Positions 1 to 32,000 of a DNA stretch of 32,000 nt are shown here, piece after piece. Below the pieces are notes generated by a model. That model ran no database searches and had not been told where the DNA came from. It saw nothing but the letters and a program-made list of their open reading frames with translations. Positions within the stretch are counted from its first letter, which is position 1. Every line of letters begins with the position of its first letter. Position numbers and translations under genes: made by a program. The stretch is from the NCBI RefSeq assembly GCF_020144665.1, contig NZ_JAAHBQ010000024.1, forward strand, positions 8,784 to 40,783, read 5' to 3'. Source of the DNA: Oscillatoria salina IIICB1. GTDB lineage: Bacteria; Cyanobacteriota; Cyanobacteriia; Cyanobacteriales; SIO1D9.

Positions 1-1
1 G

Positions 2-463
2 GCTTCTGCTGTGAGTCATGATTATCAAGATTTAGAAGATTTATGTCAAGGATTCTTGAATAAACCGATTAGCCGCTCCCAACTAGTGAAACAGTTAGAA
101 ACTATTTTGCCCCAAAAAGAAAATTATTCTTACCACAAAAAGCCAAATTTGTCAAAAGAAATTCCGGAAGAAATAAGTGAAATAAATACAGAAAACCTCG
201 ACGAACTAATTGCACTCTTGCGGCAAGAAGAAGAGACAGTTTGGCAAGAGTTGCGACAGAAAATGAAAAGACGAGACCTGCGTGCTTTTGCCCAACGTTT
301 GCACTCACTAGCCAGAGAATACCACAGCCGAGTGTTATTAAGTTATGCTACAACCTTAGAAACTCAACTTGCTAACTTTGACTGGAAGCATCTACCAGAG
401 ACGATCGAAGAGTATCCACAAATTTGGCGATCGCTGTCTTCAGTTACAAAGAATGAAAAATAA
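2..463 (+). CDS. 3' end of a signalling protein (end of a receiver domain plus an Hpt-like helical module), truncated by the window edge
   Basis: The frame is open from base 2, with no stop upstream of the GTG at 11; stop TAA at 461-463. 'GFLNKPISRSQLVKQLETIL' looks like the last strand/helix of a receiver domain. 'RAFAQRLHSLAREYHSRVL' resembles the His-containing helix of an Hpt domain. Same strand as the next sensor gene and 72 nt upstream of it. Confidence 0.5.
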   Translation, partial: ASAVSHDYQDLEDLCQGFLNKPISRSQLVKQLETILPQKENYSYHKKPNLSKEIPEEISEINTENLDELIALLRQEEETVWQELRQKMKRRDLRAFAQRLHSLAREYHSRVLLSYATTLETQLANFDWKHLPETIEEYPQIWRSLSSVTKNEK

Positions 464-535
464 ACAAAGAACCAGGGAGAATAAACAAGGAACGAATGAT
501 AATAAAAAATAGACGACTCCATCTAGTAACTTCCA

Positions 536-3031
536 ATGAAATCATTTCACCCCGAAAAATTCCTGATCTTAGTCGTAGACGATATCCATCAGAACCTGAT
601 TGTAATTGGTAATATGCTCGAACAAGCAGGTTACGAAACTACATTTGCTACTCACGGAGAGCAAGCCCTAGGGCGCGTAGCGAGCGCAAAGCCAGACTTA
701 ATTTTGCTCGATTTCATGATGCCAGACATGAATGGGATTGAAGTCTGTCAAAAGTTAAAAGCTAATCCCCAACACTGCGAAATTCCGGTTATTTTCCTCA
801 CCGCCAGTAACGAGCAAGAAGATTTAGTAGAAGCATTTGAAAGTGGAGCCGCAGATTATATCTGTAAGCCCTTTCGTTCCTCAGAGGTACTGGCGAGAAT
901 CAAAACCCACCTGAATAACCGTAATTTGCAAAAAGCCTTAGAGAAACAAAAAAACGAGCTAGAGAAACAAATCGAAGATCGTCTGGCGGCAGAAGCACGA
1001 CTCCGAATCGTGGAGCGAGCGATCGCGGCTTCTAGTAATGGAATTTTTGTCACTGATGCTCGCAGACCAAGTCAGCCAATAATTTACGTGAATTCAGGTT
1101 TTGAGCGGATGACAGGTTATACAGAAGCCGAGATAATTGGCAAAAATTTGCGCTTTTTACAGACAATTGAAACTGAAAAAGTTGCTCAACTCGAACAAGC
1201 CATGCAAGTAGGGAAAGATTATGACCTAGAACTACAAATTTTTCACAAAGACGGGACTTTATTTTGGAGCGAATTAAGTCTTTCTCCAGTCTACGATCGC
1301 GAAGGTAACTTAACTAACTTTATTGGCGTCCAGGTAGATATCACCGAGCGCAAATTTGCTGAGTTAGAACTGCAACAGGCAAAAGAAGCAGCAGAAGCCG
1401 CTAACCGAGCCAAAAGTGCCTTCTTAGCCAATATGAGCCACGAATTACGCACGCCGTTAAATGCGATTATCGGCTTTGCCCAATTGCTACGGCGCGATTG
1501 CCAACTAAGTTTGAAACAGCAAGAAAACCTCCGCACGATCGCTAGCAGTGGCGAACATTTGCTGAATTTAATTAACGACATTTTGGACTTATCAAAAATT
1601 GAAGCGGGACGCATTAATCTCAATAAAACCAACTTTAATTTACGGCAAATGCTAGAGGAACTGCGAGAAATGTTCCAGCTAAGAGCGAGACAAAAAGGTT
1701 TGCAGTTAAAATTCAACCTAGCCCCGAATTTGCCTGTGGGGATCGATAGCGATCGCGTCAAGCTGCGCCAAGTGTTAATTAACTTGCTGGGTAATGCTGT
1801 CAAATTTACTCAGGTTGGTGAGGTGAGTTTAACCGTGGAAAGCTTTCCCGCCAGGTTATTAGAGAATTACAAGCAAACAGAGAAGGATGTAGCGATCGTC
1901 TGTACAGTGCGGGATACTGGAGTTGGTATTGCTGGCGATGAATTAGAAAATTTATTTAATCCTTTTGTGCAGACTAAATCTAGTCTTAACAGTAACGAAG
2001 GAACCGGTTTGGGTTTAGCAATTTCTCGCAAATACGTTCAACTGCTCGGCGGTGATATCCAAGTTATTTCCGAAGAAGGAAAAGGCTCGATTTTTAGATT
2101 TCAGATAATCGTTACTCCAGTAGAAAAAGAAAGGATTGAAACAAAAACTTTCTCTCGGAAGGTACTTGCTCTGGCTCCCAATCAACCTCAAACTAAGATT
2201 TTAGTAGTAGACGATCGAGCTACAAACCGTCAATTGCTAGTGCAGTTACTCAGCGAAGTCGGTTTTCAAGTTCAAGAAGCAGCAAATGGAGAAGAAGCAA
2301 TAGCTTGTTGGCAAAAATATTCTCCAGATCTAATTTTTATGGATATGCGAATGCCCGTCATGGATGGCTACGCAGCAACCAGAAAAATCAAACAACAAGC
2401 AGTGGAAAATTTGGCAAATAAGCACTCTTCAGTCAAAATTATTGCCCTGACAGCGAGTGCCTTTGAGGAAGAGAAAAGTTCGATCTTAGCCGCCGGGTGC
2501 GATGATATTATTTACAAGCCATTCCCCGAAGCAATTATGTTTGAAAAAATCGCTCAACATTTACAAGTTAGTTATCTTTACGAAGATAACTTTGAGACAA
2601 AAGAGCTAGCGAGTGAGTCAAATCAGATCGATTTTAGCGCTTTGCAAGCATTGCCCGAAGCTTGGTTAGGGGAAATAGAGGAAGCAGCGATCGCGTTAGA
2701 CGAACCTAAACTAATTAAGGCGATCGAAAAAATCCAACTTCAAAATCCCCGTTTAGCTCTGGCGCTGCAAACTTATATCAACAATTTTGAATACCATAAA
2801 ATTTTAGCAGCAATTACCGCTAACAACTCAGCAAACTCTAATAGAGGATCGAATTTACCTAACGATGAATGGATTGCCAATCTCAAAGAAGCAATTTGCG
2901 GCGCTGATTTCGAGACAATTGGCAACTTAATCGCACAAATTAAGCAGGAAAATGTAACTTTAGCTCAACGCCTTCAAGTATATCTGGATAATTTCGAGTA
3001 CGAAAAAATCTTAACGGCGATAAATGAGTAA
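536..3031 (+). CDS. Hybrid sensor histidine kinase: REC - coiled coil - LOV-type PAS - HisKA - HATPase_c - REC - two C-terminal helical repeats
   Basis: 831-aa ORF. N-terminal receiver ('LILVVDD...LILLDFMMPDMNG...KPF'). LOV-like PAS ('IIYVNSGFERMTGYTEAEIIGKNLRFLQ...FHKDGTLFW...FIGVQVDITERK'). H-box 'SHELRTPLNAI', N-box 'LINLLGNAVKFT', G-boxes 'DTGVGI' and 'GTGLGLAI'. Second receiver ('ILVVDD...LIFMDMRMPVMDG...KPF'). Two ~55-aa repeats end in 'NNFEYHKILAAI' and 'DNFEYEKILTAI'. Confidence 0.9.
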   Translation: MKSFHPEKFLILVVDDIHQNLIVIGNMLEQAGYETTFATHGEQALGRVASAKPDLILLDFMMPDMNGIEVCQKLKANPQHCEIPVIFLTASNEQEDLVEAFESGAADYICKPFRSSEVLARIKTHLNNRNLQKALEKQKNELEKQIEDRLAAEARLRIVERAIAASSNGIFVTDARRPSQPIIYVNSGFERMTGYTEAEIIGKNLRFLQTIETEKVAQLEQAMQVGKDYDLELQIFHKDGTLFWSELSLSPVYDREGNLTNFIGVQVDITERKFAELELQQAKEAAEAANRAKSAFLANMSHELRTPLNAIIGFAQLLRRDCQLSLKQQENLRTIASSGEHLLNLINDILDLSKIEAGRINLNKTNFNLRQMLEELREMFQLRARQKGLQLKFNLAPNLPVGIDSDRVKLRQVLINLLGNAVKFTQVGEVSLTVESFPARLLENYKQTEKDVAIVCTVRDTGVGIAGDELENLFNPFVQTKSSLNSNEGTGLGLAISRKYVQLLGGDIQVISEEGKGSIFRFQIIVTPVEKERIETKTFSRKVLALAPNQPQTKILVVDDRATNRQLLVQLLSEVGFQVQEAANGEEAIACWQKYSPDLIFMDMRMPVMDGYAATRKIKQQAVENLANKHSSVKIIALTASAFEEEKSSILAAGCDDIIYKPFPEAIMFEKIAQHLQVSYLYEDNFETKELASESNQIDFSALQALPEAWLGEIEEAAIALDEPKLIKAIEKIQLQNPRLALALQTYINNFEYHKILAAITANNSANSNRGSNLPNDEWIANLKEAICGADFETIGNLIAQIKQENVTLAQRLQVYLDNFEYEKILTAINE

Positions 3032-3079
3032 ATTAGGGAGACAATAAAGAGAGAAAATAACTAGTAAGCAACAGCAACT

Positions 3080-5005
3080 ATGAACAATGAAGACAACTCA
3101 ACCAAACTAGGTGATGATTTTGCTCGAAAAACAACTGAGCGTTTGAGGGCAGATATTTTGGTAGTAGACGATACGCCAGCTAACTTGCGCTTGCTAGTTA
3201 CTTGTTTGCGACAAAAAGGCTACAAAGTGCGACCTGTAACTGATGGGTATGCAGCTTTAAAAGCAGTGCAGCATTTTCAACCTGACTTAATTTTATTAGA
3301 TATTTTGATGCCTAATCTCAACGGTTATCAGGTTTGCGAACAACTGAAAGCTAACCCAGAGACAAAAGAAATTCCGATTATTTTTCTCAGTGCGCTCAAT
3401 GAAGCCTTAGATAAAGCTAAAGGTTTTCAAGTTGGTGGGGTAGATTATATTACTAAACCTTTCCAAATTGAAGAAGTCTTAGCTAGAGTTAAAAATCACA
3501 TTTACCAGCGTTTATTGCAAAAACAATTACGAGAACAAGCCCAAATTCTTCAAAAACAAAATCAACGATTGCAAGCCACAATTCGCGAAAGTAAGTTGTT
3601 AGAAGAAAAGTTGTTGGCTGCGGAGAAAAAAATGCGTGGCGTATTTGAAGCAATGACGGATATTGTGATTGTTGTGAATTTCCAAGCAAACCAAGTTGGT
3701 AACATCGATATTTTACCAACTAATGCAGTTTGCATCGATGCGTCGAGTACGGATATTATTAATCAAACCATCGAACAATTTTTTCAACCAGAAACTGCTA
3801 GCCCGTGGTTGAGTATTTTTCAGCAAGTTTTAACCACCAAGCAAACCAATCATTTAGATTACAGTATTGAAACTGAGGAAAAATTAGTTTGGTTAGCCGC
3901 CGCAATTTCGCCCTTTGACGAAGAATCAGTAATTTTAGCAGCGCGAGATATTAGCGATCGCAAACAAGCAGAATCAGCTTTACGCATCGCCGAACAAAGA
4001 TATCACAGTATTGTCGAAAACGCGATCGACGGCATTTTTCAATCGACTCCTGAAGGACACTATCTTAACGTTAATCCCGCATTAGCCAGGATTTACGGCT
4101 ACAAGTCTCCTCAAGAATTAATTCAAAGTGTGGAGAATATCGATCGGCAAATCTATGTCGATCCTAACTCTCGCGAAGAATTTAAAGCCGCGATCGCCGC
4201 TAATAATTCTGTTTCCGGCTTTGAATCTCAAGTTTATCGTCGAGATGGTAGCATTATCTGGATTTCGGAAACTGCCCGTGCGGTTAAAAATGATACAGGC
4301 AAGCTATTATACTACGAAGGCATTGTTTCCGACATTACCGAACGTAAACTAGCTCAAAAAGCCTTAGAACTGCAAAAAGCACAAACCGAACAACTACTAC
4401 TCAATATTTTACCTCAGCCGATCGCCGATCGCCTGAAAACTGGTGAAAGTCCGATCGCCGATCAATTTGAAGAAGTTAGCGTCCTTTTTGCAGATTTAGT
4501 CGGATTTACCCAATTTTCTGCCCAAAAAAAACCTACTGAGTTACTAGAATTTTTGAATGAAATTTTTTCCGAATTTGACCAACTAGCCTCTAACCACAGC
4601 TTAGAAAAAATCAAAACCATCGGCGACGCATACATGGTAGTTGGTGGTTTACCCATTCCTCGCCCTGATGCTACTGCCGCGATCGCCAAAATGGCACTCG
4701 ATATGCAATCTTTTTTAGCTGATTTTAACCTTAAAAAACAACAAAACTTCAGTTTGCGAATTGGTATTCATACAGGCGCTGTCGTCGCTGGCGTGATTGG
4801 GATGAGTAAGTTTATTTACGATCTTTGGGGCGATACGGTTAATATTGCTTCTCGCATGGAATCTAGCGGAATCCCAGGAAAAATTCAAGTAACTTCTGCT
4901 GTTTACGAACGCTTAAAAACACAATTCAACTTTGAACAACGAGGCAAAATTTCCGTTAAAGGTAAAGGCGAAATGCTTACTTATTTGCTGATCGATCGAC
5001 TTTAA
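3080..5005 (+). CDS. Response-regulator receiver - PAS - class III adenylate/guanylate cyclase
   Basis: 641-aa ORF. Receiver ('ILVVDD...LILLDILMPNLNG...KPF'), coiled coil, PAS ('AEQRYHSIVENAIDGIF...YRRDGSIIW...GIVSDITERK'). Cyclase homology domain motifs 'VSVLFADLVGFT', 'KTIGDAYMVVGG', 'RIGIHTGAVVAGVIG', 'YDLWGDTVNIASRMES'. Confidence 0.9.
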   Translation: MNNEDNSTKLGDDFARKTTERLRADILVVDDTPANLRLLVTCLRQKGYKVRPVTDGYAALKAVQHFQPDLILLDILMPNLNGYQVCEQLKANPETKEIPIIFLSALNEALDKAKGFQVGGVDYITKPFQIEEVLARVKNHIYQRLLQKQLREQAQILQKQNQRLQATIRESKLLEEKLLAAEKKMRGVFEAMTDIVIVVNFQANQVGNIDILPTNAVCIDASSTDIINQTIEQFFQPETASPWLSIFQQVLTTKQTNHLDYSIETEEKLVWLAAAISPFDEESVILAARDISDRKQAESALRIAEQRYHSIVENAIDGIFQSTPEGHYLNVNPALARIYGYKSPQELIQSVENIDRQIYVDPNSREEFKAAIAANNSVSGFESQVYRRDGSIIWISETARAVKNDTGKLLYYEGIVSDITERKLAQKALELQKAQTEQLLLNILPQPIADRLKTGESPIADQFEEVSVLFADLVGFTQFSAQKKPTELLEFLNEIFSEFDQLASNHSLEKIKTIGDAYMVVGGLPIPRPDATAAIAKMALDMQSFLADFNLKKQQNFSLRIGIHTGAVVAGVIGMSKFIYDLWGDTVNIASRMESSGIPGKIQVTSAVYERLKTQFNFEQRGKISVKGKGEMLTYLLIDRL

Positions 5006-5091
5006 TTTTTGCTAACAGTTAGCACGTAGCCGCATTTACCAGTTCTCAGCGACCAGTTTATTCGCTAATTGCTTGTTGTCTCCAATCTCTA

Positions 5092-5308
5092 CTGATAACT
5101 GAAAACCGATCCCTGATAACTGAAAACCGATCCCTGATAACTGAAAACTGATAACCGATCCCTAATAACTGAAAACTGAAAACCGATCCCTGATAACTGA
5201 AAACTGAAAACCGATCCCTGATAACTGATAACTGATAACTGATAACTGATAACTGATAACTGATAACTGATAACTGATAACTGATAACTGATAACTGATA
5301 ACTGATAA
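5092..5308. repeat. 31 in-phase heptanucleotide tandem repeats (STRR-like): 18 mixed CTGATAA/CTGAAAA/CCGATCC units, then 13 perfect CTGATAA
   Basis: Counted directly. Heptamers start at 5092. The perfect (CTGATAA)13 tract runs 5218-5308. The repeat lies between the convergent stops of the cyclase gene (5005) and the J-domain gene (5328). Confidence 0.95.
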
Positions 5309-5327
5309 CCATCTCTGCCAATTCCTC

Positions 5328-6458
5328 TTAACGATAAATCCTGGGAACGATCAACTTTCGCAAAACTTGAAGTAACGAATGTAAATAATTTTTCTTAATA
5401 GCTTTGTTTTCAACTACTTGGGCAGCATAAATTAATTTATAATCTTCGTAAGCTACATTAATTCGTGAAGTTGCTTCCGTTGCTTTGGGATGGCGATTTA
5501 GGTCAGGATGCCACTTTCTAATTAATTTTTTATAAGCAGTTTCAACTTGGAGATGGTTAGCATTTGCTTTTACTCCTAAAACTGTCCACCAAGGAGAATT
5601 TTCCTGAAGAATGAGTTCTAATTCTTTGAGATTATGAATAGTAACTTTTGGGATTGTGGTTGAGTTATTTAAACTAGAAATTAGTTGTTCGGCTTGAGGA
5701 AAAAGAACTTTTGCCGGTATATCTGCCACCGGACAAGCAAAAGCACTTGTTAGTTGACAAACTTGACCAGTGAAAGCAGTAGCAGGTGTATCTTCCCAGC
5801 AACAAGCAAAAGGAGACAGCAGAGGAGACATTAATTGGTAAGCTTGACCTTTTAAGGAACTAATAGGTGCATCTTCCCAAGGACAAGCAAAAGGAGACAG
5901 CAGAGGAGACATTAATTGGTAAGCTTGACCTTTTAAGGAACTAATAGGTGCATCTTCCCAAGGACAAGCGAAATCAGACATTAATTGGTAGAATTGACCT
6001 TTTAACGCTGTTGCTGGTGCATCTTCCAAGCGACAAGCCAAAGGAGACATCAAAGGAGACATCAATTGGTAAGCTTGACCTTTTAACGCTGTTGCTGGTG
6101 CATCTTCCAAGCGACAAGCCAAAGGAGACATTAACGCGATCGCCAGTTGGTAGAATTGACCTGTTAACGCTGTTGCTGGTGCATCCTCCCAAAGACAAGC
6201 CAAAGGAGACATTAACGCGATCGCCAGTTGGTAGAATTGACCTGTTAACGCTGTTGCTGGTGCATCCTCTAACCCACAAGCAAACTCAAAAAATTCTCCT
6301 GTAAGTCTCAGCTTTGACTCACCAGTTGAAGTTAATCCTAGTTGAGTGACGATCTTCGGCTGCGATCGCGATCGCCCAGTTAAGGCTACAGATGCACCAC
6401 AAAAACAGAAACCGAATAAGAATAGAGCTAGCAGCAACTCCTCAATTGTGGCAATCAT
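5328..6458 (-). CDS. Membrane-anchored J-domain (DnaJ-like) protein with an internal tandem-repeat region
   Basis: C-terminal J domain 'WWTVLGVKANANHLQVETAYKKLIRKWHPDLN...AYEDYKLIY' with an HPD motif. N-terminal hydrophobic segment 'LLLALFLFGFCFCGASVAL'. About 7 repeats of 'AC(P/R)(W/L)EDAP(A/I)(T/S)(A/S)L(K/T)GQ(A/F)YQL...MSPL'. I prefer the ATG at 6458 (GAGGAG 9 nt upstream) to the TTG at 6485 used in the ORF track. Confidence 0.75.
   Translation of the reverse strand: MIATIEELLLALFLFGFCFCGASVALTGRSRSQPKIVTQLGLTSTGESKLRLTGEFFEFACGLEDAPATALTGQFYQLAIALMSPLACLWEDAPATALTGQFYQLAIALMSPLACRLEDAPATALKGQAYQLMSPLMSPLACRLEDAPATALKGQFYQLMSDFACPWEDAPISSLKGQAYQLMSPLLSPFACPWEDAPISSLKGQAYQLMSPLLSPFACCWEDTPATAFTGQVCQLTSAFACPVADIPAKVLFPQAEQLISSLNNSTTIPKVTIHNLKELELILQENSPWWTVLGVKANANHLQVETAYKKLIRKWHPDLNRHPKATEATSRINVAYEDYKLIYAAQVVENKAIKKNYLHSLLQVLRKLIVPRIYR
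5740..6290 (-). repeat. Coding tandem repeats of 69-81 nt inside the J-domain gene
   Basis: For example, the unit starting at 5827 recurs at 5908 (81 nt period) and at 5977 (69 nt period). Further diverged copies continue to about 6290. All unit lengths are multiples of 3. Confidence 0.85.
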
Positions 6459-6614
6459 TTCGACGCTCCTCTGACTGTTAGCCAAGTTTCCACCCCCAAT
6501 AATTATCGGACACAGTGGGTCAAAAAAGAAGAAATTTGTAACAGAATAGAAACTATTGGGTGATTGGGGAGTGGGGCGATCGGTTACCAGTGAGCAGGTA
6601 AACGACTACCGACA

Positions 6615-6650
6615 AGAAAAAACTCCTAGTCCGTAATGAGCAACTAGGAG
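6615..6650 (-). terminator. Intrinsic-terminator-like hairpin on the minus strand with no annotated gene upstream
   Basis: Perfect 8-bp stem CTCCTAGT (6623-6630) / ACTAGGAG (6643-6650) with a 12-nt loop. On the minus strand it is followed immediately by UUUUUUCUUG (complement of 6613-6622). Confidence 0.4.
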
Positions 6651-7038
6651 ATCGAGAAAAAGATAAAAAGTAGGTTAGGTCTATCTACACTTCAACTTCA
6701 GTGATGTTATTTACAGAATTTCAGCTTAATCTCCCTAAATAAAGCATTTTAGTGAGATATTTTTCTGACTTAAATCGATTAGTTAAAATAAGATTATTTC
6801 GAGCAAGCATTTATTTTTAGCCAGAAAAATATTTTATTGGTTTAAACTCGCTCTAACTTTAGTTAGATGACAATCGTTCGTCGTCTGTTGGGTAGATTTT
6901 TCAAGAAATTATTCTTTCTTTAGATACAGGAGAGCCAACAAAAGTTTACGGCTAGAGAGCGATTAAAAGCAAGCTGAATTTTTTCTAGGATGATAATAGA
7001 TAGTTAAAGAAAAAATAGTCAAGATAGGAAATTACAAT

Positions 7039-7341
7039 ATGAAACTTTCTAATTTATCTAAGTTAGCCGGAGCTAGTCTCTTAGCTGCTAGTTTAGCAGT
7101 TTTCCCGGCGATTTCTCCCGCTCAGGCACAAATCGATCCAGAACCAGAGATTTATGACGATGAATTGTATGATGAAGGATACTATGACGATGACTTTGAC
7201 TGGGGCTGGCTGGGTTTGTTTGGTTTAATTGGATTAGCTGGTTTGGCTGGTCGCAAAAAGCGTAAAGAAACTGTTTATAATGATCCTGTAGTTGGCGATC
7301 GCGAAGTGACGACTACTAATTATCCTGATTATCGTCGGTAA
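7039..7341 (+). CDS. Small secreted/anchored protein with a WGxxGxxG-type glycine-zipper segment
   Basis: Signal peptide 'MKLSNLSKLAGASLLAASLAVFPAISPAQA', acidic D/E/Y-rich stretch, then 'DWGWLGLFGLIGLAGLAGRKKRKE' (hydrophobic G-rich helix plus basic stop-transfer). AGGAAA lies 8 nt upstream of the ATG. Confidence 0.7.
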   Translation: MKLSNLSKLAGASLLAASLAVFPAISPAQAQIDPEPEIYDDELYDEGYYDDDFDWGWLGLFGLIGLAGLAGRKKRKETVYNDPVVGDREVTTTNYPDYRR

Positions 7342-7364
7342 TTAATTGGTCTGACAACTCTAAG

Positions 7365-7392
7365 AATAGACGCGCATCAATTCGCGTCTATT
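7365..7392. terminator. Hairpin between convergent genes (possible bidirectional terminator)
   Basis: AATAGACGCG (7365-7374) / CGCGTCTATT (7383-7392), a 10-bp stem with an 8-nt loop, followed by TTGATTTG. It sits between the stop at 7341 (+) and the stop at 7400 (-). Confidence 0.5.
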
Positions 7393-7399
7393 TGATTTG

Positions 7400-8215
7400 T
7401 CAAATTTGTACGAATTCCTCTAAAAAACCTCGCTTTCCCAGTCGGGCTATGGAAGCTGCAACTGGTAATCTGGGACTGTCGAGAAGTTGTGCAATTTCGG
7501 TTACATCTGGCTGTCCAAATTGTTGAATTGTTTGTAAAACTTGGCGATCGAATATGACATTGCTAAATTCATTTTTCAGGATTGATTGAATTTGGGTAAT
7601 GACGATATTAGCATTATCAGCAGGGACACATTCACCACCAGTCAGAGTGGCGATCGCGTTAAAGGCTTCGTTCGTCAGGCGATCGCGCACCATAGACAAA
7701 CTATACACCTTCACCCGCTTATCTTCAGCCGTCGCCGTGACCAATTGTACATCTAAACCACTCGGACAACCATCGTGCCAGGAATCGCTACCTTTACCTA
7801 ATTTTACACCTCTATTTGTTTGCATCCATGCAGCAAAACCGTGAGGCGGCGCATCTCCTACCAAAATCGCAAAACGACAGCTATGTTTGCGCCAGCGCAT
7901 TTGCTGACAAGCATCCTCCACACCCCGGTAAACCGCCTCTGCACCATCGCCACCACCATCCGCCCTCAACTGGCGAATATGATTTTGCATCTTATGTAAA
8001 TTATCTGTCAAAGGATAGATGCGAGTAACAAAAGAAGTATCTTGCGGTGGATGATCGCGATATTCCACCAAACCCACTTGGAGATTGATATTATTGTCAG
8101 TGGAGAGAGTAGCGATCGCATTCAAAAGTTGTTGTTGGGCTACCTGAATAAAACTACCCATACTACCTGTAGTATCGACAACAAAACAAATATCAACATA
8201 ATTAAGACCCTTCAT
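7400..8215 (-). CDS. von Willebrand factor type A (vWA) domain protein with a C-terminal winged-helix-like tail
   Basis: MIDAS-type start 'DICFVVDTTGSMGSF', then 'GGGDGAEAV' and 'FAILVGDAPPHG'. Tail 'VTEIAQLLDSPRLPVAASIARLGKRGFLEE'. The ATG at 8215 has GGAGGAGGT 7 nt upstream (the ORF track begins one codon earlier at a TTG). Confidence 0.8.
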   Translation of the reverse strand: MKGLNYVDICFVVDTTGSMGSFIQVAQQQLLNAIATLSTDNNINLQVGLVEYRDHPPQDTSFVTRIYPLTDNLHKMQNHIRQLRADGGGDGAEAVYRGVEDACQQMRWRKHSCRFAILVGDAPPHGFAAWMQTNRGVKLGKGSDSWHDGCPSGLDVQLVTATAEDKRVKVYSLSMVRDRLTNEAFNAIATLTGGECVPADNANIVITQIQSILKNEFSNVIFDRQVLQTIQQFGQPDVTEIAQLLDSPRLPVAASIARLGKRGFLEEFVQI

Positions 8216-8326
8216 CAATTTTACCTCCTCCCAAAATAGATAAGCAAAATCTGATTTAATTAAAGCAAAAAAACAAACACCATTGAGTTAAAATAAAATC
8301 AAAACTAGCTATTTCATCTTACTCTC

Positions 8327-8641
8327 ATGCAACTCGAAGATTACTTTAACTTTCTTGATCCCGACGACATTCGGATCAAAGGACATCGCCTTGGCATCGA
8401 TAACATACTAGAATATTTTCTCGACGGATATACACCAGAAGAAATTGCTGCTATCTATCCAGAATTACAATTAGAAAAAATTTATGCCACTATTACCTAT
8501 TATTTGCACAATCGGTCGGAAATTGATGCTTATCTCCTTCGTTTGCGGCAATGGCGAGAAAAACGCTATCAAAAATCGTTAGAAAATCCCTCACCAATAG
8601 CACAACGCATCAGAAAAATTAAAGCACAACGAGCCAATTAA
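8327..8641 (+). CDS. DUF433-family small protein
   Basis: 'IRIKGHRLGIDNILEYFLDGYTPEEIAAIYPELQLEKIYATITYYLHN' matches my memory of the DUF433 pattern (G.R..v..IL..l..G.s.EEI...YP.L.lE.I.aal.Yy). No PIN/Mut7-C-type partner ORF is adjacent. Confidence 0.65.
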   Translation: MQLEDYFNFLDPDDIRIKGHRLGIDNILEYFLDGYTPEEIAAIYPELQLEKIYATITYYLHNRSEIDAYLLRLRQWREKRYQKSLENPSPIAQRIRKIKAQRAN

Positions 8642-8680
8642 GATGACAAAAGCCTGTAAAACTTTTGCCATCTAACTCAT

Positions 8681-10180
<1,500 letters not shown>

Positions 10181-10200
10181 CTAAATATTCTGCTGATTTG

Positions 10201-10253
10201 CCGCGCAAGTTCAAGAAACTTTGCTAACAACATTTCTACTGATTAGGGCGCGA
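10201..10253 (-). ncRNA. Y-RNA-like module a: minimal hairpin with no apical insert
   Basis: Minus-strand RNA 5'-CGCGCCCUAAUCAGUAGAAAUGUUGUUAGCAAAGUUUCUUGAACUUGCGCG-3'. It has the same conserved arms (CGCGCCCUAAUC / AACUUGCGCG) as the larger modules, closed by a ~12-nt loop. Confidence 0.5.
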
Positions 10254-10283
10254 CGACAACTGCCAAAATTATGTAATTTGGTC

Positions 10284-10407
10284 ACTTCGCGCAAGTCAGG
10301 AAAGCTGTTGTTCACACACGGGATTTGAACCCGCAAATGATGGAATCTAAATCCATTGCCTTTTCCATTTGGCTAGTATGTAAGCTTCCCTGGTTAGGGC
10401 GCGAAGT
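10284..10407 (-). ncRNA. Y-RNA-like module b: conserved stem plus a normally ordered tRNA-like insert (anticodon-loop UAG)
   Basis: Terminal helix ACUUCGCGC/GCGCGAAGU. Second helix CAGGGAAGCU/AGCUUUCCUG. Insert: D arm GCC-AAAUGGAAAA-GGC, anticodon arm AUGGA-UUUAGAU-UCCAU, T arm GCGGG-UUCAAAU-CCCGU. Confidence 0.65.
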
Positions 10408-10528
10408 AAAATCAAATTCGGTTGATTAACTAAGTAAAGTTCCGAAACGTTCTAAGCTCAGTTTCGTAAGCTAGATTATCTAAATGATTGTCGATTATTC
10501 ACATTTTAGCTAATTTTTTTAAGCTCAT

Positions 10529-10712
10529 TTTCGCACAAGTTAAAAAAGCTGTCTTAACTTTACGCCCGTCGTACACCAGCTTTCACTAGCACTGGACACG
10601 CAAACTTCTTCTCGTTAGAGAGTGGGAATGATATCGCTAATTCGGTCGCCCGAATATCGCTACCTTAGGAGCGTTATTTTAGTTTGTAAGCTTTTTCGGT
10701 TGGGGTGCGAAA
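10529..10712 (-). ncRNA. Y-RNA-like module c: conserved stem plus a ~140-nt insert resembling 23S rRNA domain IV (H69-H71 region)
   Basis: Terminal helix UUUCGCAC/GUGCGAAA. The insert contains AUAACGCUCCUAAGGUAGCGAUAUUC (complement of 10652-10677). From memory, this matches E. coli 23S AUAACGGUCCUAAGGUAGCGAAAUUC at 24 of 26 positions. A UUCGG-GCGA-CCGAA GNRA hairpin follows. Confidence 0.6.
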
Positions 10713-10804
10713 TAACTCCTTTTTTTAGTTAGTCTTTTCTTCTTTCGTATCCTTCATTTAAAAAATTGGCTATTTCGACCAAAAATAAGTTGGAAAATAA
10801 TTAC

Positions 10805-10924
10805 TTCACGCAAGTTGAAAAAGCTGTTGTTTTATACACAGGAGTCGAACCTGTTACTCTCTGCTTATGAGTCAGATGCTCTACCAATGAGCTAGTATGT
10901 AAGCTTCTTCGGTTAGGGCGCGAA
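10805..10924 (-). ncRNA. Y-RNA-like module d: conserved stem plus a normally ordered tRNA-like insert (anticodon-loop CAU)
   Basis: Terminal helix UUCGCGC/GCGUGAA (one G-U pair). Insert: D arm GCUC-AUUGGUA-GAGC, anticodon arm UCUGA-CUCAUAA-GCAGA, T arm ACAGG-UUCGACU-CCUGU. Confidence 0.65.
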
Positions 10925-11114
10925 TTAAATTTCATTTTTTAGATAACAATCGATTTTGTTTTCATTTCTTCTAGTTTTATTGAAGTTTTTGGGTTTATTT
11001 ACAAATGAGTGAGGCAAGATAAGTTATCTACAAACTCAACTTTTTCTTTGCTTTTAGTTAAACTGAGATTATTCTCAGAATGACCAGGAAAACAAACGAA
11101 TTTTAAATGGTTAG

Positions 11115-11253
11115 CCCGCGCAAGTTTATAAAGCTGTAAACAACGATCGCCGCTCTACCTAACTGAGCTAATTTCCCAACTGGAAAATATAGGATTTGAA
11201 CCTATGTCAAACGAATTCCAAATGTGTGTAAGCTTTACAGATTAGGGCGCGGG
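11115..11253 (-). ncRNA. Y-RNA-like module e: conserved stem plus a circularly permuted tRNA-like insert (YrlA-type)
   Basis: Terminal helix CCCGCGC/GCGCGGG. Insert order on the RNA: T arm AUAGG-UUCAAAU-CCUAU, acceptor 3' strand AUUUUCC, AGUU loop, acceptor 5' strand GGGAAAU, UA, D arm GCUC-AGUUAGGUA-GAGC. Confidence 0.65.
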
Positions 11254-11268
11254 AGATAAAGTTTTAAT

Positions 11269-11748
11269 TTAGTTTTGAGCTTGATAAGCTGCTCGGATTT
11301 TTCTAGATTTTATCTCACCACGTGCTAAACAACGAGGACAACCGCAGGGTTTTCTACCATGTGCAGTGGGGAAATATCGCCAACCAACTATTTGTGGTAA
11401 ATATCTGGCTTTACGAATTTCTCTTGCTTGGATTTTTCGCGGAATAATTACTTCGTAGCCGCTAGAATTTCCTAGTTTCATCAAGAGTGAGTTGGCTTCG
11501 TTTGCCGTCATTTCTTGATGTCTTTGATTGAAGTAACCTACTGAAACTATTTCGTTGTTTGGAATACGAAAGTAAATTCCGTAGATAGTTTTTGTGCCAT
11601 CGCGTTTGAGTTCTCGTAACCATTGATGTGAGGTATAAAAGTTAGGTAAGACTGGCATTGCATAAACGCCGTTGTTACTAATTTTGATACCTGTTCGCAG
11701 AATTGATTTTAACTTTTTTTCTGCGGTTAAATGGACAAAGGTAGTCAT
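11269..11748 (-). CDS. Hypothetical 159-aa protein embedded in the RNA array (possible H-Y-E ADP-ribosyltransferase-fold; Cys cluster and basic tail)
   Basis: Only substantial ORF between 10115 and 12551. ATG at 11748. It has 'FVHLTAEKKLKSILRTGI', 'IYGIYFRIP' and 'GYEVIIPRK', then 'CGCPRCLARGEIKSRKIRAAY'. No family was recognised with certainty. Confidence 0.6.
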   Translation of the reverse strand: MTTFVHLTAEKKLKSILRTGIKISNNGVYAMPVLPNFYTSHQWLRELKRDGTKTIYGIYFRIPNNEIVSVGYFNQRHQEMTANEANSLLMKLGNSSGYEVIIPRKIQAREIRKARYLPQIVGWRYFPTAHGRKPCGCPRCLARGEIKSRKIRAAYQAQN

Positions 11749-11781
11749 GAAATATCTGATTTAAGTGGAAGAAAAGGTTAC

Positions 11782-11900
11782 TTCGCGCAAGTTGAAAAAG
11801 CTGTTGTGTTATACAGGGGAATCGAACCCCTATCACCTGGTTAATAGCCAGTTGCTCTACCAATGAGCTAGTATGTAAGCTTTATCGGTTGGGGCGCGAA
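11782..11900 (-). ncRNA. Y-RNA-like module f: conserved stem plus a normally ordered tRNA-like insert (anticodon-loop AUU)
   Basis: Terminal helix UUCGCGC/GCGCGAA. Insert: D arm GCUC-AUUGGUA-GAGC (identical to module d), anticodon arm CUGG-CUAUUAA-CCAG, T arm AGGGG-UUCGAUU-CCCCU. Confidence 0.65.
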
Positions 11901-11927
11901 TTAACTCGCATGAAGCAAGAAGTTTTT

Positions 11928-12205
11928 GCTAAAATTGATGGAGATTTTTGGCTTTGCTCAGAATGACATTTTTGAGTTTTTTGGTAGTAGCTAAAATTGA
12001 TGGAGATTCTACTCCTACTCGCTTCGCGAGAAGCTTCGCAACGGAGAACGCTACGCGAACGCTTCGCTCAGAATGACAACTTTGAATTTTTTTGAGTTTT
12101 AGCTATGGAGATTCTATTCCTACTCGCTTCGCGAGAAGCTTCGCAACGGAGAACGCTACGCGAACGCTTTGCTCAGAATGACATTTTTGACTTTTTTGGT
12201 AGTAA
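11928..12205. repeat. Three tandem copies of a ~60-110 nt unit; copies 2 and 3 carry a ~52-nt GC-rich miniature element absent from copy 1
   Basis: Copies start at 11928, 11990 and 12102 (GCTA(AAATTGA)TGGAGATT...GCTCAGAATGACA...TTTTGG). Copies 2 and 3 contain CTACTCCTACTCGCTTCGCGAGAAGCTTCGCAACGGAGAACGCTACGCGAAC, where copy 1 has only TTTG. Confidence 0.8.
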
Positions 12206-12256
12206 CTAACATCTATAGTAATAGGAGATGATTTGTGACAAGATTTAATTTTCTGG

Positions 12257-12286
12257 TGTAGAGACGTTGCGTGCAACGTCTCTACA
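12257..12286. repeat. Perfect 14-bp-arm palindrome TGTAGAGACGTTGC-GT-GCAACGTCTCTACA (dispersed cyanobacterial palindromic element type)
   Basis: Read directly. Its translation gives the 'VETLHATSLH' string in the spurious ORF 12103-12297. A truncated relative (TGTAGAGAG...CTCTCTACA) occurs at 26588-26617. Confidence 0.85.
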
Positions 12287-12321
12287 AACAATGACATTTT
12301 TGGTCATAGTTTTAATGTTGA

Positions 12322-12471
12322 TTCCGCACAAGTTAAAAAAGCTGTTTTTACATTTGACGCTCTATCCTTTGAGCTACAACGGCTTAAAATGCCGTTGGTA
12401 GGACTCGAACCTACAACCTCCCGTTTAGCAGACGGAAAATGTTTGTATGCTTCCTCGGTTGGGGTACGGAA
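12322..12471 (-). ncRNA. Y-RNA-like module g: conserved stem plus a circularly permuted tRNA-like insert (YrlA-type)
   Basis: Terminal helix UUCCGUAC/GUGCGGAA (one G-U pair). Connector ACAUUU/AAAUGU. Insert order: hairpin CCGU-CUGCUAA-ACGG, T arm GUAGG-UUCGAGU-CCUAC, acceptor 3' strand CAACGGC, AUUUUAA loop, acceptor 5' strand GCCGUUG (perfect 7 bp), UA, D arm GCUC-AAAGGAUA-GAGC. Confidence 0.7.
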
Positions 12472-12551
12472 ATTAAACTTTTTACTGGTTAAAAAAGATT
12501 GAGAGTAAGCTTGATTTTTTTAGATCTTGCTATCTAAAATTTGGGCTTAAT

Positions 12552-12779
<228 letters not shown>

Positions 12780-12884
12780 TTAAAATAGAGCAGTTTTTTG
12801 GTTATGAGATTGTTTGCTTGATAAAACTTTGATTTATTTTTGCTTGTGGTGGTTTTCAGCTTGTTTGCTTGTGCCACTAAATTT

Positions 12885-12913
12885 ATACTACATAAATAAT
12901 ACAAGAGTGTCAA
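12885..12913 (-). promoter_or_regulatory. Sigma-70-type promoter on the minus strand (TTGACA - 17 nt - TAGTAT)
   Basis: Minus strand: TTGACA is the complement of 12908-12913, the spacer is 17 nt, and TAGTAT is the complement of 12885-12890. It points toward the 66-aa ORF and the RNA array. Confidence 0.5.
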
Positions 12914-13004
12914 GGGATGAGGGAAATTTTTTTTTGAGGTGGGTGCGAGAATGGGGCGATCGCGTATCCACCTAGCGCCGTAAGCGGGTAATAATAGCTC
13001 TAGA

Positions 13005-14261
13005 ATGAGGAGAAAGACCATTAAGATTGATTCCGACAAAGAGAAAAAGGTGTCTTCACGTCGTCCGATCGCGGTAGACTTGTTTGCTGGTGCGGGTGGA
13101 TTTTCCCTTGGAATTGAGCAAGCGGGGTTTGAAGTAGCGATCGCGGTGGAGTACGATCCCGTCCATGCGGCGGTTTATAGTTACAACTTCCCTCAAACTA
13201 AGGTTTTGTGTCGGGATGTCACCAGTTTGGATGCAGGCGAAATCAGACAAGCTGTAGGAGGAGAAATCGATTTAGTCTTTGGGGGACCTCCTTGTCAGGG
13301 ATTTTCATCGATGGGTAAGCGTAACCCAAAAGACGATCGCAATTACTTAGTGTTCGCTTTCTGTCGTTTAGTAAAGGAATTACAACCGCGTTATTTTGTA
13401 ATGGAAAATGTCCCTGGTTTGAGTCAGGGCGAACATCGACGAATTTTGCAACGGTTGAAACATGAATTGAAAGATGCAGGTTACAAAATTAGAGAACCCG
13501 TGCAAGTATTGAATGCGGCTGATTTTGGCGTCCCGCAAAAGCGCAAACGGTTATTTTTGTTAGGGTGGCGGTATAAACAGAAAGCTTTATTTTATCCTCA
13601 ACTGGAGCAAAAAGAGAGAGTCAGTGTAAGAGAAGCGATCGCCGATCTTCCGGATTTGGATTTTTTTCCTGAACTGCTGAATATTGATGAAATTGAGTTA
13701 AAAATAGAACTAGAAGTAAGTGATTATGTCAAGTATTTACGAGATTTAATTCCCGATCCTGATAATTTCGCTTATCCTCGTATTTGGAACCGAAATTTGT
13801 TAACTAGCTCTCGACGTACTCAACATAAACAAGAATCAATCGAACGCTTTCACTTAACCCAACCAGGACAACTCGAACCAATCAGTCGTTTACGAAGATT
13901 AGACTGGAATAAATGCTCTCATACTTTAAGGGCGGGAACAGGTATCGAAAGAGGTAGTTTTACTTCAGCTCGTCCCTTGCATCCAGAACGCGATCGCGTA
14001 ATTTCAGTTCGAGAAGCCGCCAGACTCCATTCATTTCCCGACTGGTTTCGCTTTCACTCTACCAAATGGCATGGTTTTCGCCAAGTAGGTAATGCAGTGC
14101 CACCCTTGTTAGCCAGAGCATTAGGCGCGGAAATTATTACAGCTTTAGGAATTGTCCCCGTAGTACCAGAAGCAAAAATTGCCCTCGGCGAACCATCCTT
14201 ATTGAGGTGGAATCAAAAACAAGCATCGTCCTACTGGCAGAAATTAAGCTCTTCAACCTAA
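13005..14261 (+). CDS. DNA (cytosine-5)-methyltransferase, apparently solitary
   Basis: Motif I 'DLFAGAGGFSLG', motif IV 'GGPPCQGFS', motif VI 'ENVPGL', motif VIII 'QKRKRLFLLG', motif X 'GNAVPPLLA'. No restriction-endonuclease-like ORF is adjacent. Confidence 0.9.
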   Translation: MRRKTIKIDSDKEKKVSSRRPIAVDLFAGAGGFSLGIEQAGFEVAIAVEYDPVHAAVYSYNFPQTKVLCRDVTSLDAGEIRQAVGGEIDLVFGGPPCQGFSSMGKRNPKDDRNYLVFAFCRLVKELQPRYFVMENVPGLSQGEHRRILQRLKHELKDAGYKIREPVQVLNAADFGVPQKRKRLFLLGWRYKQKALFYPQLEQKERVSVREAIADLPDLDFFPELLNIDEIELKIELEVSDYVKYLRDLIPDPDNFAYPRIWNRNLLTSSRRTQHKQESIERFHLTQPGQLEPISRLRRLDWNKCSHTLRAGTGIERGSFTSARPLHPERDRVISVREAARLHSFPDWFRFHSTKWHGFRQVGNAVPPLLARALGAEIITALGIVPVVPEAKIALGEPSLLRWNQKQASSYWQKLSSST

Positions 14262-14432
14262 GCCTGAGATAATTTTTGACAAATTTGAACTTAACACCGT
14301 AGAAATAGCGCCTGAGAGAGAAAAACACCAAAACGCGGAAAACCGATCCTCAAAGCTACGGTTAGGCGATCGCCGATAACTTGAACAATAGTTAGCCTAG
14401 AGACGAAGATAATTTCTAGGAGTAGATCTTAT

Positions 14433-14711
14433 ATGGTACAGGCTATCGATCGACAAATTGCCGCAATAAAAAGAGGCGAGGGAGATCCCGAACACATTCA
14501 CGAATTAGCGCAAGATGCCTTAGCATGGGCGAGAAAAGTAACCAAAGAAAAAGGTGAAGGATCGAGCGAAAGCGCCTCTGCCTGGGATACAGTAGAAGAA
14601 TTACTCGCCGCGATCGCCCATCGACGCAACCAACAACCACCAGAAAACTCATTAGACCGATATTGTCGCGATCGTCCCGAAGCCGACGAGTGTAAAGTCT
14701 ACGACCTGTAA
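14433..14711 (+). CDS. cp12: CP12-family protein (Calvin-cycle regulator type) lacking the N-terminal Cys pair
   Basis: Core 'AWDTVEELLAA' and C-terminal Cys loop 'YCRDRPEADECKVYD'. These are the only two Cys residues in the protein. Confidence 0.8.
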   Translation: MVQAIDRQIAAIKRGEGDPEHIHELAQDALAWARKVTKEKGEGSSESASAWDTVEELLAAIAHRRNQQPPENSLDRYCRDRPEADECKVYDL

Positions 14712-14738
14712 GCCAAGTTGATTAATTTTACTCAAAAT

Positions 14739-14771
14739 AACGCACCCCCACAAAAATTGGTCGGGTGCGTT
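14739..14771 (+). terminator. Hairpin downstream of cp12
   Basis: AACGCACCC (14739-14747) / GGGTGCGTT (14763-14771), a 9-bp stem. The following tract is not very U-rich (ACTAATAG). Confidence 0.4.
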
Positions 14772-14806
14772 ACTAATAGAGACAACTTTGATTCTCTGTA
14801 GACACA

Positions 14807-16120
14807 ATGAACAAACACACAATGAACAAACGCAACGGTTGCAAGTTTGTCACCATAATCGTAGCCACATTTTTAATTAGCGCGATCGCCTGCAACCGAT
14901 TTAATGCCCGCGAAAACGAAAACATCGCCGCAATTTCCTCTCAAACCATCCCCCCAACCTTATTTGGAATGCACGTCGAACATTCCTACAAAATCCCTTG
15001 GCCCCCCATACCCTTCGCCAGTTGGCGCTTGTGGGACGTACACACCGAACAATACAAACTCACCTTTTGGCCCCATTTAGAACCCCAACCAGACAATTGG
15101 GACTTCACCGGACTCGATAAAGTCGTCGAACTCGCCCAAAAAAACCAAGTAGAATTAGTTTACACCTTCGGACTCACCCCAGACTGGGCAGCCGCCAGAC
15201 CAGAAGATCCCTCTCACTACGGCGAACCTCCCTCTCCCTCCGAACCCAAAAACATCGAAGACTGGCGCGATTTCGTCCGCACAGTTGCCACACGCTACAA
15301 AGGCAAAATTCGCTATTACGAACTCTGGAACGAACCCAACCTCAACTATTTTTACACCGGAACCATCGACCAAATGGTTACTCTGGCACAAGAAGCATAC
15401 ACCATCCTCCAAGAAATCGACCCAGAAATCAAAGTAGTTTCTCCCTCCGTCATCGCTACCCACGAATCTTGGCTAACCAAACCTGGTAATGCCTGGCTAG
15501 ACGAATACTTTCGCAAAGGTGGAGATGCCTACACCGACATCGTTGCCGCCCACTTTTATATGCCCGCCGAAAACACTCCCGAAGACAGAATTCGCCCGAT
15601 TCGGGAAATTCAAGCAGTCATGGCAAAACACGAACTAGCAGATAAACCTTTATGGAATACAGAAACAGGTTTTGGCAACCGTCAGCAAAATCATTACTAT
15701 TCTGATGCCGAAAGTCAAGCTTACGTTGCCCGATCTTATCTGATTTATTGGTCCCAAGGAGTCGAACGTTTTTACTGGTACGGCTGGGACAACCGCAACG
15801 TTTTAACAATGTTAATGGTAGAAGAAGATAATCGCACCCTCACCCCAGCCGCCAAAGCTTACGCAGAAATCCAAAATTGGCTGGTTGGAGCAAAAATGCA
15901 ACCTTGTAGCCCCGACAGGAATAATACCTGGACTTGTCAGCTAACCAGAAACGGCGAAAATAGTTGGATAATCTGGAACCCCAAAAATGACATTCAGTTA
16001 CAAATTCCCCAAAGCTGGAACGTCACCCAAGTAACAGACTTAAACGGACAAAAATCTCCTCTATCTACTTCCGGAAGTTTGCAAGTTGGACAATTACCTT
16101 TATTACTGAGTAGAAATTAA
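14807..16120 (+). CDS. Secreted/lipoprotein glycoside hydrolase, clan GH-A (TIM-barrel) type
   Basis: N-terminal hydrophobic segment with a lipobox-like 'ISAIAC'. 'YYELWNEPN' (acid/base Glu motif) and 'LWNTETGF' (nucleophile Glu motif) are typical of GH5/GH39-like enzymes. Confidence 0.7.
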   Translation: MNKHTMNKRNGCKFVTIIVATFLISAIACNRFNARENENIAAISSQTIPPTLFGMHVEHSYKIPWPPIPFASWRLWDVHTEQYKLTFWPHLEPQPDNWDFTGLDKVVELAQKNQVELVYTFGLTPDWAAARPEDPSHYGEPPSPSEPKNIEDWRDFVRTVATRYKGKIRYYELWNEPNLNYFYTGTIDQMVTLAQEAYTILQEIDPEIKVVSPSVIATHESWLTKPGNAWLDEYFRKGGDAYTDIVAAHFYMPAENTPEDRIRPIREIQAVMAKHELADKPLWNTETGFGNRQQNHYYSDAESQAYVARSYLIYWSQGVERFYWYGWDNRNVLTMLMVEEDNRTLTPAAKAYAEIQNWLVGAKMQPCSPDRNNTWTCQLTRNGENSWIIWNPKNDIQLQIPQSWNVTQVTDLNGQKSPLSTSGSLQVGQLPLLLSRN

Positions 16121-16298
16121 TCGTCAGATGAAATGGCGATCGCCAACCATAATCAAAAACCAACAAGCTACAATAATACCCAAGCATTTTCGTACTGCGA
16201 ACATCTTACCCGCTATCTGGTTAATTAACTAGATTGGAGATAAGCTACGTTGCTCAATGTAATCCTTAGTGTAGCCGACTAATACTAATCTTTATCAA

Positions 16299-16327
16299 TG
16301 TCATCCTTCGCGAAGCGAAGGATGACA
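16299..16327. repeat. 13-bp-arm palindrome TGTCATCCTTCGC-GAA-GCGAAGGATGACA
   Basis: Read directly. It shares the GAATGACA/CGCTTCGC sequence vocabulary of the 11928-12205 repeats. Confidence 0.8.
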
Positions 16328-16430
16328 AATAATACTCGCACAGTAATCTCACAATTGTCAAACCCATAAATTCTGGATTAACATATAGCCGAAACTAACT
16401 CCAGAAAATATTCTCTCTAGGTAGCATTTA

Positions 16431-17558
16431 ATGCAAAGTAACGCACCTCCCAAAAAAGTCAAACTCAACCTTCTCCAAGCTTTCCGAGGTATCGCCGCCT
16501 TATTAGTAGTTCTCTTTCACCTCGATCAACTAAGTAACGAAAAACTCAAACAAACTTTTCTCTTCGGCATCTTTAAATTTGGCTGGGCTGGAGTAGATTT
16601 CTTTTTCATCCTCAGTGGCTTTATTATTTTCTACGTCCATCGTCACGAACTCGGCATTCAAAGTTGGCAAAAGTTTAAAAAGTTTTGGTTGAAACGCTGG
16701 ATTAGAATCTATCCCGTTTATTGGATAGTAACCTTAGCTGTCTTAGGATTATTGATTTTTGTGCCATCTTTAGCCAAAGCAGGAGACACGAATTTATTCT
16801 TTCTCCTCAAGACTTTTTTACTAATTCCTCAAAGTACACCACCACTTTTAGATGTAGGTTGGACTTTAATCTTAATTATCTTCTTTTACCTAATTTTTAG
16901 CTTATCCTATCTCCTCAAACCAAAAATTTACTTACCGCTAGTTGCAATTTTACTTTTAGGTTCCCTAACCCAATTTGTCCCCGATATCAGCATCCCGGCA
17001 GAAAATCCCTGGATAGGAACGATTTTCCACTCAATGAATTTAGAATTTGCTTTAGGTTGTTTAGCAGCTTATCTAGTAGTAACTTATCCTCTCCGCCACA
17101 GAAAAACTTTACTATTTGTGGGCGCTTTTTTCTTTATTTTCTTTGGCTTATTACTCAGTTATGGTGTAATCGCCGAAGTCCAAAACTTAAACATTTTGGG
17201 CATTGAATTAGGAATAAATCGCGTTTTCTTCTCCGGAATTCCATGTTTTATCATGTTAATTGGCGCAGCATCTTTAGACATAAATAAAGGAACAGATGTC
17301 CCCAATTTTGTTAACTACCTCGGAGATGCTTCTTACTCAATTTACTTAATTCACAGTCCGATTATTTCCGCATTAACGCAAATTGCTGCCAAATTAAACC
17401 TAGTTAATCTTATTGGTAACTCCTTAATAATTAACCTACCGATCGGAATAGTATCAGTAGGCATTGGTTGCGTATTTTACTCGATAGTCGAGAAACCAGT
17501 AGTAGAGTTTTTGCGGCAAATCATAGTCAAAAAGAAAGTACCTCCAAAAGCAATTTAA
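16431..17558 (+). CDS. Membrane acyltransferase family 3 (polysaccharide O-acyltransferase type)
   Basis: 'LNLLQAFRGIAALLVVLFHL' signature start, about 10 predicted hydrophobic helices, and 'LGDASYSIYLIHSPI' near the C-terminus. Confidence 0.8.
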   Translation: MQSNAPPKKVKLNLLQAFRGIAALLVVLFHLDQLSNEKLKQTFLFGIFKFGWAGVDFFFILSGFIIFYVHRHELGIQSWQKFKKFWLKRWIRIYPVYWIVTLAVLGLLIFVPSLAKAGDTNLFFLLKTFLLIPQSTPPLLDVGWTLILIIFFYLIFSLSYLLKPKIYLPLVAILLLGSLTQFVPDISIPAENPWIGTIFHSMNLEFALGCLAAYLVVTYPLRHRKTLLFVGAFFFIFFGLLLSYGVIAEVQNLNILGIELGINRVFFSGIPCFIMLIGAASLDINKGTDVPNFVNYLGDASYSIYLIHSPIISALTQIAAKLNLVNLIGNSLIINLPIGIVSVGIGCVFYSIVEKPVVEFLRQIIVKKKVPPKAI

Positions 17559-17573
17559 ATTGACATTTTCACC

Positions 17574-18518
17574 TTACCAACTTTGAGATAAATTCATTCC
17601 TAAAGCTTTTTTAACTTTACGATTAACCTTTTTCAGTAAATTAGGTTGATAATCGTAATAAGTATTTTCTGTAAAGCGATCTGCTTCAAGATTACGCACC
17701 ACATAAGGAGGATGTTTGAGAGGAAAACTCATTGCTTCGGTAGTCAAATTATTGTACTGACTTCTTGCTTCCGTCGTGTGAGTAGCATCCTCGTTATAAC
17801 CAATGTAAGAAATTAAATTAACCGCAGGAAGAATAGCTAAACCACCTTGAACCCAATTCGCAAAAGTCCATTGAAAATCCCACCAATCTCGCTTTTCTGT
17901 ATAAGTAAGCTCAAAAGTATGCGACCAAACTTTTGCCGCACGAGCATCGCCTAAAATATCAATTAGCAAATTTTTATCGCGGATTTCAGGCCACAAATTC
18001 AGCTCGTAATCAAAATGTTGCCAAGCACGTCGCCAACTAGCCCAACCCCAACAATGATTGTAGCGAGAAAAGTAATAACTGTAATCGGTTCGCTGACGAC
18101 CAAATTGAATATTTAATCCGCAAATTGTCATGATTCTTTCATCATAACGGTAGCGATCTAATAACTCTTCACAGTAGCGAAAAAAGGTTGGATCTGGTAA
18201 ACAATCATCCTCCAAAACGATCGCCTCTTCCACAGTATCAAATACCCAATCTAAACCCGTTGCTGGACGCTTCCCGCAGCCTAAGTTGAGATCCGAGTAA
18301 TTTTTCAGAACCTCGCAATCCCAGTCCACGCGGTCAATTATCGCACGAGTAGCGGCACATTTTTCCGCTTCCCCTGGTTTATCGGCGCGGGGTCCATCAG
18401 CAATTACTAGAAGTTTTGGCGGTTTCGCTTGACGAATAGCCTCAAATACTTTCTCCGTCGTCTGAGGTCGATTAAAAATAATCATGGCTACAGGAGTATT
18501 TAATTGCCAACTGCTCAT
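17574..18518 (-). CDS. Putative glycosyltransferase (GT-A fold)
   Basis: 'VAMIIFNRPQTTEKVFEAIRQAKPPKLLVIADGPR' and the acidic motif 'IVLEDDCLPDP'. It lies within the polysaccharide cluster. Confidence 0.6.
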   Translation of the reverse strand: MSSWQLNTPVAMIIFNRPQTTEKVFEAIRQAKPPKLLVIADGPRADKPGEAEKCAATRAIIDRVDWDCEVLKNYSDLNLGCGKRPATGLDWVFDTVEEAIVLEDDCLPDPTFFRYCEELLDRYRYDERIMTICGLNIQFGRQRTDYSYYFSRYNHCWGWASWRRAWQHFDYELNLWPEIRDKNLLIDILGDARAAKVWSHTFELTYTEKRDWWDFQWTFANWVQGGLAILPAVNLISYIGYNEDATHTTEARSQYNNLTTEAMSFPLKHPPYVVRNLEADRFTENTYYDYQPNLLKKVNRKVKKALGMNLSQSW

Positions 18519-18599
18519 GTTTATTTTTCCTCCATGCAGGTAAAATTGCTACAAATCTATTTCTTTCACCAATATATCTTTAGTTACCAGATTTGGCGG

Positions 18600-19919
18600 C
18601 TATCTCCTCAATAAACTCAGTAAAGTTATTGCTTTAGTTTGACTCCAAAAAATTCGGCGAGTTTCTGGGTAAAAAGCACCTGCTAAATAAGAAGCAAATA
18701 CTTGGGAAATGACAGTAGCCCAGGCTGCCCCTATTGCTCCATAAGTATCGATAAAAAGGCTATTTAAAATAATGTTAATAACTGCACCAACGGCAGTAGT
18801 GGCGGCGGAAAATTTCATTAAATTTTCTGTAGTCAACCAAGTTGAGCGAGCAACTCCCAAGGTAACAAATACACCCGCCCAAATATGAATGGTTAAAATT
18901 TCTGCGGCTTCAGCATAGCTATTTCCATAAATCAAAGTAATAATAAAGCCTGACAAAAATGTGATCGGAATAGCAACCGAGTAACTAATAACTGACATTA
19001 AATTAAAAAGTTTTTGAATTCGTTTGTAATAAACAGTTTCGCCAATTTCTTTAGCTTGAACAATCGAAGGAAAAACCGAATTAACGATCGCAATTGGTAC
19101 GAAGTACCACATCTCGGATATTTTTACGGCGGCGGAATAAAGTCCTACGGCTGCATCACCAATCATTTGTCCGAGCATAATTTGGTCAATACGCATATAA
19201 ATCATAATGACAATTCCAGACAAAATCAGGGGCCAACTATCTTGAATTAAAGACTGAGCACGAGAGAAGCTAAATCGCCATGCTTGAATCAAATTGTTCG
19301 TAATTTGATAAACGATTACCATGCCAATTGCCGCAAGGCTATATTCAGCAAAAGTCGCTGCTGCAAAAGCCACTACTGGCGCATTAATTTTAATTAAAAT
19401 TACCTTGATAACATTACTGAAAATATAAGCAATATTTTTTGCCCAAACTACATATTTAGCTTGAACTTGCGAGCGAAACCACAACTCAATAATTTCTGCC
19501 GAGCGAAAAATTGCGCCCCCAGCAATAATGGCAACTAACAGTTGCAGTTGTCGATCTTCTGGACGAAGTAAAGAAATAGTTGAAAAAGCTAAAAAAGCAG
19601 TGACAATACTCGCAAATAGCTTTAAAATGAAACTGGTACCAAGAGTTTTTGGGTTATCGGTTTGAGAGCGAGCAAGGTCGCGGACGACAATATCATCTAA
19701 GCCAAGTTTAGCAATTGGATCGAATAACCAAACGATCGCGATCGCGTAATTAAAAAGTCCAAAATCTTCTGGACCTAGGTAACGAGCTACCCAGACACCC
19801 ACCAGTAAACCCAAACCCATCTGGAAAATTTTTTCAGAAAACAGCCAGAAAGTGTTGCCAATTAGTTTGCGTAAATCAGGGCTGAGAGTTTTCGGAAGAT
19901 CGATAAGTTTTTTGAACAT
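18600..19919 (-). CDS. Wzx-type oligosaccharide flippase (polysaccharide biosynthesis protein family)
   Basis: A ~440-aa polytopic membrane protein starting 'LIGNTFWLFSEKIFQMGLGLLVGVWVARYLGPEDFGLFNYAIAI', typical of Wzx/RfbX. ATG at 19919 (the ORF track begins one codon earlier at a TTG). Confidence 0.8.
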   Translation of the reverse strand: MFKKLIDLPKTLSPDLRKLIGNTFWLFSEKIFQMGLGLLVGVWVARYLGPEDFGLFNYAIAIVWLFDPIAKLGLDDIVVRDLARSQTDNPKTLGTSFILKLFASIVTAFLAFSTISLLRPEDRQLQLLVAIIAGGAIFRSAEIIELWFRSQVQAKYVVWAKNIAYIFSNVIKVILIKINAPVVAFAAATFAEYSLAAIGMVIVYQITNNLIQAWRFSFSRAQSLIQDSWPLILSGIVIMIYMRIDQIMLGQMIGDAAVGLYSAAVKISEMWYFVPIAIVNSVFPSIVQAKEIGETVYYKRIQKLFNLMSVISYSVAIPITFLSGFIITLIYGNSYAEAAEILTIHIWAGVFVTLGVARSTWLTTENLMKFSAATTAVGAVINIILNSLFIDTYGAIGAAWATVISQVFASYLAGAFYPETRRIFWSQTKAITLLSLLRR

Positions 19920-20166
19920 CAAAACTTCTCAAGAAAGGAGCATTTTGAGGAGTGGTCAATTACTTATTGTAGGGCTTAGATTGAGATACCGCCCAGAGAA
20001 ACAAAATTAGTCGAAAAAACTCTCCCAGAAGAAAAACGAGCAAAGATGCTTACGGAGAGAACGGCGGCAGCGATCGCGTTCCACAGATATTTCTTCCGGC
20101 GTAAAATGAAGATTAATTCGATCGCTAAAATAATTGCAACCCTTCTGGTTCAAGCTGACACAGCAG

Positions 20167-21132
20167 ATGAAGCCCTTAGTTTCCATACTTATTCCTTGCT
20201 ACAACGCTGAAGCATTTTTAGCAGAAACCCTCGAATCTGCGCTCTCCCAAACATGGGAAAATAAAGAAATTATCGTTGTTGATGACGGTTCGCGCGATCG
20301 TAGCCTGACAATAGCCAAACAGTTCGACTCTCGTGGAGTTAAAGTCATCTCTCAGGAAAATCGCGGCGCAAGCGCCACCAGAAATCGAGCCTATCAAGAG
20401 TCTCAAGGAGATTTCATCCAATATTTAGACGCAGATGACTTGCTTGCACCCGACAAAATCGAGCGTCAGATGCAAATTTTTGCTGAGGGAAATACCGACT
20501 ATGTAGCAGCCGGAGAATGGGCAAAATTTTATCAACATCCCTCCGAAGCAGTATTTGAACCAGAACCATTTTGGACCGATCTTGCACCCATAGAGTGGTT
20601 GATTTCCCTTTGGGACAAACCTTCAATGATTCATCCTGGTGTTTGGTTAGTACCACGTCACCTTACTGAAACTGCGGGACTCTGGGATGAAAGACTTTCT
20701 CTAGACGATGATGGCGAATACTTTTGTCGCATAGTTCTAGCCAGTGCTGGAGTGAAATTTTGCCGGGATGCTAAAGTTTTTTATCGTTCTGGTATTTCTG
20801 GAAGTTTGAGTGTTGCTAAATCTACTCAAGCATGGAAATCACGCTTTCTGTCTTTAGAACTATGTAAAAATTATTTACTAGCAAAAGAAGATAGCCTTTC
20901 TACCCGCAGAGCTTGTGCTAATAGATTCCAACGTTTTTTCTACGAAGTTTATCCTAACGTGCCAGAAATTTGTCGCCAAGCCGCAGAAAGAGTCAAAGAG
21001 TTAGGAGGTTCGGATGTCCAACCAGTTATCGGACCCAAAATGCGACCTTTCGCCCAAATTATCGGTTGGCGACAAGCAAAAAAAATTCAACATTTTGCTT
21101 ATAAATATGGATTAAGTTCCGCAGTAAGTTAA
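20167..21132 (+). CDS. Glycosyltransferase family 2
   Basis: 'VSILIPCYNAEAFLAETLESALSQTWENKEIIVVDDGSRD' and 'YLDADD'. I prefer the ATG at 20167 over the upstream TTG at 20134. Confidence 0.85.
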   Translation: MKPLVSILIPCYNAEAFLAETLESALSQTWENKEIIVVDDGSRDRSLTIAKQFDSRGVKVISQENRGASATRNRAYQESQGDFIQYLDADDLLAPDKIERQMQIFAEGNTDYVAAGEWAKFYQHPSEAVFEPEPFWTDLAPIEWLISLWDKPSMIHPGVWLVPRHLTETAGLWDERLSLDDDGEYFCRIVLASAGVKFCRDAKVFYRSGISGSLSVAKSTQAWKSRFLSLELCKNYLLAKEDSLSTRRACANRFQRFFYEVYPNVPEICRQAAERVKELGGSDVQPVIGPKMRPFAQIIGWRQAKKIQHFAYKYGLSSAVS

Positions 21133-22541
21133 TAAAATTTTGATTGTAATTGAGCGAGTTCTTGAGATTTTTCTGTTGATTTGAACGCATTTTTATCTAG
21201 ATCGATACTCGTCCGGATTGCCACGACAACATACCAAAAGAAAACGCTAGTTACACCGACAATTCCGCTTTCAGTAACATTAGTCATTAAAGTATAAGTT
21301 AGTAACAAAATCGGGATTCCGGCAGCAGGCATTTTCGCTTTACCAAGATAAATTACTGCTTTGGCAATGTTGGTAAAAAACGATAAAATCATGACCGATA
21401 ATCCCAACCAACCTATCTCTGTAGCCAGATCCAAAAATCCATTGTGAGAATGAGGTGGTGCAAAACCAGTTTTGGTAACAATTATATCGGCTGCTGGATT
21501 ATCCAATCCTCGCCAAGGTTGCCAAAATCCACTAATTCCATAACCTAATAAGGGTCGTTCGTTAATTTTATCAATGATTAGAGGCCAAAAGTCAGTTCTT
21601 CCGGTTAAAGTTAAGTCTTTATTCAAAGTATCGACAACAATAAATTCCACATTTTCGGTTAGTAAAACAGTTAAAATTATACTGACGATTAGGAAAATAA
21701 TTACCGAAACAAATGCCCACTGCGGTTTCAATCTTTTGACAAATCCCAGATAAAACCAAAGACCAACTAAACCAACAGCGATCACTTTACTGGCGCCACT
21801 ATTGCCTTGATTTAGAGCGAACAAAGCTAAAAGAATTATTACTAAAGAAAAACGACGCTGTTGAGGATAGTAAAAAGCATGAATCATCCAAATAACGGCA
21901 GTAAAAGCCATGAAAAACGAAAAATGATTTTTGTGACCGACAATCCCTCCCCAACCAATATCTAAAACTCCTTTAGAAGGAACTAATAAAGCATAATAAA
22001 GACTGAGAATAAGGACAACAAGACTCAACCAACGTAAGAGATCGTAGAGTTCTTGCCAAGAATATTGTTTCGCTGTATAAAAAGCAATGAGAGCAGTTTC
22101 GAGAATAACTAAACTACCTCGAAAAGTAATCCAGGGAGTGTCCGACCAAAAAGCCGAAAGTGTTATTAACAACAGTAAGATAAATAAAAAAGGCTCTCGA
22201 ACGAGAACAGTAAAGAAAACTTGGATTAAGTCTTTCAACGTATGGCGCAGCCGAGAAGATAATAATAAAATGAAAATGATATAAGTAGTAATTTGGGCAA
22301 CAATTGTCGGTGGAGTGGTAATTGTTAAAGCTAATAATCGGGGATGAAACTTGGGAAGAGGAAACATAGTTGCGCCAGTTTCCCCGATAATCACAATAAT
22401 GAAAGTAGCAATTAAAACTTTTTCCAGTTTCGCAGCAAGTTGAGAATTTCTGCTCAGATAATGAAACGAGATAGCAAGATAAACAACACCGATACCCAGA
22501 ATCAAAGCTAAAATTAAAGGATCTTTGAGTAATGCTTTCAT
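21129..22541 (-). CDS. O-antigen polymerase/ligase family (Wzy-like) membrane protein
   Basis: 470-aa polytopic protein. 'PHSHNGFLDLATEIGWLG' matches the Wzy_C/O-antigen ligase signature. Its stop codon (21129-21131) overlaps the last 4 nt (21129-21132) of the convergent GT2 gene. Confidence 0.75.
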   Translation of the reverse strand: MKALLKDPLILALILGIGVVYLAISFHYLSRNSQLAAKLEKVLIATFIIVIIGETGATMFPLPKFHPRLLALTITTPPTIVAQITTYIIFILLLSSRLRHTLKDLIQVFFTVLVREPFLFILLLLITLSAFWSDTPWITFRGSLVILETALIAFYTAKQYSWQELYDLLRWLSLVVLILSLYYALLVPSKGVLDIGWGGIVGHKNHFSFFMAFTAVIWMIHAFYYPQQRRFSLVIILLALFALNQGNSGASKVIAVGLVGLWFYLGFVKRLKPQWAFVSVIIFLIVSIILTVLLTENVEFIVVDTLNKDLTLTGRTDFWPLIIDKINERPLLGYGISGFWQPWRGLDNPAADIIVTKTGFAPPHSHNGFLDLATEIGWLGLSVMILSFFTNIAKAVIYLGKAKMPAAGIPILLLTYTLMTNVTESGIVGVTSVFFWYVVVAIRTSIDLDKNAFKSTEKSQELAQLQSKFY

Positions 22542-22728
22542 ATCGCGATCGCGCCTAGAAAAGTAAGTGAGTACAGACTAACAAAATTTACTCTCTCTTT
22601 TGTTAGCCTAGCTTATAGCTACTAGAGCTAAAATGGCATCGAGTTAAATTGACGAGTTAGTAAGGGCGGTGAGAAGTTCCCTTGCCTTGCTAGCAGAAAA
22701 TAGAAATTATACCTGTATCTTAGGGTTG

Positions 22729-24243
22729 ATGACTAAAGTTGTGCTTAAATTAACTTCCAAACGTGTAGCTAGTTTGACTGCACTAGCGTGGATAGCAGTC
22801 AGTGGTTTTGCTCCCGGATTAGCTCAAGTGCCAAACTTTAATAATCTAGCTCCTCCAACTACACCTTTTAATAATAATTTTCCTCCACCAGGAAATTTTG
22901 ATGCCTATTTGTTAGGGGGAGGCGATCGCCTGACGATCGATATTTTTGAAGTTCCCCAATATAGCGGTATTTACCAAGTCCCGGCTGATGGCGTGATTCA
23001 GTTACCTTTGATTGGTGGAGTCAGAGTCGAAGGATTAACGATTCAAGAAGCCTCTCAACTAATCTCAGCCAACTACGATCGCTTCCTCAAACGTCCTCTA
23101 GTAACCATTAGACTGCTTTCAGCACGTCCGATCAACGTTTCCGTATCCGGAGAAGTAACTCGTCCCGGTAGCTTCACCGTCAGTTTAATCGGTGGTGCCG
23201 GAGACAATCCGGGCGTACAATATCCGACGCTCGCTCAAGCTTTGAAACAAGCAGGAGGAATCACTCTCGCTGCCGATCTTACTCAAGTTCAAGTAAGACG
23301 CAAAGTCTCGCCAAATAGCGATCGCACTTTTACCGTTAACCTGGAAGACTTCGTACAAAGTGGTAGAGGCTCTCAAGAGTTAACTTTACGCGATGGAGAC
23401 TCAATTTTCGTCCCCACCGCAACTCAAGTTAGTCTCAGAGAAGTACGCCGACTCGCTACAGTTGACTTTGCCGCCGATCTCGAAAGAGCGCGTACTGTCG
23501 CAGTGGTAGGAGAAGTACAACGTCCGGGAGCTTATACTTTAGCTGGAGTTGCTACCGCCGCCAGCACCAACCAACTTGCAGGTATCACTGGCGGTTTACC
23601 TACCGTTACCTCCGCGATCGAGCAAGCAGGCGGAATCAAACCTTTAGCTGATTTGCGCAATATTCAAATACGACGACAAACTCAAATTGGTACAGAGCAA
23701 GTTATCGAGATTAATCTCTGGCAACTACTGCAAGCAGGGGACATCAATCAAGATACAGTAGTGCAAAATGGAGATACAATCGTTATTCCCAGAGCCAGAG
23801 AAATCTCCGCCGCCGAAGCTGCCGAAGTTGCTTCAGCTCGTTTTTCCCCGGAAACCATTCAAGTTAGTGTGGTGGGAGAAGTCAGAAGTCCGGGAGTGAT
23901 TAATATTCCACCTAATACCCCTCTCAATCAAGCCTTGCTCACCGCAGGCGGATTTGACCAAGCGAGGGCAGATGAAGAAGATGTGCGCTTAATTCGCCTC
24001 AACGAAGACGGAACTGTGATTACTAAAGAAGTTAACTTCAGCATCACTGAAGGTGTAAATGAACGTAGCAATCCGATCCTGCAAGATAACGACATTATAG
24101 TTATCGGTCGTTCCGATGGGGCGAGATTTGCCGATAGACTGAATACAGTATTGGGTCCAACAGCAGCAGGTTTAGCTTTGTTTTCGATTCCCAGCCGCAT
24201 TGTCGATGTTTTGAGAATTTTGGGAATAGTTAACTCTAATTAA
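22729..24243 (+). CDS. Polysaccharide export protein (Wza-like, Poly_export plus repeated SLBB domains)
   Basis: Signal peptide 'LTALAWIAVSGFAPGLAQ'. 'YLLGGGDRLTIDIFEVPQYSGIYQVPADGVIQLPLIGGVRVEGLTIQEA'. Several 'V.V.GEV..PG.y' SLBB-like repeats. ATG at 22729 preferred over GTG at 22669. Confidence 0.8.
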   Translation: MTKVVLKLTSKRVASLTALAWIAVSGFAPGLAQVPNFNNLAPPTTPFNNNFPPPGNFDAYLLGGGDRLTIDIFEVPQYSGIYQVPADGVIQLPLIGGVRVEGLTIQEASQLISANYDRFLKRPLVTIRLLSARPINVSVSGEVTRPGSFTVSLIGGAGDNPGVQYPTLAQALKQAGGITLAADLTQVQVRRKVSPNSDRTFTVNLEDFVQSGRGSQELTLRDGDSIFVPTATQVSLREVRRLATVDFAADLERARTVAVVGEVQRPGAYTLAGVATAASTNQLAGITGGLPTVTSAIEQAGGIKPLADLRNIQIRRQTQIGTEQVIEINLWQLLQAGDINQDTVVQNGDTIVIPRAREISAAEAAEVASARFSPETIQVSVVGEVRSPGVINIPPNTPLNQALLTAGGFDQARADEEDVRLIRLNEDGTVITKEVNFSITEGVNERSNPILQDNDIIVIGRSDGARFADRLNTVLGPTAAGLALFSIPSRIVDVLRILGIVNSN

Positions 24244-24271
24244 TCATTAAATTCAGACGGGGAAAGCAAAT

Positions 24272-26578
24272 ATGGATACTGGAAACGAATATCAAACATT
24301 TAATTCTCGAAACGGCGGCAAATATCTCGATTCCGATAGTGGATCTCGCGAAATTTCCAGAATGCCTGTGGAAGCTACGCCAGAACAAACAATGGATTTG
24401 GCTTGGCTATTTGCCGTTTTGAGTCGCCGAGTTGGAGTAATGGCTTTAGCCGCAATCATCTTGAGTGCTATTTCTGGCAGTTTGATTGTTTGGAATTCTA
24501 AGCAAACTGAAGATACTTACAATGGTTCGTTTCAAGTGTTGGTAGAACCTGTAACGGCTGAGGGTCGCTTGTCCAAGCTGTCCTTGCTAGCACAAACAGG
24601 AACTTATACTCCACCAACAGAACTGACTAAGGTTGGCGTAGACCAAACTGACTTGATTGACTACCAAAGTCAAATTCGTGTTTTAACCAGTCCGAAACTG
24701 CTCAAACCAGTAATTGAAGAGTTAGAGAAACAATATCCCGATCTTACTTATGCTGACTTAATTCAGAACTTGCAAATTAGCCGTATTACCGCAGAAAAAG
24801 AAGGTAAAGAAATCGGCACGAAAATTTTACAGATTCAGTATCAAAACGAAGACCCTCAAAGAATCGTCTCGGTTTTGGAAACTCTCGAAGCAGCTTACTT
24901 AGGTTATTCGCGAGATGAGCGGCTTAGAAGCTTGCGTCAAGGAATTAAATTTATTGACGAGCAACTGCCAGAGTTGCGACAGCGCGTGGAAACTTTACAG
25001 GGACAATTGGAAAAATTGCGCCAGCAATACGATTTGAATTTTCCCGAACAAACAGCCAGAGATTTATCCGATCGAGCTTTGAGTATTAAGACTCAGAAGG
25101 TAGATACAAAGGCAAATTTGGAACAAGTCCAGGCAAGATATACTAATCTTGAGCAAGCAATCCAACAAGGAAATATCCTGTCAATTTTGTCTTTGAATCA
25201 AAGCACTTATCAAACTTTGCTCACTCAGTTACAGGTTGTCGAATCGCAAATTGCCCTTCAGTCAACTCAATTTCGCGAAGACAGTCCGCCAATGCAAGTT
25301 TTGCTGGAAAAACAGCAAAATTTACGTCGTTTGCTCACAGAAGAAGCTGAAGATGCTTTGGCAGGTATTGCAGTCCAGATTCAAGAATTACAAGCACGCG
25401 ATCGCTATCTGACTGCCAAAGAAAATGAGGTTCTCCAAAAGTTAGCACAATTCCCGACGGTTTTGCGGGAATATTCTGATGTACAACGAGAATTAGAAGT
25501 TGCTACCGAAAGCTTGAAGCAATTTTTAGAGAAACGGGAAGATTTGAACTTAGATGCTTCTCAGCAAGATGTACCTTGGGAAGTAATTTCTGAACCGGGA
25601 TTATGGATTGACCAGAATGGAGAATTAATTCCGGCTGCTAGTAAGAATACTAAACGGAAGTTAGCGATCGCGGTTATTCTCAGTACACTCCTTGGTGTCG
25701 GTATTGGTTTTATTGCTGAAATTCTCCACACTGTTTACCATAACCCGGATGAAGTTAAAGGTGGCACTAAGTTACCAGTTCTCGGTGCAATTCCTTACGC
25801 GAAAAAACTCAAACAATACGAGAAAAAATACGCTCAACTTGCCCGCAATCTCGATCCTAACGAAATTAATCCCTCGATTTATCCTCAACCAGAATTTACC
25901 GCAACTTTTTTAGAAGCTTTCCGCTCGTTATATACGAATATCTCTCTACTTGGCTCGAAAAACCGCCCCATTCGTTCCTTAGTAATTTGTTCTGCGGGAC
26001 CCGAAGACGGCAAATCCACTATCGCCCTCCAACTCGCCCATACTGCGGCTGCACTTGGTCAACGAGTTTTGTTGGTAGATACTGATTTACGTCGTCCCCG
26101 ACTTCACTTGCGCTTAGGTTTACCCAATTTGCGCGGACTCAGCGATGCGGTACAAAGCGATTTAAGCTTGAATGATGTAATTCAACAAGCACCTACTGAG
26201 AAAAACCTCTTTTTCTTAAGTGCAGGACAAACCGATCCCGATCCGATTAAAAGCCTTTCTTCGCAAAAGATGCAATATTTGATGGATCAATTTCAAGGCT
26301 TTTTCGATCTAGTGATTTATGATACTCCACCTCTTGTCGGTTTAGCTGATGCTCATATTCTCGCAGCTAATGCTGACGGAACTATTTTAGTAGTGCGGAT
26401 GGAGAAAACTGACCGTTCTTTACTCAAGAAAGGTTTAGAAGAACTCAGAATTTCTGGTGCATCTGTTTTGGGTATGGTAGCGAATGAAGTTAAGGGCTAT
26501 ACTCCTAGTTCTTACGCTGTTTATCACCGCAATTATCGCAATCGCCCTAATTTCCGGGAAGATGTTCCTACGGTATAA
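24272..26578 (+). CDS. Wzc-like polysaccharide co-polymerase / BY-tyrosine kinase
   Basis: Two TM segments flank a long coiled-coil periplasmic region (GumC/Wzz type). C-terminal kinase with Walker A 'SAGPEDGKST', 'VLLVDTDLRRP' and 'VIYDTPP'. Tyr-rich tail 'GYTPSSYAVYHRNYRN'. Confidence 0.85.
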   Translation: MDTGNEYQTFNSRNGGKYLDSDSGSREISRMPVEATPEQTMDLAWLFAVLSRRVGVMALAAIILSAISGSLIVWNSKQTEDTYNGSFQVLVEPVTAEGRLSKLSLLAQTGTYTPPTELTKVGVDQTDLIDYQSQIRVLTSPKLLKPVIEELEKQYPDLTYADLIQNLQISRITAEKEGKEIGTKILQIQYQNEDPQRIVSVLETLEAAYLGYSRDERLRSLRQGIKFIDEQLPELRQRVETLQGQLEKLRQQYDLNFPEQTARDLSDRALSIKTQKVDTKANLEQVQARYTNLEQAIQQGNILSILSLNQSTYQTLLTQLQVVESQIALQSTQFREDSPPMQVLLEKQQNLRRLLTEEAEDALAGIAVQIQELQARDRYLTAKENEVLQKLAQFPTVLREYSDVQRELEVATESLKQFLEKREDLNLDASQQDVPWEVISEPGLWIDQNGELIPAASKNTKRKLAIAVILSTLLGVGIGFIAEILHTVYHNPDEVKGGTKLPVLGAIPYAKKLKQYEKKYAQLARNLDPNEINPSIYPQPEFTATFLEAFRSLYTNISLLGSKNRPIRSLVICSAGPEDGKSTIALQLAHTAAALGQRVLLVDTDLRRPRLHLRLGLPNLRGLSDAVQSDLSLNDVIQQAPTEKNLFFLSAGQTDPDPIKSLSSQKMQYLMDQFQGFFDLVIYDTPPLVGLADAHILAANADGTILVVRMEKTDRSLLKKGLEELRISGASVLGMVANEVKGYTPSSYAVYHRNYRNRPNFREDVPTV

Positions 26579-26587
26579 ATAATCCGG

Positions 26588-26617
26588 TTGGATGTAGAGA
26601 GGTAGCTCTCTACACCA
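26588..26617. repeat. Hairpin TTGG-A-TGTAGAGAG-GTAG-CTCTCTACA-CCAA just after the wzc-like stop
   Basis: Read directly. The arms resemble the ends of the 12257-12286 palindrome. There is no U-tract, so it is more likely a dispersed element or RNA-stability hairpin than a classic terminator. Confidence 0.5.
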
Positions 26618-27230
26618 AATAATTGCATAAATGCGAAAATAACTAATAGCAAATAATTGAAAAATTAGCCCCAAAAAGTTATCCCGCCTAGCCACTAGAT
26701 ATAAGAGCAGCTTTGGGCGGGTAACTTAGAGAATGAATATAGATAACTATCTTGTTAATCCGAGTCAGTTACAAAGGTGAACAACTTTTCCTCAACAAAT
26801 CTTCTTTCTTTAGATACATCTACTTCGCCGATTCAGGCGATGATTATGGTAATAAACGCCGACACTACTTACAAACCTCTCGAATCTCCTGCTCTACTAA
26901 GTGAACTAACTATGGGCTAAAGTGAAGCGTTCAACCATCATTTTGCTGTAGACTCCAACCAGAAGCAGTTGGGGTGAATTCAGAGCCGCAGGCACAAGCT
27001 CTAATTCTAGTTTTCTTCCGAAGCAGGTGTACTTCGTTGTGCCTACTTTTAAGTTAGCAGAAGAGTTGGGGAATGTACCTGCTATTTACTAAGTTTTACA
27101 GTAGTTAATTTCTCTCAATATTTTCGTGAATAGTTGTTGAGTAGTCCTTGACAAAAAAATTTTTGAGTTTAAGAATAGCTTCATCCGTGTCAAGAAGTAG
27201 AGGTGCGGCTAAGTCGATTAAAATAAAGCT

Positions 27231-30167
27231 ATGGTCAAAACTACTTCTACTTCTAACCCTTCTACGGCGGGCGAAACACAGCCGCTACTGATTTTAGTTG
27301 ACGGTCACTCGTTGGCGTTTCGGAATTATTACGCTTTTGCGAACAGTCGCGATCGCGGTTTGCGGACGACTAGCGGAGTCCCTACGAGTGTGTGTTTTGG
27401 CTTTCTGCGGTCTTTGTTACAAGTAATGGAAGTCCAGCAACCGGAGTCAATGGCGATCGCGTTTGACTTGGGTTTACCAACTTTTCGTCACGAAGCGGAT
27501 GACACTTACAAAGCTGATAGACCAGGCACTCCGGAAGATTTTATCCCTGATTTAAAGAATTTACAACTTTTGCTGGCTGCTTTGCAAGTCCCAGTCGTGA
27601 CCTCTCCGGGCTACGAAGCTGACGACGTTTTAGCCACATTAGCCAAACAAGCTAGCGAAGCCGGGTATCGAGTCAAGATTGTAACTGGCGATCGGGATTT
27701 ATTTCAACTTGTCAATGACAAAAATCAGATTAGTGTTCTTTATTTAGACCGCAATTCTTTTGGTTATTCTTCCAGAGGTAATCTTAATGAATTTAACGAA
27801 GCAGAAGTCACGGAAAAGTTAGGTATTGAAGCCGATTTAGTAGTTGATTATAAAGCACTTTGCGGCGATAAATCAGATAATATTCCTGGTGTTAAAGGTA
27901 TTGGCGATAAAACCGCAATTCAGTTGCTTACTGAATATGGCAGTTTAGCAGAAATATATGAAAATTTAGACAAGATTAAAGGTGCAACTCAGAAAAAGTT
28001 AGCAGCAGGAAAAGAAGAGGCGGAACATTCGCGACATTTAGCCCAATTAAAATTTGATGCACCGATAGAAATAACTCTCGAAGATTGTCATTTACAAGGC
28101 TTCGATACCGCCGTCCTCAAACCTTTATTAGAAGAATTAGAACTGAAAACTTTTCTCGGACAAATTGATAAATTACAGCAACAATTCGGCGGAACACCCG
28201 AACCGGAAATCTTAGACGAAACTGAAGAAAGTTTTGAAGATGATGACCTCTTTTTCTGGAGTCCCGAAGAAACCGAAAAAGCTGAATTACCTGAAGAAGT
28301 TACTATCCAAACTCAAGTTATTGATACTCCCGAAAAACTCAACAAATTAGTTGAACAGTTAGCAACTTTTCAAGACAAAAATTTACCCGTCGCTTGGGAT
28401 ACAGAAACCTCAGATTTAGAACCAAGAGACGCAAAATTAGTCGGAATTGGTTGTTGCTGGGGAGAAAAATCAAACGAGGTTGCTTACATTCCGATTAATC
28501 ATAGCGAAGGAAATAATCTCGAACAAGATCGAGTTTTCACAGCCTTACGGACAATTTTAGAAAGTGAAACTTATCCGAAAGTTTTACACAATGCTAAATT
28601 TGACCGTTTAGTGTTATTAAATCAAGGGATAAAACTGGCGGGAGTTACCTTTGAAACAATGTTAGCCAGTTATTTATTGCAACCAGATAATAACCACAAT
28701 TTAAGCGATGTTGCAGAAAGATATTCTCTGGGAGTGAAACCGAAAAGATACGCGGATTTGAATATTCCTAAAGGTAAAAATATTGCCGATTTGGATATCA
28801 AAACTGTTGCTGATTATTGCGGTTTAGATGCTTATGCTACCTGGAGTTTAGTTCCGAAATTACGCGCAGAATTAACACAAATTCCTGAATTGCATCAATT
28901 GTTATTGGAGGTTGAACAACCTTTAGAACCAGTTTTGGCGATGATGGAACATACAGGAATTAGGATAAATCAAGCCAAATTGGAGAAGTTTTCGGAAAAG
29001 TTATCAGCAGATTTACAAACTTTAGAAGCTAGGGTTTATCAAGCAGCAGGAGAAGAATTTAATTTAGGTTCTCCGAAACAGTTAAGCGTAATTTTGTTTG
29101 ATGAAGATAAACTGAATTTAGACCGCAGAAAATCGCGCAAAACAAAGACAGGTTATTCGACAAACCACGCGGTTTTGGAAAAATTACAAGGATCTCATCC
29201 GATTATTGATGATATTTTAGAATATCGCACTTTGTCGAAATTAAAGTCAACTTATGTGGATGCTTTACCTGCATTAGTCCGCGAGGATACAGGAAGGGTT
29301 CATACTAATTTTAATCAAACTGTGACCGCAACGGGAAGGCTATCTTCTTCTAATCCAAATTTACAGAATATTCCCATTCGGACGGAGTTTTCGCGACAAA
29401 TTCGTCAAGCGTTTATCCCCGAATCAAATTGGTCATTAATTTCGGCTGATTATTCCCAAATTGAGTTACGAATTTTAGCGCATTTAAGTAAAGAACCAGT
29501 CTTAGTCGAAGCTTACCAAAATAGTCGCGATATTCATACAGTTACCGCGCAACTGTTGTTTGAAAAGGAAAATGTTACGTCTGACGAACGTCGTTTGGGA
29601 AAAACAATTAACTTTGGTGTAATTTACGGAATGGGTTCGTTTCGGTTTGCGCGAGAAACAGGAATTGACCCCAAATTGGGGAAGGAATTTATTGAGAAAT
29701 ATCGTTACAGATATCCGCGTATTTTTGAGTATTTAGAGGGAGTGAAAAAAGACGCGATCGCGCGAGGTTATGTAACCACAATTCATGGTCGTCGTCGCTA
29801 CTTTAACTTTACTAGCAGAAATTTGCAACAATTGCGGGGTCATAAACCAGAAGAAATTGACCTCGATAAACTGAAAAATATCGGTCAGTTTGACTCTCAA
29901 TTACTTCGCGCTGCGGCTAATGCGACGATCCAAGGTTCTAGCGCTGATATTATCAAAATTGCTATGGTCAATCTGCATCAAATTTTACAGAATTATCAAG
30001 CAAGATTACTGTTGCAAGTTCATGATGAATTAGTGTTAGAAGTTCCTCCGGAAGAGTCTTCAGAATTGCAGCCAAAAATTCGTGCGACAATGGAAAATGC
30101 AGTAGCTTTAACTGTACCTTTAGTGGTAGAAGTACGCGCAGGAGATAACTGGATGGAAGCAAAGTAA
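27231..30167 (+). CDS. polA: DNA polymerase I
   Basis: 978 aa. 5'-3' exonuclease N-terminus ('LLILVDGHSLAFRNYYAF', 'GDKSDNIPGVKGIGDKTA'), 3'-5' exonuclease region ('VAWDTETSDL'), and polymerase motifs 'DYSQIELRILAH', 'RRLGKTINFGVIYGM' and 'LLQVHDELVLE'. Confidence 0.97.
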   Translation: MVKTTSTSNPSTAGETQPLLILVDGHSLAFRNYYAFANSRDRGLRTTSGVPTSVCFGFLRSLLQVMEVQQPESMAIAFDLGLPTFRHEADDTYKADRPGTPEDFIPDLKNLQLLLAALQVPVVTSPGYEADDVLATLAKQASEAGYRVKIVTGDRDLFQLVNDKNQISVLYLDRNSFGYSSRGNLNEFNEAEVTEKLGIEADLVVDYKALCGDKSDNIPGVKGIGDKTAIQLLTEYGSLAEIYENLDKIKGATQKKLAAGKEEAEHSRHLAQLKFDAPIEITLEDCHLQGFDTAVLKPLLEELELKTFLGQIDKLQQQFGGTPEPEILDETEESFEDDDLFFWSPEETEKAELPEEVTIQTQVIDTPEKLNKLVEQLATFQDKNLPVAWDTETSDLEPRDAKLVGIGCCWGEKSNEVAYIPINHSEGNNLEQDRVFTALRTILESETYPKVLHNAKFDRLVLLNQGIKLAGVTFETMLASYLLQPDNNHNLSDVAERYSLGVKPKRYADLNIPKGKNIADLDIKTVADYCGLDAYATWSLVPKLRAELTQIPELHQLLLEVEQPLEPVLAMMEHTGIRINQAKLEKFSEKLSADLQTLEARVYQAAGEEFNLGSPKQLSVILFDEDKLNLDRRKSRKTKTGYSTNHAVLEKLQGSHPIIDDILEYRTLSKLKSTYVDALPALVREDTGRVHTNFNQTVTATGRLSSSNPNLQNIPIRTEFSRQIRQAFIPESNWSLISADYSQIELRILAHLSKEPVLVEAYQNSRDIHTVTAQLLFEKENVTSDERRLGKTINFGVIYGMGSFRFARETGIDPKLGKEFIEKYRYRYPRIFEYLEGVKKDAIARGYVTTIHGRRRYFNFTSRNLQQLRGHKPEEIDLDKLKNIGQFDSQLLRAAANATIQGSSADIIKIAMVNLHQILQNYQARLLLQVHDELVLEVPPEESSELQPKIRATMENAVALTVPLVVEVRAGDNWMEAK

Positions 30168-30211
30168 ACTAGGGTGTATTTTGGCTAATTTTTCCGGAGT
30201 TTATGTAAAAA

Positions 30212-30865
30212 ATGGACGTTTTTCTCTTTTATCTTTTTCCGATAATATTTGTTTTAATTTTTCTGGGAATCACGTATTTTTGGGAAGTAAGAAGAAGTAA
30301 GAAAATTCGCGCGATCGCGCAAAAATTAGGCTGGCAATTTCACCAAGATAATCGTAATAATATTTTACCGATTAATCCTCATTTTAGATTAACAGCAATT
30401 TGGTATAATAGACAAAATTTTCGCAATATTTTATTTTGTAGAATTAAAGGGAAAAATATCTATATCTTTGAAAATTATTACTACGCAAATAAAAGTAAAA
30501 ATTATCGGACTGGAGTATTAATTGAAGACTTACGCTTGCAATTACCAGATTTTTCTCTCGAACCAGATGCTTTATTTTTAAACAAATTTGGACAAAAATG
30601 GCGAAAAAGAAAAATATTTTTTGATAGCCATCCTCGTTTCTCAGAAAATTATTTACTCTTAGGAGAAGATGAAGATCGCATTCGTCAATTATTTAATGAA
30701 GCAGTGCTATTTTTCTACGAAACTCAGGGTCTTTTGTTAGGTATCCGTACAGAAGTGAGAGGAAAGCAATTTCTTGTCTATCGTCGAAATTATCGCTATC
30801 AACCAGAAGAAATGGAAAAGTTTCTAGCTGATTGTTTATGGATTTTTGAATTATTTGATTCGTAA
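30212..30865 (+). CDS. Hypothetical membrane-anchored protein
   Basis: 217-aa ORF with one N-terminal TM helix ('VFLFYLFPIIFVLIFLGITYFW'). No family recognised. Confidence 0.5.
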   Translation: MDVFLFYLFPIIFVLIFLGITYFWEVRRSKKIRAIAQKLGWQFHQDNRNNILPINPHFRLTAIWYNRQNFRNILFCRIKGKNIYIFENYYYANKSKNYRTGVLIEDLRLQLPDFSLEPDALFLNKFGQKWRKRKIFFDSHPRFSENYLLLGEDEDRIRQLFNEAVLFFYETQGLLLGIRTEVRGKQFLVYRRNYRYQPEEMEKFLADCLWIFELFDS

Positions 30866-30915
30866 GTAACACCGCCAATAATGTTATAATTATCTTAAAC
30901 TAGCTAATAAGAAAA

Positions 30916-31215
30916 ATGTCAGAAACACCAACAAGAAAACCCGAAAAAACTGTATATCCAGATCCAGAAATCATGGCGTATATGGAGCATCAAGCAAAAT
31001 TATTTGATTTGCAACGAGCCGAGTTACTAAATAAATATAGGGGAATGTATGTAGTTTTTGAAGATGGAGAGGTACTAGATTTTGATCGAGACGAAGTAGC
31101 TTTAGTAATACGAACTTATGAGAAAATGGGTAGGCGACCAATGTTTGTGCAAAAAGTGCTTCCTCAAGAACCACAACCTGTAGTTAGAACTCCTTATCGT
31201 CCTATGGAAACCTAA
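30916..31215 (+). CDS. Small hypothetical protein (DUF5678-like by memory), partner of the downstream protease
   Basis: 99 aa, with 'LLNKYRGMYVVFEDGEVLDFDRDEVALVIRTYEKMG'. It ends 5 nt before the next ORF. Confidence 0.5.
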   Translation: MSETPTRKPEKTVYPDPEIMAYMEHQAKLFDLQRAELLNKYRGMYVVFEDGEVLDFDRDEVALVIRTYEKMGRRPMFVQKVLPQEPQPVVRTPYRPMET

Positions 31216-31220
31216 TTACT

Positions 31221-31619
31221 GTGGGTATTTACAACTATACTTTTATCTCTCCGGAAATTCCAGCAATTCCTTTAATTAAGGTTCAATTATTTACACCGGG
31301 ACTCACACCAACCACAAAACTTGATTGTGAAGCTATTTTGGATACTGGGTCAGATTGTACTTTAATTCCTCTACCATTATTAGTGCAAGTAAATGCACAA
31401 ATTTCTGGTCGAGCGATTAACATTCCTGTAGGAGGTAGTAAAACTATTGGTATTCCTCATTATGTAGGAATGATTTTTGATAATAATAGTCATCCAGTTT
31501 TACGAGTTTTTGGTTGTCCAATTGACGATATTGGTGAAATAATTTTGATTGGTCGTGATTTAATGAATCAATATCGGATTGAGTTTGATGGCGTGAATCT
31601 TACCTTTACCATTTTTTGA
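31221..31619 (+). CDS. Retropepsin-like (clan AA) aspartic protease
   Basis: Catalytic 'ILDTGSDCTLIP' and 'IILIGRDLMNQY'. GTG start at 31221. Confidence 0.7.
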   Translation: MGIYNYTFISPEIPAIPLIKVQLFTPGLTPTTKLDCEAILDTGSDCTLIPLPLLVQVNAQISGRAINIPVGGSKTIGIPHYVGMIFDNNSHPVLRVFGCPIDDIGEIILIGRDLMNQYRIEFDGVNLTFTIF

Positions 31620-32000
31620 TGACAGAAACAAGTAATCCTCGTATTAATCCCCAAGCACTGTTCGATCTTTATTTTCGTCGAGAGTACGATCGCCTTTCAG
31701 AACAATTTCTCCAAGTTCTAAGTTACTTTGAGCGTCATACTCATTTTGAATTATTACCAGATATTTTGTATTTTGTCAATATATTTACCAAGAATTTTTT
31801 ATATTTATTCACACAACCAGATTATATATTGAGCGATCGCCACGTCCCTCGATTCATTCAACTTAACTTAACTATCTCTAACTTAGTCGCTATCTCCAGC
31901 TTAAAAAACACCGATTTTTACCTGGAAATTTTACGCAATCAGCCTCGTAACTTTGCTAAAATCTTAACTTTATACTCAGCACGTAACCAAGTAAAATTTG
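31619..32000 (+). CDS. 5' part of an unidentified ORF running off the window
   Basis: The ATG at 31619 overlaps the preceding TGA (ATGA). I translated 127 codons without a stop to the window end ('MTETSNPRINPQALFDLYFRREYDRLSEQFLQVLSYFERHTHFELLPDILYF...'). It is not in the supplied ORF track, presumably because it lacks a stop. Confidence 0.5.
   Translation, partial: MTETSNPRINPQALFDLYFRREYDRLSEQFLQVLSYFERHTHFELLPDILYFVNIFTKNFLYLFTQPDYILSDRHVPRFIQLNLTISNLVAISSLKNTDFYLEILRNQPRNFAKILTLYSARNQVKF

Follow-up and report, generated by a model that had tools for sequence, protein, structure and literature searches.

A 32,000 nt stretch of Oscillatoria salina IIICB1 (GCF_020144665.1 NZ_JAAHBQ010000024.1:8784-40783), hereafter the window, contained an array of Y-type RNAs upstream of a gene for a Ro60-like protein (Table 1). 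The locus was read in this way because the downstream protein has a predicted Ro60 structure and because two of the units, e and g, are YrlA-like. Three other units, b, d and f, carried complete tRNA cloverleaves with intact anticodon loops. They are non-decoding mimics of tRNA whose acceptor end connects them to the Ro-binding stem. We suggest, with a probability of roughly 60%, that these three are Y-type RNAs of the downstream divergent Ro60, in which the anticodon head docks the Ro60 ring on a partner.

Table 1. Features of the array and its neighbourhood in the window (R1, covariance model of the b/d/f family).
Feature	Position	Strand	Evidence or remark
Divergent Ro60-like gene, 477 aa	8681..10114	-	Downstream of array; predicted fold
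Unit a, short hairpin CGCGCCCUAAUC...AACUUGCGCG	10200..10257	-	Immediately upstream of Ro60-like gene; sequence reading
Unit b, complete Y-type module (9-bp outer stem, internal loop CCUAACC/ACUU, inner stem, tRNA head)	10284..10407	-	ARAGORN; Rfam tRNA 49.0 bits; R1 126 bits; MFE fold z = -4.7
Unit b, tRNA head	10310-10382	-	ARAGORN tRNA-Leu(tag); anticodon loop UUUAGAU 10345-10351; UAG 10347-10349
Unit c, common scaffold and head resembling 23S rRNA helices 69-71	10528..10713	-	
Unit d, complete Y-type module	10803..10926	-	ARAGORN; Rfam tRNA 47.5 bits; R1 123 bits
Unit d, tRNA head	10829-10901	-	ARAGORN tRNA-Met(cat); anticodon loop CUCAUAA 10865-10871; CAU 10867-10869
Unit e, common scaffold and permuted YrlA-type head (T arm, hairpin, D arm)	11113..11255	-	
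ORF159, 159 aa, between units f and e	11269..11748	-	
Unit f, complete Y-type module	11780..11902	-	ARAGORN; Rfam tRNA 49.1 bits; R1 119.8 bits
Unit f, tRNA head	11808-11878	-	ARAGORN tRNA-Asn(att); anticodon loop CUAUUAA 11841-11847; AUU 11843-11845
Unit g, common scaffold and permuted YrlA-type head	12321..12472	-	R1 39.5 bits

The heads of b, d and f followed the normal tRNA order (acceptor, D, anticodon, variable, T, acceptor), and ARAGORN made no further tRNA call anywhere in the 32 kb. Their matches to the Rfam tRNA model RF00005 had E values of about 1e-7 (gathering score 29). The minus-strand cloverleaf details given in the original prediction were all present at the coordinates given: the anticodon arms (AUGGA-UUUAGAU-UCCAU in b, UCUGA-CUCAUAA-GCAGA in d and CUGG-CUAUUAA-CCAG in f), the T loops (UUCAAAU, UUCGACU and UUCGAUU, respectively) and the GG of each D loop. 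The acceptor 5′ strand was UACAUAC in all three. It had been said to form five or six of seven pairs, which was correct for b (3′ strand GUGUGAA, 6/7) and d (GUAUAAA, 5/7), while f was slightly worse (GUAUAAC, 4/7). As had also been claimed, no CCA was encoded after the heads, which were followed by CAAC or ACAAC and then by the inner stem. In the MFE folds both scaffold stems were present, as were the three arms (D, anticodon and T); the A/U-rich acceptor stem was missing. The near identity of the stems of d and f, with different anticodon and T arms, was confirmed as well: 5 of 85 positions differed in the scaffold, acceptor, D arm and junction, against 15 of 39 in the anticodon arm, variable loop and T arm. 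Unit b had a class I body of 73 nt with a 5-nt variable loop, bearing the anticodon loop of a tRNA-Leu(UAG). Unit f had a loop that departs from the natural tRNA-Asn loop, CUGUUAA, by an A in place of G34; CUGUUAA was also the loop of genuine tRNA-Asn in the locus flanks.

The 5′ motif of the scaffold occurred six times from 10379 to 12468 (2.1 kb), each time on the minus strand, against 0 expected, and the 14-mer GCTTACATACTAGC in three copies in the window against 0.01 expected. Units e and c were matched by R1 through this scaffold (44 and 38.3 bits). Units e and g matched the Rfam YrlA model RF02553 over its full length, with 37.8 bits (E = 3e-7) and 32.1 bits (E = 1.8e-4), both below the gathering score of 69. 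The head of unit c matched the 23S rRNA gene by blastn in 5426 of 5426 E. coli genomes, at 28 of 32 bases. Unit a, which gave no R1 match at E <= 0.01, is probably a minimal Y-type RNA, a tentative assignment made from its sequence. ORF159 was ruled out as a component of the system, being present solely in a close relative (L001); it had no match in Pfam, NCBIfam or PADLOC. A promoter scan gave one good -35/-10 match upstream of the array (12885-12913, minus strand), and a terminator scan found no minus-strand terminators.

The 477-aa protein comprised a helical ring and a vWA domain in which the D-x-S-x-S motif is intact. Its AlphaFold2 model (pLDDT 85) had the full-length Ro60 ring and vWA domain, and the top 13 Foldseek matches in the PDB were all Ro60, aligned over the full length (E from 3e-11 to 5e-9, TM 0.58-0.68). 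It had no TROVE match in Pfam or NCBIfam, and a sequence search of the PDB gave a weak match to phage Ro60 (E = 0.002), with no better than E = 1e-3 in a profile search. Its identification rests on the predicted fold, by which it is a highly divergent Ro60 of full length and presumably the partner of the array RNAs. The protein was 73-82% identical across cyanobacterial orders, and the surroundings of the locus were housekeeping genes. PADLOC found no defence-system match for it, for the neighbouring vWA protein, for a DnaJ-domain protein or for two ORFs within other arrays. The Ro60 family found here is large and very conserved, yet it was missed by domain searches, and surveys anchored on TROVE would have overlooked it together with its RNAs.

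A search with R1, run on 29 genomes and some 80 metagenome contigs, recovered 157 modules of the b/d/f type, 149 of them distinct. Of the 157, 38 full modules came from the protein-found loci and the window, and the other 119 from 79 metagenome contigs. The 29 genome loci had been found through the Ro60-like protein and the 79 contigs through an RNA 16-mer alone, so that in the 119 metagenome modules the invariance at positions 1-11 is partly a product of the search pattern; UACAUAC was also invariant across the loci found through the protein. The modules were linked to the Ro60-like gene from either starting point. In 18 of the 29 protein-found genome loci, ARAGORN placed tRNA-like calls upstream of the gene and on its strand. 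Downstream sequence of 3 kb or more was present in 29 of the RNA-anchored contigs; 25 of these had the gene on the same strand, starting 96-1856 nt downstream, and a partial, more divergent match in L053 brings the count to about 26 of 29. A scan of viral contigs gave five 16-mer matches and no full module, with ordinary phage tRNAs only, in L154. Carriage by phages is not supported, since the viral contigs lacked a full module.

In the training set 93.4% of cells were paired, with compensatory changes in 15 pairs. In an independent set of 110 distinct sequences 93.1% were paired and 29 of 39 pairs had compensatory changes, values reached by none of 500 shuffles. Compensatory changes affected 9/9 pairs of the outer stem and 5/9 of the inner stem, and every helix covaried except the acceptor stem. 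Both strands of the latter were nearly invariant, so covariation gives no signal on their pairing. The acceptor stem was A/U-rich, with at most 6/7 pairs in 124 of 135 modules and a conserved A2·A71 mismatch in 105 of 135, and the same UACAUAC strand served more than 30 anticodons. The internal loop was conserved in sequence (CCYAAYC opposite AACUU), and CGCGCC and ACUUGCG were invariant parts of the scaffold. Loss of the cloverleaf in homologous loci had been named beforehand as evidence against the proposal; in these loci the cloverleaf was conserved and covaried.

The anticodon arm and the variable loop were the most variable parts of the modules and, within the loop, it was the triplet that varied, which supports the cassette-style diversification originally proposed. 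Position 32 was a pyrimidine in 94% of the loops, position 33 was U in 92% and position 37 a purine in 100%. The triplet varied almost freely (entropy of 1.7-1.9 bits at positions 34-36). A single stem, CUUGA/UCAAG, bore 20 different loops. Some tandem neighbours differed solely in the triplet, and close Coleofasciculus strains had the loops CUUGAAA, CUGGAAA and CGGUAAA in otherwise identical modules. Because the 32, 33 and 37 signature was kept while the triplet varied, and because one stem carried so many loops, we take the anticodon loop to be the displayed element; the triplet appears to be under selection. A34 was found in 21 of 124 triplets and the stop-reading anticodons CUA, UUA and UCA in 9, and the anticodon loop had 6 nt in ten modules. 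The UAG-type loop UUUAGGY was found in many genera on covarying stems, CAU modules had an unchanged array position in L022, L020, L062 and L144, and the 12 AUU modules were on at least 5 different covarying stems. UUUAGGY, CUCAUAA and CUAUUAA were all kept across orders, in a conserved array order. In other genomes, short gene-proximal modules carried a bare anticodon-like stem-loop on the common scaffold, and an L7/L12 paralogue was encoded in 5 of 29 arrays. Most loops also contained a stop-codon trinucleotide, and complementary anticodon pairs (UAG/CUA, UAA/UUA) occurred; both are likely due to chance, given the composition of natural anticodon loops.

The modules each form a hairpin of about 124 nt, its ends paired into the 9-bp outer stem. 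The conserved internal loop, the putative Ro60-binding site, is followed by the inner stem of 9 bp and by a tRNA in normal order on the weak, invariant acceptor stem UACAUAC/GUAUGAA with its A2·A71 mismatch. A bulge of 4-6 nt, NCAAC, takes the place of the discriminator base and CCA. With the acceptor end buried in this way, aminoacylation or decoding would be precluded unless the RNA is processed, and the exposed parts would be the elbow and, above all, the canonical anticodon stem-loop. We infer that the RNAs bind the Ro60-like protein and stay intact, with the stem retained in the mature form. The head could then serve the Y RNA as its effector or targeting module, docking the ring and any cooperating nuclease onto a reader of anticodon arms, and the triplet may set the specificity.

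At the level of speculation, we look for this partner first in the translation apparatus, with the decoding region of the small ribosomal subunit as the candidate. It was favoured because of the head resembling 23S helices 69-71, the L7/L12 paralogue and the role of Ro60 in rRNA metabolism in Deinococcus radiodurans. In the ribosome, 23S helices 69-71 lie at the subunit interface beside the decoding site, and bacterial Ro60 acts in rRNA decay and maturation in D. radiodurans. Several points speak against docking on the ribosome: an anticodon stem-loop needs a matching codon for good binding to the 30S P or A site, the large subunit would be in the way of a stem of about 18 bp with a 54-kDa ring, and the three G-C pairs of the initiator anticodon stem were missing from the CAU module. 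The computed evidence is equally compatible with the ribosome and with other readers of anticodon arms. As a broader and distinctly tentative picture, cyanobacteria may possess a Ro60 system whose Y RNA heads copy parts of the translation apparatus and steer the ring to the decoding region or to its attackers. Such a system, invisible to Pfam TROVE, would be widespread, with arrays of up to nine or more Y RNAs. Their heads would be interchangeable and make up one repertoire of whole tRNAs or bare anticodon stem-loops with a programmable triplet, permuted elbows and 23S helices 69-71, sometimes with an L7/L12 paralogue.

A different function for the heads, unlikely in our view but deserving serious attention, is that of bait: sacrificial or inhibitory mimics of the targets of toxin ribonucleases (anticodon loops and 23S H69-H71). 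Cleavage or sequestration at these mimics would protect real tRNAs and rRNA or would switch the Ro60-like particle to signalling or repairing damage. Toxins attack helix/loop 70 of 23S rRNA as well as many anticodon loops, and Salmonella has rsr and yrlA within the operon for RNA repair by RtcB, whose inducers are tRNA fragments; both facts fit this explanation. The change of the triplet alone between tandem duplicates and between Coleofasciculus strains is what an arms race would be expected to leave. The loops copied natural ones including positions 32, 37 and 38, with UUUAGGU as in E. coli leuW and with CUCUUAA and CUGUCAC matching genuine tRNA loops in the flanks. Loops of the Asn, Asp and Tyr families were often altered at position 33 or 34 (AUU 12 times against GUU twice; AUC; G33 in GUA), a change that would give an uncleavable competitor for nucleases or enzymes acting on G34-U35. 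Against this, the Ro60-like protein is very conserved across orders, the surrounding genes are housekeeping genes, PADLOC found no match and the viral contigs had no full module. The UAG, CAU and AUU modules were stable across orders rather than fast-evolving, and AUU, stop-reading anticodons and 6-nt loops resemble no real cellular tRNA, which would be odd for bait.

It is less probable still that the heads tether enzymes, recruiting tRNA-modifying or tRNA-processing enzymes, or the anticodon-binding domains of synthetases, to the Ro60-like ring. Known Y RNAs do tether a protein in a similar manner, as Yrn1 of D. radiodurans tethers Ro60 to PNPase (PMC4201824). YrlA is modified by TruB and DusA in S. 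Typhimurium and cut by RNase P in M. smegmatis (PMC4201824), so that tRNA enzymes do recognise Y RNA heads. The determinants of position-37 enzymes were also kept (G36-G37 in UAG loops, U36-A37 or A36-A37 in others). However, more than 30 triplets would require many partners, the commonest anticodons (UAG, UGA and CAA) are not read by the synthetases of the tRNAs that bear them, and the A34 and G33 variants destroy the U33-G34-U35 motif required by the queuine-inserting enzyme.

That the modules are real tRNA genes, with leader and trailer removed by RNase P and RNase Z, CCA added and products that translate, is very improbable. The genuine tRNAs used for comparison were those in the locus flanks and E. 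coli leuW. Like genuine bacterial tRNAs, the modules had a cloverleaf, a 5-bp anticodon stem and natural 7-nt loops. They were above threshold in both tRNA finders and carried the canonical U8, A14, G18G19, T loop (UUCRANY) and anticodon-loop signature. Since many tRNA genes of cyanobacteria do without an encoded CCA, the lack of one here is no proof. Furthermore, YrlA of M. smegmatis is a substrate of RNase P and gains CCA in vivo (PMC4201824). However, the genuine flank tRNAs had 7/7 G/C-rich acceptor stems and Rfam scores of 67-73 bits, some 20 bits above the modules (40-54 bits), and one invariant, mismatched acceptor stem for more than 30 anticodons cannot be reconciled with separate identities for aminoacylation. 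Leu, Ser and Tyr anticodons were placed on short class I bodies: most UGA, GGA and GUA modules had 73-77 nt, a long variable arm was found in three modules (e.g. L002:4421), and E. coli leuW, a tRNA-Leu(UAG), has 85 nt and a long variable arm against the 73 nt of unit b. Amber, ochre and opal suppressor anticodons and A34 were recurrent, and the AUU of unit f falls outside the standard decoding set. The flanking stems and internal loop were conserved, covarying and common to non-tRNA heads, and the ends of the tRNA were buried, with no unpaired leader nucleotide between the inner stem and the acceptor stem on the 5′ strand. Because the acceptor stem is mismatched and invariant, the anticodons are non-standard and ill-fitted to their bodies and the scores are below those of genuine tRNAs, we regard the modules as non-decoding mimics, in agreement with the original view that they are not tRNA genes. 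Mismatched acceptor stems and non-standard anticodons are also typical of decaying tRNA pseudogenes or tRNA-derived repeats without a function of their own, but this origin is next to negligible in the face of compensatory changes in every arm across the 110 independent sequences, the constraint on positions 33 and 37, the tight linkage to one gene in several phyla and the conserved array order.

On the favoured reading, as Ro60-docking Y RNAs, units b, d and f would extend the tRNA mimicry of bacterial Y RNAs from the acceptor/T/D side to a whole tRNA with a functional-looking anticodon loop. They would also offer a concrete handle on a long-open question, the binding partners of the tRNA-like domains of Y RNAs. 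If the broader and more tentative picture, of heads that steer the ring to the decoding region or to its attackers, is true, they would be the first natural tRNA used as a triplet-addressed targeting handle and not as a decoder. The tRNA finders called the modules tRNA-Leu, tRNA-Met and tRNA-Asn(AUU), and elsewhere suppressor or 'Pyl' tRNAs, so that cyanobacterial annotations and studies of tRNA repertoires are likely contaminated by them. A stable scaffold that presents an arbitrary anticodon loop is, in addition, a ready natural design for RNA tools.

In YrlA (Chen et al. 2014, PMC4201824) the T arm comes first, followed by an acceptor-like hairpin and the D arm; the Ro stem is attached at the side of the anticodon stem, and an anticodon loop is missing, as the original prediction had correctly stated. 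A crystal structure of YrlA has been reported (bioRxiv 10.1101/312249). Units e and g are of this type and fit the YrlA model on the scaffold common to b, d and f. The array also resembles YrlA in the adjacent Ro60 gene, in a long stem formed from the 5′ and 3′ ends and in having no free CCA, and the heads of b, d and f are likewise tRNA mimics with canonical D and T arms. Unlike the circularly permuted YrlA, however, b, d and f keep the normal order, are joined via the acceptor end and show a full anticodon arm and variable loop. Their partner protein is too divergent for Pfam TROVE, and they gave no match to RF02553 even at E <= 5. Two of the features by which Y RNAs are recognised were seen here, an adjoining gene with a Ro60 fold and a basal stem from the 5′ and 3′ ends with a conserved internal loop. 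Described bacterial Y RNAs carry the motif GNCGAAN0-1G in the 5′ strand of their Ro60-binding stem, whereas the present scaffold has no invariant copy: CCGAAGAAG in d and CCGAAAAAG in c resemble it, but CCAGGGAAG in b and UCUGUAAAG in e do not.

The tmRNA and viral tRNA-like structures are likewise cases of tRNA mimicry within a larger RNA, but these have a free, aminoacylatable CCA end and no true anticodon loop, the reverse of b, d and f. A limited full-text literature search found no description of a Y RNA with a whole-tRNA head and an intact anticodon loop. Chen et al. 2014 (PMC4201824) offer a partial precedent in their model of Yrn1 from D. radiodurans, where the orientation is the same and the 'anticodon arm' has 5 bp and a loop of 6 nt. 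The originally proposed difference in architecture held with respect to YrlA, to which the topology is opposite. Compared by description, Yrn1 and the b/d/f modules both have a D-like element, an anticodon-like arm and a T arm enclosed by the Ro60-binding stem, and 6-nt loops also occurred in ten modules of the family. Yrn1 shows no evident D arm and lacks a variable region, and no dihydrouridine was detected in it (PMC4201824), whereas in b, d and f the D arm and variable loop are complete. Their cloverleaf also passes the tRNA finders, and their loop combines a diversified triplet with the complete Y32-U33-NNN-R37 signature. Units b, d and f are therefore the complete version of the topology tentatively modelled for Yrn1, opposite to that of YrlA.

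The window carries three complete cloverleaves, units b, d and f, on its minus strand within 10284-11902. ARAGORN called each of them as a tRNA and made no further call in the whole 32-kb window, and all three passed the gathering score of 29 of the Rfam tRNA model (47.5-49.1 bits). The arms, loops and acceptor strands described in the original prediction were present as written, which confirmed the observation, and its structural interpretation was supported. The acceptor pairing it gave, 5-6 of 7 positions, held for units b and d, but unit f paired at only 4 of 7. The cloverleaves shared their flanks: CGCGCCCYAACC-N6-GCU followed by UACAUAC on the 5′ side, and a GUAUGAA-like strand, NCAAC and AGCUUU-N4-ACUUGCGCG on the 3′ side. 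For a 14-mer across the junction, 0.01 copies were expected in the window and three were present. The 5′ motif of the scaffold (an outer stem, internal loop and inner stem carrying the head domain) occurred six times, always on the minus strand (10379-12468), where none was expected. Single-sequence folding (z = -4.7, -2.1 and -3.1 for b, d and f) gave the D, anticodon and T arms as well as both scaffold stems; the A/U-rich acceptor stem was not recovered in this way.

A 477-aa ORF starts 86 nt beyond the end of the array. Neither Pfam nor NCBIfam detected a TROVE domain in its product, only a weak vWA signal being found, and the sole match in a PDB sequence search was a Thermus phage Ro60 (E = 0.002). 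The AlphaFold2 model (pLDDT 85, pTM 0.77) matched Ro60 structures over its full length, and the best 13 Foldseek matches in the PDB were all Ro60, from Xenopus, human, D. radiodurans and phage (E 3e-11 to 5e-9, TM 0.58-0.68, identity 13-16%). The protein has about 3000 homologues. It is identical to an Oscillatoria salina entry labelled "vWA domain-containing protein", shows 73-82% identity across many cyanobacterial orders and has relatives in Acidobacteriota and Planctomycetota. Units e and g matched the Rfam YrlA model, both below its gathering score of 69. They have the scaffold of b, d and f, with a permuted head order of T arm, hairpin and D arm. The predicted Ro60 fold of the protein, together with YrlA-like units on a common scaffold, indicates that six or seven Y-type RNA genes form an array here, before a gene for a divergent Ro60. 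Units b, d and f have the scaffold of bona fide YrlA-like units with a different head.

Immediately downstream, the Ro60-like gene is followed by a gene for a stand-alone vWA protein, and then comes a protein with a DnaJ domain at its C terminus; the vWA gene is likewise downstream in L017, L020 and L024. At its first codons (AUGAAUACAGCAGAACGUGACUUACG) the Ro60-like ORF looks like the 3′ scaffold motif ACAGC-N7-ACUUGCG; this holds for nearly all loci (at ~6007 in most) and could reflect protein-coding constraint or a site at which the protein binds its own mRNA. ORF159 (159 aa), inserted between units f and e, has no family match; it carries CGCPRC as a C-terminal motif and is otherwise present only in the closest relative, L001. 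Several copies of a ~90-nt repeat (GUCAUUCUGAGC[A/G]AAGCGUUCGCGUAGCGUUCUCCGUUGCGAAGC...) between units g and f look like an insertion of a cyanobacterial miniature repeat element.

A protein-anchored search with one genome per species yielded 29 loci, 18 of which had tRNA-like ARAGORN calls upstream of the Ro60-like gene on the same strand. In an alignment of 32 modules with the helices written out (outer, inner, acceptor, D, anticodon and T), 93.4% of cells paired and compensatory changes occurred in 15 pairs, with covariation at 5 of 5 pairs of the anticodon stem and 3 of 5 of the T stem. The acceptor stem showed no covariation in this alignment because it is invariant and because 27 of 31 sequences have A·A mismatched at 2:71. 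R1, a covariance model of this alignment, scored full modules of the protein-anchored loci at 82-136 bits, apart from one divergent copy at 64 bits (L019:5829). Other head types matched through the scaffold only (at most 64 bits), and genuine tRNAs in the locus flanks matched model positions 26-98 only. As an independent sample, metagenome contigs were scanned for the 16-mer AAGCTTACATACTAGC and the matches filtered with R1, which gave 119 further full modules on 79 contigs; by the same scan and filter, viral contigs gave no full module. Downstream sequence of at least 3 kb was available for 29 metagenome contigs; in 25 of these the Ro60-like gene, on the same strand, started 96-1856 nt downstream, and a further contig (L053) had a partial, more divergent match. 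In a set of 110 distinct sequences, none used in building R1, 93.1% of cells paired and compensatory changes occurred in 29 of 39 pairs, values reached by 0 of 500 shuffles. The cloverleaf is thus conserved in homologous loci, as are the module anatomy and its linkage to a Ro60-fold protein. The largest array seen, from a metagenome, had nine full tRNA-headed modules on one strand, with called triplets CAA, GUC, AUU, GUC, UUA, CAG and CAU and one module uncalled. In an acidobacterial locus, two tRNA-headed modules lay downstream, not upstream, of the Ro60-like gene.

The scaffold cores CGCGCC, AAGCU, GCUUU and ACUUGCG, tRNA positions 1-11 (UACAUAC-UA-GC) and the T-arm core were invariant in the protein-anchored loci; the invariance of positions 1-11 counts for genome loci only, since the search pattern fixed them in the metagenome set. 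The anticodon arm and variable loop varied most. Among 83 distinct anticodon arms, position 32 was a pyrimidine in 94%, 33 was U in 92% and 37 was a purine in 100%, while positions 34-36 had 1.7-1.9 bits of entropy. A single stem, CUUGA/UCAAG, carried 20 different loops. Tandem neighbours differed in the triplet alone (e.g. CUGUCAC beside CUUUAAC in L057, CUAUCAC beside CUUGAAC in L017, and a further example, CUUCCAC, in L125), and the otherwise near-identical type-ii modules of close Coleofasciculus genomes had CUUGAAA, CUGGAAA or CGGUAAA. This comparison of homologous arrays supports the cassette-style diversification proposed originally.

Three loop types were stable across orders on covarying stems: UUUAGGY (19 UAG modules), CUCAUAA (9 modules) and CUAUUAA or CUAUUAC (12 modules). 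Their array order was kept as X, CAU, UAG, with UAG closest to the gene, and units f, d and b are exactly these three types. E. coli tRNA-Leu(UAG) has the loop UUUAGGU, and genuine tRNAs flanking the loci have CUCUUAA (Lys), CUGUCAC (Asp) and CUGUUAA (Asn). The unit f loop, CUAUUAA, differs from the Asn loop by an A in place of G34, and AUU modules outnumbered GUU modules 12 to 2. Judging from these identities, the module loops copy natural anticodon loops. Since short gene-proximal modules in other genomes carry a bare 4-5-bp anticodon-like stem-loop on the same scaffold (e.g. UUACC-CUGUCAC-GGUAA; loops include CUGUCAC, CUGCCAC, CUGUAAA, CUUUUAA and CUUCCAC), the displayed element is the anticodon stem-loop.

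Other heads were found on the same scaffold. In unit c, AUAACGCUCCUAAGGUAGCGA shared 28 of 32 bases with the 23S gene of E. coli in every one of 5426 genomes, and homologues in six other loci kept GUAACUAUAACGGUC.UAAGGUAGCGA more faithfully than the window did. Such an rRNA-mimicking Y RNA head appears to be undescribed. A paralogue of ribosomal protein L7/L12 (129 aa, both Pfam domains, E = 4e-24 and 8e-12) was encoded in 5 of the 29 arrays, none of them the window, with tRNA-headed modules on one side and the Ro60-like gene on the other. A further head type of ~130 nt had an anticodon-like arm (e.g. GUCUGA-CUUAAAC-UCAGAU), a T arm and a G/C-rich hairpin, and lacked a D arm. Some YrlA-like heads (L006:4764-4935) had a ~24-nt insertion in the T loop.

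Coordinates of array features in the window and in homologous loci
Feature	Location	Strand	Identification
Unit b cloverleaf	10310-10382	-	ARAGORN tRNA-Leu(tag); Rfam tRNA 49.0 bits
Unit d cloverleaf	10829-10901	-	ARAGORN tRNA-Met(cat); Rfam tRNA 47.5 bits
Unit f cloverleaf	11808-11878	-	ARAGORN tRNA-Asn(att); Rfam tRNA 49.1 bits
Unit c	10528-10713	-	Y scaffold; head like 23S rRNA helices 69-71
Unit e	11113-11255	-	Rfam YrlA, full model, 37.8 bits, E = 3e-7
Unit g	12321-12472	-	Rfam YrlA, 32.1 bits
Ro60-like ORF	8681-10114	-	477 aa
First codons of Ro60-like ORF	10089-10114	-	
Stand-alone vWA protein	7400-8218	-	
DnaJ-domain protein	5328-6485	-	
ORF159	11269-11748	-	
~90-nt repeat	11950-12300	-	
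Unit c homologues	L002:4661-4846, L017:2054-2242, L018:4409-4592, L020:3134-3319, L022:3388-3574, L001:5401-5586		
L7/L12 paralogue	L006:5275, L008:23-412, L020:4787, L022:4824, L027:5215		
~130-nt head type	L006:4542-4673, L011:2977-3108, L012:3040-3171, L027:4403-4531, L004:5393-5524		
Short bare stem-loop modules	L006:5865-5942, L008:613-690, L011:4056-4134, L012:4429-4507, L027:5863-5941, L009:5779-5869, L004:5719-5795, L022:5865-5938		
Largest array	L148:224-4652		eight of nine modules at 3202-4652
Acidobacteriota modules	L026:7701-8017		

In known Ro60/Y RNA systems the RNA holds Ro60 with its basal stem and an effector with a second module (PMC4201824, 10.1101/312249, PMC12135203). By analogy, the module scaffold would bind the Ro60-like ring and the head would be an effector or targeting module. 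Because the head joins at its acceptor end, the elbow and anticodon arm would be exposed in b/d/f-type modules. The partner may be something that reads anticodon stem-loops, and our tentative first choice is the small ribosomal subunit at its decoding region, because unit c, like its homologues, is a mimic of 23S helices 69-71, because some arrays encode an L7/L12 paralogue and because bacterial Ro60 acts on rRNA. A serious rival is that the modules are bait or decoys against anticodon- and rRNA-targeting ribonucleases. Diversification of the triplet alone fits such a role, as do the position 33 and 34 changes of Asn/Asp/Tyr-type loops, but the strong conservation of the Ro60-like protein, the housekeeping gene surroundings, the lack of PADLOC matches and the loops without a real tRNA counterpart fit it less well.

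Decoding tRNAs are a poor description of these modules. More than 30 anticodons are served by one weak acceptor stem, with at most 6 of 7 pairs in 124 of 135 modules and A2·A71 in 105. On the 5′ strand the inner stem runs into the acceptor without an unpaired nucleotide, and on the 3′ strand a 4-6-nt bulge, NCAAC, takes the place of the discriminator and CCA. The modules scored 40-54 bits with the tRNA model, whereas genuine tRNAs of the same loci scored 67-73 bits. Leu, Ser and Tyr anticodons mostly sit on class I bodies of 72-77 nt. Of 124 triplets, 21 have A34 and nine are stop-reading (CUA, UUA or UCA), and ten modules have 6-nt anticodon loops. The modules are thus non-tRNA in character by sequence, in agreement with the earlier view that they are not tRNA genes, and are probably miscalled as such. 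They may be processed by RNase P and RNase Z, and M. smegmatis YrlA is cut by RNase P (PMC4201824), but the scaffold covaries and also serves non-tRNA heads, which argues that stem and head together form the mature unit.

Among known RNAs, the closest family to these Y-type modules is YrlA, with which they have the genomic logic in common and, as units e and g suggest, also the scaffold. Unlike YrlA, units b, d and f lack the defining permuted order of T arm, hairpin and D arm (PMC4201824) and do not match the Rfam YrlA model. YrlA exposes its acceptor/T side, and b, d and f are its mirror image; the array has both kinds, units e and g being of the YrlA architecture described in the original prediction. 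D. radiodurans Yrn1, as modelled by Chen et al., has the same orientation as b, d and f, with a 5-bp "anticodon arm" and a 6-nt loop (PMC4201824). It has no variable region and no clear D arm, and is a partial precedent rather than an equivalent. A full-text literature search, in which reviews were partly covered, turned up neither a description of this cyanobacterial Ro60 family nor one of Y RNAs whose tRNA heads are in normal order and bear an anticodon. The b/d/f-type family is large, has strong covariation support and is apparently unannotated, and it makes the question of what the tRNA-like domains of Y RNAs bind directly testable.

Follow-up and report, generated by a model that had tools for sequence, protein, structure and literature searches.

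A Ro60-linked Y-RNA-like module of Oscillatoria salina with an apical insert resembling a permuted 23S rRNA domain IV junction

The partners of the effector modules of bacterial Y RNAs have been in question since the tRNA mimicry of YrlA was shown. The locus described here lies in a 32,000-nucleotide stretch of DNA from Oscillatoria salina IIICB1 (contig NZ_JAAHBQ010000024.1), which was analysed as a whole and is called the window, and it raises the question of whether ribosomal RNA can be copied in the same manner. Upstream of a divergent Ro60 gene lie seven Y-RNA-like modules. The apical insert of one of them, unit c (10529–10712, minus strand), had been read, in the original prediction, as a miniaturised rRNA mimic in the place of a tRNA-like domain. 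The array was delimited by Rfam and ARAGORN scans and by common stem arms, as listed below.

10202–12468, minus strand: array of seven Y-like modules
12325–12468 and 11117–11251, minus strand: YrlA-type modules, tRNA arms in permuted order
11784–11898, 10807–10922, and 10288–10403, minus strand: tRNA-like modules, canonical order
10532–10709, minus strand: rRNA-like module (unit c)
10202–10252, minus strand: minimal module
8681–10114, minus strand: divergent Ro60 gene (TROVE + vWA), 477 aa, downstream of the array

At 11127–11236 the Rfam YrlA model reaches 37.8 bits, under its gathering score of 69, and the stem arms of unit c are common to the six neighbouring modules. Besides the Y modules and Ro60, the neighbourhood of the array in the window includes a VWA protein, a DnaJ-domain protein, and DUF433. 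A 159-aa ORF within the array has no Pfam or NCBIfam match, and a promoter and terminator scan gave a number of sites not above chance expectation.

Pfam finds no TROVE match in the 477-aa protein. Its best PDB match is the TROVE protein 9l5y (E 0.002), and hhalign of its family against TROVE proteins gives 98.1% and E 7e-14 over 425 columns. Unit c is located 418 nt upstream of this ORF on the same strand, inside the few-kb distance from Ro60 that is characteristic of Y RNAs. The linkage holds for homologues of the module as well: a TROVE + vWA_Ro60 gene adjoins it in all nine non-cyanobacterial loci tested (9/9), and cyanobacterial-type Ro60 homologues adjoin it in seven metagenome loci. Across several phyla, the module is without exception carried on a Y stem adjacent to Ro60.

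The 5′ and 3′ ends of unit c pair to form a long stem broken by a conserved bulged helix, as expected of a Y RNA, and the apical part beyond it is 138 nt long. Homologues were compared in two alignments, A1 (17 sequences, MAFFT only) and A3 (44 sequences). The elements are given below from 5′ to 3′ of the RNA, in which position i corresponds to window coordinate 10713 − i.

10529–10712, minus strand: whole module, a Y-RNA-like gene whose apical insert is rRNA-like
10705–10709, minus strand: lower Y stem, 5′ strand CGCAC, pairing with 10532–10536; arms in 7/7 modules of the window
10698–10704, minus strand: bulged 5′ strand CCCAACC, located where the Ro60-binding motif is expected, a variant of GNCGAAN0-1G
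10690–10697, minus strand: upper Y stem, 5′ strand GAAAAAGC, pairing with 10542–10549
10675–10689, minus strand: 5′ linker UUACAAACUAAAAUA, retaining the 3′ half of the H69 loop in degenerate form (ACUA..AUA, ~23S 1913–1918)
10669–10674, minus strand: ACGCUC, counterpart of the H69 stem 3′ strand (A1919–C1924), pairing with 10562–10567
10657–10668, minus strand: CUAAGGUAGCGA, identical in sequence to 23S C1925–A1936, the strand joining H69 to H70
10659–10660, minus strand: GC, 5′ strand of the H70-like helix, pairing with GC at 10636–10637
10641–10654, minus strand: H71-like hairpin UUCGG-GCGA-CCGAA, its stem matching UCGG/CCGA of E. coli H71
10636–10637, minus strand: GC, 3′ strand of the H70-like helix, identified by covariation
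10600–10635, minus strand: H67-like helix, in which (U)CA at 10629–10631 pairs with UG(C) at 10600–10602, and a variable cap hairpin
10586–10599, minus strand: GUGUCCAGUGCUAG, counterpart of 23S 1833–1846 (H67 end, U1834, H68-base 5′ strand)
10580–10585, minus strand: loop UGAAAG, standing for the ~50-nt H68 interior and varying in sequence and length among homologues
10568–10579, minus strand: CUGGUGUACGAC, counterpart of the H68-base 3′ strand (23S ~1894–1905), aligning to CCGGUAAACGGC
10562–10567, minus strand: GGGCGU, counterpart of the H69 stem 5′ strand (G1906–U1911), identified by alignment and covariation
10550–10561, minus strand: 3′ linker AAAGUUAAGACA, its first two bases equivalent to H69-loop A1912 and A1913
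10542–10549, minus strand: upper Y stem, 3′ strand GCUUUUUU, identified by pairing and covariation
10537–10541, minus strand: conserved 3′ strand AACUU facing the bulge, almost invariant in A1
10532–10536, minus strand: lower Y stem, 3′ strand GUGCG, identified by pairing and covariation

The lower stem (helix 1) consists of five pairs, each of which is changed on both sides among the 44 homologues, and the upper stem (helix 2 of A1) of seven, four of them changed on both sides. Both helices flank a conserved asymmetric bulge and are 92–96% paired, with covariation, in the 44 homologues. Human Y1 RNA, too, has ACUUG in its 3′ strand. The canonical Ro60-binding motif in the 5′ strand of Y RNAs is GNCGAAN0-1G (PMC4201824). 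The window copy reads GCACCCCAACCG, with CCCAAC where NCGAA is expected. This variant is common to all cyanobacterial modules, in which CCCYAAC is conserved at the bulge, and coincides there with the very divergent Ro60, while the canonical motif is present in high-GC members of the family, e.g. L041 and L050 (GGCCGAAAGG).

The likeness of the insert to 23S rRNA was evaluated against E. coli 23S, which is the reference, in place of the host's own 23S, for all comparisons of the window copy; no cyanobacterial 23S was among the PLSDB matches listed for E. coli 23S 1820–2001 (642 records). The sequence of unit c and the E. coli text quoted in support of the prediction are both correct. In a Smith-Waterman search of the whole 23S, the 5′ half of the insert aligns, through ATAACGCTCCTAAGGTAGCGATATTC, with 1916–1941 as proposed, with 24/26 identical positions, a 14-nt exact run, and a score of 42 against 18.5 ± 2.1 in dinucleotide shuffles (z = 11.1). 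The prediction had extended this alignment through seven collinear blocks. The first two are real, the second being a true H71 counterpart whose UCGG/CCGA stem is that of E. coli G1945–C1961 and whose loop is now a GNRA tetraloop. Blocks 3–7 compared with 23S 1962–2061 score at chance level (21 vs 19.1 ± 3.7, z = 0.5, empirical p = 0.29). GUCUC-CACCC-GAGAC, taken as a hairpin in block 4, is not one in 23S, since in the Rfam LSU structure line both halves fall within the H61 3′ strand and have distant pairing partners, and AGUGAAA of block 5 falls in a hairpin loop that is variable across homologues.

The 3′ part of the insert fits elsewhere. Against 23S 1826–1850 plus 1890–1916 it scores 26 vs 14.3 ± 2.7 (z = 4.3, p = 0.001). 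Searched by itself against the whole E. coli 23S, the window copy's 3′ half gives no significant local match. The position-weight matrix of the family places 23S 1914–1938 first, with 40.5 vs 6.0 at the next position (~11,400 positions); its block B ranks first of 11,368 positions, at 23S 1829–1846, and block C third, at 23S 1895–1913. Comparison of the family with 23S by nhmmer gives E values of 3e-9 and 0.029, the latter for the 3′ half, aligned to 1831–1921. The family profile of the middle part of the insert finds nothing in the E. coli rrn operon, and 10600–10635 accordingly shows no sequence similarity to 23S by this comparison. The helix layout agrees with the Rfam LSU structure in H67, the H68 base (bulges and G·U wobble), H69, and the G1935–C1962 pair. 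Equivalence of the 3′ half is based on modest sequence statistics together with a structural match. The mimicry stands, and the map changes: the 3′ half corresponds to the H67 5′ strand, the H68 base, and the H69 5′ strand (~1829–1913) rather than to 1970–2061. Since the 3′ half fits 1826–1850 and 1890–1916 and not 1962–2061, the sequence identifies the insert as a putative circularly permuted miniature of the 23S domain IV junction, H67–H71. The resemblance goes beyond the 14-nt core, and it is circularly permuted, not collinear through 2061.

A covariation-backed fold, for which the prediction had called, was obtained from both alignments. In the 17-sequence alignment, 94.2% of the cells are paired and 25 pairs are changed on both sides, vs 10.9 in shuffles and at most nine in slid controls. 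In the 44-sequence alignment, 93.9% of the cells are paired, 36/42 pairs are changed on both sides, and the covariation score is 0.476 vs 0.153. The covariance model R1 matches unit c end to end with 167 bits. The minimum-free-energy fold of the window copy as a single sequence misses the long-range H69-like helix. The six pairs of that helix are those of E. coli from U1911–A1919 to G1906–C1924, the G·U wobble included, and its lower three pairs are formed in 44/44 homologues and all covary. The family consensus at the columns of the 5′ linker is ACUAUAA, the same as 23S 1913–1919, and in the 3′ linker region GGGCGUAA is aligned with GGCCGUAA.

The H70-like helix has G-C or G-U at one pair and C-G at the other in 44/44 homologues, and an additional G-Y pair past a 1-nt bulge in 39/44. 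Three of the five pairs of the H71-like hairpin covary. The H67-like pairs (115–117/208–210 of A3) covary as well (A-U 22, G-C 9, and U-A 3); in the window copy the first of them is broken, because U faces C. An arrangement of the H67-like helix as GCGA/UUGC was dropped in favour of GCA/UGC plus the GC/GC H70-like helix, since L058, L032, and L069 covary only with the latter. The cap hairpin (10603–10628) takes the place where H61–H66 would continue in 23S. At 10586–10599 the layout of pair, bulge, and conserved G·U is the same as in the Rfam H68 base, and the two H68-base helices (11 and 12 of A3) are 96–100% paired, with 8/9 pairs changed on both sides.

About 45 homologues of the module were found, in cyanobacteria, in high-GC and other lineages, and on one 204-kb contig listed as viral by IMG/VR. 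Most were retrieved with a pattern spanning J69/70 and H71, so that conservation of these two parts is partly a product of selection; likewise, the stem core (CG/CG) and GCGA loop of the H71-like hairpin belonged to the metagenome search pattern, and the invariance of these fixed bases partly reflects it. The 5′-linker columns are outside the pattern, and the columns unused for retrieval read ACUAUAACGGUCC, which equals 23S 1913–1925. When loci were retrieved by the protein, 8/30 cyanobacterial Ro60-like loci (the window and 29 others) carried the module, and the 47 viral Ro60 loci yielded only one weak, divergent member. Candidate cultured carriers of the module are Aerosakkonema sp. BLCC-F183 and Oscillatoriales USR001. 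The window copy has no blastn match in PLSDB plasmids or INPHARED phages. The H69 loop is kept in 23/44 homologues and opened in the window copy; in the window copy and 10 others, the Ro60 stem enters through it. The metagenome loci contain very large tRNA-gene arrays (140 tRNA hits in 11 loci), an Rfam scan of 11 homologous loci found tRNAs only, and, when all loci were compared with the E. coli rrn operon by blastn, the matches were confined to 23S 1880–1945.

Comparison with known families sets unit c apart. At the gathering threshold and at E ≤ 10, Rfam assigns it to no family. The belief that no rRNA-like Y RNA had been described is in agreement with Rfam 15, which has no such family, and with the full-text literature, in which no description was found, some key reviews being outside its coverage. 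Neither the YrlA model nor a tRNA model matches 10500–10740 at E ≤ 10 with relaxed filters, and ARAGORN finds nothing there, so unit c is not a member of YrlA. The resemblance to YrlA (RF02553) is one of design: both are encoded beside Ro60 and have a basal stem-bulge-stem and an apical module copying a translation RNA in permuted order, with the native ends closed by a loop and the Ro60 stem entering through an opened loop, and the two types occur in the same arrays. YrlA copies tRNA, with the Ro60 stem at the anticodon end and the acceptor end as a closed loop, whereas unit c copies a four-helix 23S junction, is entered at the H69 loop, lacks T and D arms, and is ~60 nt longer. Yrn1/RYPER of Deinococcus radiodurans is also a modular Y RNA, in which a second module tethers Ro60 to PNPase; unlike unit c, this effector module consists of stem-loops binding KH and S1 domains, and similarity to rRNA is not reported.

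With 23S H67–H71 itself, unit c shares the sequence over 1913–1936, the H69 stem pairs, the H71 stem, H67, the H68-base layout with its bulges and G·U wobble, and the G1935–C1962-type pair. It differs in the circular permutation, in the exchange of the H68 interior (~50 nt) and H61–H66 for short loops, in the deletion of the 9-nt H70 loop containing U1939, in the GNRA loop replacing the H71 heptaloop, and in the opened H69 loop. The LSU rRNA model gives no match on unit c, whose order is permuted, and so does not class it as an LSU gene or pseudogene. Ribosomal-protein leaders, too, are short RNAs imitating local rRNA structure to bind an rRNA-binding partner, but they are 5′ UTR elements of r-protein operons, usually mimicking shape with little sequence identity. 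In contrast, unit c stands alone on a Y stem beside Ro60, has no r-protein gene among its neighbours in the window and is thus not the 5′ UTR of a bound r-protein gene, and is near-identical to 23S over ~25 nt.

Anatomy, conservation, covariation, and the linkage to Ro60 are observed properties of the module, and unit c is very probably a Ro60-linked rRNA-mimic module, displayed on a Ro-binding stem as the prediction held: the stem arms are common to the array, Ro60 is close by, and the fold covaries. We infer that it is a Y-RNA-type gene read from the minus strand, either together with the divergent Ro60 gene or adjacent to it, and that the basal stem-bulge-stem is the predicted Ro60-binding module. 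The apical part would present, in order, the H69 3′ strand, J69/70, H70, H71, the H67 3′ strand, the cap hairpin, the H67 5′ strand, the truncated H68, and the H69 5′ strand, joined to the Ro60 stem through the opened H69 loop as in the design logic of YrlA. Factors that read the 23S junction would then bind the module by molecular mimicry. Candidate partners acting on the naked, immature, or split 50S are RlmG (G1835), RluD and RlmH (H69), HflX, and RRF (the H69/H71 cleft). RluD and RlmH are less likely partners of the window copy than of the 23/44 loop-keeping homologues, because its H69 loop is opened, and recognition of the RlmD or MazF-mt6 type is ruled out by the absence of the U1939 loop of H70. 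Binding would either link these factors to Ro60 and the exonucleases that work with it, or draw them away from ribosomes. The most likely role would be that of an effector or decoy module acting through rRNA mimicry, parallel to the tRNA mimic YrlA, for which YrlA sets the precedent as a modular and permuted RNA that tRNA enzymes such as TruB and DusA recognise. We give this explanation as a whole, the Ro60-linked mimic with its mimicry mechanism, a probability of roughly 65%; that unit c itself acts as a tether or decoy for a junction-recognising protein is a tentative proposal, with the odds slightly against it.

Other explanations differ in what the replica would be for. The module might dock on 30S (h44, h24, h27, and h45) as 50S does, and thereby bring Ro60 and exonucleases to free or defective 30S, or block subunit joining. 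The H71 stem forms bridge B3. H69 forms B2a, the H68 base B2b, H67 B2c, and H68 B7a (PMC11040002), so the retained segments are those that build the central bridges, the rest of domain IV being deleted. However, any junction mimic would need the same retained pieces, the B7a contact nucleotides lie at or past the H68 truncation, and in the window copy and the 10 others the Ro60 stem occupies the H69 tip that is needed against h44; docking of this kind is unlikely. A quite unlikely alternative is that, together with the tRNA-like modules, the insert serves as bait for toxins or for phage or host nucleases attacking the translation apparatus, protecting the real 23S rRNA or giving a damage signal for repair. 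No toxin is known to target the retained junction; MazF-mt6 cuts the UUCCU loop of H70, a target deleted in the mimic. The company of tRNA-like arrays, large tRNA-gene arrays, and the IMG/VR viral contig favours the bait, as do Ro60 operons tied to RNA repair in Salmonella (PMC7790460), but RtcB and RtcR genes are absent from the window.

In D. radiodurans the Y RNA blocks Rsr-dependent 23S maturation, and a gate model is established for Y RNAs (PMC4201824, 10.1101/312249); the module could imitate a misfolded or immature part of 23S seen by Ro60, occupying Ro60 until a substrate comes. Nothing points to recognition of domain IV by Ro60, and the presence of tRNA-like modules in these Ro60 loci speaks for external partners; a gate is very improbable. 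Least likely of all, the insert would be what decay has left of an rRNA operon, or a chance likeness confined to the 14-nt core. The silence of the Rfam LSU model on the region and the 3′ half without a significant local 23S match of its own would suit this reading, which is nevertheless refuted by the permuted order, by compensatory changes in every helix, by 23S-like bases conserved outside the retrieval pattern, and by the fact that, in several phyla, the module is always carried by a Y stem and adjoins Ro60. Further pieces of rRNA are absent from every locus and the stem arms are conserved, so unit c is not the remnant of a decayed rRNA operon.

Returning to the Ro60-linked mimic, a 23S-mimic design of Y RNA recurs beside Ro60 in many bacterial groups, the tRNA mimic being already known. 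A second, independent mimic, copying a 23S junction, suggests that bacterial Ro60 RNPs share the translation apparatus as their target. As a natural permuted and minimised rRNA junction, presumably still folding, the module could aid structural work on domain IV, and, at ~140 nt and with its native counterpart known, it offers a bait for partners such as 30S or factors of rRNA modification, assembly, or recycling. It is conceivable, though rather doubtful, that Ro60 displays, in bacteria and on at least one contig listed as viral, a folded copy of the 50S surface that forms the central intersubunit bridges (H67, H68 base, H69, and H71), with which the RNP docks on 30S or on surface-reading factors; if true, it would be the first natural mimic of the ribosomal subunit interface to act in trans and would make ribosome surveillance by Ro60 RNA-guided. 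Y RNAs would then be a general platform on which translation RNAs, tRNA as well as rRNA, are displayed in permuted form.

Seven Y-like modules with common arms (CGCRCCCYAAYC ... AACUUGYGCG) lie on the minus strand of the window, next to genes for a Ro60-like and a VWA protein:

12325-12468, minus strand: Y-like module, common arms, YrlA type (YrlA is a tRNA-mimicking bacterial Y RNA)
11784-11898, minus strand: Y-like module, common arms, tRNA-like, canonical arm order
11117-11251, minus strand: Y-like module, common arms, YrlA type
10807-10922, minus strand: Y-like module, common arms, tRNA-like, canonical arm order
10532-10709, minus strand: Y-like module, common arms, rRNA-like insert
10288-10403, minus strand: Y-like module, common arms, tRNA-like, canonical arm order
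10202-10252, minus strand: Y-like module, common arms
8681-10114, minus strand: 477-aa ORF, Ro60-like, after the module array
7400-8218, minus strand: stand-alone VWA protein, after the Ro60-like gene

The sequence enclosed by three of the seven modules is called tRNA by both Rfam and ARAGORN, and the Rfam YrlA model detects one module at 37.8 bits, under its gathering score of 69. Two tRNA-like kinds are intermixed in the array. In 10288-10403, 10807-10922, and 11784-11898, the Y stem (the basal Ro60-binding stem) runs on into an acceptor-like stem and the arm order is canonical, while the D arm follows the T arm in the YrlA-type modules 11117-11251 and 12325-12468. The array also holds a direct repeat of ~95 nt (gtcattctgagcgaagcgttcgcgtagcgttctccgttgcgaagcttctcgcgaagcgagtagga..., ~2.5 copies) between two Y modules (11930-12210, minus strand) and a 159-aa ORF (11269-11748, minus strand) that matches no family in Pfam or NCBIfam and whose conservation is limited to the closest relative, locus L001 (92%). 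The best sigma-70-like promoter match of the region (TTGACA-17-TAGTAT, 10/12; 12885-12913, minus strand) precedes both a 66-aa ORF (12552-12752) and the first Y module of the array. The whole array could be driven from this match. Promoter-like sites are no more numerous in the region than chance would give.

The original prediction read the apical insert of 10532-10709 as collinear, in seven blocks, with E. coli 23S rRNA around 1910-2060, using a 23S text that proved accurate. The resemblance stands for the core and H71, whereas the remaining blocks had been mis-aligned. For the 5' half of the insert, a single local alignment stands out against the whole 23S rRNA (1916-1941, 24 of 26 identical, z = 11.1), and the hairpin that follows has the H71 stem (UCGG/CCGA), here with a GCGA tetraloop. 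Contrarily, the 3' part aligns with 1962-2061 no better than dinucleotide shuffles do (z = 0.5, p = 0.29). GUCUC and GAGAC, taken as a 23S hairpin in block 4, form no hairpin there: the Rfam LSU structure line puts the two in the 3' strand of H61, each with long-range pairing.

In several homologues, the insert ends in GGCCGUAA, the H69 5' strand, which pairs with the ACGGUC opening the conserved block; circular permutation was therefore put to the test. Family position-weight matrices were scanned across both strands of an E. coli rrn operon (~11,400 positions). The top-ranking position is 23S 1914-1938 for block A (40.5, the runner-up scoring 6.0) and 1829-1846 for block B; for block C, 1895-1913 takes third rank and includes a 1-nt indel. 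With nhmmer, the 5' profile matches 23S 1908-1941 (E 3e-9) and the 3' profile 1831-1921 (E 0.029, with a ~60-nt insertion at the H68 interior), while the middle part of the family profile has no match in the operon. The 3' part of the window copy alone aligns with 1826-1850 and 1890-1916 (z = 4.3, p = 0.001). From the matrix ranks, the nhmmer matches, and this alignment, the RNA is read in the order 1914-1936, H70 and H71, H67 3' strand, cap hairpin, H67 5' strand (~1830-1833), H68 base 5' strand (1835-1846), a short loop, H68 base 3' strand (1894-1905), and H69 5' strand (1906-1913). A putative origin is a tandem duplication of the region with later trimming, which would yield exactly that order.

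GTDB representative genomes were scanned with the protein as anchor, which gave 29 loci, nearly all from filamentous or coccoid cyanobacteria. Seven of these loci (L001, L002, L017, L018, L019, L020, and L022) contain the full-length module according to a covariance model, at 158-177 bits. A DNA pattern of J69/70 (the strand joining H69 to H70) and the hairpin retrieved 48 metagenome contigs (G+C 41% to 75%) and one 204-kb IMG/VR viral contig of the same sequence as locus L044. Since the pattern fixes TAAGGUAGCGA, the hairpin GCGA loop, and the CG/CG stem core, the conservation of TAAGGUAGCGA and the hairpin arises partly by selection. Thirteen unselected columns upstream of the pattern have the consensus ACUAUAACGGUCC, equal to 23S 1913-1925, in 28-42 of the 44 sequences. 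Nearly every copy has an enclosing stem, and the adjacent same-strand gene encodes TROVE + vWA_Ro60 in all nine non-cyanobacterial loci tested. Homologues of the window Ro60 are encoded in seven cyanobacteria-like metagenome loci.

Very large tRNA-gene arrays surround several of the metagenome Ro60 loci with the rRNA-like module (L034 10867-13702, L039, L045, L059, L060, and L070). Rfam gives 140 tRNA matches on 11 loci totalling 114 kb, and ~25 tRNA genes lie directly upstream of the Y modules in L034. The contig listed as viral in IMG/VR (UViG_3300024336_000005, locus L079, identical to L044) carries a canonical Ro60, several tRNAs, and the rRNA-like Y module (L044 7423-7616). Of 47 further viral Ro60 loci, L117 (6244-6432) is the only one with a version of the module, a divergent one without the GCGA/H71-type hairpin, so that the search pattern does not cover the whole family.

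Each helix of the module has one counterpart in 23S rRNA. In A1, a MAFFT alignment of 17 sequences fitted to no structure, a 42-pair model is 94.2% paired, and 25 pairs change on both sides, compared with 10.9 ± 2.2 in shuffles (none of 500 reaches 25) and at most 9 in slid controls. In A3, a model-fitted alignment of 44 rRNA-like sequences and two tRNA-like rows with gaps across the insert, 93.9% is paired, 36 of the 42 pairs change on both sides, and the covariation score is 0.476 versus 0.153. The H69 stem pairs as G1906-C1924 through U1911-A1919, G.U wobble included, and its lower three pairs form in 44/44. H70 consists of G-C, C-G, a 1-nt bulge, and then G-Y (39/44), paralleling the G1935-C1962 pair of the Rfam structure; native H70 also has two outer pairs. 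The H71 stem is kept, and H67 has three covarying pairs. The H68 base has the same layout in Rfam (GCC, CG bulge, GU, G.U, CCGG) and in the mimic (GYC, CA, CU, G.U, CCAG), with the G.U wobble kept in 38/44.

Two topologies are found. In 23 of the 44 homologues, the H69 loop is preserved by a local hairpin CCG-UAACUAUAA-CGG, with the Y stem inserted in the 5' strand of the H69 stem. In 11, including the window copy, the upper H69 stem is formed with the 3' strand, the loop is open, and the Y stem is joined through it; the other 10 are ambiguous. When the window copy is folded as a single sequence (-49.2 kcal/mol, z = -2.2), the Y stems and local hairpins form, and the long-range helix is absent.

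The 477-aa protein is unrecognised by Pfam and NCBIfam, and its best PDB match is to TROVE proteins, weakly (9l5y, E 0.002). A cyanobacterial family profile built from 19 homologues places the 14 TROVE proteins from other loci first among 409 neighbouring ORFs, and hhalign of this family against the TROVE family gives 98.1% probability (E 7e-14, 425 columns). These two results identify the protein as a divergent Ro60 whose C-terminal domain is a vWA domain. All seven modules carry CCCYAAC (10698-10704 in the rRNA-like one) where the published Ro60-binding motif is GNCGAAN0-1G (PMC4201824). The variant goes with a Ro60 divergent enough to be missed by Pfam, and the protein may have co-evolved with its RNA site. 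The Ro60-like protein already has its own vWA domain. The separate VWA protein has counterparts of 58-60% identity in four loci: they follow the Ro60-like gene in L020, L024, and L034 and closely precede it in L017.

A decayed rRNA-operon fragment is rejected, because the window and all the loci are free of further rRNA segments and every helix shows compensatory change. The module is not a ribosomal protein leader either, since no ribosomal protein gene is nearby, and a tRNA-like or YrlA identity was rejected with neither Rfam nor ARAGORN giving a match. The rRNA-mimic interpretation is supported and sharpened: the mimic is circularly permuted.

Y RNAs are modular, one module binding Ro60 and the other an effector; in YrlA, the effector module is a permuted tRNA whose acceptor end is a closed loop and whose anticodon loop is missing. 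The design here is the same, but the original differs: the cap closes H67, and the Ro60 stem enters through H69. The module would present the H67-H71 junction to factors reading that junction. The G1835 equivalent is kept (G in 42/44), as are the C1920 equivalent and the H69 loop uridines in intact-loop homologues, while the U1939-containing H70 loop is deleted. The kept segments coincide with the 50S side of bridges B2a, B2b, B2c, and B7a and with the H69/H71 cleft used by HflX (PMC11040002, in L. monocytogenes numbering, by our own reckoning ~+32 relative to E. coli). This coincidence suggests docking to the 30S subunit as an alternative, but the Y stem of the window copy, joined through the H69 tip, argues against a 50S-like docking. 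The company of tRNA-like modules, very large tRNA-gene arrays, and a viral-listed contig suggests a decoy or sentinel role.

For 10532-10709, Rfam 15 gives no family, also when filters are relaxed and matches up to E = 10 are allowed. Full-text literature searches found no rRNA-like Y RNA, in agreement with the claim that none had been described, although a prior mention is possible; in the primary YrlA papers, tRNA-like modules are the only kind described (PMC4201824; 10.1101/312249). The module belongs to a widespread class of Ro60-linked Y RNAs, apparently undescribed, in which the effector module mimics the 23S domain IV junction in circularly permuted form.

Follow-up and report, generated by a model that had tools for sequence, protein, structure and literature searches.

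Organization of the locus

The window, i.e. the whole 32,000-nt stretch of Oscillatoria salina IIICB1 DNA analyzed in this study, contains an array of seven RNA units (a to g), which follow one another head to tail on a single strand, with an ORF on either side of the array (Table 1). The operon is opened by a conserved 66-aa ORF (orf66), and an ORF encoding a 477-aa protein is located immediately downstream of the array, on the same strand as units e and g, which are placed 1.0 kb and 2.2 kb upstream of it, respectively. The segment comprising these two units (11115–12471) also holds unit f, a 159-aa ORF and a repeat-rich spacer. A scan of positions 10100–12900 for sigma-70 promoters and intrinsic terminators revealed nothing above shuffled sequences on the RNA strand, individual units included. 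Screening of the 477-aa, 66-aa and 159-aa ORFs with Pfam, NCBIfam and PADLOC yielded nothing useful, and no RtcB, RtcA or PNPase genes were found within the window.

Table 1. Features of the locus, with their positions in the window and the evidence used to define them.
Feature	Position	Strand	Evidence
477-aa protein of predicted Ro60 fold (helical ring and vWA domain with DxSxS MIDAS motif)	8681..10114	minus	AlphaFold, Foldseek
Units a–d, same carrier stem (a, mini hairpin; b and d, non-permuted tRNA-likes; c, 23S H69-H71-like insert)	10202..10922	minus	
Unit e, whole framed RNA, 135 nt	11117..11251	minus	frame motifs, fold, YrlA model, e-type covariation
Unit e, closing (anticodon-stem-like) helix, 3′ strand	11146..11151	minus	5/5 pairs compensatory
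Unit e, UA (U8 A9) and D arm GCUC-AGUUAGGUA-GAGC	11152..11170	minus	read directly
Unit e, loop-capped acceptor helix AUUUUCC-AGUU-GGGAAAU, 7 bp, one G-U	11171..11188	minus	read, covariation
Unit e, T arm AUAGG-UUCAAAU-CCUAU	11189..11205	minus	read and folded; compensatory changes at 3/5 stem pairs
Unit f, non-permuted tRNA-like, same carrier stem	11784..11898	minus	Rfam tRNA 49.1 bits; frame motifs
Unit g, whole framed RNA, 144 nt	12325..12468	minus	fold z-score, YrlA and tRNA scores, g-type covariation
Unit g, connector helix, 3′ strand AAAUGU	12350..12355	minus	partner ACAUUU at 12437–12442; read directly
Unit g, UA and D arm GCUC-AAAGGAUA-GAGC	12359..12376	minus	read directly
Unit g, loop-capped acceptor helix CAACGGC-AUUUUAA-GCCGUUG, perfect 7 bp	12377..12397	minus	covariation
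Unit g, T arm GUAGG-UUCGAGU-CCUAC	12398..12414	minus	read, folded, covariation
Unit g, 5-nt variable loop AGGUU	12415–12419	minus	directly after the anticodon-arm mimic
Unit g, anticodon-arm mimic UCCGU-CUGCUAA-ACGGG	12420..12436	minus	5-bp/7-nt geometry, 4/5 pairs compensatory
Conserved 66-aa ORF (orf66) opening the operon	12552..12752	minus	operon order orf66 – RNA array – Ro60-like gene

A carrier stem is common to the seven units of the window and to 325 units in 96 loci (of 110 sources with the protein gene), where units framed by this stem, up to 9 per locus, lie upstream of the protein gene and on the same strand. The stem is composed of (i) a terminal helix of 5–7 bp, (ii) an asymmetric internal loop (5′ CCYAAY / 3′ RACUU), (iii) a helix of 8–9 bp and (iv) the sequence UACAHAC; its 5′ strand reads CGCGCCCUAAUCUGUAAAGC in unit e and CGUACCCCAACCGAGGAAGC in unit g. 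Across 292 distinct units CC-Y-R-A-Y is invariant and the positions after it are variable, while the Ro-binding motif GNCGAAN0-1G/CGAA, which marks the 5′ strand of known bacterial Y RNAs, is not conserved in the stems of these 292 units and is absent from unit e. The unpaired asymmetric loop is the most conserved part of the stem and the flanking helices covary, a pattern that is typical of a protein-recognition site. The units are conserved together with their frame from cyanobacteria to Acidobacteriota.

Linkage of the RNA array to the gene for the Ro60-fold protein persists across phyla and in viral contigs. In the latter, where the encoded protein is 47–51% identical, the terminal helix is altered (e.g. 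CUGUC/GACAG) and the inner loop CCCYAC/AACUUG is kept; an exact-pattern scan of the viral contigs for the cyanobacterial frame gave no match, the diverged viral frame having been noted by inspection only. The viral relatives of the 477-aa protein adjoin tRNA arrays.

The carrier stem bears modules of several kinds. In non-permuted units it prolongs the acceptor helix. The first-pass annotation had drawn attention to the coexistence of permuted and non-permuted designs on the same stem, and this was confirmed for the window, in which units b, d and f stand beside e and g; both tRNA orientations occur on one identical frame in one array in 37 loci. The arrays also hold non-permuted tRNA mimics, D-loop-permuted mimics, mimics of 23S rRNA H69 and mimics of the GTPase centre with the sarcin-ricin loop. 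Units of c type match positions 1910–1943 of E. coli 23S rRNA, and units of loci L084, L079, L090 and L092 match 23S positions 1064–1090. Locus L084, which reaches the Rfam LSU model with 55.9 bits, also contains AGUACGAGAGGA, matching the sarcin-ricin loop sequence AGUACGAGAGGACC at position 2656 of E. coli 23S rRNA.

Within the window, ARAGORN called tRNAs at units b, d and f only. The three window units with tRNA calls (Leu, Met, Asn-AUU) have a single imperfect acceptor stem in common, which belongs to the frame. The calling of these frame-borne units as tRNA genes is of relevance for annotation.

Permuted tRNA-like modules of units e and g

All of the elements listed for units e and g in the first-pass annotation were found on the minus strand as described there. 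Its further statements, that the 3′ half of the tRNA precedes the 5′ half, that the 7-bp acceptor helix is closed by a loop and that the long stem enters on the anticodon/position-26 side, were likewise borne out (with the break in the anticodon loop in unit e and stem entry at position 26 in unit g), and all of them are supported by covariation that includes the tertiary pair 15:48.

The unit e RNA, whose 5′ end is at 11251, consists of the carrier stem and a permuted tRNA-like domain of YrlA topology. Its anticodon stem runs on into the carrier and is followed by the variable loop, the T arm, the acceptor helix, U8-A9 and the D arm, with the 7-bp acceptor helix sealed by a 4-nt loop. The closing helix pairs UCGUU (11210–11214) with GGCGA. 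The break lies within the anticodon loop and the loop itself is absent. G15 of unit e pairs with C48.

The unit g RNA (5′ end at 12468) carries a complete circularly permuted tRNA-like body on its stem. The order of its elements is: connector ACAUUU, hairpin (U)CCGU-CUGCUAA-ACGG(G), AGGUU, T arm, acceptor helix, UA, D arm, GUC and AAAUGU. This arrangement corresponds to a complete tRNA in a permutation different from that of unit e, with the carrier helix inserted at position 26; all four tRNA arms are retained, the acceptor is sealed by a 7-nt loop and the carrier enters at the D/anticodon hinge. The connector helix is weakly conserved in register (65.7% of cells paired across homologues). 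A15 of unit g pairs with U48.

The additional hairpin of unit g had been described as resembling either an anticodon arm or a long variable arm; the former description held and the latter did not. A class-II long variable arm was ruled out because the hairpin comprises 5 bp and a 7-nt loop with Y32-U33, and is followed by a canonical 5-nt AGGUY variable loop. In the 17 g-type cores a 5-bp/7-nt hairpin lies exactly 5 nt ahead of the T stem, U33 is present in 16 of them, and 13 different anticodon-like triplets were counted.

The folds of units e and g and their covariation were demonstrated computationally. Minimum free energy folding of each unit yielded the helices that had been read from the sequence, with a z-score of −3.7 for unit g and of only −1.7, weak for a single sequence, for unit e. 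RNAalifold analysis of MAFFT alignments of the homologues (21 g-type, 15 e-type) independently predicted identical helices. Overall pairing amounted to 93.8% and 94.7% in the two classes, values that were reached by none of 500 shuffles and compare with 31–49% in slid controls.

An alignment-free anchor analysis was performed with 35 distinct cores drawn from about 110 related loci. The acceptor-like helix is 7 bp long in all 35 and abuts the T stem and UA exactly; it is paired in 241 of 245 cells, with 28 distinct helices, compared to 158 paired cells on average and at most 180 when partners were shuffled. Compensatory changes were observed at 7/7 acceptor pairs and 3/5 T-stem pairs in e-type and g-type homologues alike (96% of acceptor cells paired in the 15 e-type and 99.3% in the 21 g-type sequences), and in class-specific elements at 5/5 pairs of the closing helix (e type) and 4/5 pairs of the anticodon-like stem (g type). 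The D stem is identical in 15/15 e-type and 21/21 g-type sequences, and so offers no covariation evidence. The Levitt pair 15:48 is A:U in 23 cores, G:C in 11 and U:A in 1, with no discordant case. Both units contain the tRNA tertiary nucleotides U8, A14, G18G19, UUCRA and G53:C61, and with these and R15:Y48 their modules should adopt the tRNA L-shape.

The predicted Ro60-like partner and the proposed role of the array

The AlphaFold model of the 477-aa protein is of medium confidence (pLDDT 76, pTM 0.67). A Foldseek search of this model against the PDB returned Ro60 structures as all of the top 7 matches (1yvp, 9nep, 2i91, 9nf8, 1yvr, 9nen and 9l5y), over the full length, with TM scores of 0.61–0.68 and E values from 1e-9 to 1e-6, and the MIDAS residues D300, S302 and S304 are invariant in the family. 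The Pfam TROVE profile did not match the protein even at E values up to 10, nor did any NCBIfam profile, and the family profile matched, among PDB sequences, only the Ro60 of phage phiLo, weakly (E 1.3e-3). The ORF is assigned to Ro60 by its predicted fold only; this fold and the genomic linkage to the array are demonstrated computationally. Relatives are numerous (2,978 word-filtered matches at E<=1e-3 in a protein search; 515 confirmed metagenome stretches), which points to a Ro60-type protein that is widespread in cyanobacteria and overlooked by standard profiles.

The second ORF, orf66, has 917 homologues and was matched by tblastn in 71 related loci, where it lies upstream in the same orientation; in this comparison it was the sole gene conserved with the locus. 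Its model shows a confident small beta-beta-alpha-beta-beta fold, for which Foldseek found no significant match in the PDB (best E 0.9, with a weak PB1/ubiquitin-like resemblance).

In known cases, bacteria encode one or two tRNA-like Y RNAs beside a recognizable Ro60 gene, and known Y RNAs tether Ro60 to an effector or gate the Ro60 cavity. The Y-RNA interpretation put forward in the first-pass annotation gains independent support from the downstream ORF with its Ro60 fold. The match to YrlA, also claimed there, stood for unit e, which has the full YrlA order of T arm, loop-closed acceptor, UA, D arm and anticodon-like closing helix; it stood in part for unit g, in which the T, acceptor-like and D elements are present, the closing helix is at position 26 and an anticodon arm is added. 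Scoring with the Rfam YrlA model, suggested as a check, aligned both units: unit e with 37.8 bits (E 7e-6; model positions 1–114) and unit g with 32.1 bits (E 3e-4; T, acceptor-like and D elements at model positions 27–81), both below the gathering threshold of 69 bits. At gathering thresholds, Rfam found no YrlA in the window and 23 related loci, only tRNA matches on non-permuted units. Both genes lie less than 4 kb from a Ro60 (Rsr) gene, as expected of YrlA, with Ro60 assigned by predicted fold.

Units e and g are classed as a previously unseen, array-forming variant of bacterial Y RNAs, since the Rfam threshold is not reached and the CGAA motif is not conserved. We consider it probable (about three chances in four) that they are Y-RNA-like members of an array, each combining a protein-binding carrier stem with a tRNA-shaped effector module. 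Both probably work like YrlA, a function that we infer, yet they stand outside the curated Rfam family.

The 477-aa protein is the presumed partner of the framed RNAs. Protein binding, recognition by enzymes and the cellular role are inferred as follows. The carrier stem would bind the Ro60-fold protein encoded just downstream, and the tRNA-shaped modules, while tethered to the Ro60-like ring, would offer their elbow and acceptor arm to tRNA-recognizing proteins, to which unit g would additionally present an anticodon loop. With an acceptor helix of exactly 7 bp, a G1:C72 pair and position 73 occupied by a purine, cleavage by RNase P in the cap loop is plausible, as reported for YrlA of M. smegmatis.

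Several other explanations of the modules were weighed. That they arose by chance or decay, as remnants of tandem tRNAs (a T arm followed by the next D arm) or as functionless tRNA-derived repeat debris, is hardly credible: genuine tRNA arrays do adjoin some related loci (e.g. L099 and L111), and dimeric tRNAs may score as YrlA false positives, as Chen et al. warned (PMC4201824), but the acceptor helix keeps its length and its exact junctions in every core, covaries at all of its pairs together with the tertiary pair 15:48, and is part of units conserved with their frame from cyanobacteria to Acidobacteriota. The dimeric-tRNA-remnant reading is effectively refuted by the covariation. It is also very improbable that e and g are genuine circularly permuted tRNA genes, whose products would be circularized and then opened at the acceptor loop, as in Cyanidioschyzon merolae. 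Unit g does possess four arms, a 7-bp acceptor with G1:C72 and purine 73, and a 7-nt anticodon loop with U33, and the loop over the acceptor end is the layout of the algal genes (PMC3978253). However, known examples of such genes are confined to algae and a single archaeon and need a bulge-helix-bulge (BHB) and a splicing endonuclease (PMC3978253), whereas the observed junction consists of a long, conserved stem interrupted by a 7/5-nt internal loop. Moreover, unit e has no anticodon loop, the 13 triplets found in orthologous g-type units are a misfit with a decoding role, and neither unit was called by ARAGORN or by the Rfam tRNA model, which gave 25.9 bits on part of unit g (threshold 29). 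A canonical tRNA gene was ruled out for both units, the acceptor ends being joined by a loop and the Rfam tRNA model finding nothing on unit e. An unlikely alternative is that RNase III, RNase E or RNase P uses the shared stem as a double-stranded handle to excise modules from a polycistronic transcript, the neighboring Ro60-like gene being only loosely linked in function. The head-to-tail order on one strand, with no individual promoters or terminators detected, would fit this idea, as would the prolongation of the acceptor helix by the stem in non-permuted units, which resembles leader-trailer pairing. The strongest conservation, though, falls on the unpaired loop between covarying helices, the helices are only 5 and 8 bp, which is short for RNase III, and the linkage to the Ro60-fold gene is kept across phyla and in viral contigs.

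A further explanation differs from tethering on function and not on structure. The array may, rather tentatively, be regarded as a decoy or sentinel panel in which a Ro60-like platform displays mimics of RNA sites that toxins attack, namely anticodon loops and bodies of tRNAs, 23S H69-H71, and the GTPase centre together with the sarcin-ricin loop. Nucleases or modifiers that target tRNA, originating from phages, competitors or toxin-antitoxin systems, would then take units e and g as bait, and the mimics would soak up attackers or signal damage via the Ro60-like/vWA protein. The imitation of several hot spots of translation RNAs by framed units (H69-H71, 23S 1064-1090, sarcin-ricin loop), the hypervariability of the anticodon-like triplets even between close relatives and the occurrence of protein relatives in viral contigs, adjoining tRNA arrays, are consistent with this view. 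On the other hand, no nuclease, toxin, RNA ligase or signaling gene is conserved with the locus, orf66 being the only one that is; PADLOC defence models match no locus protein; unit e has no exposed anticodon loop; and the triplet variability is equally explained by absent constraint.

Under the preferred Y-RNA reading, one putative protein-binding stem can bear many alternative effector modules. Within one array the tRNA body is presented in at least four attachment topologies, beside mimics of rRNA functional sites. This natural series of topologies provides a direct experimental handle for finding out which face of a tRNA mimic is important and by which cellular or phage factors it is recognized, and it suggests that contacts of Ro60 RNPs with the translation apparatus may be far broader than assumed. 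A bolder proposal, which we regard as speculative, is that the locus encodes an undescribed RNP system made of a divergent Ro60-like protein, a 66-aa partner and a library of up to 9 scaffold RNAs that mimic the translation machinery and serve as bait or sensor. If so, mimics attached via the acceptor end, the anticodon loop, position 26 or the D-loop, together with those of 23S H69-H71 and of the GTPase centre/sarcin-ricin loop, would act as bait or sensors for toxins, phage nucleases, and modification or repair enzymes acting on tRNA or rRNA, and the system would be common to cyanobacteria, some other phyla and large phages.

Comparison with known systems

Tolerance of gene permutation is seen in bacterial tmRNA, including the two-piece circularly permuted ssrA, whose tRNA-like domain combines T arm and acceptor stem with a reduced D region. 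Unlike units e and g, in which the acceptor end is sealed and a reading frame is absent, tmRNA ends in a free CCA, becomes alanylated and contains a tag reading frame.

The permuted tRNA genes of Cyanidioschyzon merolae, other algae and Thermofilum pendens likewise place the 3′ half first, with a loop over the acceptor end, and their junctions lie in the anticodon loop, the D-loop or elsewhere, like the several break points of the family described here (PMC3978253). Those genes give functional tRNAs by BHB-dependent circularization, whereas the units described here have a bacterial host, lack a BHB, show variable or missing anticodons and carry a conserved, protein-binding-like stem at the junction.

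The Ro60 of Thermus phage phiLo binds Y-like RNAs encoded upstream of its gene, and its complex with PNPase has been demonstrated (PMC12135203). It is the sole solved structure matched at the sequence level (E 1e-3), with an identity to the window protein of about 14%. The presence of several Y-like RNAs (Yrl1, Yrl2) directly upstream of the Ro60 gene is a shared feature; the phiLo RNAs differ in that a CGAA bulge motif led to their identification, and the study does not describe them as tRNA mimics (PMC12135203).

The closest counterpart is YrlA (RF02553), known from Salmonella Typhimurium, Mycobacterium smegmatis and many other bacteria and phages. Its topology, its modification by TruB and DusA and the RNase P cleavage of the 7-bp acceptor stem of the M. 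smegmatis RNA have been described (PMC4201824; bioRxiv 10.1101/312249), and conserved tRNA tertiary nucleotides with 15:48 Levitt covariation were reported as a YrlA trait by Chen et al. 2014 (PMC4201824). The e/g family shares the order of elements, the tertiary nucleotides with R15:Y48 covariation, a co-oriented Ro60-type gene within about 1–2.5 kb, and a 7-bp acceptor stem like the one cleaved by RNase P in M. smegmatis (PMC4201824; 10.1101/312249). It differs from YrlA in several respects: (i) the scores are about half the Rfam gathering threshold, (ii) the stem has the loop CCYAAY/RACUU instead of a conserved GNCGAA motif, (iii) the partner is a divergent Ro60 missed by TROVE profiles, (iv) there are up to 9 units per locus and not 1–2, and (v) unit g has an extra full anticodon arm, attached at position 26.

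The counterpart of the non-permuted units is Yrn1 of Deinococcus radiodurans, which has a tRNA-like module of opposite orientation (D-like region, anticodon-like arm, T arm) and, as in units b, d and f, the Ro-binding stem at the acceptor position (PMC4201824). Yrn1 differs in its incomplete D arm and 6-nt anticodon-like loop. Yrn1 and YrlA had been regarded as products of independent evolution; here both orientations share one frame and one array, in 37 loci.

Fold and covariation of units e and g

Inspection of the minus strand, which carries all elements relevant to the array, verified base for base the elements that the first-pass annotation had listed for the permuted tRNA-like units e and g. 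The capped helix of unit g (CAACGGC/GCCGUUG, cap AUUUUAA) is a perfect 7-bp duplex, and that of unit e (AUUUUCC/GGGAAAU, cap AGUU) has 7 bp including one G-U. MFE folding of both units recovered the T and D arms and the capped helix between them, with fold z-scores of -3.7 for unit g and -1.7 (weak) for unit e. U8, A14, G18G19, a UUCRA T loop and G53:C61 are present in both.

Use of the 477-aa Ro60-like protein as a query retrieved 29 genomic and 80 metagenomic loci. A regular expression for the carrier frame identified 325 units in 96 of 110 sources, nearly always upstream of, and co-stranded with, the protein gene. Alignment-free extraction (T arm, next 7 nt, cap, 7 nt, UA, D arm) yielded 35 distinct cores of the e/g kind. 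Their capped helix, 7 bp long and represented by 28 different helices, is paired in 241 of 245 cells, compared to a mean of 158 (maximum 180) when partners were shuffled among units.

RNAalifold, supplied with no structure, predicted identical helices from the MAFFT alignments A3 (21 units of the g type) and A4 (15 of the e type). Pair counts on the full structures showed standard pairs in 93.8% (A3) and 94.7% (A4) of the cells, compared to 31-49% in slid controls, and 21 pairs changed on both sides in each alignment. None of 500 shuffles reached the observed values in either alignment, save for "further pair types" on A4 (2/500). Compensatory changes affect all seven pairs of the capped acceptor helix in both types, 3/5 pairs of the T stem, 5/5 of the e-type closing helix and 4/5 of the g-type hairpin stem. 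Covariation, proposed earlier as a test of these arms, supports the acceptor and T helices; the D stem (GCUC/GAGC) is paired throughout but, because it is invariant, uninformative. The strongest single result is tertiary covariation of the Levitt pair 15:48, scored as the second D-loop base (15) against the base preceding the T stem (48): A:U in 23 of the 35 cores, G:C in 11, U:A in one and no discordant case. Chen et al. took 15:48 covariation as an argument for the tRNA-like fold of YrlA (PMC4201824).

Both units had been assigned YrlA-type topology, which in the strict sense holds for unit e only. Unit e is of the YrlA design, with a 5-bp closing helix in place of the anticodon stem; since this helix continues into the carrier, the break lies in the anticodon loop. 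Unit g is a different permutation, a complete tRNA with the carrier helix ACAUUU/AAAUGU entering at position 26. Among homologues this short connector varies in register (65.7% of cells paired). The additional hairpin of unit g, previously described as anticodon-arm-like or long-variable-arm-like, is an anticodon-arm mimic and not a long variable arm, because in 17 cores it has exactly 5 bp and a 7-nt loop, lies exactly 5 nt 5′ of the T stem, and shows Y32 (16/17), U33 (16/17), purine 37 (13/17) and a canonical AGGUY variable loop. Thirteen different triplets occupy the anticodon position.

The Rfam YrlA covariance model, suggested earlier as a check, could be aligned to both units through its T arm, acceptor-like stem and D arm (unit e, whole model, 37.8 bits, E 7e-6; unit g, model positions 27-81, 32.1 bits, E 3e-4), but the scores fall far short of the gathering score (69). 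The Rfam tRNA model and ARAGORN picked out units b, d and f rather than e and g.

Organization of the locus and its Ro60-like protein

Motif searches detected seven copies of the frame 5′ CGYRCCCYAAYC ... AACUUGYGYG 3′ in the window, far above chance expectation. A promoter and terminator scan (10100-12900) found nothing above shuffles on the RNA strand.

Coordinates of the array in the window (in transcription order) and of related units in other loci (L numbers)
Feature	Position	Strand	Remarks
66-aa ORF	12752-12552	-	conserved
Unit g	12468-12325	-	permuted
Spacer	between g and f		repeats and hairpin: 11928-12212 (+ coordinates) and 12256-12290
Unit f	11898-11784	-	non-permuted; ARAGORN, Rfam
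159-aa ORF	11269-11748	-	within array
Unit e	11251-11117	-	permuted
Units d, c, b, a	10922-10202	-	
Unit d	10807-10922	-	ARAGORN, Rfam
Unit c	10532-10709	-	23S-like; 170-185-nt insert
Unit b	10288-10403	-	ARAGORN, Rfam
Unit a	10202-10252	-	mini; also L006 5868-5938, many others
477-aa ORF	10114-8681	-	Ro60-like; 3′ of array
272-aa ORF	7400-8218	-	vWA domain
Relatives of unit c	L002 4664-4842, L020 3137-3315, L022 3392-3570, L052 1809-1991, L063 4127-4310		
GTPase-centre units	L084 8911-9107, L079 4096-4295, L090 7605-7804, L092 6581-6782		
D-loop-entry and reduced classes	L006 4373-4506, L007 3129-3263, L011 2808-2941, L020 3339-3477, L002 4086-4219, L004 5396-5520, L006 4546-4669, others		
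T-loop insertion	L006 4767-4931, L012 3265-3429, L028 1291-1455, L009 4946-5097, L017 2394-2548, L108 3749-3910, L066 2285-2444, L096 396-549		

In 71 related loci the array is likewise preceded by the 66-aa ORF (...RPEAVYG), of which databases contain 917 homologues; structure prediction gave a confident beta-beta-alpha-beta-beta model, with no Pfam family for the ORF and no significant structural neighbour for the model. The 159-aa ORF has no family match; L001, the closest relative, is the sole related locus to share it (92% identical), and it resembles a recent insertion. Two to three copies of a ~105-nt repeat occupy the f-g spacer; they include GAACGCTACGCGAAC, a 15-mer that recurs, on the opposite strand, within the inserted T-loop segments of L009 and L096. 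Close to these repeats is a strong hairpin (GUAGAGACGUUGC/GCAACGUCUCUAC). The Ro60-like gene is followed by a separate gene for a vWA-domain protein of 272 aa, which travels with the locus in only 8 related loci.

The window is of cyanobacterial origin, and its 477-aa ORF matches, at 100% identity, a protein named "vWA domain-containing protein [Oscillatoria salina]". Pfam and NCBIfam detected no TROVE domain in it, and the family profile reaches only Ro60 of Thermus phage phiLo (E 1.3e-3). The seven best PDB matches of an AlphaFold model built from 31 homologues (pLDDT 76, pTM 0.67) are Ro60 proteins (Xenopus, human, phage), aligned over the full length with TM 0.61-0.68 and E 1e-9 to 1e-6; below them come only unrelated repeats or vWA domains. 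The MIDAS residues of the vWA domain are invariant. The family is large and comprises 2,978 matches at E<=1e-3 (word-filtered candidates) and 515 confirmed metagenome stretches. In viral contigs (L111-L119, IMG/VR, 37-390 kb), the gene for a 46-51% identical relative adjoins genuine-looking tRNA genes mixed with framed tRNA mimics. In two cyanobacterial metagenome loci, L099 (184-3075) and L084 (1-466), the framed array has ~25 and 4 high-scoring tRNA genes, respectively, directly upstream.

The carrier stem and other modules

The carrier stem is built from a terminal helix, an asymmetric loop (5′ CCYAAY/3′ RACUU), a second helix of 8-9 bp and the UACAHAC element; its helices covary and the loop is nearly invariant. 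In viral contigs (protein 47-51% identical) the terminal helix is swapped (e.g. CUGUC/GACAG) and the loop CCCYAC/AACUUG is kept. Such a pattern of sequence conservation is what a protein-recognition site would be expected to show.

Units b, d and f, called tRNA-Leu(UAG), tRNA-Met(CAU) and tRNA-Asn(AUU) by ARAGORN and Rfam, are non-permuted tRNA-likes on the frame that they have in common with e and g. They contain one common, frame-derived and imperfectly paired acceptor 5′ strand (UACAUAC), their orthologues differ mainly in the anticodon triplet, and they are probably mimics annotated as tRNA genes. Permuted and non-permuted designs, whose coexistence on one stem had been noted previously, occur together in 37 loci.

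Two further classes were identified: (i) D-loop-broken units, in which the D-loop is the entry point of the carrier (GGUAGAGC, anticodon arm, T arm, capped acceptor, UAGCUCAG), and (ii) reduced units composed only of UGGUAAC (GG), anticodon arm, T arm and capped acceptor helix, with no D stem. Several module classes have, in place of the 7-nt T loop, an insertion of ~24-30 nt that forms two mini-hairpins (e.g. U-ACCCUUCGGGAA-CGCCUACGGCG-AAC-GAGU), whose stems covary by eye; with it the usual U55-C56 elbow contact would be lost.

The arrays also contain rRNA mimics. Inserts of the c type, including that of the window, match E. coli 23S positions 1910-1943 (H69-H71 region) with 90-100% identity (blastn) and resemble helix 69 plus the following strand (e.g. 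UCGUAACUAUAACGG-UCAUAAGGUAGCGA); window unit c has lost most of the H69 hairpin. Framed units of ~200 nt in four loci match E. coli 23S positions 1064-1090 (GTPase-associated centre), and those of L084, L090 and L092 lie downstream of the Ro60-like gene. The L084 unit (Rfam LSU 55.9 bits, gathering score 50) also contains the sarcin-ricin loop sequence AGUACGAGAGGA and looks like a miniature 50S factor-binding site. Nearest to the start codon of the Ro60-like gene there is usually a mini unit of 50-75 nt (62 such units), a carrier stem closed by a short hairpin, without a tRNA- or rRNA-like module.

Proposed role and relation to known Y RNAs

In established Ro60/Y RNA complexes the stem binds the outer ring surface, and a second module tethers an effector or gates the Ro60 cavity; YrlA carries modifications made by TruB and DusA, and M. 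smegmatis YrlA is an RNase P substrate owing to its 7-bp acceptor stem (PMC4201824, 10.1101/312249, PMC12135203). From this behaviour we infer the binding, recognition and cellular role of units e and g: they would be RNA subunits of a Ro60-like RNP, displaying a tRNA-shaped body to tRNA-recognising proteins. Since the helix is exactly 7 bp, with G1:C72 in 28/35 cores and purine 73 in most of the cap loops listed, RNase P would be predicted to nick the cap loop.

Covariation excludes tandem-tRNA remnants as the origin of these units. That they are true permuted tRNA genes is very unlikely, given the lack of a bulge-helix-bulge junction (PMC3978253), the missing anticodon loop of unit e and the variable triplets of g orthologues. 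The carrier stem could be a processing handle instead of a Ro-binding site, against which its conserved loop and covarying helices speak. As a functional alternative, the whole array may be a panel of decoys or sentinels, which we consider less probable.

An incomplete literature search, which leaves earlier descriptions possible, found none of the carrier stem, the Ro60-like partner missed by profiles and the conserved 66-aa ORF, arrays with as many as 9 units, permutations at position 26 and in the D-loop, or rRNA mimics resident in the same arrays. The circularly permuted, loop-capped tRNA-like design is already known from YrlA. The carrier stems described here do not conserve the GNCGAA/CGAA motif of the Y RNAs known from bacteria and phages (PMC4201824, PMC12135203), and unit e lacks it; in its 3′ ACUUG the carrier stem resembles the corresponding 3′ strand in the Rfam consensus for YrlA.
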